From a virus, in IMG/VR virus record IMGVR_UViG_3300025030_000061, positions 31,052 to 95,051 of that record: a DNA stretch of 64,000 nt. One strand, written 5' to 3'. The notes under the pieces are model-generated. The model made no database searches, was not told the origin of the DNA, and worked only from the letters and a program-made list of their open reading frames with translations. Made by a program: the position numbers and the translations under genes. Positions 1 through 64,000 of this stretch are shown one piece after another. Each line of letters starts with the position of its first letter. Position 1 is the stretch's first letter.

Positions 1-303
1 GCTCTCCGTTGGCGCGACCTCTCCACCGGGGAGTGGCGGGACTACGAGGATGTGCTTTGGATGAAAGAGCACGCATTGCGTGCAATATGCGATCTTTTCA
101 TCTCTGCATCTCATGAGGTCATCGCGGTGGCGGATGGTGTGCGGGTGGTTAACTCTGATCGCCTGGTGGTTGAGTGCAAGCGGCGCGGGATCCCGGTGCG
201 GACCTTTCAGTTGATTCGGGAGGTGGCGGAGGTGGCGGGTGTCCTCGATCGCCAGTTCTACTCGGTTGGTTTTGGTCCTGGGCTCTCCTCGAGGTATGCA
301 TGA
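1..303 (+). CDS. hypothetical phage protein (5' truncated)
   Basis: ORF ends at 303, with its TGA overlapping the next ATG (ATGA). The true start is probably upstream of the window. Confidence 0.5.
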   Translation, partial: ALRWRDLSTGEWRDYEDVLWMKEHALRAICDLFISASHEVIAVADGVRVVNSDRLVVECKRRGIPVRTFQLIREVAEVAGVLDRQFYSVGFGPGLSSRYA

Positions 304-791
304 TCCGTCGGGCTCCTTCTTCCTCGCGTTGCTGCGTCATGGGGCGCGATCAGTTCCTACCCGGGAATGTCACCTGCATCTCTTGCCGCCGGCAGGATGT
401 GCCGTGTCCCTTCGGTTCCGCGGTCCAGGTTCCTGCTCCGGCCGCTGCTTCGGTCGAGGAGAAGGCTGCTCCGAGGGCCAAGGAGCCGAACAAGACCGAG
501 GCGGAGTATGGTCGACGGCTCTCCCTGGAGTTCCCTGTGTGCGATGTCCGGTATGAGGCGCTGGCTCTGATCGTTGAACTCGATAGGGATCGTTTCAGGT
601 ACAGTCCGGATTTTGTGGTGACCTTTCCCGGCGGCAGGATCCTCCTGGTCGAGGTGAAAAACGCCGGGTATCAATTTGCCTCATACGGTCGGGCCAAGCT
701 CGCCTTTGCTACCTGCAGGGTCCAGTGGCCGATGTTCTCATATCGATGGGCTGAAAAAGATGGAGGTTCTTGGAATGTCACAGACTATTAA
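300..791 (+). CDS. PD-(D/E)XK nuclease (DUF1064/VRR-NUC-like)
   Basis: YSPDFVV...LVEVKN motif. ATG at 300 is coupled to the upstream stop and has a GAGG RBS. Confidence 0.7.
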   Translation: MIRRAPSSSRCCVMGRDQFLPGNVTCISCRRQDVPCPFGSAVQVPAPAAASVEEKAAPRAKEPNKTEAEYGRRLSLEFPVCDVRYEALALIVELDRDRFRYSPDFVVTFPGGRILLVEVKNAGYQFASYGRAKLAFATCRVQWPMFSYRWAEKDGGSWNVTDY

Positions 792-1332
792 CGTTTGCCC
801 CCTATGCGGGAAGGCGATAAGCCGGAGATCGAAGCACTGCAAGGGGTGCTTTCGGACGGTGCAAACAGAAGATTACCGTCTTGAACGAGCTATTACTCGG
901 TTCAAGGCAAGGATCGTAAAGCTGGACATTGGCTGTTGGGTACTTCGGGGCCTGGAGTCCGGTCCTGGGTATCCTTACGTGCATTTCCAGGGGGCAGACC
1001 ATGGTGCCCACCGTGTTGCCTTGTTTGTCTTCGAAGGGTTGTCTCTGGATACGCCTCTTGATGCTATGCATTCCTGTGATAACCCGCGCTGTGTCAATCC
1101 TGGCCATCTCGATTATGGGACTCGCACTGAGAATATGCAGGATGCCAAGGCTAAAGGGAGGACTCGGAACGTCTCTGACTGGAGCGGGTTAAATAATCCG
1201 AAGTCAAAGATTTCGCCAAGCGATCATCCAGACATTGTTTCCTTGGCTGCGGCTGGTATCCCGCGGAAGGTGATCGCTGCTCAGTATGGGATTGGATACA
1301 ACCGCGTATGTCAAATTTTAGGCTCGCGGTGA
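775..1332 (+). CDS. HNH (homing-type) endonuclease with N-terminal Zn finger and C-terminal HTH
   Basis: AHRVA...HSCDNPRCVNPGHL...GTRTENMQD. GGAGG RBS before ATG 775. Confidence 0.85.
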   Translation: MSQTINVCPLCGKAISRRSKHCKGCFRTVQTEDYRLERAITRFKARIVKLDIGCWVLRGLESGPGYPYVHFQGADHGAHRVALFVFEGLSLDTPLDAMHSCDNPRCVNPGHLDYGTRTENMQDAKAKGRTRNVSDWSGLNNPKSKISPSDHPDIVSLAAAGIPRKVIAAQYGIGYNRVCQILGSR

Positions 1333-1372
1333 TCATTCTGTCGGCCGGGTTTACTGTGGGTGCCGGTGTATA
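1333..1372 (+). promoter_or_regulatory. class A repeated motif (TCATTC-N8-GGKYTTW), variant
   Basis: TCATTC tgtcggcc GGGTTTA ... GGTGTA upstream of the methyltransferase. Matches six other copies. Confidence 0.55.
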
Positions 1373-1402
1373 ACCGGACGCTACTTTTTTTTGGAGGGTT
1401 TG

Positions 1403-3361
1403 ATGGCCAGGAGAGCACCTGTTTACCGTGGGCTGTATCGCGTGGATCCGCAGCCGGCATTTGATTTCGGCGGCAAGCTGATCGTTGACCTTTTCGCTGG
1501 TGGCGGTGGCGCCTCTACCGGGATGGAGTGGGCTCTCGGGCGTAGTCCCGATATCGCTGTGAACCATGACCCGGAGGCGGTCGCGCTGCACCAGGTCAAT
1601 CATCCGCATACCAAGCATTTCTGTGAGTCCGTCTTCGACGTGGTGCCCCAGGATGTTTGTGCTGGCCGGCCGGTCGGGGACCTCTGGATGTCTCCCGACT
1701 GCAAGCATTTCAGCAAGGCGAAGGGGGGGAAGCCGGTATCGAAGCGGGTCCGCGGCTTGGCCTGGGTCGGGAAGCGTTGGGCTGCCACTGTGCGGCCGGA
1801 GCGCATCTACCTGGAGAACGTCGAGGAGTTCAAGAGCTGGGGGCCTTTGGTCCGTGTCAACAACGAATGGAAGCCGTGCAAGAAGCGATCGGGCCGGACC
1901 TTCCGGAATTTTGTACGCGAGCTGCAGCGCCTCGGGTATGTGGTTGATTGGCGCGAGCTGAAGGCCTGCGATTATGGTGCACCGACGATTCGCAAACGGT
2001 TGTTTCTGGTCGCTCGCTGCGACGGGCAGCCGATCGAGTGGCCCGAGGAGACCCATGGCGACCCGAAGCATGCAGTGGTGCGCTCTGGCCAGCTCCTCCC
2101 TTGGCGGACTGCTGCCGACTGCATTGACTGGTCGCTGCCCTGTCCTTCGATCTTCACGCGGAAGCGTCCCCTGGTGGAGAACACCTTGCGTCGCGTCGCC
2201 AAGGGCGTCAAGCGCTACGTGATCGATTCGCCCTCGCCCTACTTCGTACCGCAGACTCGCGGGAAGCGCCTGGTGGTGGCTCCGTCCCTGACCGAGCATG
2301 CCAACAGCAGCACGCAGCGCACCTTTCCGGTCGATGAGCCGTTGCGGACGCAATGTGCCAACGTGAAGGGTGGTCACTTCGCCCTGGTGGCGGCTTCGCT
2401 CTCGACCTATTACGGTCCGAAGGGTGAAAACCACCATCGAGGGCAGGACCTCCGGGAGCCGCTGCGGACGCAGACGACCGAGAACCGTTTTGCTCTCCAG
2501 GCTGCTCTGCTCTTGAAGCACTATACGGGCGTGGTCGGCACGCCGATGGATGCTCCCTTGAGCACGGTAACGACCGTGGACCATCACAGCCTTACTGCTG
2601 CTACGCTGATCCAGACCGGGTACGGCGAGCGTCCTGAGCAGTCTCCTCGGGTGCCCCATGTCGATAAGCCGCTGGGGACCGCGGTGGCCGGCGGGGTGAA
2701 GCATGCCGTCGTGGCTGCGAACCTCGTCCGTCATTTCGGGGAGAGCGTGGGTTCTCCGGTTGATGATCCTATGGGTACGGTCATGCCTGACGGGATGGGT
2801 AAGACCGGTCTGGTTGCCACTTGCCTCGCTCGTAATTTCGGGCGTAGCGATGCTGCTCCAGTGGATGCTCCGGTGGGGACGATTACGACAAAGCAGACGG
2901 AGGCATTGGTCGCCTCCAGTCTGGTGAAGATGTACGGGACCTGCCAAGCTGGGCAGCCGGTGGATGTCCCCTTGGCGACCGTGACAGCCAACGGTCGGGG
3001 CGGTGGTCATATCGCCGAGGTTCGCGCCTTCCTCCTCAAATACTACGGCGCCGACCAGGATCCGCGCCTGGAGCAGCCTCTCCATACCATCACGACGCGT
3101 GACCGCTTTGGCCTTGTCCTGGTCAAGGGTGAGCTCTATGAGATTTCGGATATCGGCATGCGGATGCTGGCGCCGCGTGAGCTGTACCGGGCGCAGGGCT
3201 TCCCGGATTCCTACATCATCGATTACGTCGTCATCGACGGCCGGAAAAAGAAGCTGACCGCGACTGCCCAGGTGCGGATGGTCGGCAACTCCGTCAGTCC
3301 GAATGTCGCCTGCGCTGTTGTGCAGGCCAATACCGCGAAGCGTCTGCGCTACGCAGCTTAG
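1403..3361 (+). CDS. dcm: DNA cytosine-5 methyltransferase, long phage type with internal PLxTxT repeats
   Basis: Motif I DLFAGGGG, IV SPDC, VI ENV, VIII RKRLF, X GNSV. Confidence 0.93.
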   Translation: MARRAPVYRGLYRVDPQPAFDFGGKLIVDLFAGGGGASTGMEWALGRSPDIAVNHDPEAVALHQVNHPHTKHFCESVFDVVPQDVCAGRPVGDLWMSPDCKHFSKAKGGKPVSKRVRGLAWVGKRWAATVRPERIYLENVEEFKSWGPLVRVNNEWKPCKKRSGRTFRNFVRELQRLGYVVDWRELKACDYGAPTIRKRLFLVARCDGQPIEWPEETHGDPKHAVVRSGQLLPWRTAADCIDWSLPCPSIFTRKRPLVENTLRRVAKGVKRYVIDSPSPYFVPQTRGKRLVVAPSLTEHANSSTQRTFPVDEPLRTQCANVKGGHFALVAASLSTYYGPKGENHHRGQDLREPLRTQTTENRFALQAALLLKHYTGVVGTPMDAPLSTVTTVDHHSLTAATLIQTGYGERPEQSPRVPHVDKPLGTAVAGGVKHAVVAANLVRHFGESVGSPVDDPMGTVMPDGMGKTGLVATCLARNFGRSDAAPVDAPVGTITTKQTEALVASSLVKMYGTCQAGQPVDVPLATVTANGRGGGHIAEVRAFLLKYYGADQDPRLEQPLHTITTRDRFGLVLVKGELYEISDIGMRMLAPRELYRAQGFPDSYIIDYVVIDGRKKKLTATAQVRMVGNSVSPNVACAVVQANTAKRLRYAA

Positions 3362-3369
3362 GGGGGGAT

Positions 3370-4398
3370 ATGTTGGAAACGATTCTTGCTGGCAGCTCGG
3401 CGTTCCGCGAGCATGGAAAGTTCTGGACGGATGCCCTTACCTGGGTTGAGGGCTGCACTCCTGTCTCTCCTGGTTGTAAAAACTGTTGGCTGGCTGGGAT
3501 TTACAGCCGCAACTTGCCGGGCCTTGCGCCTGGTCTGGTGGAGAGAGTGAATTCCGGTGGAGCGTGTAACGATTTCTTTAACGGCAAGATCGTATGCCGC
3601 GAGGATCGTCTTCTGCTTCCCCTGCGTGCCCGCAAGCCTCGAGTGTACGCGGTTTGGAGCGATCTGTTCCATGAGGGTGTGCAAGAGGAATTTCAACTCC
3701 GTGCCTTTGCGACCATGAGTCTTGCGCGTCATCACCATTTTGTCATCATCACTAAAAGACCTGCTGTCGCTTTGGCGTTTATGGAGAGGGGTCGGTATCC
3801 AAAGGTCCAATCCAATAGCGAGCCGATTTCAAACGTGACGATCCTGGTCAGCATGGAGGACCAGCAGCGCGCCGACGAGCGGGCGCCTTTTGCTGCTCGT
3901 CTTGCTCTTGCTGGGTGGCGTGTTGGCGTACTTTGTGAGCCTTTGCTTTCGCCCATATCCTTCAAATGTATTCTTGCGGGTTCTCTGGCTAAGCGTGGAA
4001 CTTTTGCTTTTCTCCGGCTGATGTGTTGGGTTCTCACCGGCGGGGAGTCGGGAAGCAGGGCGCGGCCGGTCCATCCCGAGTGGGTGCGTACTCTCTGCAG
4101 TCAGGCGCAGGTGGCCGGGGTGCCCTTCACCTTCAAGCAGTGGGGAGAGTGGGGGCCTGGCTCGCTTCAGATGGGGACAGGTCAGCCGGTGTTCCGCTCC
4201 TTTGAGAGCAAGCGGCAGTGGATCCATAAAGGCGATACCTGGATCAATGGCGGTTTGTGCCTGGACCTGGCCGGGAAGATTCTGCGCCGCGGAGCTGATT
4301 TTGATAACGCGGTTTACCCTGTGGCCGTGGTTCACAAGCTGGGCAAGAAAAAGGCCGGCCGGGTCCTCGATGGCCGCGAGTGGCTGGAGCTGCCGTAA
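3370..4398 (+). CDS. phage Gp37/Gp68 family protein (DUF5131)
   Basis: GCTPVSPGCKNC, SDLFHE, TKRP, EPLL, WVLTGGESG, FKQWGEW, GRVLDGREW. Confidence 0.88.
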   Translation: MLETILAGSSAFREHGKFWTDALTWVEGCTPVSPGCKNCWLAGIYSRNLPGLAPGLVERVNSGGACNDFFNGKIVCREDRLLLPLRARKPRVYAVWSDLFHEGVQEEFQLRAFATMSLARHHHFVIITKRPAVALAFMERGRYPKVQSNSEPISNVTILVSMEDQQRADERAPFAARLALAGWRVGVLCEPLLSPISFKCILAGSLAKRGTFAFLRLMCWVLTGGESGSRARPVHPEWVRTLCSQAQVAGVPFTFKQWGEWGPGSLQMGTGQPVFRSFESKRQWIHKGDTWINGGLCLDLAGKILRRGADFDNAVYPVAVVHKLGKKKAGRVLDGREWLELP

Positions 4399-4868
4399 TG
4401 GCCTGGGACGATGGGCTCTCCTCTGACGGGTCACGGATCCTCATCGTTCGCTGCGGCATCAGTTACCTGGATATCCTGGGGGCCGCGGCGGAATGCGGGA
4501 CGATCCCCGCGACCGCTCGGCGCTTGGGGGTAGGGGAGACGACCTTGAGGACCTGCATCTCGGCGTACCATCTCGGGCACTGGTTCCAGGAACGCCTGGA
4601 GCCGCGCTGCCCGACGAAGATCACGCGGCGCCGGCTCTTATACTGGCTCCGGCAGAACATGACCCGGCGGGACATTGCGGCCGAGCTGGGGTGTACCTAC
4701 GATCATCTGAATGTGATGCTCCGTCGGTACGATTTGCACCTGGGGATGCCGAACCGTGGGGCGGCTGCCTGGCGTGCTAGGCGGGGGCAGGTCGGGTCGG
4801 TGGTTGTCGGGTTGAAGTCGGAGGGTCGTTTCCTTTGGGCGGATGGTTGCAACTTGTCTGTGGTGTAG
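4398..4868 (+). CDS. HTH DNA-binding protein (two HTH-like segments)
   Basis: TIPATARRLGVGETTL and TRRDIAAELGCTYDHL. TAATG coupling to the upstream gene. Confidence 0.6.
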   Translation: MAWDDGLSSDGSRILIVRCGISYLDILGAAAECGTIPATARRLGVGETTLRTCISAYHLGHWFQERLEPRCPTKITRRRLLYWLRQNMTRRDIAAELGCTYDHLNVMLRRYDLHLGMPNRGAAAWRARRGQVGSVVVGLKSEGRFLWADGCNLSVV

Positions 4869-4896
4869 CGTATGCAAACTTTTTAGGGGGTGTCGG

Positions 4897-5229
4897 GTGA
4901 CTCAGCAGGGCTTTGATTTCAGTGGTGAGCGGTTGAAGGAGCAGGGGGCCGAGGCTGCGGTTCTCCATGCCGATGGGGTACACCTGGAGTGGTCCGACTA
5001 CGCGATCTCTCTCCTCGAGGGGTTTGCGCGGGGCCGGGCTCCGTTCTGCTCTGACGATTTTCGCAAGCACGTCGCCGGGGTCCTCCCGGATCCTCCTTGC
5101 TTGAATGCGATCGGGGGTCTGTTCATCCGGGCTTCCCGCAGCGGGATCCTGGAGCACGTCGGCTATGTGAAGTCCCAGCGCCGCTCCGCGCACTCGCGTG
5201 TGGTGGGGCTCTGGCGCTCTGCGGCGTGA
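4897..5229 (+). CDS. hypothetical phage protein
   Basis: GTG start after AGGGGG. Winged-helix-like C-terminus (GGLFIRASRSGIL...SAHSR). Confidence 0.6.
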   Translation: MTQQGFDFSGERLKEQGAEAAVLHADGVHLEWSDYAISLLEGFARGRAPFCSDDFRKHVAGVLPDPPCLNAIGGLFIRASRSGILEHVGYVKSQRRSAHSRVVGLWRSAA

Positions 5230-5231
5230 GG

Positions 5232-5279
5232 TGTAGCGCATACCATCATTCTGTGGGTCGGTCTTTCCTCTGGTGTAGG
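5232..5279 (+). promoter_or_regulatory. operator box TGTAGCGCATACCA abutting class A motif TCATTC-N8-GGTCTTT-N5-GGTGTAGG
   Basis: Both repeated motifs occur in tandem in this intergenic gap. Confidence 0.7.
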
Positions 5280-5301
5280 CCATTTTGATCGGGAGGACAC
5301 C

Positions 5302-5529
5302 ATGATAGCAGCAGCTTTTAGACTGGCTCAACCTTGCAACTGGTTCGACACCCTTAACGGCGCCCTGGCGTCGGAAGGGCTCCTCGAGTCCTGGAACTTT
5401 AACGGCGGGATCGGGTACGGAGAGCACTTCACGTACATCTGGGAAAACGGCACCGAGTTCGGCCGGTTCGTGCAGATTTACCGCGACGAGCAGGGCCGCT
5501 ATGAGCGTCCGACCACCTACAACTGCTAA
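5302..5529 (+). CDS. hypothetical protein
   Basis: GGGAGG RBS, downstream of a class A motif. Confidence 0.65.
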   Translation: MIAAAFRLAQPCNWFDTLNGALASEGLLESWNFNGGIGYGEHFTYIWENGTEFGRFVQIYRDEQGRYERPTTYNC

Positions 5530-5553
5530 AAATTCCCCCTTGGAGGTTCCACC

Positions 5554-5718
5554 ATGCTTTCCGCTCTCATCAAAGAATTGCAGGCTGTCCTGGACGCCAA
5601 AGGCGACATCCCTGTGGACATCGTTATTCCTGGCACATGTACCCGCGCCCGTCGCTCTGTCCGTCCTACCGCTGTCTTCGTCCGTGACGACGGCGCCCTG
5701 CAGATCACCGTCGAGTAG
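5554..5718 (+). CDS. small hypothetical protein (54 aa)
   Basis: GGAGG RBS. MLSALIKELQAVLDAKGDIPV...ITVE. Too short for the ORF track. Confidence 0.6.
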   Translation: MLSALIKELQAVLDAKGDIPVDIVIPGTCTRARRSVRPTAVFVRDDGALQITVE

Positions 5719-5756
5719 CTCGCCCTCGGGCGTAATTTTATTTTAAAGGAGTTCTC

Positions 5757-6470
5757 ATGTCTCATCTGTTCCTGCACATCACCACTATCCCCTGCCAGCG
5801 CCATGGCTTCCTGGCCGATCTCCGCGCCAAGGTCACTGCTCCGGCGAAGCTGTCGAATGCCGAGTCCATCGCAAAGTGGCTCACCGATAACGGCGACGCT
5901 GCTGCCCAGGATGCGCTCCTCAAGACCGCCTTCGACGGTTCGCTCGGCGAGATCATCGCCATTGCCTGGGCCTTCGACTCCGATGACGTGCGCTGCGTGA
6001 GCCGCTCCCTGGACATCTGCGAGTCAGTGCTCTTGGACCAGTTCTTCTCCGGTCTGCAGGAGGACGTGCTCAACTCCGGCGCTGCTTCCGATCGCTACAC
6101 GGCTCGCATCGTCGGGCACAACATCCTGGGCTTCGACCTGCGCTTCCTGTACCAGCGTGCCGTGATCCACTCCGCGCAGCCTCCCTTCGATCTGGGGCAC
6201 GATAACCGCTACAACAACTCCCGCGTCTACGATGTCATGGTGGCCTGGGCCGGTTTCAACAAATTTCTTTCCCTGCCGGAGCTGGCTCGGGCGATCGGCT
6301 TTAACGCTCCCGCGGCTCTCAGTGCTGCCGAGGTCTGGGCCTGCGCGAAGGCCAACGATACCGATGCGCTCGGCGATCTTTGCGTGCATGACGTCTTGCT
6401 GATCCGTCAGGTCTTCCACGCCATGACCTTTTCCGAGTTCTTCGTGGAGGCCGACCATGCCCAGGGCTGA
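5757..6470 (+). CDS. DEDD 3'-5' exonuclease-fold protein (PolB-exo-like), degenerate active site
   Basis: GEIIAI, GHNILGFDLRFL, SLPELARAIG, CVHDV. ExoI reads HITTIP instead of DIETIP. Confidence 0.75.
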   Translation: MSHLFLHITTIPCQRHGFLADLRAKVTAPAKLSNAESIAKWLTDNGDAAAQDALLKTAFDGSLGEIIAIAWAFDSDDVRCVSRSLDICESVLLDQFFSGLQEDVLNSGAASDRYTARIVGHNILGFDLRFLYQRAVIHSAQPPFDLGHDNRYNNSRVYDVMVAWAGFNKFLSLPELARAIGFNAPAALSAAEVWACAKANDTDALGDLCVHDVLLIRQVFHAMTFSEFFVEADHAQG

Positions 6471-6756
6471 CGGTAAGGAGCAGTGCTCCTGCGGTTTGTG
6501 GTACCCGGCCGGCGGGGCGGCGCTCTGCGCTGCCAACCGGCACAGCGTCAAAGAGGCGCCCTACCCGAATCCGCATCGCCACGTTAATTCTTTGGAGTTG
6601 TCCGTGGAGGTGTTCTGCGTCGAATGCAGCGCCAGGTTGTCGGCCGAGTTCAAGATGGAAGCCCATGGGCGCATCGTCCTCAAGGTTTCCAATCATCTTT
6701 GCCCGGTTGAAGAGCCGGCCGATATTAGCGAATCCCTCCAGGAGGTGGCAGCATGA
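6457..6756 (+). CDS. Cys-rich hypothetical protein
   Basis: GGAGG RBS, CxC and CxxC motifs, coupled to neighbouring genes. Confidence 0.55.
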   Translation: MPRADGKEQCSCGLWYPAGGAALCAANRHSVKEAPYPNPHRHVNSLELSVEVFCVECSARLSAEFKMEAHGRIVLKVSNHLCPVEEPADISESLQEVAA

Positions 6757-8039
6757 GTACCGAAAACCACGAGCAGTTGGACGCCACGAATTCCCTGGTG
6801 AACGTGATCGAGACCGGGGACACCGAGGAGGTGGCGATGATCCTCGGGCACAAAGAGAAAATCCGCTGTGCCGGCATCGTCCGTCCCGGCATCAAGGTCC
6901 TCAAGAAGGGCGCGAAGCCAGAGGAGATTGCAAAATTCAAACAGATGGAGGCGGAGGGGTACGGTTACGACCAGATCGATATCGCCCTGGGCGGGAAGCC
7001 GAAGACAGCCACCTCGCGTCTCTTTCCCTCCAATTCGGATTACTTCGTGGTCCGTGACTGCGACTTCAAAAAGCCCGGAGACGCGCAGTTCATTCGCAAG
7101 AATTACGCGGATCCCGACGGCAGGGTACGCCGGATCCCGGTCTGGTTTACCCAAGGGCAAATCGACCGGGTGATGCCGCATGGCTTCAAGGCCTTCGACG
7201 GCAACGGTCATGTGCGCTGCTTCTCCTTCTACAACGAGGCCGGCGACCTCTGTTTCCGGTATGTGCCGAAGTCCGTTCCGAATCCGAAGAAGGGCCTGGT
7301 GGCCGAGGGTGGCGATTGGCTCATTCTGGACTCGGACGACGAGGCCGAGGCCGGCAAGGCGTGCGGGTACAAGGTCACCTTCGGGGGCATGTACCGGGTG
7401 AACGTCGTGGGGCTCCGCGGGCTGGAGGAGGTAATCGTTCCGACCAAGTCCTGGTATGGCCTAGGCTACTCGGTGGCGACGCTGCGCCGGGTCCGCTCCA
7501 TCCTGGGGCGCTTTGATGGCCTCGTGAACGGCCAGCCGTTCTTTGAGCTCTGCAAGGTCAGCGAGGAGGTCACCACTCCCGACGGGAAAAAGCAGGACCA
7601 GTGGCTCGTCACCCTGGAGCTGTCGGTGGATCCCATCGAGCTGGCGCAGTATGCCGAACCGCAGGCGGTCGCTGCCCGCGCCAATCGCGCCATGCAGATG
7701 TTCTCCGGGGCTCCCGCTCCTGCAGCTGCTCCGGCCGCTTCGGCGTCGGGTCCTCTGTCCGATCTGCCGGCGGAGCTGGGTACCGGGGAGGCCGAGGCGG
7801 AGGCCGTCGAGCAGGTGTCTGGTCGTCGCGTGAAGCTGATGGACTATCTGGCCAAGGCTGCTAAGGCGATCGGTCTGACGGCCGAGCAGATGCACCTGTT
7901 CGTCGAGAAGCAGCGCGGAGCATCGGTTGGGTCGCTCTCCGAGGAGGTTCTGGCTGCCGTATGCGAGCAGGTTCGCACCAGCATCAAGAACGGCGCCGAG
8001 GACTTCAAGCTCAATCTGCTTGCTTCCCTGGAGCAGTAG
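6753..8039 (+). CDS. recombination-associated protein, Gp3-like recombination directionality factor family
   Basis: GIVRPGIK...DYFVV...RRIPVWF...PTKSWYG pattern, in the recombination cluster. Confidence 0.6.
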   Translation: MSTENHEQLDATNSLVNVIETGDTEEVAMILGHKEKIRCAGIVRPGIKVLKKGAKPEEIAKFKQMEAEGYGYDQIDIALGGKPKTATSRLFPSNSDYFVVRDCDFKKPGDAQFIRKNYADPDGRVRRIPVWFTQGQIDRVMPHGFKAFDGNGHVRCFSFYNEAGDLCFRYVPKSVPNPKKGLVAEGGDWLILDSDDEAEAGKACGYKVTFGGMYRVNVVGLRGLEEVIVPTKSWYGLGYSVATLRRVRSILGRFDGLVNGQPFFELCKVSEEVTTPDGKKQDQWLVTLELSVDPIELAQYAEPQAVAARANRAMQMFSGAPAPAAAPAASASGPLSDLPAELGTGEAEAEAVEQVSGRRVKLMDYLAKAAKAIGLTAEQMHLFVEKQRGASVGSLSEEVLAAVCEQVRTSIKNGAEDFKLNLLASLEQ

Positions 8040-8047
8040 CTCCCCCT

Positions 8048-8078
8048 GGGAGCGGTGCCGGGCTCCGGTGCCGCTCCC
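8048..8078 (+). terminator. GC-rich hairpin after RDF-like gene
   Basis: GGGAGCGG...CCGCTCCC inverted repeat. No U-tract, so function is uncertain. Confidence 0.4.
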
Positions 8079-8079
8079 A

Positions 8080-8113
8080 TCATTCGGCCTTCGGGTCTTT
8101 CCTCTGGTGTAGG
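8080..8113 (+). promoter_or_regulatory. class A repeated motif
   Basis: TCATTC ggccttcg GGTCTTT cctct GGTGTAGG. Confidence 0.7.
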
Positions 8114-8137
8114 CACTATTTCTTTCGGAGGTTTCAA

Positions 8138-8311
8138 ATGAAAAACGGTATTGATGTTTCTTTGGTAGTCGCGGCGGTTCGTCACATGGATGCGAAGGGC
8201 TCGGAGTTCTCCGATCAGATGGTTGGCGGGACGGTGGCCTTCGATCCCGATCGGGAGCAGATCGGTTTCTTCAACGCTGATGGCGGTCTGGTCGATTCCA
8301 TTTCCTACTAG
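8138..8311 (+). CDS. small hypothetical protein (57 aa)
   Basis: GGAGG RBS before MKNGIDVS. Confidence 0.6.
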   Translation: MKNGIDVSLVVAAVRHMDAKGSEFSDQMVGGTVAFDPDREQIGFFNADGGLVDSISY

Positions 8312-8371
8312 GGGTTGTCTCCCCGAGCCCTCACCTGCTGCCTGGGTGGGGGCCTTTTGCCTGGAGGTTCC

Positions 8372-9649
8372 ATGTTCAAGGTCCTGCATTCCGCCGACCT
8401 GCATTTTTCCATTTCCGTCGATAAGCTGCCGGAGGTGGTCCGCACCACCGACTCCCTGCTGGTGCAGGCCAGGGCCGAGCAGCCGGACGTCATCATCCTC
8501 GCCGGGGATACTCTGGACGAGTACGATGGCCGGATCCGCCTCGACAGCGAGTGCGCTCGCGCTGCCATCTCCTTCGTGCAGCAGGCTGCCGATATTGCTC
8601 CCGTCGTGATCATCCGCGGGACCAAGAGCCACGACCGGGAGTCGCCGTATTTCTTCGCCCACCTCCGCGGCAAGAATCCCATCCATGTCGCTACCTCGAT
8701 CGAGCAGGTGGCGCTGGTCCGGCATGAACTTGGTGCACATGGTTATTTCTACGAGTGGCGTCCCCTGGCCGACCAGCACCTGGTTGAAGGTGAGCGCACG
8801 GTCGCTGCCTTCTCCCTGGTCCCCTCGCTTGATAAATCGCAGCTGCTCGCCTGTGTGGATGCGACGATCGCTGGCGGCAACATCGTTTTCCGGGAATTGG
8901 TGCACGACCTTTTTGCCGGCTTTGGGCTGGTGAATGACGCCTGCCAGTGCCCTACCTTCCTGGTGACCCATGGCATGCTGACCGGCGCCGTCTTCTCCTC
9001 GGGCCAGACCGCCGTCGGCGAGGACCTGGAGTTCGGGCTCTCCGATCTGCATGCGGCTCGCGCCAGCTATGTCGCCCTGGGGCACGTCCACAAGTTCCAG
9101 GAGTTTGTCGGCAACGTCTTTTACCCTGGCTCCCCTGGCCGTCTCAACTTCGGAGAGCAGGAGGAGAAGGGGTTCATCATGGCCGAGTTCGAGGGCCGGG
9201 TCTTCTCCGGGTATCGCTTCCTGTCGACTCCGGCGCGTCGCTTCTGCTTCGGTGCCGTCGAGTGGGACGGATCGGTCGAGACGGTCCTGGCCGAGGCTCG
9301 CCGGTTGGCTGCGGATTGCTCCGGGGCTGATGTCCGTTTCCGCTACTCCATCCCGGAGGAGGAGCGCATGTCCGTCGATCGCTCCGCGCTCGAGTCGTTG
9401 TTCCTGGGTGCCGGCGCCAACCGCGCTAAGATCGAGATGAACGTGATCCCGAAGCAGCGCACGCGGGCGGAGGGTATCTCCAAGCTGGAGACGCTTCCCG
9501 ACAAGGTGCTGTCCTGGGGCACGGTGGTCGGGGAGGAGATTCCCGCCGACGTCCTCCTCCTGGCCGGTCGCATCGAGGGCTTGAGCTCCGAGGAGCTGCT
9601 GGCAGAGGCGCGGGCTCTGGCGATGGGGGAGGTGTCCGGTGGGAAGTAA
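8372..9649 (+). CDS. sbcD: SbcD/Mre11-like metallophosphoesterase nuclease
   Basis: HSADLH, AGD, GTKSHD, THG, ALGHVHK, YPGS...NFGE. Confidence 0.88.
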   Translation: MFKVLHSADLHFSISVDKLPEVVRTTDSLLVQARAEQPDVIILAGDTLDEYDGRIRLDSECARAAISFVQQAADIAPVVIIRGTKSHDRESPYFFAHLRGKNPIHVATSIEQVALVRHELGAHGYFYEWRPLADQHLVEGERTVAAFSLVPSLDKSQLLACVDATIAGGNIVFRELVHDLFAGFGLVNDACQCPTFLVTHGMLTGAVFSSGQTAVGEDLEFGLSDLHAARASYVALGHVHKFQEFVGNVFYPGSPGRLNFGEQEEKGFIMAEFEGRVFSGYRFLSTPARRFCFGAVEWDGSVETVLAEARRLAADCSGADVRFRYSIPEEERMSVDRSALESLFLGAGANRAKIEMNVIPKQRTRAEGISKLETLPDKVLSWGTVVGEEIPADVLLLAGRIEGLSSEELLAEARALAMGEVSGGK

Positions 9650-10172
9650 GGCGGATTCGGGGACTCTTAGGCTGCTTATTGCCGCGCTGTTGATTGCTAG
9701 ACCGAATAAGCCGCGGGAGCTGCGTCGGTACAAGGTCCGGCCGGTCGGTCATGACGACCAGTGGTGGAGCGAGTACGTGGCCACCTCTCCCTCGCAGGCA
9801 AAGTATCGGCACTGGCAGGCTATGGATTTCTACGATTCATTCTCGGAGTGCTTCATGGCGTTCGAGGTTCGTCTCGTCCCTGGTCCCCTTTGGCCGACCA
9901 CTGAAGCCTTCCGGGAAAATGCCCGGTACCGGGGGATTCCCTTCGCTTACTGCGGCATGCGGGTGGAGGTGGCCGGGAAGCCTGGGGTGATCGTCGGTCA
10001 CAACAGCTCCGCCAACCTGAATGTGCTCTTTGACGGCTGGGACCATCTGTCGAACTGCCATCCCTGGTGGAAGGTGAAATATTTCGACCGGGCCGGCGGG
10101 GTGATCGTGGAATACACGGAGGCGGACCGCGGCTGCGCGAAGGCCTACCGCGAGGGGGTGCGTCATGGGTGA
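9639..10172 (+). CDS. hypothetical phage protein
   Basis: GVIVGHNSSANLNVLFD...NCHPWW, coupled to neighbouring genes. Confidence 0.65.
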   Translation: MGSKADSGTLRLLIAALLIARPNKPRELRRYKVRPVGHDDQWWSEYVATSPSQAKYRHWQAMDFYDSFSECFMAFEVRLVPGPLWPTTEAFRENARYRGIPFAYCGMRVEVAGKPGVIVGHNSSANLNVLFDGWDHLSNCHPWWKVKYFDRAGGVIVEYTEADRGCAKAYREGVRHG

Positions 10173-10560
10173 GGCTCCTTTGCCGGAAAAGCTGGACAGG
10201 GAATTTGCGAGGGGGGAGTTCGGCGCTGCCGGGCTATCCTACGCGGATCTGGACCTGGTCGCGCTGCGTCTCCTGCGTCGCCTCATCAACCTGGAAATGA
10301 TACGCAGCGGGCTGATGAAGTCCTCCTACCGCTGCTACCGCGGGGTGGTATTCCAGAACGCCGGGACCGACCGGTTCTTCGCCGGGATCCGCTGCAGCGC
10401 CTTTTACTTCGATCGCCGGGAGGCCGTGAGCTTCAACCGGGACGGGTTCATCGGCTTCGCCGGCTGGTCCGATGATACGAACGTGCAGCCGATCCTCCGG
10501 GGCTTCGTGGCCTGGGTCGGGGAGATGAAAAAAGTAAGGGAGGTGGCGGGCGATGTCTGA
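10165..10560 (+). CDS. hypothetical phage protein
   Basis: YFDRREAVSFNRDGFIGFAGWSDDTNVQPI, a conserved-looking phage motif. Confidence 0.7.
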   Translation: MGEAPLPEKLDREFARGEFGAAGLSYADLDLVALRLLRRLINLEMIRSGLMKSSYRCYRGVVFQNAGTDRFFAGIRCSAFYFDRREAVSFNRDGFIGFAGWSDDTNVQPILRGFVAWVGEMKKVREVAGDV

Positions 10561-11218
10561 TCCGGTTACTGAAGAGAGCTTCTTGCGGTCGGTGTCCGGC
10601 CATGTCATGACCATCCTCGAGGAGGATGGCGTTCACCGTCGGATCCGCTTCTCGAAGCCGGATTCCTCGGATATGCACTTCTACCTGGTCACTTGGCCGG
10701 GCTACCTCTGCTACTGCGGGGATATGGGGACCTTCGTGTTCCAGCGACTGCACGATATGTTTGCCTTCTTCAGGAAGGAGTCTCCGCAAAACGTTTCTGC
10801 TCCCGATCTTGGCAAGCTGTTCATCAACACTGGATATTGGGGCGCGAAGTGCGTCGCGGTCGATAGCGTCGACGGGATCCGGGAGTACTCCCCGGATTCT
10901 TTCCGGAATGTCGTCAATGAGTGGCTGGCGGAGCAACTGGAGGATGAAGAGGACGCGGGTCTGAAGGAGGAGCTTACCGCTGCCGTTGCGGACGACCTGC
11001 TTTCCTGTGCCGAGGACGGGGAGGCTGCGGCTCGGAGTGCCGTGGACAACTTCTGTTTCAACTGGTTCAGTCGTACCTTCGAGATCGCAGATTTCTGGGA
11101 GGCCACCTTGACCGTTAAGACCCATCGGTTCCTCTGGTGCTGCTACGCGATCGCCTGGGGCATCCAGAAGTTTGACGAGGCGAAGGCCCACGAGGCGTCG
11201 CTGGACTCGGGCGCCTAA
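10553..11218 (+). CDS. hypothetical phage protein
   Basis: TWPGYLCYCGDMGTFVF...FLWCCYAIAWGIQKFD, a common phage hypothetical. Confidence 0.75.
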   Translation: MSDPVTEESFLRSVSGHVMTILEEDGVHRRIRFSKPDSSDMHFYLVTWPGYLCYCGDMGTFVFQRLHDMFAFFRKESPQNVSAPDLGKLFINTGYWGAKCVAVDSVDGIREYSPDSFRNVVNEWLAEQLEDEEDAGLKEELTAAVADDLLSCAEDGEAAARSAVDNFCFNWFSRTFEIADFWEATLTVKTHRFLWCCYAIAWGIQKFDEAKAHEASLDSGA

Positions 11219-11252
11219 TCATTCTGAGGCCGGGTCTTTCTCCTGGTGTAGG
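11219..11252 (+). promoter_or_regulatory. class A repeated motif
   Basis: TCATTC tgaggccg GGTCTTT ctcct GGTGTAGG. Confidence 0.7.
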
Positions 11253-11275
11253 TCATCTCGTACCAGGAGGGCATC

Positions 11276-11386
11276 ATGGAACCTTTAACGCCGGCTGAAA
11301 TCGGTTTGTTTTTCGCAGAGGGGCTTTTCACTGACGACGAGATCCGCGCCATGCTCGTTACTGCTGCAGCTGCTCGGGAGGTCTAG
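11276..11386 (+). CDS. small protein (36 aa)
   Basis: AGGAGG RBS. MEPLTPAEIGLFFAEGLFTDDEIRAMLVTAAAAREV. Confidence 0.5.
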   Translation: MEPLTPAEIGLFFAEGLFTDDEIRAMLVTAAAAREV

Positions 11387-11388
11387 CC

Positions 11389-11601
11389 ATGAATGGGCGG
11401 GAGCAGTTTGAAAATGAAATTGTGGCTTTGGTCAAGAGGCCGCATGTGTCGCAGATGGTGTCCGACATCTGCCTGGCCGTAGCTGCCTTGCACGCCGAGA
11501 CGCTCTGCGCTGACGAGGTGTTCTCTCTCTGTCTCGACCTGGAGCGCTCGGGTCGCATCTCCTTCATGATGACTGCCGACGGCAGCATCACCGTTTACTA
11601 A
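11389..11601 (+). CDS. hypothetical protein
   Basis: GGAGG RBS, 70 aa. Confidence 0.55.
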   Translation: MNGREQFENEIVALVKRPHVSQMVSDICLAVAALHAETLCADEVFSLCLDLERSGRISFMMTADGSITVY

Positions 11602-11617
11602 ATTTCCTGGAGGTATC

Positions 11618-14185
11618 ATGATTCTCAAGTCTATTCGTCTCCGCGGTTTTCGCGGGCTCCGCGGCCTCGGCATCCCCGAGGTCTTCCTGGATCTCTCCCA
11701 GCTCCCCGAGGAGGGACTGGTCGCCGTCTGCGGTGCCAATGGCGCCGGCAAGACGACGCTGCTGGACAACCTGCACCCCTACCGTCTGCAGCCGTTCAAA
11801 ATCCGCAAGGCTCCTGGTGGCTGGTCGCCGAATGCCTTCAACTACTACGACCAGTGCTTCGGGGCGGATGCCTGCAAAGAGTTGGTGTTCGAAATGGGGA
11901 GGCAGTTGTTCCGCTCGCTGATCCTCATCGACGCCGATCGCCGGAAACAGGAAGCTTATCTGTACCGCTGGGATGGCGGACATTGGGCGTCGCATGGCTC
12001 CAGCGACGGCAAGGTGAAAACCTATGACGAAGAGGTCGAGAAGCTCTGCGGGTCCCCGCAGCTGTTCTTCACCTCGGTCTTTCGTTGCCAGGGCGCCAAG
12101 AACCTCTCCGACTATACCCGGTCGTCGGTCCTGGCGATCATTTCGGAGCTGCTCAACGTCGATCACATCAAGGCGCAGTCAAAAAAATGCGGCGATGTCG
12201 CCGCAGGCTTGTCCTCTAGCCTGTCTTCTTTGCGTGACCGGGTGTCCGCCCTTACCTTGGAGGCCGAAGGCGCTACAGAACTTCTGGACGCGATTGCTCT
12301 CCTGGAGACGGAGTTGTCCACAAACCGGCTCGGGCTTGGTGCGGCTCGCAACGATCTGGACGAGGTTCGCCTGCTCATCACCGGGTACCGGGAAAATATC
12401 GCGGCGCAGGATTCGGAGATGGAGCGCAAGGGCCTTGTGGAGCGGTCGTTCTTCGACGAGAGGGACCGGAAGCAGTCGGCGGAGAACGAGTATTCCAATG
12501 CTCTCCTGGCGGTCGATCGTCGGATGGCCGCGTTGAAGACGGCACTGGAGGGTTGGCAGGCCAATCACGATACGCGATCCTCCCGCTTGGAGCAGGATGC
12601 CCGCACCGACCTGGACGCCATCTCGCGCCGGCGCATCGTGGCTTCCGAGTCGCACGCCTCTTGGCTGTCTCATGCCGAGACCGGTATCCAGGTCCGTATC
12701 GATCGGGCGGTGAGGATCGCCGGGGGCGCCGAGAAGATTCGAGCGCAGGTCCCGGTCGAGGAGAACCTTCAGCAGTGTCTCCGGCAGGATAAAAACCTGC
12801 TGCCGTCGCTGGAGCTGGCGCAGACGACCGCTTTCCAGGCCCACTCGAAGCATGGCCAGGATCTTAAGGTTCTCCGGCTTCGCCTCGAGGATTCCCGGAA
12901 GTCCGCCGACAACCTCAACGGCATCGATTGCACGCCGGACGAGTCGGGCTGGGTCAAGCCTTCCTGCCGGCTGATCGCTACTGCGGTTGTCGATCGGGAC
13001 CGTGTCGTCACCTTGGAGGAGCAGATTGCCGCGGCCGTAGCTGGTGCTCCTGCGGTCGAATCTGCCCTGGTGCAGGCTAATGCGGATCTGGCCGATTGCC
13101 GTGCCGCGATAATCAACAACGAGGCTGCCCTGGTGGAGGCGCAGAAGTTCACGCGGCTCCTCCCGGAACTGGAGACGGCCGAGGCCAATCTTGCGGCCTG
13201 GGGCAAGGAGGTCACCGATCGTGCCGCGCAGCTTGCCTTGGAGCTGGCCGGTCTGGAGCAAGAGAAGGTGGCCCGGGAGGTGCTGTTGACCAGCGACCGG
13301 GCTATGCTGGAGGATCTGCGGGCAGAGCATCTTGGCAAGCACGATGCCGACCTAGCGGCGATCGCATTGGAGCGGTCCCAGGCGGTTGAGAAATGGAAGG
13401 CGGATGCTCTGGCCTTCGACGGCCGCATGGATACGCTGCGCCAGCAGATTGCCGCGTTCCCTCCGGTCGTTACCGACCTGGCCAGTCTGCTTCGCGGCGC
13501 GGTGCTCACCGAGACTGCGGGCCTTGCCTCGGTAGATGGTTTCGACAAGCGGATTCGCGAGATCGAGCTGGACATTACCGCGCAGCGGACCAAGCTGCAG
13601 GCGGCGCAGGTGAAGGGCTCCGAGCTGGCAGAACTGCAACCGCAGCTCGACAGGTACTTGGCGCAGATCACTCGGTTCTCTCTCCTGCAGCGGGCCTGCT
13701 CTAACGATGGCATCATCTCCCTGGAGCTGGACGACGCCTCGCCGTCGATCGCTGCCCTGGTGAACGATCTCCTTCGCGCCTGCTACGGCTCGCGCTTCAC
13801 CATCCGCCTGGATACGCAGGCAGCGAAGCAGGATGGCGATATGAAGGATGTCTTCGATATCATCGTCTTCGACTCGGAGACGGGGGAGGAGTCGTCCATC
13901 ACCGAGAAAAGCGGAGGCCAAGTTACGATAATTGAAGACGCCATTACGTCTGCCATTTGTTTGTACAACATCCATCGGAGTGATCGGGTGTACGGAACTC
14001 GCTACACCGATGAACGCGATGGTGCGCTAGATCCCGAACGAAAACTGGAATACCTCAAAGTGAAGCGAGAGGCGCTCCGTGTTGGCAGCCATAGCAGAGA
14101 GATATTTATCAGCCAAACCCCGGATCTTGTAGAGCTGGCGGACGCACGGATAGTTCTTGCTCCTGGCGGGGTTCGTATCTGCTAG
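11618..14185 (+). CDS. sbcC: SbcC/Rad50-like SMC ATPase
   Basis: Walker A GANGAGKTT, long coiled coil, signature KSGGQ, Walker B/D-loop TDERDGALD. Confidence 0.9.
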   Translation: MILKSIRLRGFRGLRGLGIPEVFLDLSQLPEEGLVAVCGANGAGKTTLLDNLHPYRLQPFKIRKAPGGWSPNAFNYYDQCFGADACKELVFEMGRQLFRSLILIDADRRKQEAYLYRWDGGHWASHGSSDGKVKTYDEEVEKLCGSPQLFFTSVFRCQGAKNLSDYTRSSVLAIISELLNVDHIKAQSKKCGDVAAGLSSSLSSLRDRVSALTLEAEGATELLDAIALLETELSTNRLGLGAARNDLDEVRLLITGYRENIAAQDSEMERKGLVERSFFDERDRKQSAENEYSNALLAVDRRMAALKTALEGWQANHDTRSSRLEQDARTDLDAISRRRIVASESHASWLSHAETGIQVRIDRAVRIAGGAEKIRAQVPVEENLQQCLRQDKNLLPSLELAQTTAFQAHSKHGQDLKVLRLRLEDSRKSADNLNGIDCTPDESGWVKPSCRLIATAVVDRDRVVTLEEQIAAAVAGAPAVESALVQANADLADCRAAIINNEAALVEAQKFTRLLPELETAEANLAAWGKEVTDRAAQLALELAGLEQEKVAREVLLTSDRAMLEDLRAEHLGKHDADLAAIALERSQAVEKWKADALAFDGRMDTLRQQIAAFPPVVTDLASLLRGAVLTETAGLASVDGFDKRIREIELDITAQRTKLQAAQVKGSELAELQPQLDRYLAQITRFSLLQRACSNDGIISLELDDASPSIAALVNDLLRACYGSRFTIRLDTQAAKQDGDMKDVFDIIVFDSETGEESSITEKSGGQVTIIEDAITSAICLYNIHRSDRVYGTRYTDERDGALDPERKLEYLKVKREALRVGSHSREIFISQTPDLVELADARIVLAPGGVRIC

Positions 14186-14203
14186 GTTGTTGTCCGCAAC
14201 AAG

Positions 14204-14238
14204 AAAACCCCCAGGGCCTCGTCGCCTTGGGGGTTTTT
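14204..14238 (+). terminator. intrinsic terminator of the left-arm operon
   Basis: AAAACCCCCAGG...CCTTGGGGGTTTTT. Confidence 0.8.
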
Positions 14239-14308
14239 GCGTTTATGGTACCATTAACCGCAGGATGAATCGCCTCGTCACACATTTCGTCAACCTGAAT
14301 TTTAGGCA

Positions 14309-14344
14309 TAAAAAAAGGGCTCAGCCCCTAGGAGCTAAACCCTT
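14309..14344 (-). terminator. intrinsic terminator downstream of the tRNA fragment
   Basis: On the - strand: AAGGGTTTAGC...GCTGAGCCCTTTTTTT. Confidence 0.7.
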
Positions 14345-14355
14345 GTTATCAGTCA

Positions 14356-14408
14356 TGGTGCCGGAGGTCGGAATCGAACCGACACGGGTTGCCCCGCTGG
14401 ATTTTGAG
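14356..14408 (-). mobile_element. attP core: 3' half of tRNA-Leu(CAA), anticodon loop to CCA
   Basis: Reverse complement CTCAAAATCCAGCGGGGCAACCCGTGTCGGTTCGATTCCGACCTCCGGCACCA has the CAA loop, long variable arm, T-arm and CCA. The 5' half is absent. Confidence 0.85.
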
Positions 14409-14603
14409 ATATGTGCGAAATGACCCTTTCCCGGCTAACTAATTGAGTTTACAGGTACAAAATCCAATCATTATAGGTGTTTGTAAAATTATTCCGCGTC
14501 ATTGAACGCCTTTAATATCGGACACTTATTACATTTTATGCCAGGTTAGCGAAGCTTGCATTCGTCAACATTTTCGTCAACTTATTCATTCGCATTGGGT
14601 GAT

Positions 14604-15119
14604 TTACGGCAGCATCGAAGCCGGGATGCTGTTATCTCCCGTGGTTAGCGCGGGTGAGGTGGTGACGGTTTTCGGCACCTCGATGGTCACGCGGTTGCCG
14701 TCTCCTGTGATGGTGCAATTAACGGTGGAACACCCATGGAGCAGTGCAATCGCCAGAAGTGCGGCCACTTTAAACATGCCATTCTCCCGGGCTTTGCCAC
14801 CCCCACAAAGCCATGTGGCCCAAAACCACCTCTTGCTCTGCCAGTAGCGCCCCTCCTCGACCAGTATGTCCTGCAGTACCTGGGAGCACTGCCAATTACT
14901 GAGAGGGGTGCCATCGTCCCACGTGCCATTCCTGCACAGTTCGTCATGCACCCACCAGCTGCGCGACGTGATGTCCATGGCACCGGTCGCGCCGTCGCTT
15001 ATCCGGTTGGCTGGGATGTTGACGGATTTGCCGTACCTGTAGGAGTAGTATTCAAACCCTTTGTTTAACGTGTAGGTGCCGTCGTTGTTGATACTTTGGT
15101 CGATTTCGAAGCTTTTCAT
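14604..15119 (-). CDS. DUF1353-like protein with an in-frame C-terminal lipoprotein-like segment
   Basis: SDGATG...WWVHDELC. Internal MFKVAALLAIALLHGC at 14777 with a GGGAG RBS. Confidence 0.6.
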   Translation of the reverse strand: MKSFEIDQSINNDGTYTLNKGFEYYSYRYGKSVNIPANRISDGATGAMDITSRSWWVHDELCRNGTWDDGTPLSNWQCSQVLQDILVEEGRYWQSKRWFWATWLCGGGKARENGMFKVAALLAIALLHGCSTVNCTITGDGNRVTIEVPKTVTTSPALTTGDNSIPASMLP

Positions 15120-15274
15120 TTGACCTCCTTCAATTCAATAATTCTATCTGTAGCCACGTGCAATTTATTTAGCGTCCGTTCTGCCGCCATTTTCAGGTCC
15201 AGACTGACCGATTCGCCGTGAACGAGGTATGCAAGGTTTGCCGCTGCGGTGATTGCATCAACAATCGATCTCAT
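15116..15274 (-). CDS. small hypothetical protein
   Basis: AGGAG RBS, MRSIVDAIT, ATGA coupling. Confidence 0.5.
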   Translation of the reverse strand: MRSIVDAITAAANLAYLVHGESVSLDLKMAAERTLNKLHVATDRIIELKEVK

Positions 15275-15282
15275 GGCGACTC

Positions 15283-15456
15283 CTATTTCTGCGCAGCCTC
15301 GTTTCGTTGTCGGCAGTTGCGGCACTCCACCGGATTGCGTTTACGGCAAGGATCCGATCCCGGCTGGTGGATACAATGCCCCATGGCATAGCTGCAATAC
15401 ACCCCACCGCGTGTGCCGTAACTCTCCAGCATCTTGATGCGCTGGCTATCCTCCAT
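15283..15456 (-). CDS. small Cys-rich protein (57 aa)
   Basis: GAGGAGG RBS. MEDSQRIKML...CSYAMGHC...C...CRNC. Confidence 0.5.
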   Translation of the reverse strand: MEDSQRIKMLESYGTRGGVYCSYAMGHCIHQPGSDPCRKRNPVECRNCRQRNEAAQK

Positions 15457-15459
15457 GCG

Positions 15460-15627
15460 TCACCTCCTCACATCAAATCGCATCTCTGCGCCAACATTCC
15501 ACGCCGTTGTCCCCTCGCGGAACAGCTCCGAGGTCTGCCGGCCAACTGAAGCGCGGTAGGTCGTGCCTGAGAGCACCTGAGAGCATGCCGGGAGGGTGCA
15601 GACGACAAGGATCAGCAGGATCCTCAT
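15460..15627 (-). CDS. small lipoprotein (55 aa), possible spanin component
   Basis: MRILLILVVCTLPAC lipobox, coupled to the endolysin stop. Confidence 0.55.
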   Translation of the reverse strand: MRILLILVVCTLPACSQVLSGTTYRASVGRQTSELFREGTTAWNVGAEMRFDVRR

Positions 15628-16250
15628 TTGTGGGCCATCGCTTCATACTCATGCACGCTGCGCGTCACTTCGACTTTCATCCGCCTCGCCCACGTGTCCA
15701 GGAACTGCATCTGTGCCGGGTTGTGGTCTACGATCTGGATGTACCGGCCATGCGTCAAGCCGACTAGATGAACGAAGAGTAGCGTTTGATCTACCTCGTT
15801 CAACCGCTTCACTGTCCCCCTACCGATGTTGCCGTCTACAGCAATGGGCGGTCTCGGCCATCCGGCGTAGTTGATCGATCGCTGTAAGATCCTCGCAGCG
15901 GTCCCTTGGCCCTGGTTGACTGCCCAGCCAAAATAGACGTTGGCGATGATCTGTGAGCGCCACTCGTCGCAGCGGGAAGCGCCCCAGAAATCGTTGCGGT
16001 AGATGAACGCGGCCCGGTCCATGGTGAGGTTGCGGATGTCCTCTCGGGGATAGCTGGATGCGGCGACGCCATACTTTGTCCCCCGGAGCTCGCCATTGCC
16101 AATAGCGCCACCGGTCCAGTTGCCCCGGTCGCCGCGCATGTTCTGGTATCCACCCTCATGGGCAAAGGTCGCCTTGAGTGCCGGCCGAATATCAGCGGCA
16201 TGGGCGGGTACGGCAAACATCATCAGCATCATTAAAATCAAGATACGCAT
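15624..16250 (-). CDS. glycoside hydrolase family 108 endolysin with N-terminal signal peptide
   Basis: HEGGY...DRG...TKYGV and a PG-binding VDGNIG region. Signal MRILILMMLMMFAVPAHA. Confidence 0.9.
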   Translation of the reverse strand: MRILILMMLMMFAVPAHAADIRPALKATFAHEGGYQNMRGDRGNWTGGAIGNGELRGTKYGVAASSYPREDIRNLTMDRAAFIYRNDFWGASRCDEWRSQIIANVYFGWAVNQGQGTAARILQRSINYAGWPRPPIAVDGNIGRGTVKRLNEVDQTLLFVHLVGLTHGRYIQIVDHNPAQMQFLDTWARRMKVEVTRSVHEYEAMAHK

Positions 16251-16268
16251 ACTTCCTCCTCGCTTAGT

Positions 16269-16424
16269 TCATTCCTCAATCCAATCCGACAGGCACCGGC
16301 ACAGGTAGTGGAGGTGCGGCTTGCTCGACTGTGCGGTGTTACACCAGCCGCACCATTGGCCGTCCGGCTCATGGAACACCGGGGTGACCAGCGCTCCGCA
16401 TGTCGGGCATTCCGCAGGTTCCAC
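16269..16424 (-). CDS. small Zn-ribbon protein (51 aa)
   Basis: GTG start after AGGAGG. CPTC...CGWC. Confidence 0.45.
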   Translation of the reverse strand: MEPAECPTCGALVTPVFHEPDGQWCGWCNTAQSSKPHLHYLCRCLSDWIEE

Positions 16425-16433
16425 GATTGCCTC

Positions 16434-17030
16434 CTACCACTCGATCAAAACGCTGCCGGGTTGGCCATCTGTCGCAACTGAAGTAGCGTAACCACCCCCG
16501 CCGATGGTGATTGCAATCGGGTTCGCGACCGTAAAATTCCCCGTCACGGTCCCCTTGATATATCCGCCACGCGCCCCTGGAGCTGCCAATAGCTCATCAT
16601 CAGGCTCTCCGCCGAAATTTCCGGCGCCATCGGTCTGTGTGATTGCAGAGACTGCCCCTGTGTATGATTGACTACCGGCAACAGCCACGGCGTAGGGGTT
16701 ATCAGAATCGCCGCCCGCGCCGCCGTTAGCTGTCATGGACCACCCTGACCTGCTAACTGTGGTATTCGCCCCTAGTGAGCCGTCGTGCTGGCCGAAATTC
16801 TGTCCACCACCGCCGCCCGAACCTTTGACGGTGATCGTGACCGGGATTACGCAGGTACCCATGTTGCCGGATAGACCGGTGGGCCAGTTGCCAGATGCTG
16901 TGATTGATGAGCTGCCGTGCAGCGTCGTTGGGGGGGTGCATTTAAGCGCTGATGTAAACCTCCGCGCTGATGGTCCTGCCCAACAGAGAGAGGGAAGCAG
17001 CAGGAGGATAATAAGGAGTCGTGCCAGCAT
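16434..17030 (-). CDS. glycine-rich tail-fibre-associated protein with signal peptide
   Basis: GSGGGGG, ANGGAGG, GARGGYI, GQPGSVLIEW Gly-rich domain. Signal MLARLLIILLLLPSLCWA. Confidence 0.7.
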   Translation of the reverse strand: MLARLLIILLLLPSLCWAGPSARRFTSALKCTPPTTLHGSSSITASGNWPTGLSGNMGTCVIPVTITVKGSGGGGGQNFGQHDGSLGANTTVSRSGWSMTANGGAGGDSDNPYAVAVAGSQSYTGAVSAITQTDGAGNFGGEPDDELLAAPGARGGYIKGTVTGNFTVANPIAITIGGGGYATSVATDGQPGSVLIEW

Positions 17031-20000
17031 TAATAGTTCCTCCCGCCGTCCGCGCCCATCGTATATGTGCTGGTCGAGTCCGACTTGAACACGTAGATGT
17101 CATATTTGCCGCTAGCGCTGGTTGATGTCGGCGCTGAACCGCCGCTCCATTTGATCGTTCCACCGCCCGCCCATGTGACAGTGTGCGTGCCGCCGTATTT
17201 GACCGTGATCGTGAATGATTTTCCGGCAACGGGCGTCGGCAGAGTGATAGTCACATTTGCATTAGTCGTCAGCTCCTGGTCCATGCCGTTCGCCAAGTCG
17301 ACGGTGAAGGATGACCCTGCCGATGGAGCGTAGGTGGTGTCTTTGAATTGCTGGCCGGTGATCGTAGTGCCAGTAACCGCCCCTGGGGTCGTGCCACCGA
17401 TTGCGCCGGGGGCGGCAAGGTTTGGAATGTCGGTTGTATAGGCCATCGTTTTACGGGTAGGGCCGGTCGTTTGAGTGACGAATAGGTTTGTCCCATCCCA
17501 CTCGACTGCTCCGGCCTCTGCGGCTGTCAGGTTGGTCCCCGCCGTAAACTTAAGTGGAGAGGTGCTGGCCGTGGCGGTACCGGCCTTGAGGTGCAGTGCC
17601 GATGTTGGTGTAGTAATGCCTATACCCACGTTGCCGGTGTCGCCCTTAATGCGAAACCGAGAGGTCATAGACCCGTTGCCGCCGATTGTGCCGAGGTAGA
17701 TGGTCATATCGGTCTGCTGATCAGCGTCCGTGTACGCGGCAGAAGCGTCGGCTTGAATCGAAATCCCATTTTTGAGGCCGGTATCCCCGTAGCCATAACC
17801 CAACAGTGAGAAAACCCGCATGCCGGATGCTAGGGCAAGTGGAGAGGCCGCAGTACCACGACCGTTTTGGACTTGTATGGAGGGAAATCCGCCGTAGCCG
17901 GTCGCACCAGTGCCGTCCCAGTTCCGCACTAGAAGTTTGGGGTATTTGGCGGAAGAGTCCGAGCTATTTACTGCAAGAATCTCGACACTTTGGTTCGTCT
18001 GGTATGTCTGGATGGTGCCTATGTCCGAGACGGTGACGCCACTGGATCTCTGTGCGAGCTTGCCGGTGGTGCTGTCAAACCTTACGATCTCATTGTCCCC
18101 AGCAGATGCCGGCCCAACCATGTCCCCGCTGCCAGAGCCCATCGACTCGATTTTGTCCCTGATGGCATTTTTGGAGGGCGCCGTCGTGGTATCTCCATCC
18201 CAAGATGTGGCGTCATAGGCGGTGTTACTGATGGCGGTTGCTGCGTTTGTCACTGTCTCCCATGTCCCTGGTGTTCCGGCTACGACGCATCGCCACCCGA
18301 GCGCGGAGCCTGCAGTCTGGTTGCTATTGTGGACAAAATCGTTGAGATCCCAGGTAAAACTGGTCGGAGCTGCCGCAGCAAACATGCGGTCCCCTTGAAT
18401 GGTGCATCCCTTCCATGACACACCAGATAGGTAGTTATTGGCGTATTTCACTGCCTGTTCATCTGCATAAAATGGAGATGCGGTCGCAATGGCATCGATA
18501 TCCGTGGAAGCATTGCGCACCAGAGGGATTCCTGCGGTGTCCGCAGTGATCGTGTTGCCGGTGAGCGGCAGGGTGGTCAGTGTTCTCTCGCCGACGATAA
18601 AAATGTTGCCGCTGGTGTCACTGTTCGCCAGGCGCATCGTATTGCCGGAAAACACACCTTTTCCGTTCCTGATCGACGCCAGTCCTACGACCGATGCGCC
18701 AGTGATGGTATTACCAGTGGCTTCCCACTGTTCAAGATTGCTGTGAGCGTCAATAGCTGTGGAAAAGTAAGCGTGCTGCGCTCCGGAAATTGTCAGTTCT
18801 TGCCCGTACTGCGCCGGGTCTTGCCAAAGGATTGAGTTCTTGACCACGTTGTTGTTGCTGATGATGCTGCGATCTGCCCCTAGTGCCACGTCATGTTTGC
18901 AGTTAGTGACGATGGCTCGGTCTATCGTGATGTTTGTCCCTGACGCCGCAATGCCGTACCCCATGCGCCCACCCGACACGCCGATTTTGTTCAGGTAACC
19001 GGTCGAATAGATGTCCTCCAAGACAAGGTTGTTCCCGGTCACGGCGAGACCCGCGGCAGCGTTATCCGCACCGAGAAAGTCGCAGTTCCTGATGGTCACG
19101 TTAGAAGCGTACAGGCTCGCGCTGGTAATCGCTGTAGTGGCCGAACGGCTATCAAAAACCAGATCCTCTATTAATCCGTCATGCATACCGACGAACACGT
19201 CCATGGTCGCGGCGGTGATGGTATTGAGAGGCGGGATGTCCATGGTCGCAGTTGAACCAGACACCGACACTACCTGAGCCATGTGCCCCGCGTAGTAGTT
19301 GTAAAGATACGGCGCAGCGGGAATTAACCGGACCATGTCACCAGCAACGACTGTAATTCCGCCTGGGATGGTGAATGTCAGCGAATCCTTGGTCACAGCA
19401 ATGCTCTGGCCAGTGTTATTGCTCAACAGACCATAAGCGGAGAGCAGCCCGTATGCCGTATTGTTCCCGTAGATACGCGATCCGTAGCCGTGGATCTCCC
19501 CGCCGGTGATCCCTGCGAATGACAGCGTGTTGGTACCGATGTTGTAGGACTGCTCGACTCCGAAATTCACGCTGGTGCCGGCTTTGATCCTGTTAACCAG
19601 GGACTGGATGTTCTGGTAGTCATCAGATCCATCACCAAGCGCCTGCCACTCGATGTCTATTTCGTGGACCCTATCGCCCCACAGGATTGATCCTGAGATA
19701 AACCCTGAGAGGCAGCGCTGTTCTGGGAAATCTGTAGGACCATTGATAGTGAGGATGCCGCCGTTTCTCTGGATTAACGCGCCGGGTTGTAACCTCAGCG
19801 TTACGTTCTCTGGGATCGTTATATTGCTGGCCATGACCCATGTCCCAGTCGTGAGCACCAGAGTTTTGACCGTGGCGCCGATAGCAGTGATGGCCGCGTT
19901 AATGGTTGCCGAGGTGAGCGTTCCGCCGTTGTAGTCAATGGCGTACACCTCGTTATCCACATCTCCCGGCTGCAGCGCCGTCTCAGCCAACGCCCCCTGC

Positions 20001-21214
20001 GCCGCCGTTGCGTAATCGGTGGAGTCGGTAGCGGCTGCGGTGCCGAGGGTGGGCTTGCCGGTAAGATCGGAATACGCGCCGGAAGTGGCGACGGTAGGGA
20101 GATCGCCAGGCTGAACAGAAGTAGTCCCGAGTGCCGCGCCCGCGGCCTGCCCATCTATTGCATCCTTGACAGCCTTGACCGCCGCCGAGTTCGCCGCCGT
20201 GGTCGTTGAGGTGGAGGTGGTGGATGAGGAAAGCTCAGTCTCTTTGATGATGTTGGCATCGGCGGGTTCGTAGGTTCCGGAGTGGTTATGGCCGGTCGCC
20301 GCTTTAGCCTCCATCTCCGATGAAGTTACGCCGCCCTTCTTTACTCCTGGTGCTGGCAGCCGGTCGCCGTCGAACGTTCCAGAAGTGATTGTGCTCGCCG
20401 CCTGGTTATGAATTGTGGCTGCTTTACCGTCCAGGGCTGTCTGGGTTGCCGTGCTAATAGGTTTGCTAGCGTCGCTGGTGTTCTCTGCGTTGCCGAGCCC
20501 GACCTGGCCCTTGGTGACTGAGTGAGGGTTGCTGGTGTTCCCGGTGTGGGTAGTGAGGCCGGTTTGCACGGCTGCAGCTGATCCGGATGGGTCCGCTCCG
20601 ACCTGAACTGCTGTCGGGATCGGGATGGTGACCTCGGTTGCATCGGCCGCAGCGTTGTCGGCCGCCGTGACGCCGGCGCCTTTGAAGTTGAGCTTGGCTC
20701 TTGAGGTGAGGCTGCCGCCTTCATCCTGGATGGTGTGCTTGGTGCCTGCGGAGAGCCCGTCCAGTTTGGTCTTGTCGGTACCGGACATAAGGCCGGCCGC
20801 CGACTGTGTCGCCGCCGGGATCCCGTCGGATCCCTCGCCTGCATGGCTGGATCCGTGCGAGGTCGGGGTCCTCGCGTTGGCGTTGCGCGTGTCCGAGTCA
20901 GTGACGTATTTGTTGGTGGTGCTGGGGGTGCCTGATGTCCCGGTCATAGCACCCTTCTCTGGCGTCGTCGGGATGTTTAGATGGTTGTAATTGCTCTCAT
21001 GCGATATGACAGCTGCCGTCCCTTGCCCGGTGATCTCGACTCTCCCGGTACCGGTGCCGATAAACAGACGCTTGCTGTCGGTGGTCCACCTGGGTCGTGC
21101 GATGGGCACTGCTGCTGGCAGATTGGCCTCGTTGCCGTTGGGTAGTTCGATGTCGGCAGCGATTGCGACAGCTGCAGTTAAAAATAGAATGAGCAGGAAA
21201 AGGTATCGTTTCAT
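17030..21214 (-). CDS. long tail fibre/tailspike with beta-helix domain and N-terminal signal peptide
   Basis: Mtd-N-like WTTDSKRLFIGTG, fibre repeats (HTGNTSNPHSVTKGQVGLGN, VATSGAYSDL), pectate-lyase-like helix, GNVGIG repeat. Signal MKRYLFLLILFLTAAVAIA. Confidence 0.8.
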   Translation of the reverse strand: MKRYLFLLILFLTAAVAIAADIELPNGNEANLPAAVPIARPRWTTDSKRLFIGTGTGRVEITGQGTAAVISHESNYNHLNIPTTPEKGAMTGTSGTPSTTNKYVTDSDTRNANARTPTSHGSSHAGEGSDGIPAATQSAAGLMSGTDKTKLDGLSAGTKHTIQDEGGSLTSRAKLNFKGAGVTAADNAAADATEVTIPIPTAVQVGADPSGSAAAVQTGLTTHTGNTSNPHSVTKGQVGLGNAENTSDASKPISTATQTALDGKAATIHNQAASTITSGTFDGDRLPAPGVKKGGVTSSEMEAKAATGHNHSGTYEPADANIIKETELSSSTTSTSTTTAANSAAVKAVKDAIDGQAAGAALGTTSVQPGDLPTVATSGAYSDLTGKPTLGTAAATDSTDYATAAQGALAETALQPGDVDNEVYAIDYNGGTLTSATINAAITAIGATVKTLVLTTGTWVMASNITIPENVTLRLQPGALIQRNGGILTINGPTDFPEQRCLSGFISGSILWGDRVHEIDIEWQALGDGSDDYQNIQSLVNRIKAGTSVNFGVEQSYNIGTNTLSFAGITGGEIHGYGSRIYGNNTAYGLLSAYGLLSNNTGQSIAVTKDSLTFTIPGGITVVAGDMVRLIPAAPYLYNYYAGHMAQVVSVSGSTATMDIPPLNTITAATMDVFVGMHDGLIEDLVFDSRSATTAITSASLYASNVTIRNCDFLGADNAAAGLAVTGNNLVLEDIYSTGYLNKIGVSGGRMGYGIAASGTNITIDRAIVTNCKHDVALGADRSIISNNNVVKNSILWQDPAQYGQELTISGAQHAYFSTAIDAHSNLEQWEATGNTITGASVVGLASIRNGKGVFSGNTMRLANSDTSGNIFIVGERTLTTLPLTGNTITADTAGIPLVRNASTDIDAIATASPFYADEQAVKYANNYLSGVSWKGCTIQGDRMFAAAAPTSFTWDLNDFVHNSNQTAGSALGWRCVVAGTPGTWETVTNAATAISNTAYDATSWDGDTTTAPSKNAIRDKIESMGSGSGDMVGPASAGDNEIVRFDSTTGKLAQRSSGVTVSDIGTIQTYQTNQSVEILAVNSSDSSAKYPKLLVRNWDGTGATGYGGFPSIQVQNGRGTAASPLALASGMRVFSLLGYGYGDTGLKNGISIQADASAAYTDADQQTDMTIYLGTIGGNGSMTSRFRIKGDTGNVGIGITTPTSALHLKAGTATASTSPLKFTAGTNLTAAEAGAVEWDGTNLFVTQTTGPTRKTMAYTTDIPNLAAPGAIGGTTPGAVTGTTITGQQFKDTTYAPSAGSSFTVDLANGMDQELTTNANVTITLPTPVAGKSFTITVKYGGTHTVTWAGGGTIKWSGGSAPTSTSASGKYDIYVFKSDSTSTYTMGADGGRNY

Positions 21215-21216
21215 GA

Positions 21217-22110
21217 CTAGAAATTTCCTCCACCAATCACGTCTGGGAACGTGATCAGAATTATGGTCGTGTCGTTCAGGGCGTCGTCCTGAAGCGAAAC
21301 GGCGAAGAGGTTACCCTCTATTTCGAAGTCGAACTTGAGCTTGCTCCGCTGTGGCATGGCGTTGCCGACTGGATTGATAATCATGTGCCCAGAGCTTTGA
21401 TCATTGCCGGGCCATGCACTGCCATTCCACCGCGGCAGTTCCTCTGCCTCGCTGATTTTGCCAAGGGCGGCCGAGTTGGCGTGGGTGTGCAGGCGTCCGT
21501 CATTGTCGCCTACTACCAGGGGATCGGCTGGGTTCTGAGCTGCGGTGGCCAGCCGGACTATCCCGTAAAGAACATCGGTGGCGGAGATCGCGCCGCCCGC
21601 CACCGCTATATCTTGGATGGTGGCGATCGGATTCCCTGCGCTGGGGCTGTGTGCTGCGTCCAGGGCTGCATTCTGCGCCTCAGTCAGGTGCTTGCTGTTG
21701 TCCTGGACGTGCAGTGCTAAGGCCGAGGTTTGCGCTGGCGTGAGTTGTGCGCCAGAGACGGCGAAATCGGACCATTTGAGCGGCTGATCCGACTCGATGA
21801 TTGGCGCCACAAACGGGCGGGCACCGGCTACGTTGAGCAGGGTGCAGCGATAGAACACCTGACGGTCGGCCCGGGAGGTGGGCCAGAGATCGATCTTGTA
21901 TTCCCCGACCTTGAGTTCCTCGGTGTCCTCGGTGGCCGTGTAGACGTAGAGCGGGATTGGGATGTAGCGCTCGTGATCCGTCGCGTCGACCGCATCAGTG
22001 GGGATGCCCCCCAGGAGGGAGAGCACGAATTCTATTCTTATCCCCCCCTGGGGCTCTCCGTTTGGTCCTCGTAAAGGCTGGCCGATATTGTTCAGTTCTC
22101 GTTTTAGCAT
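21217..22110 (-). CDS. tail fibre-related protein (no signal peptide)
   Basis: ATDVLYGIVRLAT, HTHANSAAL and PQRSKLKF fibre motifs shared with the 1394-aa gene. Confidence 0.65.
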   Translation of the reverse strand: MLKRELNNIGQPLRGPNGEPQGGIRIEFVLSLLGGIPTDAVDATDHERYIPIPLYVYTATEDTEELKVGEYKIDLWPTSRADRQVFYRCTLLNVAGARPFVAPIIESDQPLKWSDFAVSGAQLTPAQTSALALHVQDNSKHLTEAQNAALDAAHSPSAGNPIATIQDIAVAGGAISATDVLYGIVRLATAAQNPADPLVVGDNDGRLHTHANSAALGKISEAEELPRWNGSAWPGNDQSSGHMIINPVGNAMPQRSKLKFDFEIEGNLFAVSLQDDALNDTTIILITFPDVIGGGNF

Positions 22111-22131
22111 TTCTGCTCCTGGCTCATGTTT

Positions 22132-22145
22132 TGGTATGCGCTACA
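22132..22145 (-). promoter_or_regulatory. operator box TGTAGCGCATACCA
   Basis: Exact match to the box at 5232, in an intergenic gap. Confidence 0.6.
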
Positions 22146-22151
22146 CTCAGG

Positions 22152-22481
22152 TCACAGAAATTCGTCCAACTTGTCGGCGGGCACCTGAACGTGAATGGCA
22201 ATAATCCGGAGCAGCTTCATATATCTGAGGGATTCATGCTGGACGGCGCAGACTGTAGCCTTGGTCGCCGCCCGACATGCCGTGCAATCTTCTTTCTCGG
22301 TCTCATGCTTGGTTATGCAATCCTCCTTGAGGGTCTTATGTTTTGCCGCGCAGTCTCTTTTTGTGGCGTACTCGGAGCCCTTGATCTTGCGCCAGAGGTC
22401 TCCGGCCATGGGACCGAGCATGGATCCTACGACGAGCGAAATGACTCCTGTGATTATGGCGTTGTCGTCGATTGCGGGCAT
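22152..22481 (-). CDS. single-TM membrane protein, holin candidate
   Basis: N-terminal TM segment AIITGVISLVVGSMLG followed by a charged Cys-containing helix. Confidence 0.5.
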   Translation of the reverse strand: MPAIDDNAIITGVISLVVGSMLGPMAGDLWRKIKGSEYATKRDCAAKHKTLKEDCITKHETEKEDCTACRAATKATVCAVQHESLRYMKLLRIIAIHVQVPADKLDEFL

Positions 22482-22558
22482 GGTCCGGTTTACTCCTGTA
22501 GTGGTGGCTGAATGTTGGTGTAGTTACTGTTTTTTGTGAATCAACTGTGCAGCGGTTT

Positions 22559-24697
22559 TTATTGTACGACCCTTACATTGTAGGCGCTGGCAGTGGGTGT
22601 CAGGGCAATGGCTCCGCAAACCTTGACTGTCACCGTGTCTGTGGCCGACACGTGCGCCGACCAGTACGCCCCGTCGCCTGGGTAGGTGACGGGTGAAGCG
22701 CTAGCGGTCATGCCAGTAGCGGCACCCGTTACGGTCAGCGCGCCACTGGTGCAAGCACCCGCAGCAAGTGCCCCGCCGCCGATACTGCCGGTGGTGCCGG
22801 TCAGGGTGGCCCCCGTGACGTATCCGTTGGTGAGCGTCGCCGCAGTCCCGAGTTTGACGCGCCCGCCGATTTGATTGATAGTTGTGTTGGCCACGCTGAC
22901 CGAGTCCACAATGCGTATCTCGTAGGTCCCACCCCCCAGCACTTCAAACTTATTGCCGAAGATGTCTGTGTCGGTGGTGAGGTCCATATATATTGCGTTA
23001 GTTACATTCTGCAACTCAAAGCGGTTGTTCTTAATTCTGGTCCCGCTGACTATCAGGTGGTTCGGGTGTGAACCGGTCGATGGGTATCCGCTCAGTCGGA
23101 TCATGTAGGTAGCGGTGTCGCTGCTGCGCTTGATGAAGTAGTTGTTGACGAAATCGGAGTTCTTAGAGTTGTAGGCCAAAACTCCGCCTTCCTCCACTAT
23201 GTTCTCGGATACGAGGTTGTTGCCAGCGTTATATATCTCCAGATTGTACTTTGTATTAGAGGTGCCCCGCATGATCCAGACCACGGAGCCGTCGGTGACG
23301 GATTGGCCTATCACCTTGGCCCCGCCCGCTTCTCCGTCCGTGGCGATACTGGGGGTGGACCCTGCACTGGTCCCGGCAGTGGTGCATTCCCACACAGTTG
23401 TTCCCGAGTCCCATTTGACCAAGTCTCCCGCCGAATACTCCGTGGAGTTTGCCCTGGTGGCTGAGGCAGGCGTGTGGTACAGGTGGTTGTTTGCGACGAT
23501 TGCGTCCTGTTTGACGGCGATATCGTTCAAGCCTGTTGCATCCCATTCTCCTTGGGTCGGCGTGGGGTTGGTCCCCTCGTAGTATCCTTCAGGCGCGTCC
23601 CAGTACTGAGCGATGAACACGTTGTTCACGCCGTTGTCGTAGCAGTCGTTACCCGTGATGGCTATCTTGGTGCCGCCGAAACCCAAGTTAGTTTCGCCAG
23701 CGTAGATGCCGTAGTAGTTTTTGAAACAGTGATTTCCTTTGATGATCACATTGGACGATGCCCGCAGTCCTATTCCTGCATCATGCTTGTTCTCGTAGAA
23801 CCAGTTATTCGTGACGGTCACGCCTGACACTTCCCCAAGGTAAAGTCCCTTTTTCCCCGCATCCGTCCCGGTGTTGCCGTCAAACACGTTGCGTTTGCCG
23901 AGGGTGGGCACGCCCATGCTGTTTGCGGTCACCCGAGTAACATAATTGCGCCGGATCATGCAGTCGTCGCCGGTGACGCTTATCCCGTAGTTAGCATTTT
24001 TGGACCAGTCGAACACGCCACTCCATCCGGCGGTTTCGTAGCCCCAACTCTGGTTGTATCGGTTGCCGTCCACGTAGCAATCTTCGATGAGCATCCTATC
24101 CCCGGATGCTTGGATACCGGTAAATGAAGTGTCGTTGCCCGCTACCGCATAATCCTTGAACTTTATCCGTAGGCCCTTGAGAGTGATGTCGTCTCGGTAC
24201 GCGTCGACAACCGCATTTATGATGTAGAGCCTGTCTGTGCCCTTTAGGGTCCCGCCTGCGGCCACAGCCTTGATTGCCTTGTTAATCTCCACTTGGTCGC
24301 TGACACCGTCGGCCCCCCACATGTCTGGCGTTGCCTGGCTTAAACCCTCTATCCTGCCCGTGCCAGCAAATATCCGGTAGTCTCCTGTCGTTTCAACAGT
24401 GCCGACCTTGAACACGGTTGTGTTGCCGAGGCTGCCGCCCTTCGCTATTTTGAGCGCACGGTCTGTCGGCCAGGCACCACCCGGCAGGGTTGCGCTGGAG
24501 ATGTTGGACTGCACTGCGGTAAGCGCGGAGGTTACCACTATTGTTTTGCCGGCGGCGCTCGGTGCGACCGCCACTTCGGAAAGTGTTTTTTTAACGGTGT
24601 AGGTTCCTCCGGGCTCCATAACCAGTATCGCCGCAGAAGATTCGCCACAGGCCGCCAGCATGATGCTCAGAAGTGCAATATAGATCAGTTGTCTCAT
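22559..24697 (-). CDS. tailspike-like beta-helix protein with lipoprotein signal peptide
   Basis: MRQLIYIALLSIMLAAC lipobox. WGADGVSDQVEINKAI lid and right-handed beta-helix repeats. Confidence 0.78.
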   Translation of the reverse strand: MRQLIYIALLSIMLAACGESSAAILVMEPGGTYTVKKTLSEVAVAPSAAGKTIVVTSALTAVQSNISSATLPGGAWPTDRALKIAKGGSLGNTTVFKVGTVETTGDYRIFAGTGRIEGLSQATPDMWGADGVSDQVEINKAIKAVAAGGTLKGTDRLYIINAVVDAYRDDITLKGLRIKFKDYAVAGNDTSFTGIQASGDRMLIEDCYVDGNRYNQSWGYETAGWSGVFDWSKNANYGISVTGDDCMIRRNYVTRVTANSMGVPTLGKRNVFDGNTGTDAGKKGLYLGEVSGVTVTNNWFYENKHDAGIGLRASSNVIIKGNHCFKNYYGIYAGETNLGFGGTKIAITGNDCYDNGVNNVFIAQYWDAPEGYYEGTNPTPTQGEWDATGLNDIAVKQDAIVANNHLYHTPASATRANSTEYSAGDLVKWDSGTTVWECTTAGTSAGSTPSIATDGEAGGAKVIGQSVTDGSVVWIMRGTSNTKYNLEIYNAGNNLVSENIVEEGGVLAYNSKNSDFVNNYFIKRSSDTATYMIRLSGYPSTGSHPNHLIVSGTRIKNNRFELQNVTNAIYMDLTTDTDIFGNKFEVLGGGTYEIRIVDSVSVANTTINQIGGRVKLGTAATLTNGYVTGATLTGTTGSIGGGALAAGACTSGALTVTGAATGMTASASPVTYPGDGAYWSAHVSATDTVTVKVCGAIALTPTASAYNVRVVQ

Positions 24698-24731
24698 GGC
24701 TTTTTCAGTCTCCTTGTTCATCCGAAGTGTT

Positions 24732-25625
24732 TTATTCCTGGAACCAGTTGTTGCCGTTCTTTTTTAACTGGATCGTCTCGTCCTGTCCTGAAAGCGGCCA
24801 GGACTCGAGACGCATCACCGTGTCGCCTTCCTGGGGGATAAGGTTGATCAAATTTGCTGTGGCGTCGATCTTGGTGATCCTGACGGTGCCGTCGGTCGGC
24901 ATTGTGTAGTCAATGTCTCCGGCTTCAGCGTCGGCAAAGACCTTGACGTTGTGCTCGGTCTCGGCAAAGGATGCGCTGATATTGCGGGTGATCTCGCCGG
25001 TGAGTTTGAGTAGCAGACTGCGGTTGTCCTGAACCATGCCGGCGGTGATGGTGTTGTCTCCTTCCAGCCGGTTCAGTGTCGCTAGCCGGTAGCGCCAGTG
25101 GTATGCTTCCAGCTCATCCAGGCCATCGGCAGGCATGGCGACGCCTTCGGACACCTTGATGGCCCAGAAGAGCCGGAGCCTGCACGATGTCCTAGCGCCG
25201 ATGACTGGATCGATAATGGTCGGGTCCGCTACACCGTTCACCTCGGCGTACCAGGTGTCGAGGTAGACGATGTCGGTCCGGTCGGCTACGGGGGTGGACA
25301 GCGCCAACTGCGTCTCGGGCTGGCCCGTGAAGGTGGTGTTTGCGGCGAGGTATTGTATCCAGCCTTGGACGTGGATGTTGCCGGCCAGCACGGAGAAGTC
25401 GTTGACCGCTCCCGACCCCACGATCTGGAAACCGTCGTCTGGGGAGCCATCGGCAAGAAAGGCCATCAGCATGCGCCGGAAGCGCTGTACCAGCATCTCC
25501 TGGGAGGCATTGATTTCGTCGTCGAGCCACGGCCGCCCCTGTTCCTTGAGGACCAGGATGTCGTTCTTAGCGTCGTCGTAGGAGAAGCGGGAGTAGTTCC
25601 CGATCCAGTTGAGTCCTCTGTACAT
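24732..25625 (-). CDS. baseplate-proximal tail fibre protein (DUF6519-like N-terminus)
   Basis: GNYSRFSY...QGRPWLDDEINA...RTDIVYLDTW...DP. Confidence 0.65.
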   Translation of the reverse strand: MYRGLNWIGNYSRFSYDDAKNDILVLKEQGRPWLDDEINASQEMLVQRFRRMLMAFLADGSPDDGFQIVGSGAVNDFSVLAGNIHVQGWIQYLAANTTFTGQPETQLALSTPVADRTDIVYLDTWYAEVNGVADPTIIDPVIGARTSCRLRLFWAIKVSEGVAMPADGLDELEAYHWRYRLATLNRLEGDNTITAGMVQDNRSLLLKLTGEITRNISASFAETEHNVKVFADAEAGDIDYTMPTDGTVRITKIDATANLINLIPQEGDTVMRLESWPLSGQDETIQLKKNGNNWFQE

Positions 25626-25634
25626 TGTCCCTCC

Positions 25635-26570
25635 CTATATGGCTATCTCGGTCCAACCGGTGGACTTCGGGCCTGCCACGTAGCCCCTGCTGTTCAGCAT
25701 CCCGGCTGGGTCGTTGGCGATCAGCAGCTCGTCAGGCGCGAAGTACGCAGCGCGCTTGCCGGCCGCCTTGTACCTGGTGATGATGTTGACGATGGCCGCC
25801 TTGTCTCGATCATTCAAGTTGTTGATGTTCCCGCTGTGGACGTAGACGCCAATCCAGCCATTTCTGACGTCGATAGTGCCGGTGTCCAGGATGGTGGATA
25901 CCGACTCGGTGTCGTTGGATAGCCCGCTGAAGCTGTTGGAATAGAGGCAGCCGTTGGGGATGTCGCCCATATCGCGCACATCCACGAAATGGTCCACAGC
26001 CTCCATGATCAGCTTCATTAGCGCCTTGTTGTTGACCTTGAGTGTCAGTACTTCGGCCCTGGCGCGCTGCAGATATTGGCTGTCACTTTCTCCCTGGATG
26101 CGCGGGACAGTGAAGAAGTCGGCCATCCAGTAGTCGAGCCAGTCGTCCTGGGCTGTCTGCGCGTACAACTGGCGCTCCGCTGCCCGGCGCTGTGACTCCT
26201 GTCCTTCGAGAGCTCCAGCGTAGACCTGGAACTCGCAGTAAGAGGCGCTGCCTGGGTAGTAGAGTTTGGGATCGCGGGCCAGGTCGAGGGTTTCGGAGAG
26301 AATTCCCTTGGCAAGCTTGGCGCCGTGACTGGCAGATGCCATGGTCGCGTCGTAACCGGGGACGGACTGGATAGTGGCGACCAGCTGCGCCACGGTCATT
26401 TCGGCGAAAGGGATAACTGTGGTGTCGAGGCCAGCAGCGAAGAGGGTAAGTCGGTAATCCTTGACGGTGGCGGTGGCAGGGAAGCTCTCGACGGCGATAT
26501 TCACAACGGGGGTGCGCTGCGGGTTCTTGTCGAATATCCTATGCAGCCGTGATAGGAGGCGAGTCAGCAT
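25635..26570 (-). CDS. baseplate wedge protein (gpI/gp7-like)
   Basis: WLDYW...VPRIQGESDSQY...R and C-terminal YKAAG. Follows baseplate J. Confidence 0.7.
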   Translation of the reverse strand: MLTRLLSRLHRIFDKNPQRTPVVNIAVESFPATATVKDYRLTLFAAGLDTTVIPFAEMTVAQLVATIQSVPGYDATMASASHGAKLAKGILSETLDLARDPKLYYPGSASYCEFQVYAGALEGQESQRRAAERQLYAQTAQDDWLDYWMADFFTVPRIQGESDSQYLQRARAEVLTLKVNNKALMKLIMEAVDHFVDVRDMGDIPNGCLYSNSFSGLSNDTESVSTILDTGTIDVRNGWIGVYVHSGNINNLNDRDKAAIVNIITRYKAAGKRAAYFAPDELLIANDPAGMLNSRGYVAGPKSTGWTEIAI

Positions 26571-27691
26571 CAGGAGAACTCCACCGTCATGACGCCAGGG
26601 ATCAGCACCTGCCCATCGGCAAGCTCCGCGTCGGGGTAGGCTGTGATGTTGAGGTCGTCAACTCCAGGAAGTCCCTTGACGCGCTTGATGGCCTCATTGA
26701 GCACGAAGTTCTGTCCTACGGGGATGCTCTGGATGTAGTAGGTGAGAGTGTCGCTGACCAGTATCTCCAGAGTGGGTTGATCGGCGCCGGGGAAGGCCAA
26801 TATCTCGATAGTGACGTTGCCGATCACCACGGTGGCGGAAACTACACTGGCGACGTCGCCGGCAGCCTTGTAGCCTGGCACCGGCGTTCCTTCCGCGTCG
26901 AGGTATCCGTCAATAATGTCCTGTGCTCGCGCTACCAGATCGGCGCTGGCTACGCCGCTGCCGTTCCAAACGTAGACGGTAAAGTGTGAATCGGCGGTAA
27001 TCGGTGGTTGCAATACCTTTGCGTCGACCACTCGTTCAACCACATTGCCGTAGATGTTGGTGATCTCCGCCGTGGTGGCGCCGTAGGCGATAGCCGCCGC
27101 CGTGCCCCTGGATATGGACGCGATGAAATTACGGAAGCGAGATTGCCGGCTGGCCTCGGTTTCAGGGTTAGTGCCGTTGTTGATTGCTGCGGCGTTGGTG
27201 ACCGTCACGATCTGGTTTACCGGCGTCTTGATCACAGTGAGAGTGGCAGCATTGATGTTGCCGGCAGTTCCTGGCGTGAGCGATGTCACCGGTGCGTCTA
27301 TCTGGCTCTGCCCCACGGCAAGCGTTACGGATGCGCTGGTGGCGTAGACTTTTTCCATGATGCCGCTGGCGGCGCCAGTGGCGACCTTGGTTCCTGCTGG
27401 GATGATCACGTTGGCGGTAACCGGCGTGGCGCTGGAGAAAGTGACATAGCCGTTGGCTGTGGTGGCGGGGAGCAACACGAAGCCGAAAGCGGAATAAACT
27501 GCAACAGGTATGGCCTTCTTGGTGGTGACGTAGAACTGATAGTCCTGCGCCTCCATCTCGACAGCGAAGGCCTCGAACTTGGTGCGCGTGACCCCGCCAA
27601 TCAGGAGATCCGTGATGGTACTCTGGCTGCCGGCAAACCATGCCACCATGTTTGCCAGTCTGGTCTCCATTTTAATGATCGAGAATCCCAC
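26570..27691 (-). CDS. baseplate J/gp47 family protein
   Basis: IPAGTKV, PGTAGNI, GTNPETEASRQSRF, SRGTAAAI, YKAAG. Confidence 0.9.
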   Translation of the reverse strand: MGFSIIKMETRLANMVAWFAGSQSTITDLLIGGVTRTKFEAFAVEMEAQDYQFYVTTKKAIPVAVYSAFGFVLLPATTANGYVTFSSATPVTANVIIPAGTKVATGAASGIMEKVYATSASVTLAVGQSQIDAPVTSLTPGTAGNINAATLTVIKTPVNQIVTVTNAAAINNGTNPETEASRQSRFRNFIASISRGTAAAIAYGATTAEITNIYGNVVERVVDAKVLQPPITADSHFTVYVWNGSGVASADLVARAQDIIDGYLDAEGTPVPGYKAAGDVASVVSATVVIGNVTIEILAFPGADQPTLEILVSDTLTYYIQSIPVGQNFVLNEAIKRVKGLPGVDDLNITAYPDAELADGQVLIPGVMTVEFS

Positions 27692-27715
27692 CGTGCCTCC
27701 GTATTAATAGCGCTC

Positions 27716-27755
27716 AGTATCCACTATCTTGTAGCGCATATCAAATGTTTTGCCC
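27716..27755 (-). promoter_or_regulatory. class B promoter: GGCAAA-TTGATA-N17-GATACT with operator in spacer
   Basis: gggcaaaacat TTGATA tgcgctacaagatagtg GATACT. Confidence 0.7.
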
Positions 27756-27756
27756 A

Positions 27757-29730
27757 CTATCCGATCAAAAGCCTCATCCTGGTGGCGGAGGTCTGCCCAA
27801 CCAGCACCACGTCGGCTAGGATCGTGATGGCGGTGTTGTCCACATTGAAGTCAAGACGCTCCACGGCTGCCACTCGCGGGTCCTGAACAATGGTCAGTTC
27901 TGCCTCTAGTAGCGCACGCTCGTGCCACATGGGGGTGCTGACCCGTCCTACGTAGAGCGGCAGCAGTGATCCGTACTGAGGGTGTCCCAGTGCTGCAAGT
28001 TCCCCGCGCATAGTGGTGAGCCGGTGTTGTAGCTGCATCTCCAGGTTAGTGACTCCCGACACGTAAAGGTCGTTGATGGCTGCCTCGGGTTTGCCGCTTA
28101 CACCTATAGATTCGTCGGTACCCAACAGCTGCGCGTAGAAGTCTGGGTCGTCTGCTGTGATGGCGCTCACGCCGGTTCGGGTTCCAGGTATCCTGATCTG
28201 GTCTCCTGGGAAAATTACGTTTCGGCGTGTGGCATGGGACGAAACGGTGGCTGCGGTGCTGTAGGAGTTTTGCAGCGGGGTGCTGATGGTTATGATGCCG
28301 TTCCGAGCTGCAATAATCGGTGCGTACTCGTGGGTCTCGCCCTCCTGGAGCAGCAGGATCTGACCGTGGTCGGGGTTGATGTCGGTGCATAGGTTAATGG
28401 CGTAGGCACTGGCTGGAACAGTGATCCGCCCTTTAAGCAGGGCCGGGCTGAAGGCGTCAAACCACTCCTTGGCGATGAATGGGTATTCCAGACCGTTCAG
28501 CATAGCGATCTGTTTCCATTGCGAGGCGTCGCCCAGTATCCTGCTGGCGAGCGATTCCATGGTGTCGCCGTGGTTGACAGGCTCTACCTGGGAGGCGATC
28601 AGTTGCTCGGATTCGAGAAGTTCACTAAAAATGGTGGTTTCAGGGTTATCCATGGCAACGAACGCGTCTTGCCCGACGTTCTCTGGTGTCGGGCCTGCGA
28701 CGATCTCTTTCGGGTCCGAGTCTGCGGGGAGGGTGCTAGGCCCGGACGTTGTGGTGGTGGCCGATACCCTGAACTGATCCTTGTGCAGGCTCAGCATGAG
28801 CAGCGCACGCTTGGTGCTGCGCAGGTCCTGGATGAACTCGTGCGGGAGGTCCTTAATGAAGATTACGGTATTCAAGATACTGTCGGTGGTCGCTATTGCC
28901 TCATTGACTAGGGCGAAAGGAGCATTGATGGTGTCGCTGATTCCCTGCCGGAAGCCAGCGACCGACTGTCGAATGGTCTGCATGGTGCCTCTCAGCTGAT
29001 CGACGCGGTTGCTTACGTCGTTCATGGCATTGTAGGCCCAAGTGTAACCTTTGAGCAGCTTCCCCCATATGGAGAGGTCGTCTGCTGGCACAGCGATGTT
29101 AGTTAATCCCAGATATTCGGCCAGGGCGTCTTCGTCGATCGGCGCATCGATCCGCTGCAGCACCGTCATCTGAATGTCGTACATATAGAGGAAACGGCGC
29201 TGGATATTGCGCTGGAACTCGAAGCGATCGAGCTGCACCACGAAGAAGTCGCGGTCGGTGTAGTTGTAGAAGCTGAGTCTCGGCGGGTTTTTTGGGTCGA
29301 TCTTCCCTTGAAACACCTCGTCGACCTTTTCGCCGCGCAGCGTGTAGGTGCCAAAGCGCTGATAGAAAAGCATGAAGGTCTGCTCTAATTCAATGAACAT
29401 CTCCCAGGCGTCCTTAACTTTGCTGCCGAGCGTCATGCCGTGGCCGCCCACCTGGTTGCCGAGGTAGCCAAAAGTACCCTGCATGGATATTTTGGGGAGT
29501 CCCAGGCCGATATTGTCCTGGAAAGCTCCGCCGATTGTCTGCGTGGCGTTGGCGCGGGTCGGGTAGGCGATCCGGTACATCTCGGGGTTGATCGGGAGCA
29601 CGTACTCGCTACTGGGCTGGTAGCGGTTGGCCTGGGCACCGGCGGTCTGGATGCCAGTGGTCTCAAACATAAAGGGGAGACGCTGGTCCCGTGTGCGGAC
29701 GCCAGTCTGGATGTTTTTGTTCCACTGCAT
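27757..29730 (-). CDS. fused tube-initiator / LysM / gp25-like baseplate protein
   Basis: LPINPE...ISMQGTFG N-terminus, LysM GDTMESLASRILGDASQWKQIAMLNGL, gp25-like HPQYGS...QDPRV. Confidence 0.75.
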   Translation of the reverse strand: MQWNKNIQTGVRTRDQRLPFMFETTGIQTAGAQANRYQPSSEYVLPINPEMYRIAYPTRANATQTIGGAFQDNIGLGLPKISMQGTFGYLGNQVGGHGMTLGSKVKDAWEMFIELEQTFMLFYQRFGTYTLRGEKVDEVFQGKIDPKNPPRLSFYNYTDRDFFVVQLDRFEFQRNIQRRFLYMYDIQMTVLQRIDAPIDEDALAEYLGLTNIAVPADDLSIWGKLLKGYTWAYNAMNDVSNRVDQLRGTMQTIRQSVAGFRQGISDTINAPFALVNEAIATTDSILNTVIFIKDLPHEFIQDLRSTKRALLMLSLHKDQFRVSATTTTSGPSTLPADSDPKEIVAGPTPENVGQDAFVAMDNPETTIFSELLESEQLIASQVEPVNHGDTMESLASRILGDASQWKQIAMLNGLEYPFIAKEWFDAFSPALLKGRITVPASAYAINLCTDINPDHGQILLLQEGETHEYAPIIAARNGIITISTPLQNSYSTAATVSSHATRRNVIFPGDQIRIPGTRTGVSAITADDPDFYAQLLGTDESIGVSGKPEAAINDLYVSGVTNLEMQLQHRLTTMRGELAALGHPQYGSLLPLYVGRVSTPMWHERALLEAELTIVQDPRVAAVERLDFNVDNTAITILADVVLVGQTSATRMRLLIG

Positions 29731-29741
29731 AAGGACTCCTG

Positions 29742-29966
29742 CTATTTAACCGTGCCGGTGATAATGCCGTCACCAGCCGTGCCGCTGTCAGTAGTGATGG
29801 GGACAAGCTCAGAGTTAGCCACGATCTCTTCGCATATGGCCTCAAACAGAGACAGCATGATGGCGTCGGATTGCGCGATAGCGGCCTCGGAGTCGCTTCC
29901 CTGACTGGTCAGCGCTGCAATCTTGTCGAAGTACCGCTCTTTCATCCCTACTGCTGAAATCGCCAT
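29742..29966 (-). CDS. small baseplate/spike-associated protein
   Basis: 74 aa ending in GIITGTVK, directly after the spike gene. Confidence 0.55.
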   Translation of the reverse strand: MAISAVGMKERYFDKIAALTSQGSDSEAAIAQSDAIMLSLFEAICEEIVANSELVPITTDSGTAGDGIITGTVK

Positions 29967-30646
29967 TATTTGCTCGCTTTCACGGTTGCGGATCCGTGGA
30001 TGTGTGACGCCCTGAGAAGCGGGCATATAGAATCAAGTTGGACGCATCCCTTGGGCGCGCCGCTGCCGCCGTCGAGCTCGATGGTCCCTTCGCTGGTCCA
30101 GACGGTCTTCCCCAGCACATGCACCGTGCATTTGCCGTCGACTACGTCGATGCTGTAGTCGCCGGTCTTGATGGTCAGGGTGTCGTGGGCCTCGATCACG
30201 GTGATCCGGTTGCCATCCTTGTCGACCGCAATGTCCGCTTTGTTGCAGCGGAAGTGGTAGCGGCGCTTGTCCTGGGGTGCGTCGGCAGTAGCGGCCTGGA
30301 CGGCGTCGTCCCCTTCCTGTGGCAGGTGGAGGTGCTTTATAATCACTGGTTCGGACCAACTACCGTTGACAAACGCCACCAGTACCAAGTCGCCCAGTTC
30401 AGGGGACCACTCCTCCCCGTTTCCCTGGTGGAACTTTTCCGCGCTCATGGGCACGTTGTTGATGTTTGGGTAGCCTCCCCAAAGGATCAAGTCGACCAGT
30501 GTTTGTCCGGTCTGATTCTCTGTATCGTCGCGCCATTTGATGCCGACGATAGTCCCCTTCAAAATCCGGTCAATCTGTCGTGTCTCGCGGACTGCCGGAT
30601 GCTCTCGCAGCGACTCCTGCAGTCTGGCGCCTGTCTCGTCGATCAT
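29966..30646 (-). CDS. central baseplate spike (gpV/gp5-like)
   Basis: OB-fold PELGDLVLVAFVNG..P, beta-rich body and metal-binding tip CPLLRASHIHGS. Confidence 0.75.
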   Translation of the reverse strand: MIDETGARLQESLREHPAVRETRQIDRILKGTIVGIKWRDDTENQTGQTLVDLILWGGYPNINNVPMSAEKFHQGNGEEWSPELGDLVLVAFVNGSWSEPVIIKHLHLPQEGDDAVQAATADAPQDKRRYHFRCNKADIAVDKDGNRITVIEAHDTLTIKTGDYSIDVVDGKCTVHVLGKTVWTSEGTIELDGGSGAPKGCVQLDSICPLLRASHIHGSATVKASK

Positions 30647-31938
30647 CGCTTTTGCCCTCTGGTGACTTGCAGGGAGGTTATGAACTGGGGGGTGCCTGCA
30701 AATGTGCATTGATGAGTCACTTGCTCGATCAGATACTCCATAGCGGCGCCGGAGCGTTGTTTCACGAGTAGACCGTGGCCGGCCCGTATCTGAGGCGACA
30801 GGTGGACGGTGTAGGTGCCCGATTCAAGTTCGTGGTTTCTGCGGTACCATTCCCAGAACATCTTAGCTTTGGGGATGGCGAGCGCCGCGACCTTCTGTTC
30901 GGCGTTTTTGTCCAGGCCCGTCTTCACGTCCGGAGTGTTGAAGTCGTCCTGAATGATTTTGACGCAGTATCCGTGCTGGCGGATACTGTCCTGATCGAAC
31001 TGCGTCAGGTCCGGATTGGCCATAACGATGTCGACCTGACCGGATACCGCGAGCTGGTAGATCGTGGGCCAGTAACAGAGTAAGTTGATGCGCTCGGCAT
31101 CACAAACTCCGACGTCCTCCATCACGATGTCTACGTCCTGTATGGTGTGTTCGATGGCAGTGGCGAGCTTGCCGTCGTTGCCGATCGGGGTTGGTTCCAG
31201 GCGGACCTCGAAGCTGTTGGGGCCAGTGGTCTCCGTGGTGAGGGTGTTGACTGGGTCGTGCTCGGCGCGTTTCATCGCGTCCCAGGCGGTCGTGTCCCGG
31301 ATGAACGCCATGGAGTCGTCCCAGAGGATCCAATCATCGGCCGATTGGTCGTTGAACCTTATGGTCGGCGATATCTTGGACATATCGTCCAGCGCCATAG
31401 TGAGCAGCACCTCGCAGAGGTCAGGCGGGGTCTTCACCTGGAGCGGAACGCGGCGCATGTAGGAGTTCATGATGCGCGTGACAGGGCTCTCGCCCTGCCC
31501 TGGTATCTGCACTTGGGCGCCGGCTATGTCCCAACCGATACGGTGGCGCTGCAGGAGTTTGCCAAGGTCCTGGCCGCTCAGCTTGACGCTGCGCTGTGGT
31601 ATGCCGTCGACCGCGGTAAAGGATCGCGCCGGTCGGTCGACCAGTCCCAGCATGGCCATCTGCATACCGTTGCCGTCTCCTGCGTCCAGCTCAATGCTGA
31701 CAATGTCGTCCGGGATGATCGCGTTGGCATAGGTTTGGCCGTTGGGCATGATGCGGTAGGCGAGCACGATCTGAAATGTTCCGGCGGCACGTCCGTATGC
31801 CTTTGCTGTGGTCAGCGTCAACACGTCATCGGTGATGTCGCCGTCCAGGCGTGGGCCTATCGGTCGGGCCTTTCCGGTGGCGAGGTCTCTGACGGTCACT
31901 CGGCAACGTGGGGAATATGTGCTTAGAAATTGGTCCAT
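30643..31938 (-). CDS. baseplate hub / tail protein
   Basis: AAGTFQIVL, LSGQDLGKLL, YLIEQVTH...TSLQVTRG, located between tape measure and spike. Confidence 0.75.
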   Translation of the reverse strand: MDQFLSTYSPRCRVTVRDLATGKARPIGPRLDGDITDDVLTLTTAKAYGRAAGTFQIVLAYRIMPNGQTYANAIIPDDIVSIELDAGDGNGMQMAMLGLVDRPARSFTAVDGIPQRSVKLSGQDLGKLLQRHRIGWDIAGAQVQIPGQGESPVTRIMNSYMRRVPLQVKTPPDLCEVLLTMALDDMSKISPTIRFNDQSADDWILWDDSMAFIRDTTAWDAMKRAEHDPVNTLTTETTGPNSFEVRLEPTPIGNDGKLATAIEHTIQDVDIVMEDVGVCDAERINLLCYWPTIYQLAVSGQVDIVMANPDLTQFDQDSIRQHGYCVKIIQDDFNTPDVKTGLDKNAEQKVAALAIPKAKMFWEWYRRNHELESGTYTVHLSPQIRAGHGLLVKQRSGAAMEYLIEQVTHQCTFAGTPQFITSLQVTRGQKR

Positions 31939-31945
31939 GGGGTTT

Positions 31946-31986
31946 ATCCTAGCACGGTGATGTAGCGTATATCAAAATCTTTGCCC
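31946..31986 (-). promoter_or_regulatory. class B promoter TTGATA-N18-TAGGAT, probably leaderless
   Basis: ggggcaaagatt TTGATA tacgctacatcaccgtgc TAGGAT aaacccc ATG. Confidence 0.65.
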
Positions 31987-31993
31987 CGGTTGG

Positions 31994-33874
31994 TTACCTG
32001 CTCGAGACCGGTCTTGCGGCTGGCGCGGTCCCACGCCAGTTGGGGTCGTTGTTAGCCTTGTGCAGCGCGTCTACGATAGGCAAGGTGATCTTTTGAAAAA
32101 TGAGGTCCCCGAGCGCACCGAACGGACTTTTGCCATCGGCTGCGGCTTCGGTAACGAATTTCTTGCCCCAGGATATTGTGCCAGGAATACCCTCCAGGCT
32201 CTGCAGGGCCTCTTTGCCGGTGTTAAGTATTCCCTTGCCAGCCCTCTTTGCTGTCGCCTTGGTGGGGTTTTCTATGTAGTCAATCAACGTATTCACGGTG
32301 CCGCCGAGGTTTTCAAAGGCCTTGACCAGGTGGTCCACCGCCTTGGAATCGGCCAGCTTGTCTATCACGCGCAGGCCGACGCGTTCCAGCTTGTTGAACA
32401 TGGCGTTGAGCTTTTCGCCGGCCTTGATCTGCTCGGCCTCGACCTGGGCAGCCAAGGTCATCTTGCCGGCGCCCGGGAGGCTGTTGAATTCTTTCTCGAG
32501 ATCAGCGGCTAGGCGGCGCTCGCCCCTGGACCCGCCCTTGAGTCCCTGCATGTTCTTGCCACTGGCCGCGGCGTCTCTAAAAAGCGGACTGTCGGCGATA
32601 TCGATCAGCGAGGTGGCGCCCTTGGTGGAGAGCTTCCAGTCGGGAAACATCTTCATGAGTTGCGCGGCTTGGTCTTCCCGGCTGCCGCTTAGGTTCCCAA
32701 GGATGCCCTTGAGCGCCTGAGGGTTCTGCAGGAAACCTCCCTCCTTCATCTGCTCCATCTCGAACATTTTACGCCAGGACATCTGGCCGTTGAAGCCCCC
32801 CAACTCCTTCCAGAGCATGATCTCGCCCGGGGCCGAACCAGCGCCGCGGAGTCCGTTTTGCGCAACATTGGCGAACTCGGTACTCTTAGCGTACTGTTTG
32901 TAGGTCGCGTCGTCTTTGAGTCCCATGACTGCAGCAGCCATTGCGGCAGCTGTGAGCGCCTGGCTGTTACTGGCTCCGGCGCCGTGCATGGACTGGGCTG
33001 TGAGGTTGGTGTTCCTTGCGACCATGCTCAGCAGTTCGGACATACGGGCCTTGTCCATCCCCTTTTTGACTGATTCGGCCATCAGCATCAGTGCGGGGCT
33101 CGCCAGACCTGCGTTACCGGTTGCGCCGTACATGGTACCGTACATGGTACCGACCGAATTGGGGTCCACTCCGTTGGCACGTCCGAAAGCGGCCGATAAA
33201 CGCGATGCGCCGCGGGCTCGACTCCCTCCCATGCCTGCCGACTGGCTGATGTTTTCCATCAGCGCCATGTATTCGAGCGGTCCCATGCCAAGGCCTACGC
33301 CGGCGCCGTAGCCTCCACTGATACCCCTTGCGTTCAGTGTCGCCTCGTGACCTACCGACTGCTGATACCTGGAGCGGGACTGTCCCAGAAAGGCGAGGAT
33401 CGAGAAGCCGCCGGCTGCAGCGAGCCCCCACTTGAGCGCCTTTTTGATGGCATCGGTATTGCTGTGGTCACTGGCGCCGTCGCCGCTCCCCCCTCCTCCG
33501 TCTCCCCCTGGGCGTCTGGGCCTGCGCGGAGGTCCCCCTTCGTTGGCGCGTTTCTCTCTTGCCTCCCTGCGCTCGGTGAGGTCCATGATCTCTTCAAGCG
33601 CCTCGCGCTGCTTGTGCAGTTCTTTGAGACGCTCCTGTGCCACTGTGGAAAAGAAGCCGTTGGAACTCCTGGTGATGTCCTCCAGCCTCTGCTGTCCATC
33701 TAAGAGCACGTCCATGGCCTGCGCCGCTTCGGCGAAGGTTTTGACACCGGTCATTGTTATATCGATCTGCCCCAACTCCTCCAATTTCGAAAGTTCACTT
33801 TCGAACGTTTGGACGTCGAGGATCCCTTTCCGGACTGGCGCGGTATCGACTTTTATCGGGATATGCAGGCCCAT
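31994..33874 (-). CDS. tape measure protein
   Basis: Ala/Gly/Met-rich helical 626-aa protein between tail chaperones and hub. Confidence 0.7.
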   Translation of the reverse strand: MGLHIPIKVDTAPVRKGILDVQTFESELSKLEELGQIDITMTGVKTFAEAAQAMDVLLDGQQRLEDITRSSNGFFSTVAQERLKELHKQREALEEIMDLTERREAREKRANEGGPPRRPRRPGGDGGGGSGDGASDHSNTDAIKKALKWGLAAAGGFSILAFLGQSRSRYQQSVGHEATLNARGISGGYGAGVGLGMGPLEYMALMENISQSAGMGGSRARGASRLSAAFGRANGVDPNSVGTMYGTMYGATGNAGLASPALMLMAESVKKGMDKARMSELLSMVARNTNLTAQSMHGAGASNSQALTAAAMAAAVMGLKDDATYKQYAKSTEFANVAQNGLRGAGSAPGEIMLWKELGGFNGQMSWRKMFEMEQMKEGGFLQNPQALKGILGNLSGSREDQAAQLMKMFPDWKLSTKGATSLIDIADSPLFRDAAASGKNMQGLKGGSRGERRLAADLEKEFNSLPGAGKMTLAAQVEAEQIKAGEKLNAMFNKLERVGLRVIDKLADSKAVDHLVKAFENLGGTVNTLIDYIENPTKATAKRAGKGILNTGKEALQSLEGIPGTISWGKKFVTEAAADGKSPFGALGDLIFQKITLPIVDALHKANNDPNWRGTAPAARPVSSR

Positions 33875-33920
33875 GGCGACTCCTTTACTTGAGAAGGGAG
33901 GGTCTCCCCTCCCTTCTAAT

Positions 33921-34262
33921 TCACGATTCTGCTTCGAGTGTTGGCTCTACCGATGCCCATGAGCCGGAGCGCAGCAGCGTTTCCAGATCACCCACGTCCT
34001 CGCCCGCCTCCATCCTGGCGAAGGCATCGTCGATAACTGGGTCTCCGGTCAGCTGCATTGGCTTGCCGTCGATGGTGCAGTGCGGGCACTCGGTCCGGTG
34101 GGTCTGGTATCCGCATTGGAAGCATTTTTTGAGCTCGCCGCCTTTCAGCGCCAGGTCAAGTTCGTATTCCAGCGCGAATTCTTCATCGGTCATGAGTAGG
34201 AAACGCGGGTCATGGCGCGGGAGATTATATTTCTCACGGTACCATGTTTTCAGACTGTTCAT
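33921..34262 (-). CDS. tail assembly chaperone, downstream (frameshift) part
   Basis: WYREKYNLPRHDPRFLLMTDEE motif typical of K/A511-like tail chaperones. Confidence 0.7.
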   Translation of the reverse strand: MNSLKTWYREKYNLPRHDPRFLLMTDEEFALEYELDLALKGGELKKCFQCGYQTHRTECPHCTIDGKPMQLTGDPVIDDAFARMEAGEDVGDLETLLRSGSWASVEPTLEAES

Positions 34263-34647
34263 CTCCTGCTGCGCCTGCAGTGCTACCGTTCTTGGGTCGA
34301 AAGGTCCTGAGGAAGGTCTGGACCTCCGACCAGACCTCGGCGAGCGCTAGTTCATCCTCGTCGTGCAGCTTGGTCGCGTCGAACCACGCCGGTGGCTCCT
34401 CCTTGGACACGGTGCATATGAAGGCGAAAATTTTGGCCAGCATCTGCACGCTGGGAGCGATCATGTTCGGGTTAGATGCGCCATAGGCAGACAAGGCGGC
34501 AGCTTGCTTGCTGGCGATGGCGATCTTGTCCTGCAGGTTGGGCCGGCGGATGGCGAAGGTGCCGCGGTACTTCTCGCCGAACGGTTCGCCTGTCTCCTCA
34601 TTGATATTGCTCTCGATGCTGAAGATGGTCTCGTTTACGAAAGCCAT
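34234..34647 (-). CDS. tail assembly chaperone
   Basis: YRGTFAIRRPNL...PAWF...FLRTFR, directly after the tube gene. Confidence 0.75.
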   Translation of the reverse strand: MAFVNETIFSIESNINEETGEPFGEKYRGTFAIRRPNLQDKIAIASKQAAALSAYGASNPNMIAPSVQMLAKIFAFICTVSKEEPPAWFDATKLHDEDELALAEVWSEVQTFLRTFRPKNGSTAGAAGDEQSENMVP

Positions 34648-34682
34648 TAGGGGTCTCCTGTGTTTTTTATTTTTGGTGCTGC

Positions 34683-34716
34683 ACGGCAGAGAGGTGCTCC
34701 TCCCCCCTCTGCCGTG
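34683..34716 (-). terminator. hairpin downstream of tail tube gene
   Basis: CACGGCAGAG...CTCTGCCGTG inverted repeat. Confidence 0.45.
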
Positions 34717-34725
34717 GTGGGTGGA

Positions 34726-35127
34726 TTACTGCGCTTTGTGGAGGGATCTAATCTGGAAATCCTCCCCGCAGACTGAATGCTTGCCGTACTGCCTGCTGTG
34801 TGATCCGAATTTGCAGCCAGTGTAAAGTTCGACGGTGGCTCCGGATATGCAGTCGATGATCTCGACCTCGAAGTCGGGGGCAGTGAGCCATTCATCGGAC
34901 TTGGGGATCATGCCCAGCTGGATCAGGTTCTTGTTGGAGACGAAATATTTGGAACCGGAGATGGTGTGGGTTCTTTTCCCGGGAATCAGTTCCAGCGATT
35001 CGGCGTTGCCGAGCCCGTCCACATCCTGGAGGCCGAAGTCGTCGCTGCAGGTGACGTTCTGTGCCGCGCCTACGACGATTCCGCGCATTTTAAAGAGGGC
35101 CCTGTTGCCCGTCATGGTGTTTTTCAT
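34726..35127 (-). CDS. tail tube protein
   Basis: MTGNRALFK...VGAAQNV...LG...E...G...YTGCKF, directly after the sheath gene. Confidence 0.8.
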   Translation of the reverse strand: MKNTMTGNRALFKMRGIVVGAAQNVTCSDDFGLQDVDGLGNAESLELIPGKRTHTISGSKYFVSNKNLIQLGMIPKSDEWLTAPDFEVEIIDCISGATVELYTGCKFGSHSRQYGKHSVCGEDFQIRSLHKAQ

Positions 35128-35188
35128 GCTGCACGCTCCTTTCTGCTATGAGTGTGGCCCCTCCGGAGAGGGGCACAGGTAAGTGGTG

Positions 35189-36931
35189 TTACAGGCCGAT
35201 GCTGAACGTGGTCGGCTGCAGGAACAGGGTCGAGAAAATCCAGTTGATCGGCAGGACCGGTTCGGCGCTGTAATCCACGTAGCGGATGGTGCCGTCGACG
35301 CGCAGGCTGGTTTTTTTCGGGTCGTAGTTGCGGATGTAGCCTGCCAACTTTGCAGCTTCGAGGACTGCGTTGGTGACGTTGACGATGGTGCTGTCGATCT
35401 GCTCGATGCCGCCCTGGCCTATCAGCAGGTCGTGGCGTTTGCGCACCTCGCGTGCGATGTAGTCGGCACCGCGGCCTACAGAGAACTCGATGCGGTACAG
35501 GTCGTCGCTCTGCCCCCAGGTGGTGATCTGCCGGCTCACCACGAATCCGGCGCCCTGGACCATGTCGGGGATCGGCACGGCGACGCCAGCTGCGGTGTCC
35601 AAGAAGTCCTCGATCTCTGAGACCCGTAGCTCGTCCTCCAGGCCGAGGCAGCGCAGGTATTTCCGGGTCAGGGGCAGCACCGGGGAGCCGCCGGCGGCGA
35701 TGCCGGCATACATGGCGGCCGTGATGTAGGCCGGGTAAAGCTTGGCCGTGCCGTTCGGGTCGTAGTGGTAGCTTCCCAGGCCCACGTGCATAGTGCGGTC
35801 GGAGTTGAGTGCCTTAGCTGCGGCCTTGAGTGCCGCGACCGAGGCCGCCCGGTTCACCTCGCTGTTCCAGGACTGCAGCGCGCCTCCCACGAACTGGCGC
35901 CGCTCGGATTTCCCGTTGGGGCCGCTCATATAGTCGCAGTGGGTGTCGCCCATGGCGTGCAGGGATGTGTCGGAGGTCACCGGGAGGACCAGCTGAATGT
36001 CTACGGTTTTGAGCAGGTCGAACGCCGTCTGCCAGGTGTTGTTGGTAGTGACGCCGTTGCTGCCGCCAGCAAGGTAGGCCCAATCCGCATTGGCGGGGGC
36101 CGCGCCGGCGTCGGCTATGCGCTCGGCCATCACGTAGCCGGAGAACTTGGTGATGCGATCGACCATCGCCTGCAGGTCGCTCTTGGCTGTGTAGACTCCC
36201 GTCTTAATGTCGACGGCAGCAGCACTGTCCATCTGCATGGTGGAGTCGCCCGGGGAAGGAGTCAGCACGACGGCGGTGTACTTGCCAGTGGAGTTGATGG
36301 CGTCGACCAGGGCCTGAATGGTGGTGTAGACGTTGAGGTCCAGCGCTAGGTTGTCGGCCGGGACTGCCGTGCATGCCGTGCTCAGCAGATGGGTGGCGGC
36401 AGCTATGTTGATAGTCATGACCGCCGCGACCGCCGCGCCGGTGTACTGGATGCTGAAGGAGGACTTGGTCAGGTTATCGAATGCCTCGGTCTGGTCCTGG
36501 TACACGATGGTTAACTTTTTACCTGTGGTACCAGCCTCCACCTTGGTTTTGACCTGGTTGGCGGGCAGGCCGAACATGTGGCTGGTGAGTTTCAGCGCCG
36601 CGCTCAGCGTGATGCTCGACGCCACTGCTGGGTTGGTGGGGACCAGGTAGACCTCGCTCGCTCCCGGGATCTCGCTGCCGGGGGAGGGGTCGAAGGCCAG
36701 CTGTGCGGCCAGGCGGACCTCCTCGCAGCTCGGGTGCAGCAGGGCTTGGGCCAGCGACGGGTTGTTGATCTTGGTTGCCTTCCCCGGAGGGATCAGGCCG
36801 ATCATGTCGCCCATGATAACCAGTTTGTTGGCGCCACCGAGCGGGCTGCGCGCCAGGGCCGACGAGTCGATTCTCGATGCGGCCTGCGGGATCGAATAGT
36901 ATTTACCGTTCCACAATGTTCCTTTTCCCAT
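35189..36931 (-). CDS. contractile tail sheath protein
   Basis: 580 aa with YLAGGSNG, ERRQFVGG, AMYAG, LTRKYL and C-terminal PVLPINWI. Confidence 0.9.
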   Translation of the reverse strand: MGKGTLWNGKYYSIPQAASRIDSSALARSPLGGANKLVIMGDMIGLIPPGKATKINNPSLAQALLHPSCEEVRLAAQLAFDPSPGSEIPGASEVYLVPTNPAVASSITLSAALKLTSHMFGLPANQVKTKVEAGTTGKKLTIVYQDQTEAFDNLTKSSFSIQYTGAAVAAVMTINIAAATHLLSTACTAVPADNLALDLNVYTTIQALVDAINSTGKYTAVVLTPSPGDSTMQMDSAAAVDIKTGVYTAKSDLQAMVDRITKFSGYVMAERIADAGAAPANADWAYLAGGSNGVTTNNTWQTAFDLLKTVDIQLVLPVTSDTSLHAMGDTHCDYMSGPNGKSERRQFVGGALQSWNSEVNRAASVAALKAAAKALNSDRTMHVGLGSYHYDPNGTAKLYPAYITAAMYAGIAAGGSPVLPLTRKYLRCLGLEDELRVSEIEDFLDTAAGVAVPIPDMVQGAGFVVSRQITTWGQSDDLYRIEFSVGRGADYIAREVRKRHDLLIGQGGIEQIDSTIVNVTNAVLEAAKLAGYIRNYDPKKTSLRVDGTIRYVDYSAEPVLPINWIFSTLFLQPTTFSIGL

Positions 36932-36934
36932 CGG

Positions 36935-37183
36935 TTACTCCCCCTCGTTGTTTTTGGTGGCCGACCAGGACTCCCAGGACGTGCCGATCGGCTTGTTGCG
37001 GAACAGGTCGTAAAGCGTTGCCCATTCGCCCTTTGACTTTCTCCCAGTTTCGCCGGCGCTATTCATCTGTGACAGGAAGGCGCGTTTCATCTCGGCCTGG
37101 GAGTTCTTTATTCCCGAGACGAATTCCGCCGCCGTGATTGGGAATTCGCCAGGGGCCTCTGTGGCTGCGGCATTTTTGGGCAT
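36935..37183 (-). CDS. small tail-associated protein
   Basis: GAGGAG RBS, located between tail terminator and sheath. Confidence 0.55.
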   Translation of the reverse strand: MPKNAAATEAPGEFPITAAEFVSGIKNSQAEMKRAFLSQMNSAGETGRKSKGEWATLYDLFRNKPIGTSWESWSATKNNEGE

Positions 37184-37198
37184 TTCCGTTCTCCTCAT

Positions 37199-37840
37199 TT
37201 AAAGTGCCAGGTTGGTACCTGTTGTGTAGTCGTATACTGGTACCCGGACCTTCCAGGTGTTCTCAGTGACGCCGGTGATTTTGATGGCGCGGTTGAATAC
37301 CTCCATCGGGAGTTGCTGCTGGTCGGGCCTAAGGTCGGCCATGGCGATGTCGATTTCGTTCATGCCCTTTTGGGCCAGCTCCAGCATGCCCAGGCAGATG
37401 AAATACTGGCAGCAGCGCGAGAGCCAGATCGTCTCGTCCTTGGTGGCGGCGATGATGTTGATTAGCCAATGGCTCTTGCCGTAGTATCCCTTAACGATGT
37501 CGTGGGCAATCAAGTTGTCGTCACCGTCTAACACCGGGATGCTCTCCCCTGTCGAGTCGCCCATGTAGCGGTCCGAGTTGTCCTCTCCGAGGTTCACGGT
37601 GATCTGAGGGAACATCATGTCGGCCCGCGGGAAACTCCCCACGATATAGACTTGGCCTTCTTCGTGATCTCGCAGGTCGGCGTTGTAGCGCTTGCGCGTG
37701 ATGTAGTGTGCCACTTGGGCCAGGTCCGCCTCGTCGAAGTCATCGAAGATGTCGAGCAGCGGGCTTGGGTCCGCTTTCAGACCGTTGAATCCGGCCAAGA
37801 ACATCTTGATCAGAATCTTGTCTATGTTGGGAAAGCCCAT
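37199..37840 (-). CDS. tail terminator / completion protein
   Basis: FPR...FPQITVNLGED. Position upstream of the sheath. Confidence 0.6.
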   Translation of the reverse strand: MGFPNIDKILIKMFLAGFNGLKADPSPLLDIFDDFDEADLAQVAHYITRKRYNADLRDHEEGQVYIVGSFPRADMMFPQITVNLGEDNSDRYMGDSTGESIPVLDGDDNLIAHDIVKGYYGKSHWLINIIAATKDETIWLSRCCQYFICLGMLELAQKGMNEIDIAMADLRPDQQQLPMEVFNRAIKITGVTENTWKVRVPVYDYTTGTNLAL

Positions 37841-38598
37841 CAGTTCGCCTCCATGCTGACGCTGGCCTGGAGCAGGTCGGCGACGGCTGCGTCGTGGACC
37901 ATCGCCTCTACGGCGGGCCGACAGAAATTGCTCACTGCGGCTGCTATGTGGTGCGCCTCGTATCCCGGGTGGATCCAGGAGCCGGGATCGGAGTTGCTGC
38001 TCACCATCCGGAAAGTCAGATACTTGCTCTGGCTCGCTTTTGCGTATTGCTTCTCGATCCGGACCATTCCCTCGTGGATGGGCGCCTTGTGCTTGTAGCC
38101 GGTGGTGGGGTTGCTCTGGATGCCGAGAGGACTCTTGAGACGGCCTCCCCAGGCCAGCTTGTTACCCTTCTGCACGGTCGCCTTCAGTTCCCGAGCCTTC
38201 TGGTAGATGCTCGCGGGCATGGCCCTGAAGTTTGAGTCTTTAGTCCCACCTGGTGCCGCGTGCCGGAATGGGACGATGTTGTACCGGATACCCTTTTTGC
38301 TGACCCGTGACTTGGGGCCGTTGAGCAGTGCGGGCTTCATGTCGAACGGACCGCAGCCGGTTTCCAACTGGTTGGCTATCTGCTTGATGGCCATGACCCG
38401 CTGGGTCAGGTTGTCGCCGTTTTTGAGCTGGCTGCTCAGCACGATGTTGTCGGCGTAGAGGCGGCGCAGTCCGATGTTCGCGGTGATCTCCTTGGCTCCG
38501 GGCACGGAGACACTCCCCATCACCACCTGCTGCCAAGTGGCCTGCACGTGTTGCGCTGCCTGGTTCACGGCTGCCTGCAGGTTCAACATGTCGCTCAT
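37840..38598 (-). CDS. neck / tail completion protein
   Basis: PFDMKPALL...YNIVPFRH...YLTFRMVSSNSDPGSWIHPG, as in K-like neck genes. Confidence 0.7.
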   Translation of the reverse strand: MSDMLNLQAAVNQAAQHVQATWQQVVMGSVSVPGAKEITANIGLRRLYADNIVLSSQLKNGDNLTQRVMAIKQIANQLETGCGPFDMKPALLNGPKSRVSKKGIRYNIVPFRHAAPGGTKDSNFRAMPASIYQKARELKATVQKGNKLAWGGRLKSPLGIQSNPTTGYKHKAPIHEGMVRIEKQYAKASQSKYLTFRMVSSNSDPGSWIHPGYEAHHIAAAVSNFCRPAVEAMVHDAAVADLLQASVSMEAN

Positions 38599-39233
38599 CG
38601 CCGCTCCATGAGATGCTTTTTGCGCAACATTACCTTGGAACCAATATCCTCGCCTGCACTGACCCTAGTGACTGGCGGCACAAACACCAGCCATTCGATG
38701 TAGGCGTGATATTTCACCACGTAGCGGGTGAACATACGGGGAGTCTTACCGTCCTGGGACTTCCCTGTCCATTGCCAGACGATCTTCTTCCCCTCGAACC
38801 TAAAGTCTCGGTCCTGCTTGTAAAACACCTTGTTCTCGTCGTAACAGAGGATGCTCTTGACCGCCTCGTAATACAGGGTGTCGTAGTCCTGGGAGGATCT
38901 GACGAGCGGGTCCCCCTGTCCGTGCGGCAGCGACCAGGTGAAGATAATCTTGTCGCCCTCGCTCACCGTGTCTTCGGAAAGCGGAGAGAACATGCAGTCC
39001 CCAGGCTCAAACACCCCGGTCTCCATGAGTTCACGGCGCTGCGTTATATCGGTCACTAGGCCGGTTATAGTGCGCTCCTCAAGGAACAGCCAGCCGCCGA
39101 CCTCGTGTTCCTTGCAGTTGGGGTCCGGCTGGCCGTCGGCGCCGTGACAAAAACAGCGGATGCCGATCATGTGCCGGACCTGCTCGCCTTCCTCCTCTAC
39201 AAACTGGTCTACTGCGGATACGGGTATCGACAT
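38595..39233 (-). CDS. head closure (stopper) protein
   Basis: RCFC...PDPNCKEH...GWLF Zn motif, directly after the adaptor. Confidence 0.6.
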   Translation of the reverse strand: MSIPVSAVDQFVEEEGEQVRHMIGIRCFCHGADGQPDPNCKEHEVGGWLFLEERTITGLVTDITQRRELMETGVFEPGDCMFSPLSEDTVSEGDKIIFTWSLPHGQGDPLVRSSQDYDTLYYEAVKSILCYDENKVFYKQDRDFRFEGKKIVWQWTGKSQDGKTPRMFTRYVVKYHAYIEWLVFVPPVTRVSAGEDIGSKVMLRKKHLMERR

Positions 39234-39234
39234 A

Positions 39235-40587
39235 TCAGACCACCACCATGGAGATTCCGCGGTACAGCTTCTTGAATTCGGGCGCCTTCTTGTCCAGCCA
39301 ATCCTTATACTCCTGGACGGCAGTATCGTAGACGCCTTTGGCGTTGTAGCTGCGGCTGACGCTCACCCCGTCTTTGCTGGTGCTCTCGGAGTTCACGCCG
39401 GCACGGTACGCCTGCTCGGCGGTGGTCAAAATGGAGACGGCCGCGGTATACCCGACCATCTTGATGATCTCGGCCGGGACCTTCTCGTCGAGACCAATCA
39501 CGGCGGTGTAGCGCCAGAAGTCGGCGATGAATTCGCGCACTCCCCAGAAGTTGATGCCCATGAAGAACGTCCAGTACATGGCGTAGGCGCTGCTGTATGG
39601 CAGCACGTCGACGATGCCTGCCTTGCGGTTCACAGATACGGCTCCGTCCTTAAGCTGTAGGGCCTTGGTATTACCGATGTAGCCGGTAAGGTTGCCCACT
39701 TTACCGACCTGGTGGTAAGGCATGTCGAGGTGCCAGCCGAGCCCGCGGGTGTTGAAGTCCTTCTCGTAGAAGGCTCGCGGGGCGGCTTTCTGGTCGTAGT
39801 ATTCGCCCATCGCCGGGTTTGAATAAAACGGCTCCGTTGCCACTCTGGTTGGCTCCAGCATGATCTTGAGCAGGCTCTCGACCTCCTGCGTTGCCTTCTC
39901 GATCTCGGACGACAGAAACTCGTTGGTCATCTCCTCGGAGTCGAGAAGGATCCCTTCGGCGGCGTCCGCTGCAGGCAGAGAGTAATAGTCAATCGCTACC
40001 TCGATGTAGGCGCCTTTAGCATCGAGGAGGATCGCATCGTCGCTGTCCTCGTCGATAGGGATGGCTACTCCGCCTCCCCAGGTCAAGGTCCCGTCGCTGG
40101 CGTCCCATGCGAGCGCATGCACGCCTTTTTTGGTTCCCTTGGCCACATTGGTAATGGTGACACCGGTGACTGCAGACGGTTGCCGCTTCGGAGCGAGCTT
40201 GGCGCCGGCCACGAGGTGGAGCCCCTGGCAGTAGGTCTTTCGCATCTCCTCTGCAGTAACGATGGCCGCCTTGAATGCCGCTGCTGCGGTGACGTCCCCC
40301 TGGGTGGCGGTCACCTGGTAGTCGCCTCGGTTGATGTGGGATGTCCCATCAGCGTCGACGATGGCCGTCAGGTCAAACTCGACCACGGTGCCTTTGGGCA
40401 TGTCCCCTTGGAGCGTGACGACCTGGGTGGCGATCACCACGCCTTTCTTCTCGATGGCTACGACCACCTGCTCCGCTGCCAGCTCGGTGGCGGGGACCGG
40501 GATTATCCTGGCCTTCACCACCGAGCGGGTCGCTTCGTACCGGGAATACTCACCTTTTCGAAGGTGTATGCTGATTCCGGTAAGCAT
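39235..40587 (-). CDS. head-tail adaptor with N-terminal extension
   Basis: C-terminal IEKATQEVESLL...YTAVIG...VPAEI...STSKDGVSVS adaptor pattern. Confidence 0.65.
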   Translation of the reverse strand: MLTGISIHLRKGEYSRYEATRSVVKARIIPVPATELAAEQVVVAIEKKGVVIATQVVTLQGDMPKGTVVEFDLTAIVDADGTSHINRGDYQVTATQGDVTAAAAFKAAIVTAEEMRKTYCQGLHLVAGAKLAPKRQPSAVTGVTITNVAKGTKKGVHALAWDASDGTLTWGGGVAIPIDEDSDDAILLDAKGAYIEVAIDYYSLPAADAAEGILLDSEEMTNEFLSSEIEKATQEVESLLKIMLEPTRVATEPFYSNPAMGEYYDQKAAPRAFYEKDFNTRGLGWHLDMPYHQVGKVGNLTGYIGNTKALQLKDGAVSVNRKAGIVDVLPYSSAYAMYWTFFMGINFWGVREFIADFWRYTAVIGLDEKVPAEIIKMVGYTAAVSILTTAEQAYRAGVNSESTSKDGVSVSRSYNAKGVYDTAVQEYKDWLDKKAPEFKKLYRGISMVVV

Positions 40588-40591
40588 CGGG

Positions 40592-41017
40592 TTATCTCGT
40601 CTGGATGCAGTAGGTGACGGTGTTTTCGGTGGCCGAACTGATAGGAGCAAACCCGAGGTTCTTCACCCCCTTGCCGACGGTGAATTTGTCGGTGGAGATT
40701 CGGGCTGTGCCGCTGTCGCTCCACTTGGTGAGCGCGGACGGTTTGAAGATGCCTGTGGTGGCCGTGCCTGCTGTGGTGGCAGTGAACCAGAACTTGTATG
40801 CGCTAGCGTTGTTCACCGGGACATTAAGCACGGTTTTGGTCCCGAGCGCAGCGCTGGTGCAGGTGTTCGGGGCAAAGTCGGTGCTGTACTGGCCTGACGG
40901 ATTCGACGGGTATTCCCCGCCGTCCTTCCAGGCGAACGCCGGGATGGTCAGAGCCAGCAGGATGGCGACGGTGAGCAGGATGGCGACGGCTTTCGATGTT
41001 GCGGAAATGTTTTTCAT
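40592..41017 (-). CDS. signal-peptide-bearing protein in head module
   Basis: MKNISATSKAVAILLTVAILLALTIPAFA-WK, beta-rich mature part with 2 Cys, GGAGG RBS. Confidence 0.65.
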   Translation of the reverse strand: MKNISATSKAVAILLTVAILLALTIPAFAWKDGGEYPSNPSGQYSTDFAPNTCTSAALGTKTVLNVPVNNASAYKFWFTATTAGTATTGIFKPSALTKWSDSGTARISTDKFTVGKGVKNLGFAPISSATENTVTYCIQTR

Positions 41018-41068
41018 GGTGCGTTTTCCTCCGGGTTTATTGTTGATGCCTGGCCTCTCGGCTGGCTG

Positions 41069-41542
41069 TTACGCGGGGGTGGTCAGGTCTTCTTTTCTGA
41101 TGTCGGCTGCGGAGAGGACGCTCGGACGTTCTTCGCCTACGATCAGCGCGTCGACTGCCTCGACGGTTTCGGCGACCTTGATGTCCGCGATAACGTCCGT
41201 GTGCTTGCGCTTGGTGACCACTTCGTCCTTCTTTTCATTGCCCTCGCCAGCTTCGCCAGTGCCCTTGCCGGGGTCCATGCCTTCGTTGTCCTTCTGGTCG
41301 TCCTGGGCGGGCTTTTTGTCGTCCTGGTCGTCCTGGGGCTTGGCGGGAGGCTTTAGCTCTATGGTGGTTTCTTTCCAAAAGTCGGGCTTGCCAACCTTGA
41401 GGAATACCTCGGCCTCGTCGTTGTTCACCTTGGCGACGCCGACGTTCCCCTTGTCCTCGAATACGACCAGGCGTTGCTCGCCCTTGCACTTGAATCTGAT
41501 CTTGCCCTTGTGCCTGCTGATGATCTCGATGGTCCGTGACAT
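41069..41542 (-). CDS. hypothetical head-associated protein
   Basis: AGGAGG RBS before MSRTIE. Acidic repeats and C-terminal GEERPSVL. Confidence 0.6.
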   Translation of the reverse strand: MSRTIEIISRHKGKIRFKCKGEQRLVVFEDKGNVGVAKVNNDEAEVFLKVGKPDFWKETTIELKPPAKPQDDQDDKKPAQDDQKDNEGMDPGKGTGEAGEGNEKKDEVVTKRKHTDVIADIKVAETVEAVDALIVGEERPSVLSAADIRKEDLTTPA

Positions 41543-41570
41543 TGATACCTCCTGGGGAGATTTAAGAATG

Positions 41571-41598
41571 GGGAGAGGCGGGTTTTCCGCCTCTCCCT
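41571..41598 (-). terminator. hairpin downstream of major capsid gene
   Basis: GGGAGAGGCGG...CCGCCTCTCCC. Confidence 0.6.
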
Positions 41599-41621
41599 CG
41601 TGCAATGCTGTGGAGTACTTC

Positions 41622-43064
41622 CTATGCGGAGTATGTGCCGCAGTTCTTGTAGATCTTCACCCTCTGGCCGGCCTTGATAACGGCTACCATGTAGAGCAGG
41701 AGCAGGAAGGGGAAGGTGGTGCCGGCCTGGGGGAGCGGCATCTTGATGAGCGGGGTCATCTGCGCGATGCAGATGTCCTTCGCATCGGGCTTGATCACCA
41801 GGGCAAGGCCGTCGGCTGCTTTACCGTAGGCGTCTACGGTGTGCCATTCGCCCTTGTCGATGTAGGTCAGATTGCCGGCACTCGGTTGTGCGACCTTGTC
41901 GATCCACTTCGCGTCGCTACCGTCGGCGAGCTGGCCGCGGTAGATGCGGTAGCCGGTTGCGCCTGCGGTTCGGGTAATGACAGTGGTTACCTTGGTGGTG
42001 GCATCGTCCACCAGAACCCCTTCGGTTATCACCGGCATCGACTCGCCTGTGTCGTTGAAGGCTGCTACGCTGTAGTAATATGTGCCGGGCACGTGCTGAC
42101 CGGCTGCATCGTCAGCGGCGAGCGGTTGGGTAGTGACCGCCGGGGTACCGGGGGTGTTAGCCGGGGCGCCGTCGAACAGCGGCTGGCCGGTTTCGACCTC
42201 CTGGAGCAGGATGCTGTGGTCGAACTGGAAGGTGCCGAACTCGGAGTCGTACTTGTCGATTGCCGTGCCGGGGGTGAACTTGTTCCCGGTCTGCATGTCC
42301 TTGTTGAAGCGGACGATGTCGCGGGATCCGAACTGCTTGTTGAGCCCCTTCTTGACGTGAGGGGACATGAGGATCTGGTACCCGTCCACGGAGGCCTGCT
42401 TGCCGGAGGTGATGAAGTCCTCGGCCGCGTCGTCGAGTTCGTCGAAGGTGAGCGCGGCGCCCTGCATGTCGATCACGTTCTGAGGGAAGTGCTCGGTGAG
42501 CTGGGCCAGGAGACCGTCGGCGTTAACGTCGTTGCCGCTCTCGTCGAGGATGCTCTCCTTGGAGAAGATCAGCTCGCGCTCGACCTTCTCGAGCAGTTCC
42601 AGGGTACGGTCGCGGTTCTCGCGGACCGTCGGGTCTTCAAATGCGCCGCCGTTCTGGCCGGTGATCAGCATCTGGTGGGTCACGCCGCCCTGGGTACCCA
42701 GGAACTTGTTGTAGATGCCTTCGCGCTTGAAGTTCGAGGTTCCGCCCTTCGGTGCTCCGCCCTGGGCAAAGCCGGCGCCGCCTCTGCGACTGGATCCAAA
42801 ACCCTTGTGGACGTTGTACTCGTAGTACGGGGTTGCGCTCGGTACTTTCGGCAGCAGGTTGTACAGCTTGAAGTGTCTCTCGGTGATGAGGACTTCGGTC
42901 ATCACACCGTCGAGGTTTTCCAGCATGAGCGGGCCGTTGCCGTTTGCCATGGCGACGCCGCTGTTGGTCTGGAGGGCTTTCCGCAGGTCGTCGACTATCT
43001 GGTCGCCGGTCTGGTTATAGCCTCCTGCCTTGAGCATCTGGTCGTAACTCTGAACGTGTAGCAT
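41622..43064 (-). CDS. major capsid protein (phage K/A511-like, with FN3-like I-domain)
   Basis: LRKAL...LMLENLD N-arm, KFLG, GLLAQL, YYYSVAAFNDTGES, QMTPLIKMPL. Confidence 0.9.
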   Translation of the reverse strand: MLHVQSYDQMLKAGGYNQTGDQIVDDLRKALQTNSGVAMANGNGPLMLENLDGVMTEVLITERHFKLYNLLPKVPSATPYYEYNVHKGFGSSRRGGAGFAQGGAPKGGTSNFKREGIYNKFLGTQGGVTHQMLITGQNGGAFEDPTVRENRDRTLELLEKVERELIFSKESILDESGNDVNADGLLAQLTEHFPQNVIDMQGAALTFDELDDAAEDFITSGKQASVDGYQILMSPHVKKGLNKQFGSRDIVRFNKDMQTGNKFTPGTAIDKYDSEFGTFQFDHSILLQEVETGQPLFDGAPANTPGTPAVTTQPLAADDAAGQHVPGTYYYSVAAFNDTGESMPVITEGVLVDDATTKVTTVITRTAGATGYRIYRGQLADGSDAKWIDKVAQPSAGNLTYIDKGEWHTVDAYGKAADGLALVIKPDAKDICIAQMTPLIKMPLPQAGTTFPFLLLLYMVAVIKAGQRVKIYKNCGTYSA

Positions 43065-43118
43065 GTGGGTGTTCCTCCTGTTGATGTGCGGTTGCTGTAG
43101 CAGACCGGGGGTTGTGGG

Positions 43119-43826
43119 TTATGCGCCGATGAGTTCCCTGACCTCGGCGGGAAGCCGGTCGACGCTCTTGTAGGTGCCGAAGTCGGTCAGGTACCTGGCG
43201 TGGGTCTTCCCTTCCTGGACAGCCTTCTGCAGGGATTCCATGACCTCGGAGATCGATTTCTTCAGTTCGCCTCCGTCATTCTCGGCTGCGGATCCCTGGC
43301 CGAGCCTGGCTGCGTTGGGAGCCAGCGGGGTGGCTGCAATTTCGCTGACCGACTTGGCGATCCGCTCCATGCCTTCGTCCTTGCTCTTGGAGAGGTCCCC
43401 GATGACGCCGGCCAGCTTGATGTTGAGGTTGAGGAGGGAGCCCACGGCCTTTTTGAGCACTTCCATCTCGCCCAGCATGGCGTTGGTCCCGGTTTCCACC
43501 GATTTCTGCAGGTCGGCGTATGCCTCGCTCGCCTCGACGAGCAGCTCGTCCTCGATCTGCTGGCGTGCCTGGGATTTCCGCAGTGTTTCGGCTTCCTCCT
43601 CCGCCTCTTTCGATTTGCGAAGCTCCTCTGCTTCCTCTGCCTCCTGGGCTTTGCGAAGCTCCTCCGCTTCTTCGGTCCCTTCCGCAGGCGTCTCCGATTT
43701 CCGCAGCACGACATCGAACCCTGCGCCGAGTTCTTCCTGCAGCGCTTTGGTCAGCTGCTCCAGCTCGTCTCCGGGGTTGCTGGATTTCGAGAGTGCTTCC
43801 AGCTCCTCCATTGCTTTTTTGAACAT
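43119..43826 (-). CDS. scaffolding protein
   Basis: Acidic coiled coil with 13 hydrophobic-x-K-[S/A] motifs, between protease and capsid. Confidence 0.8.
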   Translation of the reverse strand: MFKKAMEELEALSKSSNPGDELEQLTKALQEELGAGFDVVLRKSETPAEGTEEAEELRKAQEAEEAEELRKSKEAEEEAETLRKSQARQQIEDELLVEASEAYADLQKSVETGTNAMLGEMEVLKKAVGSLLNLNIKLAGVIGDLSKSKDEGMERIAKSVSEIAATPLAPNAARLGQGSAAENDGGELKKSISEVMESLQKAVQEGKTHARYLTDFGTYKSVDRLPAEVRELIGA

Positions 43827-43851
43827 GCCTTCTCCTCCTTCTGTAGTTGGT

Positions 43852-44835
43852 CTAGCTGATGATGCCTGCGGCCTTCAGCGCAGCGCTGATGTCCGGCCTA
43901 CCTCCGGCCATGTCTATGGCCTTTCGTAAAAACGTGATCGCTTCCTGGTGGCTTGCGCCTCGGCACTTCTTGAGGTGCTCGACCGTTCCGGGGATGCCTC
44001 CCTTGAAGGCCATCGTGTCGGGGTCGAAGCATCCGCAGGGGGTGGCAATCTGCTCGGCGCCATAGAGGACCTGGGTGAATCCCCTGTCGAGGTTTTCGCG
44101 CATGGTCGGCGCGTTGCCGTTCGCCATCGGGATCCCGGTGTCGGTCCCCAGGGCCTTCTGTAGCTCCGCCTCGGCCGGGTGGTCGTGACTGCCGCACTGG
44201 TGCCCTGGGGTATGCAGCGGGTGGCCGGGGTGGCAGCGACCGCAGCACATGCTCTTGCGGAAGCACTCGACGGTGGCGCTCATGTTGACCGGCTTGTGCG
44301 TTACAGCCAGGTGTGTCACCAGCGACTTGACGATCTTGTTGCCGTGGCGCTTTATCACTCCGCCTTCCACGGAGTAACTGAGTGCCCGCGGGGCTCCGGC
44401 TTTCTGCAGTGCAGTGCCGAGTTCCCACATCTCGTCTGCCAGGCGGGTCTGCTCGCTCCTGGTGTTCCCGCTCGACTGGAGCAGCTCGCCTTCGACGTAG
44501 AGCCCCTTGTCTCGGATCTCCGCCTTGGTCGGGTATCCGATGATGAACGGCATCTTGCCGCCGCTGGATCCGCAGCTTGGGCATTTCCGAAACGGGGAGA
44601 CGTGGCCGCATTGGAGGCACTTCGCCTGGTGGTCGTAGTTGAGGAAGCCGGTCGCCATCAGCGGGGCAAAGTCGATGCCGTTCTTCAGCACCACCTCGCC
44701 GTCCTGGTCCATGTCCTCGGTGGAGGCATATCCGCGGATGATCCGACGGTTGCCGTCGCCGCTTTTCCTTAGTTCGACCTCGATCGGGAGTTCGAATAGG
44801 ATGTCGCGCTGTTCTTCTGGCTCGTGCTGTTCCAT
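43852..44835 (-). CDS. prohead protease
   Basis: IRGYASTEDMDQDGEVV, GFLNYDH, IGYP, LSYSVEG, LAVTHKPVN. Confidence 0.9.
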   Translation of the reverse strand: MEQHEPEEQRDILFELPIEVELRKSGDGNRRIIRGYASTEDMDQDGEVVLKNGIDFAPLMATGFLNYDHQAKCLQCGHVSPFRKCPSCGSSGGKMPFIIGYPTKAEIRDKGLYVEGELLQSSGNTRSEQTRLADEMWELGTALQKAGAPRALSYSVEGGVIKRHGNKIVKSLVTHLAVTHKPVNMSATVECFRKSMCCGRCHPGHPLHTPGHQCGSHDHPAEAELQKALGTDTGIPMANGNAPTMRENLDRGFTQVLYGAEQIATPCGCFDPDTMAFKGGIPGTVEHLKKCRGASHQEAITFLRKAIDMAGGRPDISAALKAAGIIS

Positions 44836-44853
44836 GCGGGATCCTTAGAACGC

Positions 44854-44888
44854 AAAAAGGCGACCCCGGATGTACCGGTGGTCGCCTA
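44854..44888 (-). terminator. hairpin plus U-tract just upstream of the protease gene
   Basis: On the - strand: AGGCGACC...GGTCGCCTTTTT. Confidence 0.55.
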
Positions 44889-44915
44889 TAGCTGGACGGG
44901 TCATTTGCCTTACGG

Positions 44916-45110
44916 CTACTCCCCGCTGTTCCCTGCCAAGCGTGATTCTTTGATGATGAGGTTCCCCTTGGGGGTGGCCTCTATGTTTATTTCCCTGCCT
45001 CTGTAATGAAACCGGAGGGGCAGGTCAGTTCGCGCCAGCACAGGGATCGCTGCCTCGTCTGTCTGGATGCTCTTACGGAGCAGATATATCAATCTGGGCG
45101 CTGTCTGCAT
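44916..45110 (-). CDS. small hypothetical protein
   Basis: 64 aa directly after a class B promoter. Contains LLRKS. Confidence 0.5.
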   Translation of the reverse strand: MQTAPRLIYLLRKSIQTDEAAIPVLARTDLPLRFHYRGREINIEATPKGNLIIKESRLAGNSGE

Positions 45111-45119
45111 TTACGTGCG

Positions 45120-45159
45120 AGTGTAGTTTGCTATACGCTACAGTGTCAACACTTTTGCC
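45120..45159 (-). promoter_or_regulatory. class B promoter TTGACA-N18-TACACT, operator inverted in spacer
   Basis: ggcaaaagtg TTGACA ctgtagcgtatagcaaac TACACT. Confidence 0.7.
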
Positions 45160-45463
45160 TTTGCTTGTATTTGTTTTTCTTCTGGTTCTTCAGCGTGCCC
45201 CTTCGGTATGGCCGCTCGATGGTGAGGATCATGGTCACTGCCTCGTTGGTGACGAAGCGCCAGTGCTCGGTGATGAAGTATCGAGCCGGAACCATCCGGT
45301 TCTTCAGTAGACGGAGGACCTGCCCGTATCCCAGGTCCTCCTCCTGCGCTGTGCTCATGATCGCCTGGAGCGTTCGGTGCCAGCATATGGGGCGGGTTCC
45401 CTCCCACCGGGTAACAAATCGGTCCCAGGCATGCCCGGTGATCTCTGCCCGGCGCAGGGGCAT
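45146..45463 (-). CDS. hypothetical protein (ITxHAxxRF motif, possibly RelE/BECR-like)
   Basis: EITGHAWDRFVTRW...WRFV...MILTI. Confidence 0.5.
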   Translation of the reverse strand: MPLRRAEITGHAWDRFVTRWEGTRPICWHRTLQAIMSTAQEEDLGYGQVLRLLKNRMVPARYFITEHWRFVTNEAVTMILTIERPYRRGTLKNQKKNKYKQRQKC

Positions 45464-45464
45464 G

Positions 45465-46421
45465 TTATCGGCCCAGGGTGGCCAGGACCGATTTCATGAT
45501 TCCGGCGTCCTTGGCGATCTTGAGGTGGCTGTAGTATTCCGGGTCTTCGTCGAGATGCTGGAGCACGATGCGTGCGACCTTCTCCTGGTTGTAGTCCACG
45601 ACGTCGGCGTGCTCCTCCTCGTGAAACATGCCGTCGCAGAACTCGTCGAGGCTGTATTTGTTCCAGTCGAGGCCCATGGCGTCGCCGATCTGTTTGCAGA
45701 TGGCCTCGCCGGATTTACGGAGCGGATCCTGGACGGCGGAAAGCCCGTCATAAGTGGCATCCCTCTGCTCGATCACGTCCTGTGCTCTCTGTCTTAGCTC
45801 TGCCTCGGTGAACAGCCGGCCGGGTCCTTCCATGATCCCGTTTGGAGATTCGGGGGGCGGCAGGTACCGGGTGTTGTCCAGGCGCTCTCCCTGGCGGGTA
45901 AACGCTGCCTCCTTGAACTCCTCGAAGGGCCAGATGCTCATGCTGCCAAAAAACTCGGGGCAGTCGTATGCGGCACAGAAGTGGCGCTTGGCCTCCTCGG
46001 GGCTGTTCAGTCCCAGGAAGCACTTGTCCTCGTCATACGCATCAAATGTGGGCGGCTTGTTGGTATGCACCACGTAGACTTCTGGCGCCTGATGGTCGGG
46101 GCCTATGAACACGTCGAGCTGGTCGCCGTCGGTTCCCTTGGTCCCCTTGATGTACCCGTAGGGGAGACTCATGCGGCTCATGCCCTGGGTGCCGTTGTGT
46201 GGGTCGTGCCACTCCCGGATCCGGGAGCGTCCCGTCTCGATGCTGATCGGGAGCCCGTTAAAGTCGATGCTTCCCTGGAGGGGGCGAGCCTTCATCAGCA
46301 CGGCCGGGTGGCGGATGCCTCCCTGGGTCTTCAACCACAGCTGGTACTCCTCGTCGGCCTTAACCAGACGCGGGTCCTTTGGTGTTTCTGCACGCAATGC
46401 GTGCGATTTGAGCAAACGCAC
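45465..46421 (-). CDS. head cargo protein: polyvalent-type inorganic pyrophosphatase (InPase) plus DUF5661-like domain
   Basis: GLPISIE...YGYIKGTKGTDGDQLDVFIG...YDEDKCFLG and FCDGMFHEEEH...HLDEDPEYYSHL. GTG start after AAGGAGG. Confidence 0.78.
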   Translation of the reverse strand: MRLLKSHALRAETPKDPRLVKADEEYQLWLKTQGGIRHPAVLMKARPLQGSIDFNGLPISIETGRSRIREWHDPHNGTQGMSRMSLPYGYIKGTKGTDGDQLDVFIGPDHQAPEVYVVHTNKPPTFDAYDEDKCFLGLNSPEEAKRHFCAAYDCPEFFGSMSIWPFEEFKEAAFTRQGERLDNTRYLPPPESPNGIMEGPGRLFTEAELRQRAQDVIEQRDATYDGLSAVQDPLRKSGEAICKQIGDAMGLDWNKYSLDEFCDGMFHEEEHADVVDYNQEKVARIVLQHLDEDPEYYSHLKIAKDAGIMKSVLATLGR

Positions 46422-46422
46422 G

Positions 46423-46521
46423 TTATTTACCCTCCTTGGCGGGGCAGTCGTTGCATTCGAGGCCGCAGCCTCCCGAGCACATTCTTCCGTTACCCTTGGG
46501 GCAGATGAAGCAGGTCGCCAT
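46423..46521 (-). CDS. 32-aa six-cysteine peptide
   Basis: MATCFICPKGNGRMCSGGCGLECNDCPAKEGK, GAGGAG RBS, fills the gap exactly. Confidence 0.55.
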   Translation of the reverse strand: MATCFICPKGNGRMCSGGCGLECNDCPAKEGK

Positions 46522-46525
46522 GCTA

Positions 46526-46768
46526 TTACTTCTCCTCCTCGGGTTCTCCCCAAGATTCGCCTGCCTTGTACTCGTCCTCGGTAAAACCGGGGATCCTTTC
46601 TCCGCCGCGCTTGTGGGCCCCGCGCCAGAATCCGGGAGGCGGCAGGTCTCCGTCTGCCAGGTCCCAATCCGTTTCCAGCGTATCCTCGCCCAGCATCCCC
46701 TCTGTGCCGTCTATGACGTCATCCGGGACCGGGTCGCCTTCCTGGTGCTCGAAAAGTGCTTTCGTCAT
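46526..46768 (-). CDS. small acidic protein
   Basis: GAGG RBS, 80 aa, directly downstream of the polyprotein. Confidence 0.6.
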   Translation of the reverse strand: MTKALFEHQEGDPVPDDVIDGTEGMLGEDTLETDWDLADGDLPPPGFWRGAHKRGGERIPGFTEDEYKAGESWGEPEEEK

Positions 46769-46828
46769 CTGTTCTGTCCTCCTGTTTGTGGATTACCTCA
46801 GTGAGGGTAAGCCACTGCCGTACAATGA

Positions 46829-49800
46829 CTAGTTCACGTAGCGGGCGAAGCGGCGCATAGTGCTGTCGTCGGTAATGTCGAGCGATCCGTACCAGTTGGT
46901 GCCTAGCAGCAGCGCCTTGCCGAGATCGTTGCCGTTGTGCTTCATATCGGCGATCGCCCAGATCGACTCGGGGTTGCTGCTGGTCAGCAGGTCACCGACC
47001 TTGGCAGCCTGGTCCGGTGTGAATTGCCGGAATGTGCTACGGCGGCCTCCGGCTGTCACAGTCTTGTCGCTCGTCTGCATGAAGGAGAGGTTCCGTTGGA
47101 CCTGGTTCTTGATCACCTGCAGGGCGTTGGCGGTCGTCGCCTTGAATCCGAAGCGTGCCCAGGTGTACCCGCCGACATCGATGTTGGCGTGGACGTCGAC
47201 TCGGGTTGCTCCGATCACTTTGTAAACTCCCATCGATGCGCGGAGAAAGGCTTTGCCGCTGTTCCCTCCTGATGTGCCGGCCTGGAAGTAGGAGTGGTCC
47301 ACCACCACCTTTCCGGTGGATTGCTTGGTGAATGTGCGGTCAATCCTGGTCCCGTCGCTGCCTCTCATTTCTACCGCTATCATCCTGTCATCGTAGGACG
47401 ATACGGAGACCCGAAAGCTGGTGGTTCCGCCGTAGTCGGCGAGCATCGTACCGAGCGCGTGCTTCAGCTCGTCTGGGGAGTTGAGCCCCATGACGTTCTG
47501 GGCCTTGGCTCCGATGGCCGGCCAGTCGATGCCCCATCCGCTGATGTTGGCGCCTGGCACGCCGTGTGCCTTGAATCCGCTACGAACGAGCTTGGTCTGT
47601 AGGTTCGTTAGTGCTGCCCGGTTCCTCTCGTTTGCCTCTCTGGCGGCTCTGTCCCTTTCGACCGCTGCCGTGCGTTCTGCTGCCTCGCGCTGGGCTCGGG
47701 CTTCGGGTGTGTCCGGTACCCAGGTCCCGGCCTGGTAGTCCCTGGCGCGGTTCTGCATGGCTGCGTCCTGGGTGATGTACCGGCGTGCCAGGTCCCGCTG
47801 CGCCGTGTCGCGGTAGGGTTGCATGGCTCCGGCTTGCCCGCGGTTGTTCCAGTAGCCATCGGTGCCGGTGTAATAAGTCAGGGGGTAATCCGGCCGTGGC
47901 ACGAATCCGAGCTGGGCTTCGGTCAGGTTGAGCGGGTTCGCGGATCCCGGTACCGGGTTTGTGGGCGGCTGGGCCGCGGCTGGTGCTGAGGGGCGCCGGG
48001 TCCTCGGTGCGGGTGCCGAGCGTGGGGTTGCTGTCTCGCGCTGCACTACTGGGGCCTGCGGCATTGGGGTGCTGTTCGCTTCTCCGCTCTGGCTTGCCGG
48101 CTGCGGTGTGCCGTCGCTGTTGTGGCCGAAGTGGCGCAGCAGCAGGGTGCGGTAGTCGTCGGCCGCTCTGGTGTACCCGTTGCTCCTGGTGGTCTGGATG
48201 GCGAGGATGGCCGCGACCGGGTCCTCCTCCTGGGCGGCTTCGTAAAGGCGATTGATCTTGTTCTGCGCGGAGATCAGCGCCGAGTTCTGCATGTTGCCGG
48301 CGGTGATGGTGGTCGGTGCCGGCGCCGCGGCCAGGGTTTCCTCCGGTGGCGCGATATTCCGTGCTGCGTTGGCTGCGGCCAGCAGCTCCGCCCTGTAATC
48401 ATCGACGGCCGCGTAGTTGGCGCGGGTCCGGCTGGTGCTCAGGTTGGCAATCGCATCGATATTGCCGATGAGGGCGAGTTGGCGGAGGTGGGCGGAGCGC
48501 CTGGCTGTCATTCGGTTGCTCTCGCTGGTGTCGGAGAAGTACGGGACCGCCACCTGGCGCATGGCGTCGATCATTGCCTCCTCGGGGGAGAACGCTCCGG
48601 TTGCAGCGTGCCCGAGCCTGACCGCCTCTGCGGATCCGGCGCGGAACCAGCGGCGGACGGGCTGTCCGTCGGGTCCGGCCGTTGTGCGGAGCACGTATCC
48701 GGGGTGATTGGCAATCGCCGTAGATTTGATCAGCAGGCTCCGGTCGGGGATGGTGCGGATCGACTTAAACATCCGCATCTGGAGCATGCCGGAGCGGTCC
48801 CCTGGCAGGTGTTCAGCCATGGGGGTGGTTTCGCCCTTGGTGCCTTCTTCGCGGCGCTTATGCTGGTCTGCTGCGATATCCTCGGCGTCGAGGACCTTGA
48901 GTCGTGTCGCCTCGTCCAGCTTGCCCCAATGAGGCAGGTGGCCGAATCGCTCCCGCTGGAGGCCGCGGACCTCGTGGCTGTCCTGGGAGAAGGAGAGCTT
49001 CTGGCCGTACTTGCGGACGCGGCTGTCTTCGTGCTCCATGACATGCACCAGGGCGCCGTGGGGCGTTACCCGGTCGTAGGACCGGACGCGGGCCTTGATC
49101 AGTCGGGCATTACCGGCTCTGCTGCCTGCCGTTCCTTCTCGGCCTGCTGCTCCTGCTCCTGGGCGGATGCCTTTTCCTTCAGCTTCTTGGCAGCCTTGGC
49201 CTTCCTGTTCGCTTTTGCGTCCAGCCGGTCGGCTTCCTGCAGCGCCCGCTTGAGCAGGTCCCCTTTCCGCTGGTACAGCTTTTTGTCCTTGTCGTTCTCG
49301 GCCATGCTGACCTCCTTGGTGTTTTAGCAGCAGGTGTGTGAAGGCGCGTGCCTGGAATGATTGCGCCTTGTTGAGATCGGCGCCGCTGTTCGCCTGCTGC
49401 AGGGCCTGCTTAACCACCGTCTCCTTCGATTTGGGCTCTGCCGGTCCCGAGAACATATCGACCTCGGGGTTTTCCCTGCTCGCCACCTCCGTCTTGATGG
49501 CGTGGCTTATCCCCTTAAAGACGTTTTCCAGCCGGCTCCTGGATCCGGTGCGGTCGGCGATTGCCAGGATCATGTCGGTGGCGTAGTCGGTCTTGAAGGT
49601 CGGGGTATCCCCGGTGAAGTTGAGGGAGCCCGCGTTGCGGAGGGTGTGCTCCAGCTCGGCGCGGCTCTGTCCCTGGTGGCTCAACGTGTATTCGATCGCC
49701 TCCATCATGTCGGGGACCACGTCGAGGTCGTCGTGCCCCTTCACCTGGGCGAAGTCTCCGACGCAGGCATTCAGGGCCCGGAGTACATTCCGGATCTTCG

Positions 49801-52800
49801 GCTTCGCGCTCTCGGCTTGCAGCTCGGTCAGTACGCTGCTGCCGTACACCTTGGTGAAGACCGCGTTTTGGATCCGCTCGATCGCCTTCTTGTTCGGATC
49901 GCCGTCGGCGTCCCGGAGGCTGGCCGATTCGTTTTTCCCGAGTTTGTCGAGAAATCCGTTGATAAAGTCCATGTTGTCGTCGCAGTAGATCTCGCCGTCC
50001 TCGTCGGGCTGGAACTTCTTGAGGAGGGTGTCGTCTATCCGCTCGGAGTCGGACCATGCTTGTTCGGCTGGGGAGGAGCCGAGGTTGCTGCTCTGGTTCG
50101 CCTCCCTGGCAAACTCGGCGCGATCGGTGTTTGAATCGTTCTCGTCGCGCAGGCGGACCAGTACCGGCTGCTGCATCCCTTCCACGTCTTCCGGTTTGAG
50201 CCCGAAGTGTTCGGCTTCGCCTTTGAGCCATGTCTTGTACTTGTCGGCCAGGCCGCGCTTATAGGCTTCGGAGAGGGCGATGGTGCGGCCGTTCCCACTC
50301 TCAACCGCGCCATCCTTGCCGACGATCGGGGCGCCGTCTGCGGCATTGGCGGAGTGCCCCAGCTGCTCGGGGCGGATGTCGTTCATGATGTTTGCCATCT
50401 GCATCTGGGACGAGAGGCGTTCGCGCTCCCTGGGCTGGATCTCCTGCGGGTAGGCGCGGTTGATGTGCCCCTGGATGGTGTGGCTTGTGGTCAGGTCGCT
50501 CGCTTCCACCAGGGAGTACTTGCTCTGGACCTTGTTGCCCTTCGCGGTGTAGGCCAGGTTGGCGCGTCCGGTGATGAACTTCGGGTCCTTCTTCCCGGTG
50601 TCGGTTTCCTCGACCTGCCTGCGGCCGGCGATGCTGGTCACCTGCCCCTTCGCTTTATCCGGGTCGACGCCGGCGAAGTGGACCTTGTGCTGGTCCCCTT
50701 CCTTGCCGATCGTCACGGTGTGCCCGTCCTTCTCGAACTTGCTGGCGGTTGCCTCCCGGTCCACCTTGTGCCCGAAGTGGGCCAGCAGCTTCTCGCGCTC
50801 GTCGTCTACCGCTTTGAGGTAGGGGTTCGCCCTCGAGGTGTGGATGGTGGTCAGCGCAGCCACTGGGTCGTCGGAGTTCTTGGCCGCTTCGTGCATCTTG
50901 GTGATGATGCGCTGCGCCGATACCAGAGCGGAGTTCTCCTGGTTGGCTCCCTTGATCTTGCCGGGCTCGGGCATGTCCTCTTTTTTGCCGACCGCTTTCC
51001 TCTCGTCCTTCTTGACCGGGTGCGTCTCCTTCTCCTTCCAGCCGTTCCCGCGCAGGTGCGTCATGAGGTCCTCGCCATGCTTCAGCGTGCTCCCCTGGTG
51101 GACCTGCTCGCCGTGTTTGTTCTCGTGGGCAATCACGTCCTGGTGCTTCCGCACGCGGCGGTCGTTGTGCTCCTGGACGACGGTCCCGTCCTGCCTGGCG
51201 TACTGCTGAATGTGGCTCTTGATAAGGTGGAATCGCTCCATGAGGCCGTCGATTGGGCTGGGCGCGTAGAGGTGGACGCTCTTGTGTAGGCTGTTGACGT
51301 CGACCAGGGCTTTCCCCCAGGAGGTGAAGCGCACGGCGCGGTCGTCGAGGTAGATGTCGGCAATCGGCTTGCCGGGGTTGGCTCCCTCGGGCTGCTCGCT
51401 GTTCGTGTTGATCTCGTCGAACGGGATCCCGTTGTCGGCAAGGTATGCCCGCAGGACAGGGGTGTCGGGGCGGGTGGTGTGGATGATCAGCTTCCAGCCG
51501 GCATCCTTGAGCTCGTGCATCCCCTCCGCGGCGCCGTCCACCGGGGGGCCGAATTTGTCAACGCCGAGGAATCCCTGGGAGTAGTCCGCGAGCGGGCCGT
51601 CGAAGTCTATGCATGCGGTCCGCTGGTGCTCGGCTACGGCTTTACGGAGGTCGCCAAGCTCCTGCATGCTTTTTAGGAGTCCGCGCAGGTCCTGCATGCC
51701 GCGAGTCCTGGCGAGGTTCGCCAGCGCCGAGGTCATCCTGACCTTCACCTGGTCGGCGTCCCATCGCTCCCCCTCGGGCGCCGGCATGTTGGCTCGGTTC
51801 AGCGCCGCGGCGATGTCCTGGTCCTTGTAGGCGTGGTCGAATCGGTCCAGGCCGAACTTCATCTTGATGATGGCTGCCGCGATCGGGTCGTCGAGGGATT
51901 CAAGGTGCGTGACGATCCCCTGCATGAGCTGGGCCTTCTTGGCTGCGTCCGATTCGTGCTCGGGCACGGTGGCGGCCTGGGCTGCGATCCCTCGCATGCC
52001 GCTCTCCTGGTCGTCCTCCATCCCGCCGTCGTAGGAGGTGTGTTCCTGCAGGTGCCTCTGGTGGGCGATGATATGGCGCAGCGCGGCGGTCTTCCCGGCG
52101 CGGGTCATAGACATAAGTATGCGGCTATCGCTTCCCTCTCCGGCCAGCGTGTCGCGCAGGTCGTCCAGGTCCTTCTCCGGGGCTCTGCTCGTCTCGGTGC
52201 GGTACGAGTTCATGGCTGCCGCGATGTACTCGCTGTATAGCTCGTTGGCGTCGTTGTCGTCGTTATGAAGGGCTCCCCCCAGGTCGATGTAGTGGGGGTT
52301 GAATCCGTTGCTGGTCGCCAGGTGGGCGAGGGTGCTTTTCATACGGCTGACGAATACCGGGTGGGTCAGGACCTTCCCTTCGTCGAGCTGTGCCCGCTGC
52401 TGGCCAACCTCGGCGCGGCGCCGGCTCTCCTCGGTGGAGATGGTGCTTCCCCCCCTGGAGGTCGTCTCCCTGGTACCGGTGCGGGCAGTTTCAGCCTTGT
52501 GCTCCTCGTCGGTCCAGACGTTGTCCCGGTCGGTGGTGATCTGCGCCGGGCGGAACGTGTAACCATCCCTTACAGGTTGGATGGTGTAGCCTTCCTCGTG
52601 GCTCCCCGCGACGATCGTGCCCTTTTTCTTCCTGGGCTGGCCGGGTACCTTGTAGTAGACCTTGTGGCCGTGCTGCAGGCGGTCGCCTTCCTTCCCTCTG
52701 ACGGTCACCTTCGCCATGGTCGCGGCCACCTGCACGGTCCCACCGTTGGCGGTATGCCTGGTGGTGCCTTCACGGTGGTGGACCTCCTCGTGGGCAGGGG

Positions 52801-52867
52801 CTCGGTAATCGAATAGGTTGAGCTGCGACTTTAAGAGATGAACGACGTGTTTGATGCCATTTAACAT
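46829..52867 (-). CDS. polyvalent head-cargo polyprotein (sigma-like, HAD, repeat domain, ddrB-ParB, GNAT-like)
   Basis: IIKMKFGL...QDIAAAL (sigma r4), IDFDG...KPIADIYLDDRA (HAD), GAPIV...VESGNGRTIAL (ParB), VHANIDVGGYTWARFGF (GNAT-like). Start at 52867 after GGAGGG. Confidence 0.8.
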   Translation of the reverse strand: MLNGIKHVVHLLKSQLNLFDYRAPAHEEVHHREGTTRHTANGGTVQVAATMAKVTVRGKEGDRLQHGHKVYYKVPGQPRKKKGTIVAGSHEEGYTIQPVRDGYTFRPAQITTDRDNVWTDEEHKAETARTGTRETTSRGGSTISTEESRRRAEVGQQRAQLDEGKVLTHPVFVSRMKSTLAHLATSNGFNPHYIDLGGALHNDDNDANELYSEYIAAAMNSYRTETSRAPEKDLDDLRDTLAGEGSDSRILMSMTRAGKTAALRHIIAHQRHLQEHTSYDGGMEDDQESGMRGIAAQAATVPEHESDAAKKAQLMQGIVTHLESLDDPIAAAIIKMKFGLDRFDHAYKDQDIAAALNRANMPAPEGERWDADQVKVRMTSALANLARTRGMQDLRGLLKSMQELGDLRKAVAEHQRTACIDFDGPLADYSQGFLGVDKFGPPVDGAAEGMHELKDAGWKLIIHTTRPDTPVLRAYLADNGIPFDEINTNSEQPEGANPGKPIADIYLDDRAVRFTSWGKALVDVNSLHKSVHLYAPSPIDGLMERFHLIKSHIQQYARQDGTVVQEHNDRRVRKHQDVIAHENKHGEQVHQGSTLKHGEDLMTHLRGNGWKEKETHPVKKDERKAVGKKEDMPEPGKIKGANQENSALVSAQRIITKMHEAAKNSDDPVAALTTIHTSRANPYLKAVDDEREKLLAHFGHKVDREATASKFEKDGHTVTIGKEGDQHKVHFAGVDPDKAKGQVTSIAGRRQVEETDTGKKDPKFITGRANLAYTAKGNKVQSKYSLVEASDLTTSHTIQGHINRAYPQEIQPRERERLSSQMQMANIMNDIRPEQLGHSANAADGAPIVGKDGAVESGNGRTIALSEAYKRGLADKYKTWLKGEAEHFGLKPEDVEGMQQPVLVRLRDENDSNTDRAEFAREANQSSNLGSSPAEQAWSDSERIDDTLLKKFQPDEDGEIYCDDNMDFINGFLDKLGKNESASLRDADGDPNKKAIERIQNAVFTKVYGSSVLTELQAESAKPKIRNVLRALNACVGDFAQVKGHDDLDVVPDMMEAIEYTLSHQGQSRAELEHTLRNAGSLNFTGDTPTFKTDYATDMILAIADRTGSRSRLENVFKGISHAIKTEVASRENPEVDMFSGPAEPKSKETVVKQALQQANSGADLNKAQSFQARAFTHLLLKHQGGQHGRERQGQKAVPAERGPAQAGAAGSRPAGRKSEQEGQGCQEAEGKGIRPGAGAAGREGTAGSRAGNARLIKARVRSYDRVTPHGALVHVMEHEDSRVRKYGQKLSFSQDSHEVRGLQRERFGHLPHWGKLDEATRLKVLDAEDIAADQHKRREEGTKGETTPMAEHLPGDRSGMLQMRMFKSIRTIPDRSLLIKSTAIANHPGYVLRTTAGPDGQPVRRWFRAGSAEAVRLGHAATGAFSPEEAMIDAMRQVAVPYFSDTSESNRMTARRSAHLRQLALIGNIDAIANLSTSRTRANYAAVDDYRAELLAAANAARNIAPPEETLAAAPAPTTITAGNMQNSALISAQNKINRLYEAAQEEDPVAAILAIQTTRSNGYTRAADDYRTLLLRHFGHNSDGTPQPASQSGEANSTPMPQAPVVQRETATPRSAPAPRTRRPSAPAAAQPPTNPVPGSANPLNLTEAQLGFVPRPDYPLTYYTGTDGYWNNRGQAGAMQPYRDTAQRDLARRYITQDAAMQNRARDYQAGTWVPDTPEARAQREAAERTAAVERDRAAREANERNRAALTNLQTKLVRSGFKAHGVPGANISGWGIDWPAIGAKAQNVMGLNSPDELKHALGTMLADYGGTTSFRVSVSSYDDRMIAVEMRGSDGTRIDRTFTKQSTGKVVVDHSYFQAGTSGGNSGKAFLRASMGVYKVIGATRVDVHANIDVGGYTWARFGFKATTANALQVIKNQVQRNLSFMQTSDKTVTAGGRRSTFRQFTPDQAAKVGDLLTSSNPESIWAIADMKHNGNDLGKALLLGTNWYGSLDITDDSTMRRFARYVN
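49099..49305 (-). CDS. nested 68-aa charged helical protein in an alternative frame of the polyprotein
   Basis: AAGGAGG 5 nt before ATG. The polyprotein frame reads as a low-complexity linker here. Confidence 0.55.
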   Translation of the reverse strand: MAENDKDKKLYQRKGDLLKRALQEADRLDAKANRKAKAAKKLKEKASAQEQEQQAEKERQAAEPVMPD

Positions 52868-52898
52868 GCTTCCCTCCGGCGGGTGCTTTGTGCCTGTC

Positions 52899-52938
52899 AT
52901 CCTAAGTCATCACGTAGCGCATATCAAACATTTTGCCC
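52899..52938 (-). promoter_or_regulatory. class B promoter TTGATA-N17-TAGGAT for the polyprotein
   Basis: gggcaaaatgt TTGATA tgcgctacgtgatgact TAGGAT. Confidence 0.72.
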
Positions 52939-52945
52939 ATTCATA

Positions 52946-52966
52946 TCATTCTGTATCTGCGTCTTT
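52946..52966 (+). promoter_or_regulatory. class A motif (partial), divergent from the polyprotein promoter
   Basis: TCATTC tgtatctg CGTCTTT. Confidence 0.5.
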
Positions 52967-53007
52967 ACTCCTCCAAGCGGTACATCTTCTCCCTTGGAGG
53001 CTCCACC

Positions 53008-53349
53008 ATGAAAAAATCGGCTCTGGTTCCCGTCAAATCTCTTTTCTTGGACATCGCTGCTGGCAGCCAGTCGGTCAACTTCGTGGAGCTGCTCTCCGGC
53101 TGGGGGCAGCGCCTGCGGATCTCCATCAAGTCTGATTCCTATCTCGTCCAGTCCTATGCTCGCATTGAGGTCTGGTCCGCGGCGGAGCTGAAATGGAACC
53201 TGGTGGCCTACGTGCAGCACGGCAGCATGCTGACGCCGGCCGGGCTGATCTACAATCCGAATCGCTCGGGCTTCCAGGCCTCCCACTTCCAGGCCGATCG
53301 CACCGAGCTGATCCGTCTTGCCGGTCTTGTGCTGGGTCCGGTCGCCTAA
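53008..53349 (+). CDS. hypothetical phage protein
   Basis: GGAGG RBS. RLRISIKSDSYLVQSYARIEVW...LKWN. Confidence 0.7.
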   Translation: MKKSALVPVKSLFLDIAAGSQSVNFVELLSGWGQRLRISIKSDSYLVQSYARIEVWSAAELKWNLVAYVQHGSMLTPAGLIYNPNRSGFQASHFQADRTELIRLAGLVLGPVA

Positions 53350-53354
53350 CCGTA

Positions 53355-53375
53355 TCATTCCATACAACGGTCTTT
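53355..53375 (+). promoter_or_regulatory. class A motif (partial)
   Basis: TCATTC catacaac GGTCTTT. Confidence 0.55.
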
Positions 53376-53419
53376 CTCTACCCATAGCGGCATACAAAAA
53401 ATTTCTCTGGAGGCTTACC

Positions 53420-53872
53420 ATGCTGATCACCGAAACCCATAAAAACTTCCCCTGCGGTTCCAAAGGTCGTCTCACCGTCAAGTCCGATGCCGGCGAAGTC
53501 CTGGCCGTGATCATGACGCCGGTCCAGAAGGCTCGGAAATACTGCGAGGCCAATCCCGAGACGCCGCAGGGTGTCGAATTCGCCAGGGTAATGGTCGTTG
53601 GACAACACTCGGAACTGCAGGATGCCGTGGACGCTCTGGTTCCGGTCCCCGCTCCTCCGGTCCTGGCCGGCGCCAATCCGGAAAACACGGCGCTCGTCTC
53701 CGCGCAGCGCAAACTGGTGAAGCTTCACGAGGCGGCGCAGGGCGACGATCCGGTCCTGGCGCTTGCGGCGATCAAGACCTCCCGCGGCAATAAATACCTC
53801 AATACCTGCGACGACTACCGCGTCGCGCTCCTGGCTCACTTTGCCCAGGCCGGCATCGACGCAGCGGGGTAG
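53420..53872 (+). CDS. stand-alone protein carrying the polyprotein repeat domain
   Basis: GANPENTALVSAQRKL...DDYRVALLAHF aligns by eye with two polyprotein segments. GGAGG RBS. Confidence 0.75.
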   Translation: MLITETHKNFPCGSKGRLTVKSDAGEVLAVIMTPVQKARKYCEANPETPQGVEFARVMVVGQHSELQDAVDALVPVPAPPVLAGANPENTALVSAQRKLVKLHEAAQGDDPVLALAAIKTSRGNKYLNTCDDYRVALLAHFAQAGIDAAG

Positions 53873-53876
53873 GGTC

Positions 53877-54089
53877 ATGTTCGTCCGATATTCTGGCCGC
53901 TCCTGGCGCTCGTCTGGTTCTCACGACGCACAGGGGCGGCTTCTTCTTTCTCCGCTGATCGGTCCCGGTCCTGGGATCGCTGCCGATCCTGACGAGGTTG
54001 AGCTCTGCTCCCCGCGGGAGGTGGCTGCAGCGCGCCGTCTCCTGGCCAAGCGCATATCATTCTGCGGGCCGGGCTTAGGTCTGGTGTAG
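53877..54089 (+). CDS. small hypothetical protein
   Basis: MFVRYSGRSW..., weak RBS. The 3' end overlaps a class A motif. Confidence 0.4.
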   Translation: MFVRYSGRSWRSSGSHDAQGRLLLSPLIGPGPGIAADPDEVELCSPREVAAARRLLAKRISFCGPGLGLV

Positions 54090-54090
54090 G
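54057..54090 (+). promoter_or_regulatory. class A repeated motif
   Basis: TCATTC tgcgggcc GGGCTTA ggtct GGTGTAGG, preceded by a partial operator GCGCATA. Confidence 0.68.
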
Positions 54091-54113
54091 TCATTACGGT
54101 TCTGGAGGATGTC

Positions 54114-54518
54114 ATGAGAAAACAGTTCAAGTTTGAGGGCCGGGTCGGTTGCATCGATGATTCTGGTTTCATCGCCTGGGGCGGCATTGGGTGCTCCATC
54201 GGTTCCGCTGGTCCCGATCTGCGTGACGCGATTCTCCAGCAGACCAAAACCTCCGCCCTTTTGCTCGAGGACGTCATGCCTCTCTCCCGCGAAGATTCGG
54301 TTTACCTTCGCTCCATCTCGGAACTCGTTTCCCGGCATTGGACCGAATCGCTTGACGCATTCTTCGCCAGGCTGCAGGGCATCCTCCCGCTCCCGGAAGG
54401 TTTCAAGATCGGTAAGGGGGGGCATCACATCTGGATCGCCAAGTCGGTACCTAAAACCGAGGCAGATACCTCTGGCTGGCATCGGCTCTGCTGCATCACT
54501 GAGCGGGGTGCCAAATGA
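54114..54518 (+). CDS. hypothetical protein
   Basis: GGAGG RBS. IGKGGHHIWI. Confidence 0.65.
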   Translation: MRKQFKFEGRVGCIDDSGFIAWGGIGCSIGSAGPDLRDAILQQTKTSALLLEDVMPLSREDSVYLRSISELVSRHWTESLDAFFARLQGILPLPEGFKIGKGGHHIWIAKSVPKTEADTSGWHRLCCITERGAK

Positions 54519-54757
54519 TAGATTACAGCAACGTGGTAGAGCCGATGCGGTGTGAGGCTCGGGGCGGTCGTCGCCTTGGGCGCTTCCTCCTGGCGCTGGT
54601 GGTCCTGGGGTCGTCCTTGTGCTGGTGCATCGCCGGGGGGACCGACCGCCGGCCGGTCGAGGTCAAGAAGCCGGCGCCGGTCGAGTTCTCGGCCGCGCAG
54701 ATCAATACGATGCGGGCGAATGGTCGCCTGCTCAGTCAGAGGGGGTTGCTGCCTTAA
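54515..54757 (+). CDS. small single-TM membrane protein
   Basis: RFLLALVVLGSSLCWCIA, ATGA coupling. Confidence 0.55.
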   Translation: MIDYSNVVEPMRCEARGGRRLGRFLLALVVLGSSLCWCIAGGTDRRPVEVKKPAPVEFSAAQINTMRANGRLLSQRGLLP

Positions 54758-54830
54758 GGATTCATTTGCGGGGAGGGTAGACAGGATTACAAATTACTGA
54801 TATTGTTGCGGCATATTCCCTGGAGGGTCT

Positions 54831-55214
54831 ATGCCGCTTTTTTGTGCCCACTGTTCGACTCCTGCTGACGACGATGCTCCCTGGTGCGAGTGCTGCGGAA
54901 GTGACCTAGTGCCCGCTACCCTGGGTGTGGTCGCTGCCCTGGCTCCGATCCGCCGGCATGACGTAGTCGTCGATCGTCTCCGGGTGAACTGCGTGGCCTA
55001 CGGCGAGCGCCTCCGTCACGATCCCCTCACCGAGACGATGTCCTCGGTCTTCTCCTGCGGTCGCAATCCGGAGAGGATCGATTGCGTCGGTTGTCGGGTC
55101 TGCACCACCTGCGGAGACCTGCGCTGTACCTGCGGGCTTCTCTCCATCTCGATCGGGGTAAAAACAAAGGGCACCGTCATTGATACGGTGCCCCTACGTC
55201 CTCGCCTGGTCTAA
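54831..55214 (+). CDS. Cys-rich Zn-binding protein
   Basis: CAHC, CECC, CVGCRVCTTC, CTC. GGAGG RBS. Confidence 0.6.
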   Translation: MPLFCAHCSTPADDDAPWCECCGSDLVPATLGVVAALAPIRRHDVVVDRLRVNCVAYGERLRHDPLTETMSSVFSCGRNPERIDCVGCRVCTTCGDLRCTCGLLSISIGVKTKGTVIDTVPLRPRLV

Positions 55215-55227
55215 TCATTCCTTCGCT

Positions 55228-56454
55228 TTAACTCTTTTTCTTCGCCCAGGGCTCGTGCCCGGTGTATGGGTATGGTCCCAGACAAGCGCACCAGGGGTGC
55301 ATGAGCCCGGCGACCGCCTTCATGGTGGATGCTCCGTCGTCTCTCCCTCCCAGAGCCACCTTGCCGCCTCGGATCGGGTGCGGCTTCCTGCCGATGTTCG
55401 TTGCGTTTCGGATCAGCGTAGAGAGCTTGAAGACCCTGGGGGTCTTGCCGTCGGGCAGGAGGTATGCGTACTTGCATTGGGCGCAGGCGGTCCCCAGGGG
55501 CATCTTGTAGACCGGCTTATCCACGTCTCCGTCGGCCATGAGGGCGTGCGCCATTCCCTGCTTCTGGGCGTCGGTGATCTCGTAGTATGCGACTCGGTCC
55601 CAATCCCTGGCCTTATCTTCCATGGTGCGGTGCAGCTCGCTGGCGAACTGCTGCCACGTCTCCACAGGCCGGGCCGGCGTGGGGATCCCCAGCGCTGCCT
55701 TGCGCTCCTGGTCGAGCACCGTCCTGGTGAGCGTCCTGGCGTGGAAGTCGATCGCCATCTCCCGGACCGTCTCGGCCTGCTGCTTCGCCCAGGCTTCCCC
55801 CACTCGGGTGGCGAGGTCAGCGGCGTTATTCGTGATGTAGTTGGCGGTCTGCTGCTCCGCGATGGCGATTGCGTGCAGGTCCGGCGCCAGGATGTGAGCG
55901 TACCGGGCCATATCCATGACATCGGCGAAGCTCTTGCCGCTCTCCACGACCTGGATCATCTTGCCCATGAGGAAGGCGCTGCGGATGAAGTGCAGGTCTG
56001 CCGGCACGCCAAGGGCGAACGTCTCGGGGGTTATGTCCTGGGAGACGAGGCCCAGGCGCTTCCAGCGCTCCAGCAGGTCCTCGGGGGGCTGGTACCCTTC
56101 GGATTGGAGCTGGGCCGCAATGAATCCGTAGCGGTCGTTAATGGCGAGCTGCAGGCGCCGCAGTTGCTCGGTGGTCAGCGGTTCCCTGGCGGCGCTGGCC
56201 TTGGCGATCGCGCTGGTGGCGATCTCCTGGTGGTAACGCTCTATGTCCGTCTGGGCTGCCTGGAACTCGGCCAACATCCGGTGGTAGAGTTCCTTTGTGG
56301 CGCGGGTGCGGGGGACCTTCGGACGGTTGTCGCATCCTACCGCCTTCTGCAGTTCCTCGATCACGTCGTCCTGGATCCCGCTCGCCGCAGCCATCCCGGT
56401 GATGGCCTTGCAGAGTTCTTCCCCGGTGAGGTTATGCTCGACCTTGAGCTCCAT
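55228..56454 (-). CDS. MuF/gp7-like minor head protein
   Basis: RDWDRVAYYE...ACAQC...HPWCAC. Also LCKA, LQKA and IAKA motifs. Confidence 0.78.
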   Translation of the reverse strand: MELKVEHNLTGEELCKAITGMAAASGIQDDVIEELQKAVGCDNRPKVPRTRATKELYHRMLAEFQAAQTDIERYHQEIATSAIAKASAAREPLTTEQLRRLQLAINDRYGFIAAQLQSEGYQPPEDLLERWKRLGLVSQDITPETFALGVPADLHFIRSAFLMGKMIQVVESGKSFADVMDMARYAHILAPDLHAIAIAEQQTANYITNNAADLATRVGEAWAKQQAETVREMAIDFHARTLTRTVLDQERKAALGIPTPARPVETWQQFASELHRTMEDKARDWDRVAYYEITDAQKQGMAHALMADGDVDKPVYKMPLGTACAQCKYAYLLPDGKTPRVFKLSTLIRNATNIGRKPHPIRGGKVALGGRDDGASTMKAVAGLMHPWCACLGPYPYTGHEPWAKKKS

Positions 56455-58010
56455 TATTTCAGCAGCTCGTCAGCCGCGGTCTGTACTTCGGAGACCGCCT
56501 TCTTCAGATCGTCCTTGTCGCCGCCAGGCTCCTCTCCGCCGGGTTTGTGCTCGGCAGCCTCCTGCTGGGCGGTTTCGCCGGCTTCGTGCGCAGCATCCTC
56601 GTGTTTTTTCCCCTCAAGGAGATGCGTGTGGAGGGCTCCGAAGTGCTTAGCATTGCCGTCCTCCCCTTTATGGCTGTTCCATGCTGCCTGGTGGGCTTCT
56701 GCTGCCTTTTTGTGGGCGGATGCGGCCGTCTGGTGGTCTTCGGCCGTGCCCGTCTTCCTGGCGGTCCTGCTGGCCTTGTTTGCTTCTTTGGTGAGCGCGT
56801 GGGCCTGCCGGCTATCCTCGTGCTCCTTGACGGCCGTGCCATCCTGCTTCGTGTAGCCGGTGACGTGGCTTTTCAGCAGTTCGGCTGCCATGGCGCCGAG
56901 TGCGACCGCTTTACTGAGGTCTTTGTGCATGGTGGGGCTCCCTTGATCAAGGTATCTGGAATAAACTTCTGAAAGATCTAGTTCCTGCTTCAGCACGGTG
57001 GCGACCTTCTCGTGCCTGTTGTTGCCGGCGACGTCATGGCCGTAGAGCTTCGAGCGCAGGATGTTACCGTCTGCTGATATGTCTGGGATGTGGCCGGAGG
57101 CATTGACCGCCTCGATCCTGGGCGCCAGGGTGACCTCCGCGACCGCTCCCAGGAAGTGTACTCGCGGTGGTTTGATCTCCCGGAGAAACTCTATCAATTC
57201 CTGGTTCGAGACGGCCTCCTCCTGGGATGGGATACCTACCACGAAGCGGTCGACGCCGATAATGCCGACTATCTCCCGGTAAGCGTCTGCCAGCGTCTTT
57301 GCTCCTACCTGCAGGGGCACGATGCAATTCGGGTTGAACTGGATCTGGCCGCTGATCCAGTCCCGGTGTTTCCGGTAAAGGTCCGCAGTCCCCTCCTGGT
57401 CCCCGATGATGTCCGGCATGACGAAGTACGGCGGGGTGATGGGCTCCTCGGCAGGGTTCGCTTCCTCGATGGCGTCCATCACGGCGTCGTATTTAGCCAG
57501 GACCTTCTCGAAGTCCATGGTCTTCCACTCTGGCGCCTCGTTGGCTCCCATGAGGGATAGCTGCTGTGCGGTCTGGTGGCTCTTGAGGTTCTTTCTGAAC
57601 AGCGAGAAGGCGCCGGAGTCGATGAAGACCCTAGCTCGGTGGTTCACGATTCCATTTGCTAATGCCTTCATCGCGGGCGCGGTCAGGAGGCCTATGTCGA
57701 TGCCTAATCCCACCTTACCGCTGTCTGCCAGGACGCTGGTCCCCGCCTTCAGTTCGGTGATGCTGGTCATCCCCGATGAAAACCTGGTGATTGATGCGAG
57801 GTTCACCTTCGGTGCGGTCACCTGCTGGGCCGACCGTACAATGTGAGTGCCTCTCGCCTGGATGTGGCTCACCGTCCCCGCGGCGTTACGACGTTCGTAT
57901 GCGGTGTGGTGAGGGTCATGGCTCGCCGAAAAGTCGAAGCCCTGTTGGCTTTTACGGAGGCTGCTGCTTGCGGTCGTGCAGTCTGTTATGGCGTTGGCGA
58001 GTTCGTTCAT
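56454..58010 (-). CDS. head cargo protein with TGT/DpdA-like (queuine tRNA-ribosyltransferase fold) domain
   Basis: FIDSGAFS, MPDIIGD, VPLQ, VGIP, VHFLG, ISADG. Tagged termini (LRKSQ, LLKSH). Confidence 0.65.
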   Translation of the reverse strand: MNELANAITDCTTASSSLRKSQQGFDFSASHDPHHTAYERRNAAGTVSHIQARGTHIVRSAQQVTAPKVNLASITRFSSGMTSITELKAGTSVLADSGKVGLGIDIGLLTAPAMKALANGIVNHRARVFIDSGAFSLFRKNLKSHQTAQQLSLMGANEAPEWKTMDFEKVLAKYDAVMDAIEEANPAEEPITPPYFVMPDIIGDQEGTADLYRKHRDWISGQIQFNPNCIVPLQVGAKTLADAYREIVGIIGVDRFVVGIPSQEEAVSNQELIEFLREIKPPRVHFLGAVAEVTLAPRIEAVNASGHIPDISADGNILRSKLYGHDVAGNNRHEKVATVLKQELDLSEVYSRYLDQGSPTMHKDLSKAVALGAMAAELLKSHVTGYTKQDGTAVKEHEDSRQAHALTKEANKASRTARKTGTAEDHQTAASAHKKAAEAHQAAWNSHKGEDGNAKHFGALHTHLLEGKKHEDAAHEAGETAQQEAAEHKPGGEEPGGDKDDLKKAVSEVQTAADELLK

Positions 58011-60358
58011 TTTGTCTCTGAGACATCCTCGCCCATGTCCTTTAGCCGCTCGACGATCGCTTTGGCGTGCCCTGCGCTGGGGTATTGGTGCAGTTCGTGG
58101 ATCATCTGTTCCACCTCGGCACGGTGCTGCTGCATCTGCGGGTGAGCGAGGAGCCCGGTGGCTGCCGCGTCGACCTGGGTGATGAGGTGCGCGATCTCGG
58201 GGGCTACCGAAACTACAGCGCCTTGGTGTTTGGGGTACGGGTTGTCTATTGGGCTGCCATCAGATTTCGTGTCTCCACTCCAACCATGGTGCCATGCCAT
58301 GTTCTCGAATGTTTCATCCGTGTATGGGTTAGCTCTCTCTGACTTACCTGCCGATTTGGCGGCTTTACCTTCTTCATATTTTTGATGCCTTGTATCGGGC
58401 CTACCGTGGAGCAGCGGTGCCGCATCTTCGCCCTGGATGGTGATCTCCTGTTTTTTGCCGCTGCTCCAGACCAGTTCGGTCTTGTCGCCGGCCTTGAGGT
58501 CGCCGAGGAAGTCTTCGGTGTAGGCCTCCCGCGACTCGATGATCTTCTTGATGTCGGCGGTGGTCATGCTGTTCGGCGCGGGGTAGGTGGGGCGCTGCGG
58601 GATCCTGTACCCGGCGTCCACTTTTGCCTCCTGGACGGCAACCGGCTGTTCATCCTCGGCTGCTGCTTTCCTTCGGGCGATCTCGTTGCCGACCTGGGCA
58701 AGCATAGCGTTGTCCCCGCTGTTAGCGAGTCCAGTCACCAGTTGGTGCAGTCCTTCGTCGGGGACCAGGTGGAGGTTGGCAATCGGGCCTCCCGCTGGCG
58801 CCGTGCCGCTTCCTTCTAGCTCGCTGATGTGCCGGTTCAGCATCCCTCCGACCTCGTCCGCTCCCCGCTTTCCGAGGCGCTCGTGGCCCTGGTACTTGAG
58901 GATGTTCTTCGCCGTCTGCAGGTACTTCTCCGGGGTGCTGTAGTCGGGATGGTCGGTGCTGATGCCGAGCCCTCCGCGGCCTCGCTTGTCGTGCTTCTCG
59001 AAGGCGTCGTGCAGTTCCTTCACCATTGCATGGTGGTCCTGGGGTTGGGTCGGGGCTCCCTTCGCCTGGATCTGGCTAGTGGTGCCTCTCGCATTGGTAC
59101 GGGTGTACGCTGCGTGATGCGGGTTCGAAGTCGCGGTTGCCGGGGCTGCGAAGTCAAAGCCCATCTGCGACTTTCTGAGGAGGTCCGGTCCCGTCTGTGC
59201 CGCGTCCTCGATGGCCTTCAAGAGTTCTTCTATCTTGTTCATGGTGATGTCCTCCTGTCGACTATAAGGCGACGGCGCAGAATGATAGATCGCTTTTTTA
59301 AACTTGCCGGGTCTATAGCTTGGGTTCTTCCCAGCCTCTTTGTCTCTGTGATATCGTTTTAGTGCAAGTTCATTTTCTCTTTGGCGTCGGTCCTCGCTTT
59401 TATACTTTTGAAGCCCGCTATACTTAAAGTTTTTTACCGCACTGCTGCCACCTACATCTTCTTCTGAAACTATTTTAAATGTCCATCCTCTTGCATGGCA
59501 GTACTCCGTTGCTGCTTGCCATTTTGTTTGGTTTATTGCGTAGTCGTGTTCGCATTTCCATTTAACTTCTTCGATTTCTTTACGTCCATCGTTGTATTCC
59601 ACTAAAAAGTCGGGAAGGTATCTGCGGTCCCCATATTTTATTATGGGCACATTTTTGGTCCAGGTCTTGACTGTACCGTCCGCGTCCAGCTGCTGCATGC
59701 GGAGAATTTCTGTTATTGATCCTGCATGTTCCCACAGGCCTGTTTTGGTTGATTGCCACCAGCCTTTAATGCCGCGTGGGGTATAGTTCTTTTTTGCCTT
59801 GATCGCAGACGCTTCGCTCTGTGTTCTGAGCGCGCCTGCCTTTTTTACCTGGCCAGCCACCGAACCTGTACTGGTATTCAAACGCTTACCGATCTCGGTT
59901 GGAGACATTTGATCTTCTGTATAAAGCCTCACCATTTCATTCTGCAAATCTAGTGGGATCTTCATGGAACGTATGAGTCCTTCATTCCGCATCCATCGAA
60001 TTACCGTGGTCTGCGGAATGCCCATTTCATCCGCTATTTGCTTTGTAGATTTTCCCTCTTTGTAGCGCTGTGCAACTTCTTCTTTATCGCCTCGTTCTCT
60101 TAAAGGGACATTGTATCTTGTCAGGATGCTTCTTACTCCATTTGCGGAGCAGGAATGTTTCTCCGCTATTTGTGGTAATGTCAATTTGCTGTTTTTATAC
60201 TGTTGGATAATCGAGTTGGTAGTTTCTTCGCTCAGATAGTGTTTATTTGCAGGGTTCTCCCTTCCGCGTGAGTCTTCGTGTGCGGTTACTATATTCCCGT
60301 TCTTTTTTGTGTATGCCTTGATATGGCTCTTGAGCAAATGCACCAGATTACTCCCCAA
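58007..60358 (-). CDS. head cargo fusion: HTH repeats, TnsA-like endonuclease and C-terminal modules (internal start at 59242)
   Basis: Three HTHs, RYLPDFLVEY...EEVK...KWQAATEYC, internal AGGAGG-ATG MNKIEELLKA, RMF-like YEEG...NPY...WHHGW. Confidence 0.72.
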   Translation of the reverse strand: MGSNLVHLLKSHIKAYTKKNGNIVTAHEDSRGRENPANKHYLSEETTNSIIQQYKNSKLTLPQIAEKHSCSANGVRSILTRYNVPLRERGDKEEVAQRYKEGKSTKQIADEMGIPQTTVIRWMRNEGLIRSMKIPLDLQNEMVRLYTEDQMSPTEIGKRLNTSTGSVAGQVKKAGALRTQSEASAIKAKKNYTPRGIKGWWQSTKTGLWEHAGSITEILRMQQLDADGTVKTWTKNVPIIKYGDRRYLPDFLVEYNDGRKEIEEVKWKCEHDYAINQTKWQAATEYCHARGWTFKIVSEEDVGGSSAVKNFKYSGLQKYKSEDRRQRENELALKRYHRDKEAGKNPSYRPGKFKKAIYHSAPSPYSRQEDITMNKIEELLKAIEDAAQTGPDLLRKSQMGFDFAAPATATSNPHHAAYTRTNARGTTSQIQAKGAPTQPQDHHAMVKELHDAFEKHDKRGRGGLGISTDHPDYSTPEKYLQTAKNILKYQGHERLGKRGADEVGGMLNRHISELEGSGTAPAGGPIANLHLVPDEGLHQLVTGLANSGDNAMLAQVGNEIARRKAAAEDEQPVAVQEAKVDAGYRIPQRPTYPAPNSMTTADIKKIIESREAYTEDFLGDLKAGDKTELVWSSGKKQEITIQGEDAAPLLHGRPDTRHQKYEEGKAAKSAGKSERANPYTDETFENMAWHHGWSGDTKSDGSPIDNPYPKHQGAVVSVAPEIAHLITQVDAAATGLLAHPQMQQHRAEVEQMIHELHQYPSAGHAKAIVERLKDMGEDVSETK

Positions 60359-62033
60359 TGGTTATGTGGAGATATTTTTTTTCTCTCTGATTTTGCTTGG
60401 GCTGCTGTGACTTTTGCATTGAGTCATCTTCTTCTTGATCCTGCTGGTCCTGCTGGTCCTGCTGTTCCATCATGTTAAAAGTATTTATATAATTTGGGAT
60501 CGCGACATCTGCCGGAAAATTCCAGGGGTTAGTATCTGCTCCTTCTTCTTTTTTAACTGGTCCAATAGGGTCAAGCCCTTCTTCCATCCTAGCCTCATTT
60601 CTAGTCATCCATTTAGAGACTCGTGAGGTTCTGACGGCTACTGTTTCTTGTTCGTCATCGGGGTTGAGTCCTACAAGTATCAGTTTCAGATCGTCGTATC
60701 TGGGTTTGATTATGCAATACGTTAGCCACTCACAGAGGTCTGTTAGCGATGGGATGAGGCCGCGTTCCTTGCTGAATTCTATCTCGTCCGACGGGTTGTG
60801 CCCGCCGAGCCCGCTCTGGCCGCTGGTGCCGGCGTAGGTGGAGAGGTTGAGTGTGCTGGGGTGGGCGCCGTAGGCCGCTGCCTTCAGGTTAATCGCCAGC
60901 TCTATCATCTGGTCGAATAGCATGTCCTTCGGGCTTTCGCGCAGTTTGACGCTCTTGACCTCGAAGCCTTCCTTGTCGCCGGAGGGGATTACAGGGAGGC
61001 GCCAGTTGCTGCCAATCCCGCCGGCTTCGGCTAGTATCTGCTGCTTGAATGCGGCGAGGCCTTCCTTATCGTAGTCCCCGGAAACGGTCAGGATTTGCTC
61101 CGGGTAGTTCGTGCGGAACATCTCCCGGTTGTACGTCCATGCCATAAGGAGGGTGGTGGTGATGTCGAGGGAAAGTTCCAGGCGACTCTCGCCGTACCCG
61201 AAGCGGTTGAGCTGGTCGCTCGGGTTGCTGATGTGGACGCTGATCTCGTCAGGGAGGAATGCCGCGGTGATCTGGCCGTCGATCAGCTGAACGTGGGAGC
61301 ACCTGGCGAGGTCGAATCCGGAGGCCTGGGATGCTCGCTCCATTCTGAATCCGTCGTCCTTCCGGTTCTTCTCGTTTTTCTGGGCCCAGGCGCGGATCGC
61401 CTCGTCGACGTTTTTGACGCTCTCCCCGGGGAGCCAGTGGAAGGCAGAGTATCCCTGTCCGTCGCGCCGCTTGTACCGGAGGAGAACCTTTCGGTCTATG
61501 ATCAGCTCGGCGCGGGTGAGGATGCCGACCAGGTCCTTCAGTCCGGTGTGCGGTCGGACCTTCTGAGGGTAGATGTCGAGGTACGGTTCCGGCGTCGGGT
61601 CGGAGAGCAGTTCCTCCATCTCGCGGCAGCGCTCGTCGTCTCCCTTGGTCACCTTATAGTTCTTGTCATCGTGGCGCTTGTGGACGACGCGAAAGCCGAC
61701 CTCTTTGCTTTTCCCCTCGTTGGCCTGCTGCCAGATGCGCTTCTGCTGGTCGATCCTGGCGCGGATCAGAATGGAATCGACGAAGGATTGCCGAGCGGCT
61801 TCATACAATATACTGAATTGTGGGGTACCTTGAGGTTTCTCTCGTGCTCCGTATGCCACCATATTCTGCGCCAGGGCGTAGGTGGAGAAGAAGGAGGCCT
61901 TGTTGTCTTCCTTCTGCATCTTCTTCGCTTCGGACTTGACGAGGTGCTCGATGGATCGGGCCGGCACGATTAGGCCGGCCGGTGTCTCTATCGGGTCGTT
62001 GAGGAAGTCTGAGGTTTTGGGGAGGTGAATCAT
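60348..62033 (-). CDS. portal protein
   Basis: FGYGESRLE, YNREMF, WRLPVI, KDMLF, SKERGLIP, MTRNEARMEEGLDPI. Start after GGAGGG. Confidence 0.9.
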   Translation of the reverse strand: MIHLPKTSDFLNDPIETPAGLIVPARSIEHLVKSEAKKMQKEDNKASFFSTYALAQNMVAYGAREKPQGTPQFSILYEAARQSFVDSILIRARIDQQKRIWQQANEGKSKEVGFRVVHKRHDDKNYKVTKGDDERCREMEELLSDPTPEPYLDIYPQKVRPHTGLKDLVGILTRAELIIDRKVLLRYKRRDGQGYSAFHWLPGESVKNVDEAIRAWAQKNEKNRKDDGFRMERASQASGFDLARCSHVQLIDGQITAAFLPDEISVHISNPSDQLNRFGYGESRLELSLDITTTLLMAWTYNREMFRTNYPEQILTVSGDYDKEGLAAFKQQILAEAGGIGSNWRLPVIPSGDKEGFEVKSVKLRESPKDMLFDQMIELAINLKAAAYGAHPSTLNLSTYAGTSGQSGLGGHNPSDEIEFSKERGLIPSLTDLCEWLTYCIIKPRYDDLKLILVGLNPDDEQETVAVRTSRVSKWMTRNEARMEEGLDPIGPVKKEEGADTNPWNFPADVAIPNYINTFNMMEQQDQQDQQDQEEDDSMQKSQQPKQNQREKKYLHITIGE

Positions 62034-62040
62034 TATTGGT

Positions 62041-62104
62041 CCCTCCAATCGGGCAATTGGAGGGAGTATGAACGATTGTGTAGCGCATATCAATTATTTT
62101 GCCC
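62041..62104 (-). promoter_or_regulatory. class B promoter TTGATA-N17-CATACT plus RBS-occluding hairpin
   Basis: ggcaaaataa TTGATA tgcgctacacaatcgtt CATACT, then CCCTCCAAT-tgcccg-ATTGGAGGG. Confidence 0.72.
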
Positions 62105-62117
62105 GAATGGACGGGCG

Positions 62118-62705
62118 CTAGGTTACCTGGTGCTGCCCGCAGTTCAGCCAGTCCTGGGGATAGACAGGGCAGGTCTTGTTCGCCTTGCTGCAGGTGCTGC
62201 AGTCTGTCCTTCCCGGTTCGTCTTGCGAATTGCTAATCTGGTACCTGTACCCGATGTTGGCAAGTCCGCTTGCTTTCCGATCTTCCAGGTCGGCGATTGC
62301 CTCGGCCTCGGTGCAGTGGTCGTATGCTCCGGCGTAGGCGTCGTATGCCCAGACGTGGAGGAACCAGTTTCTGGGAAGTCCGATCTGCCGGTACTCGATG
62401 CTGGTACCGTTGTTCTGATGATGCTTGATGCCCTCCATCATGCCGGGGGTGATACCAAGGTCGGCGTAAATCACGGCAGCATGTGCTACCTTGCTCCAGG
62501 CGAGCCCTGCTAGGATACCAAGTCGACGTTCCTCGGGGACCTCGTCGCGCAGTACTCCTGGTTGGGTAAATAAAAGGTGACTTGCCAGAGGGCTCTCTCC
62601 ACGTATCAGTGAGTCACGCAGGGCTCTCCTGGTGTAGGCGACATTGCGGGCGAGTTCCTCGGGTGTGCTGCCTGCGTAGGGGCTCTCTATAATCACGAGT
62701 CTCAT
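62118..62705 (-). CDS. nucleoside 2-deoxyribosyltransferase-like protein (DUF7768-like)
   Basis: VIIESPYAG...GESPLASHLLF...ERRLGI...DLGITPGM. Confidence 0.75.
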   Translation of the reverse strand: MRLVIIESPYAGSTPEELARNVAYTRRALRDSLIRGESPLASHLLFTQPGVLRDEVPEERRLGILAGLAWSKVAHAAVIYADLGITPGMMEGIKHHQNNGTSIEYRQIGLPRNWFLHVWAYDAYAGAYDHCTEAEAIADLEDRKASGLANIGYRYQISNSQDEPGRTDCSTCSKANKTCPVYPQDWLNCGQHQVT

Positions 62706-63148
62706 AATGGTGTGACCTCCTGGTATCTGCTGCATGTGGCACCATCCGCTAAAAGTCCGCTGTGTTGTAGCTCACAGGGTCCGTCGTCTGGGGCGCAGCT
62801 GTCGCAGAGCGATTTAGTTCGTGGCCGTTCCGGTTGGGTGCCGTACCACTTCGGCAGCTTGGCGAGTTTGTGGGCTCTCCCTTTCTCGATTCCCTCCCTG
62901 GTGACGGTCCCTCTGGCGACGAGTATGTCTATCATGGCGACGAGGTGTCCCAGCTCCTCCTCGAGGGCGGCTCGGTTGCTATGGCCGCGCTCGGGGTAGG
63001 TATCGTCGAGGCCGAACCTGACCGCCTTCGCCTTGATCTTGATCACGTCGGTGAGGTCCTTGACGAATCCGGTCAGCTCCTCGATCGTCTCGGCGCATTC
63101 CTCGGCCAGTATTTCCAGGTTGAGGGCCTGGTCCTTAAATTGTTGCAT
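62702..63148 (-). CDS. MazG-like all-alpha NTP pyrophosphatase
   Basis: LAEECAE...KAVRFG...LEEELGHLVAMI. Confidence 0.65.
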   Translation of the reverse strand: MQQFKDQALNLEILAEECAETIEELTGFVKDLTDVIKIKAKAVRFGLDDTYPERGHSNRAALEEELGHLVAMIDILVARGTVTREGIEKGRAHKLAKLPKWYGTQPERPRTKSLCDSCAPDDGPCELQHSGLLADGATCSRYQEVTPL

Positions 63149-63362
63149 GGTGCTCCTCCTGTGGTGTGGCGCTGCAGCTGCATGGCTTGTCTCCGAACAC
63201 CTGGTGGCAGGCGCAGGTGATGGTGTGCCCTTCCTTCTGGTGCAGTCGGTCGTATCTGGCGAGCCGACCGTGCGTCTCCTGGTCCTTCGGATTGTCGCAG
63301 GGCTCGGCGGCTGCCTTCACGTACAGGGCGTGCAGTTTGTCGAATTCCTCCTGGAAGCCCAT
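63135..63362 (-). CDS. small hypothetical protein
   Basis: GGAGG RBS, Cys-rich C-terminus. Confidence 0.5.
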   Translation of the reverse strand: MGFQEEFDKLHALYVKAAAEPCDNPKDQETHGRLARYDRLHQKEGHTITCACHQVFGDKPCSCSATPQEEHHATI

Positions 63363-63365
63363 CGG

Positions 63366-63608
63366 TTAGCGCCTCCGGTTCAGCGGGGATTCGGCTAGGC
63401 GCGTCAGGTCCCATGCGATCATATTCCCGCAACTTCCGCAGCGGAAGCCGTAGGCCTTCCGGTCCATCCGGCGCATGGTGTCGCAAGTCAGGCAGTACGG
63501 CTCCCATCCGTCGTACCAGGTCCCCATCTTCGCCTGGCGCAGCATGGCGTCCTTCGTCTCGGGGGGGAGGGCGCTGCTCTCCGCCACCGTCCAGGGTGTC
63601 TCCCTCAT
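63366..63608 (-). CDS. small Zn-ribbon protein
   Basis: CLTC...CGSC. Confidence 0.55.
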   Translation of the reverse strand: MRETPWTVAESSALPPETKDAMLRQAKMGTWYDGWEPYCLTCDTMRRMDRKAYGFRCGSCGNMIAWDLTRLAESPLNRRR

Positions 63609-63609
63609 C

Positions 63610-64000
63610 CTACTGTTCCCCCTCATCGCCTACGCAGAGTCCGTGGTGGTTCGGGCAGTCGCCGGGGCATCCCTCGGGGCGCTTGTCCTCGATGATCGGT
63701 TTTGGGTCGGTGATCTTGTAGAGGAGCTGCAGGCCGGCGACCACCAGCCGTGCCAGGGCCTCGTCCGCCTCGCGTCCTTCTCCGGTGGTCATATCCATGA
63801 TGCTCCGGCAGCCTTCCGGGTCGTCAAGGTCGAAGCCCACCACCGTCGAGCCGTATTCCTGCCGCTCGTCGGGTTGCAGTTCGCCTTCCTTCATGGGGTT
63901 GCAGTCGCTGTCCAGGGCCTGGATCATGAGGTCTTCGACGGGCTCCCAGATGTTGGCTTCGTTTCCGGTGTAGGCCAAGGTCTTGCCGTGGACGCAGCGG
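63610..64000 (-). CDS. hypothetical protein (5' end probably beyond window)
   Basis: ORF 63610..63978 in the track; the frame appears open to the window edge. Confidence 0.5.
   Translation of the reverse strand, partial: RCVHGKTLAYTGNEANIWEPVEDLMIQALDSDCNPMKEGELQPDERQEYGSTVVGFDLDDPEGCRSIMDMTTGEGREADEALARLVVAGLQLLYKITDPKPIIEDKRPEGCPGDCPNHHGLCVGDEGEQ

Follow-up and report, generated by a model that had tools for sequence, protein, structure and literature searches.

Genes and features of the locus

The stretch of DNA analysed here (the window: 64,000 nucleotides, positions 31,052 to 95,051 of the IMG/VR virus record IMGVR_UViG_3300025030_000061) belongs to a 95-kb virus genome. In its head module, between the portal and prohead protease genes, lie a long minus-strand gene for a polyvalent protein and, divergent from it, a small plus-strand gene, and both encode copies of the same helical domain. 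We call the product of the small gene the solo protein (SA), and refer to the two other settings of the domain as A and B. The features are as follows.

46829..52900, minus strand: polyvalent protein gene, 2023 aa counted from the ATG at 52900
50963..51223, minus strand: His-rich "pre" segment, aa 560-646, which always precedes the A-type copy
50765..50959, minus strand: domain copy 1, setting A, aa 648-712, upstream of the ddrB-ParB domain
50147..50542, minus strand: ddrB-like ParB domain, aa 787-918 (Pfam PF18763, E 2e-36)
48365..48547, minus strand: GD-type copy, first of the tandem, setting B, aa 1452-1512
48119..48310, minus strand: domain copy 2, DP-type, second of the tandem, setting B, aa 1531-1594
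46832..47551, minus strand: C-terminal alpha/beta domain with a predicted GNAT-like fold, aa 1784-2023 (AlphaFold pLDDT ~95)
52913..52936, no strand assigned: conserved element of the divergent intergenic region, GTAGCGCATATCAAACATTTTGCC, present in the window and in loci L004 and L005
53352..53361, plus strand: RTATCATTCY motif, 68 nt before the start of SA, with sister sites at 52943 and 54054
53420..53872, plus strand: SA gene, 150 aa; a beta/alpha domain at the N-terminus is joined by a short variable linker to the three-helix domain at the C-terminus
53420..53617, plus strand: N-terminal domain of SA, aa 1-66, three strands and two helices (predicted)
53657..53851, plus strand: domain copy of SA, DP-type, aa 80-144, predicted helices at 90-106, 111-117 and 125-149

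For the polyvalent gene, the ATG at 52867, which has GGAGG upstream, is a likelier start than the ATG at 52900. The ddrB-like ParB domain scores 125 bits against the PF18763 cut-off of 27.6 and is thus a member of that family; a HAD-like phosphatase is also found in the protein. The His-rich segment keeps the pattern H-x3-H-x4-H-x6/7-H across 25 A-type proteins, as judged by BLAST and alignment, and the HExxH that it contains was rejected as a zincin site because the Glu is not conserved.

The C-terminal domain is a fixed companion of the helical tandem pair and is also widespread without it. Nearly all of its top 50 structural matches are GNAT acetyltransferases (125-140 aligned residues, Foldseek E 0.03-0.4), with Z scores of 6-7.3 that lie below the safe threshold. 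After the central strand comes a conserved Gly-rich loop, AG-x-x-G-x-G-x-G-K, which resembles the CoA-binding Q/R-x-x-G-x-G/A loop of the GNATs and is not identical to it. Pfam GNAT models match none of the 42 members, and an assignment to the GNATs from sequence was rejected for that reason.

Four copies of one domain, in two subtypes

A profile search across the 95-kb genome recovered exactly four copies of the domain of about 65 aa and no fifth: three in the polyvalent protein, the fourth forming the C-terminal part of the solo protein. All four stretches translate as the original prediction gave them, and the repeat that it described is real. When the solo copy was the sole query, tblastn against the 95-kb genome returned the two strong polyprotein copies (E 2.4e-18 at 66% identity and 5.6e-17 at 54%) and nothing beyond them. 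An HMM built on 82 copies from other proteins, with this genome and its nearest relative left out, gave 111 bits to the solo copy, 107 to copy 1 and 105 to copy 2; the alignment is highly significant.

The fourth copy had been described as degenerate, which needs correcting. The same HMM, built on canonical copies only, gave it 13.7 bits, scored over the second half (aa 1481-1508), more than any of 2000 shuffles of the same segment (maximum 9.9), so that a related copy is indeed present; AlphaFold predicts three helices for it with a pLDDT of ~95. Across the family, two conserved subtypes can be told apart, the canonical DP-type and the GD-type with the consensus ...AGD.DGI.NF.TSRTRANYA.VDDYR.ALL, the latter preceding a canonical copy in about 37 of the 38 B-type proteins that have room for it upstream. 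Read from these alignments, the GD-type copy is a conserved sister subtype and not a decaying repeat.

Between the paralogous copies of the window the nucleotide identity is 60-65% and dS is 0.6-1.7. By this measure the copies are old, and the low identity and the saturated dS rule out a recent duplication as well as gene conversion or an inversion switch acting between the inverted copies.

Predicted fold and database searches

AlphaFold models of the solo protein and of the B unit predict a compact three-helix bundle of about 60 aa (pLDDT 85-97 overall, 85-90 for the solo copy and 90-97 for copy 2) that is devoid of pocket-forming elements. Such a bundle does not have a catalytic look, and the best reading of the models is that the module is non-catalytic. 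The helix caps and the H2-H3 loop (TSRxNxY...DDYR) carry conserved polar residues, and it is at this loop too that the lineages differ.

The domain cannot be unified with a known domain in the databases searched (Pfam, NCBIfam, PDB, Foldseek and ESM Atlas). It has no match in Pfam at E<=10 or in NCBIfam, and no relative was returned by a profile search of PDB sequences, by Foldseek against PDB and BFVD, or from the ESM Atlas; searches of the phage collection by megablast and tblastn were equally blank. The claim of an unrecognised family is borne out, and none of these searches led to a well-characterised structural family. Structure comparison with VIA-align gave generic helical matches only (best Z 6.6), so that no functional lead comes from the fold. 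An acyl-carrier-protein-like role beside the GNAT-like domain was considered and dropped by eye, since the helix pattern differs and there is no ACP among the structural matches.

The solo gene and its surroundings

The solo gene starts at the ATG at 53420, with GGAGG 7 nt upstream, and has 16 homologues at 53-79% identity, which makes a family of 17 members. Against its orthologues dN/dS is 0.16-0.44 (0.16-0.18 for the helical domain and 0.24-0.44 for the N-terminal domain), and the plus-strand reading frame is, on this comparative evidence, a genuine gene under purifying selection. Proteins of the family have 136-262 aa, a private N-terminal domain and one DP-type copy. That copy is 84-90% identical across the homologues, tighter than the N-terminal domain, and its lineage is the most conserved of the three. 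The mean pLDDT of the whole protein is 83.

Ten residues of the N-terminal domain are invariant (E5, T6, H7, G13, G16, R17, Q36, R39, C42 and E43). No second copy of this domain was found in the 95-kb genome and none inside longer proteins, the latter being weak evidence, and hhalign detected no relation between it and what stands ahead of the A or B copies in the polyprotein. On these grounds the idea that a complete polyprotein unit is repeated in SA as a free copy was rejected. SA also does not have the Leu-x-Lys|Ser/Ala and beta-hairpin element that heads the polyprotein units. For the complete protein, neither a related family nor a related structure turned up in Pfam, NCBIfam, PADLOC, PDB sequences, Foldseek (PDB, BFVD) or ESM Atlas, and PHROG gave no match.

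Scans of IMG/VR and of metagenomes yielded only three distinct SA loci. In all three readable loci (the window, L004, which is the same as L007, and L005) the solo gene is divergent from an adjoining A-type polyvalent gene, and the head-module arrangement between portal and protease is the same in L004 and L005 as in the window. A solo protein (P0008) and an A-type protein (P0029) are both recorded on a 61,154-nt contig, and in three loci that share the N-terminus of the polyvalent protein and do not have setting A, SA is absent too. Between the two divergent genes, the conserved element at 52913..52936 contains, on the minus strand, a -35-like TTGATA. The RTATCATTCY motif occurs at only three sites in the 95-kb genome, all of them upstream of plus-strand cassette genes, and the upstream regions at these sites align with one another; the element is promoter-like, a conserved putative promoter of SA. 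Elsewhere in the genome there is a weak tyrosine-recombinase-like match, below the cut-off, and a temperate life style is possible.

A rare module in three settings

Only 69 proteins matched at E<=1e-3 among 1.84 billion (1.84e9) representative proteins. The carriers of the domain, polyvalent proteins or relatives of these, number at least 70, and it keeps company there with ddrB-ParB, WGR, ART-PolyVal, LPD1 and LPD3. Its settings comprise 25 cases of A, 45 of B and 16 of SA, with a few short or odd forms outside them. Setting A is one orthologous family of polyvalent proteins, in which a module that is always single follows the His-rich segment and precedes a variable effector region, usually ddrB-ParB as in the window. 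Setting B is a unit of about 600 aa that is either free-standing or forms the C-terminus of polyvalent proteins; in it, the GD+DP tandem is followed by a Pro-rich disordered linker, then by a long helix and finally by the GNAT-like domain. In the tree, A, SA and the GD-type each form one clade (support 99, 90 and 99, respectively) and B is paraphyletic; the H2-H3 loop carries the lineage invariants NKYLNTC in SA, NPYLKAV in A and NGYxNxA in B. As far as sequence comparison can tell, the module is a rare, lineage-restricted and fixed part of three protein families, each setting being an old paralogous lineage.

These patterns bear on the original prediction, according to which the same activity is supplied twice, once ready-made with the virion and again from a promoter of the solo gene. 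The unrecognised family, the head-module setting and the solo gene's own upstream element all hold. The lineage-specific invariants of the H2-H3 loop and the separate old clades argue, however, against a simple redundancy of the copies. As to the inhibition of host defence that had been suggested for the domain, nothing links it to such a role: SA, four other cassette proteins and the polyprotein have no match in PADLOC, whose models exclude anti-defence proteins.

Possible function of the module

The module always has a neighbouring module, enzymatic or otherwise functional, and never makes up, by itself, a whole protein of known function. We tentatively favour the reading of the module as a docking or adaptor domain that would bring the parts attached to it to one place via a common partner, and we hold this to have somewhat less than an even chance of being right. 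What we infer is that the module would bind one common macromolecular partner, either of the host or of the phage, and that this shared partner would gather at one site what the copies are attached to: the GNAT-like and ParB-like modules and the small N-terminal domain of SA. The copies in the polyprotein would be brought in by the virion, as the position of the polyvalent gene, flanked by portal and prohead protease, may suggest, and the copy in SA would be newly synthesised. Against docking to a single partner, the lineage residues of the H2-H3 loop could mean three different partners. Joint action is questioned by the Pararobbsia genome, which has a B-type protein without SA or A, and by the L004 genome, where A and SA are the only two copies and B is missing; the copies, therefore, need not act together.

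The tandem in cis in B and the solo partner in trans of A suggest that the copies may work in pairs. It is possible, if rather doubtful, that the copies bind each other, the B pair in cis and the single A copy with a second one supplied in trans by SA, which would then be the dedicated partner of the ParB-carrying unit as a chaperone, an assembly factor, a regulator or an antidote. Such a pairing would fit the near-constant tandem of the B proteins, the invariably single copy of A, the adjacency of SA to an A-type gene in each of the three loci, the A and SA copies of L004 and the missing SA of the genome that has B alone; the divergent layout and the conserved shared intergenic region are also consistent with coupled regulation. 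The analogy is imperfect, however, as SA and A are both DP-type and the cis pair is GD+DP, and the tandem copies are joined by an A/P-rich linker that looks flexible. One may go a step further and regard the module as half of a two-part unit, fused in B as GD+DP, the second half being in A the divergent solo protein, whose binding to the injected or nascent ParB-carrying fragment would switch the effector on or off or give it a new N-terminal domain. We regard this as unlikely; if true, it would amount to a trans-completed adaptor that controls a capsid-delivered effector.

An unlikely alternative is also that the module serves as a packaging or assembly signal, docking its carrier to the scaffold, the portal or the inner capsid for loading into the prohead, with SA as a further cargo or as an aid to loading. 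In phage P1, the Dar proteins require small partner proteins for their loading; here the polyvalent gene is flanked by portal and prohead protease, and P0027 adjoins a large terminase gene. SA, however, is encoded on the opposite strand, in a separate cassette of small genes with its own upstream motif, and does not possess the Leu-x-Lys|Ser/Ala and beta-hairpin element, which is a better candidate for a loading tag; moreover, the three loci with the same polyvalent N-terminus do not have the domain.

The original prediction had offered as its own alternative that the free copy competes with the cargo copies. By occupying their partner, it could restrain the phage's own effectors once the host is taken over, or keep out related phages that superinfect. 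Such a role would suit the SA domain being the most conserved of the three lineages and having a separate promoter-like element, and the tyrosine-recombinase-like match keeps a temperate life style possible. We nevertheless find it improbable: a pure decoy would not need the strongly conserved N-terminal domain with its invariant residues and its dN/dS of 0.24-0.44, the loop residues of SA differ from those of A and B, and the integrase match is below the cut-off.

Just as improbable is an inert structural spacer or a conserved junction merely parting conserved from variable regions, which would agree with the module ending the conserved N-terminal core in A and starting the conserved C-terminal unit in B, but not with its many strongly conserved polar residues and lineage-specific invariants, its retention in a 150-aa solo protein under purifying selection, or a DNA identity between the copies of 60-65%, which does not suffice for the exchange of cassettes by homology.

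The weapons that a phage delivers first are thought to be its polyvalent proteins, whose small accessory domains mostly have no known function. The present module is unusually tractable, having about 60 residues, a high-confidence prediction, a 150-aa solo form and a clear comparative pattern: a cis tandem where the unit is GNAT-like, and one copy with a solo partner in trans where it is ParB-like. Its partner, once found, may tell how such effectors are aimed or regulated. The module would also add a family to the domain catalogues used for annotating phage dark matter; if it were only a spacer, the gain would be one of routine annotation.

Comparison with known systems

Polymorphic toxin systems have pre-toxin or junction domains and orphan cassettes. 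The present module is likewise a small conserved one at the border of conserved and variable regions, with an extra copy nearby. The extra copy, however, is the C-terminus of a different protein under selection and lies on the other strand, and with a nucleotide identity of only ~60% a recombinational swapping is not plausible.

The GNAT domains of polyvalent proteins are typically neighbours of ART (PMC5512222, section "GNATs"). The tandem-pair unit resembles them in that it ends in a predicted GNAT-like fold and that some of its carriers have ART-PolyVal. It differs in its 0/42 members with a Pfam GNAT match and in Z scores of 6-7.3, below the safe threshold.

In the Dar/Ddr system of phage P1, small neighbouring proteins act with large ones. 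As in P1, where DdrB is the prototype, we find a head-module polyvalent protein with ddrB-ParB; processed DdrB is incorporated into the P1 head (PMC5512222). In contrast to the P1 system, SA and the helical domain have no seen sequence relation to any P1 protein, the phage collection having given no match.

The large polyvalent-protein-associated domains (LPD) were described by Iyer, Burroughs, Anand, de Souza and Aravind (Iyer et al. 2017, PMC5512222), who found a head-gene setting with ddrB-ParB to be typical of capsid-delivered proteins and several LPD domains to occur solo beside phage structural genes as well. One of the carriers in our set, WP_121091302.1, goes in UniRef by the name [quoted passage not shown]. 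No LPD model held in Pfam, which is the set of LPDs compared, matches the module at E<=10, and the module differs from the LPDs in being very rare (69 representatives) and confined to three fixed architectures instead of freely shuffled. Like them, it is a small globular domain of giant phage proteins in the company of ddrB-ParB, ART-PolyVal, WGR, LPD1, LPD3 and InPase, and it, too, occurs solo near phage structural genes. Judged by this company and by its gene settings, the module is an LPD-like accessory domain of polyvalent proteins with a solo form, and one that is new relative to the Pfam models.

Genomic setting of the polyvalent gene

The virus record, found in groundwater metagenome runs, is linear, 95 kb long, complete by CheckV and has a G+C content of ~60%; the window is its bases 31052-95051, and between 14.6 kb and 62.7 kb nearly every gene lies on the minus strand. 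The features on which the analysis bears are the following.

43852-44835: prohead protease gene
46829-52900 (-): polyvalent-protein ORF, 2023 aa, between the portal and prohead protease genes
46832-47551 (-): GNAT-like domain of this ORF
48119-48310 (-): copy 2 of the helical module
48365-48547 (-): GD-type copy
50765-50959 (-): copy 1
50963-51223 (-): His-rich segment
53008-55214 (+): short cassette breaking into the minus-strand module
53008-53349 (+): cassette gene 1, 113 aa, matching phrog_10108 (function unknown)
53420-53872 (+): gene of the solo (SA) protein
53657-53851 (+): copy of the module in the solo protein
58007-60358 (-): 783-aa protein of the head module
60348-62093: portal gene

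The 2023-aa ORF encodes a HAD-like phosphatase as well as a ddrB-like ParB domain (PF18763, E 2e-36), and the gene adjoining it carries InPase and DUF5661. From its own domains and its position among head genes, the 2023-aa product is a polyvalent protein of the phage type, as Iyer et al. 2017 (PMC5512222) use the term. No ribosome-binding site precedes the first ATG of the ORF (52900), and the in-frame ATG at 52867 (MLNGIKHVVHLLKSQ...) is the likelier start, since GGAGG stands 5 nt upstream and the position aligns with the starts in two related loci, L004 and L005. A TnsA-like endonuclease N-terminal domain (PF08722, E 1.7e-14) is combined with HTH domains in the 783-aa head-module protein. 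Outside the window, a 471-aa ORF gives a weak tyrosine-recombinase-like match (G000:C1:25794-26255) of 20.7 bits that falls under the Pfam cut-off.

Copies of the helical module

The four translated stretches of the original prediction all reproduce as given, and the repeat that it described is statistically significant: the solo copy, used as sole query against the genome, retrieves two strong polyprotein copies (E 2.4e-18 and 5.6e-17) and no others. With an independent HMM built from 82 copies of other proteins, this genome and its closest relative being left out, the three strong copies score 105-111 bits and the second half of the supposedly degenerate copy 13.7 bits, exceeding every one of 2000 shuffles; a profile search finds exactly these four copies in the whole genome. 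The supposedly degenerate copy is not a decaying repeat: it belongs to a conserved subtype, the GD type (consensus AGD.DGI.NF.TSRTRANYA.VDDYR), that forms the first member of the tandem described below as setting B and occurs in ~37 of the 38 B proteins with room for a first copy. In a quick maximum-likelihood search on 67 columns, the copies of setting A (support 99), the solo copies (90) and the GD-type copies (99) each form one clade, and B is paraphyletic. The paralogues in the window share 60-65% nucleotide identity with dS of 0.6-1.7; they are old lineages kept up separately, not a recent repeat.

Distribution and architectures

That the family could not be recognised is borne out by the searches, the domain having no match in Pfam (E<=10), NCBIfam, PDB sequences, Foldseek (PDB, BFVD) or ESM Atlas. 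A six-copy profile run against 1.84 billion representative proteins retrieves 69 proteins only at E<=1e-3, and mapping by local HMM and BLAST places the module in three fixed settings among all retrieved proteins.

In setting A (25 clusters), which lies within one orthologous polyvalent-protein family whose members have their first ~420 residues in common, one copy immediately follows a His-rich segment of ~86 aa (H-x3-H-x4-H-x6/7-H) and is followed by ddrB-ParB or other unnamed regions. The segment precedes the A-type copy without exception; its beginning looks like HExxH, and the loss of the Glu in several homologues suggests that this could be a knuckle that binds metal, not a peptidase site. 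Setting B (45 clusters) is a tandem pair, a Pro-rich linker and a C-terminal part of ~420 aa, the unit of ~600 aa being either a free protein (e.g., P0032) or the C-terminal end of WGR-, ART-PolyVal- or LPD3-containing proteins. The solo form comprises 16 proteins. The few further forms are a 382-aa protein in which a single copy accompanies a HExxH domain, a 305-aa protein with three copies and a 103-aa solo copy. The N-termini of two retrieved proteins, P0097 and P0101, bear Y-N-P-N-Q-P-R-D-x-x-G-R-W-like motifs, resembling the beta-hairpin elements with which the units of the window polyprotein begin.

The AlphaFold2 model of the B unit (623 residues, 42 sequences, mean pLDDT 87.6) runs from a beta-hairpin through two three-helix modules (pLDDT ~95) and a disordered stretch (203-243) to a helical region, one of whose helices is very long, and ends in an alpha/beta domain (384-623). 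Structural matches of this last domain are nearly all GNAT acetyltransferases (Z 6-7.3 over 125-140 aligned residues; Foldseek E 0.03-0.4), and none of the 42 B-unit members matches a GNAT sequence model; given such middling structural scores and no sequence match, we call it GNAT-like, not GNAT. The domain (motif GGY[ACT]WA[RK][FY]G) also occurs at 56 loci in bacterial genomes of many phyla (Bacteroidota, Alphaproteobacteria, others; L012-L065), where the helical pair is present only at the Pararobbsia locus.

The solo protein and its coupling to setting A

The solo ORF is a real gene, with a Shine-Dalgarno site before its start at ATG 53420 and a 150-aa product without a PHROG match. Among the homologues of this protein (n=16) the C-terminal domain is very conserved, the N-domain conserved and the insert (0-90 residues) variable, and dN/dS against the L005 and L004 orthologues is 0.16-0.18 in the helical domain and 0.24-0.44 in the N-domain. 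AlphaFold2 (17-sequence alignment) predicts a small N-domain of three beta-strands and two helices, joined by a low-confidence linker to a bundle of three helices (90-106, 111-117, 125-149; pLDDT 85-90). Two cysteines, Cys42 in the N-domain (53543-53545) and Cys130 in the helical domain (53807-53809), the latter standing where polyprotein copies have Ala or Val, are invariant across the solo family (alignment A2) and could form an inter-domain disulfide or a metal site.

At three loci, on which the synteny count is based, the solo gene is divergent from an A-type polyvalent gene: the window, L004 (= L007, a 79.9-kb virus contig) and L005. A fourth case of synteny is suggested by contigs of equal length. 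The L004 genome holds only two copies, one A and one solo, and three viral loci encoding a polyvalent protein with the same N-terminus but without setting A have no solo gene within 10 kb. The Pararobbsia silviterrae genome has the tandem only, with neither A nor solo form; the gene of its B-type protein (WP_121091302.1) has phage genes for neighbours, one of them encoding a large terminase.

The divergent intergenic region contains a conserved element, GTAGCGCATATCAAAC(A/T)TTTTGCC. In L004 and L005 the solo gene comes first and the phrog_10108 gene is absent from this place; in the window that extra gene, with a duplicated upstream element, separates the solo gene from the shared intergenic region. 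Cassette genes 1, 2 and 3 each have a GGAGG site, and all cassette genes other than gene 1 match nothing. RTATCATTCY has only 3 sites in the 95-kb genome (52943, 53352 and 54054), each 60-68 nt upstream of a plus-strand cassette gene. Five upstream regions are mutually alignable. Those around the RTATCATTCY sites have TTGCC-N5-RTATCAYT-N12-CTTT-N12-AGCGGYAYAT in common, without sigma-70 spacing. The motif GCRYATATCAWWC occurs six times at <=1 mismatch against 0.58 expected (27734, 31965, 52917, 54050 and 62083 on the plus strand, 45126 on the minus strand); a number of these precede minus-strand gene starts by 40-55 nt and have a -35-like TTGATA on that strand. The motif may represent a late-promoter class, and its site at 54050 is antisense into the cassette.

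Possible function of the module

Structure searches with the module return generic helical matches alone (Z <= 6.6), and it is probably too small and plain for an enzyme. Its conserved polar residues map to helix caps and to the helix 2-helix 3 loop (TSRxNxY ... DDYR), a loop that holds lineage-specific invariants: NKYLNTC (solo form), NPYLKAV (setting A) and NGYxNxA (setting B). The module always stands with another functional part, be it a ParB-like region, a GNAT-like unit or, in the solo protein, a private N-domain. The favoured reading, held tentatively, is that it is a docking or adaptor domain, which would deliver its carrier to a defined partner. Under this reading the same function may, as suggested, be supplied from the virion and again by new synthesis, but the lineage-specific loop residues argue against plain redundancy of the copies; packaging of the polyprotein, its cleavage and the promoter activity of the upstream elements are what we infer.

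The main rival, to which we give a lesser though real chance, is that copies bind one another: two always stand in cis in B, and the single copy of A is accompanied by the solo protein in trans. Both docking and mutual binding rank before a role in capsid loading, which seems improbable, and before a decoy or an inert spacer, each of which seems more improbable still.

Comparison with known systems

Iyer et al. 2017 (PMC5512222) described LPDs as small polyvalent-protein domains of unknown function with solo versions beside phage structural genes. The helical module follows the same pattern, being found both within polyvalent proteins and as a solo protein, and matches none of the LPD models in Pfam. 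What specialists may find worth a bench test is the conserved divergent arrangement of the solo and polyvalent genes, together with the cis tandem as against the trans solo form.
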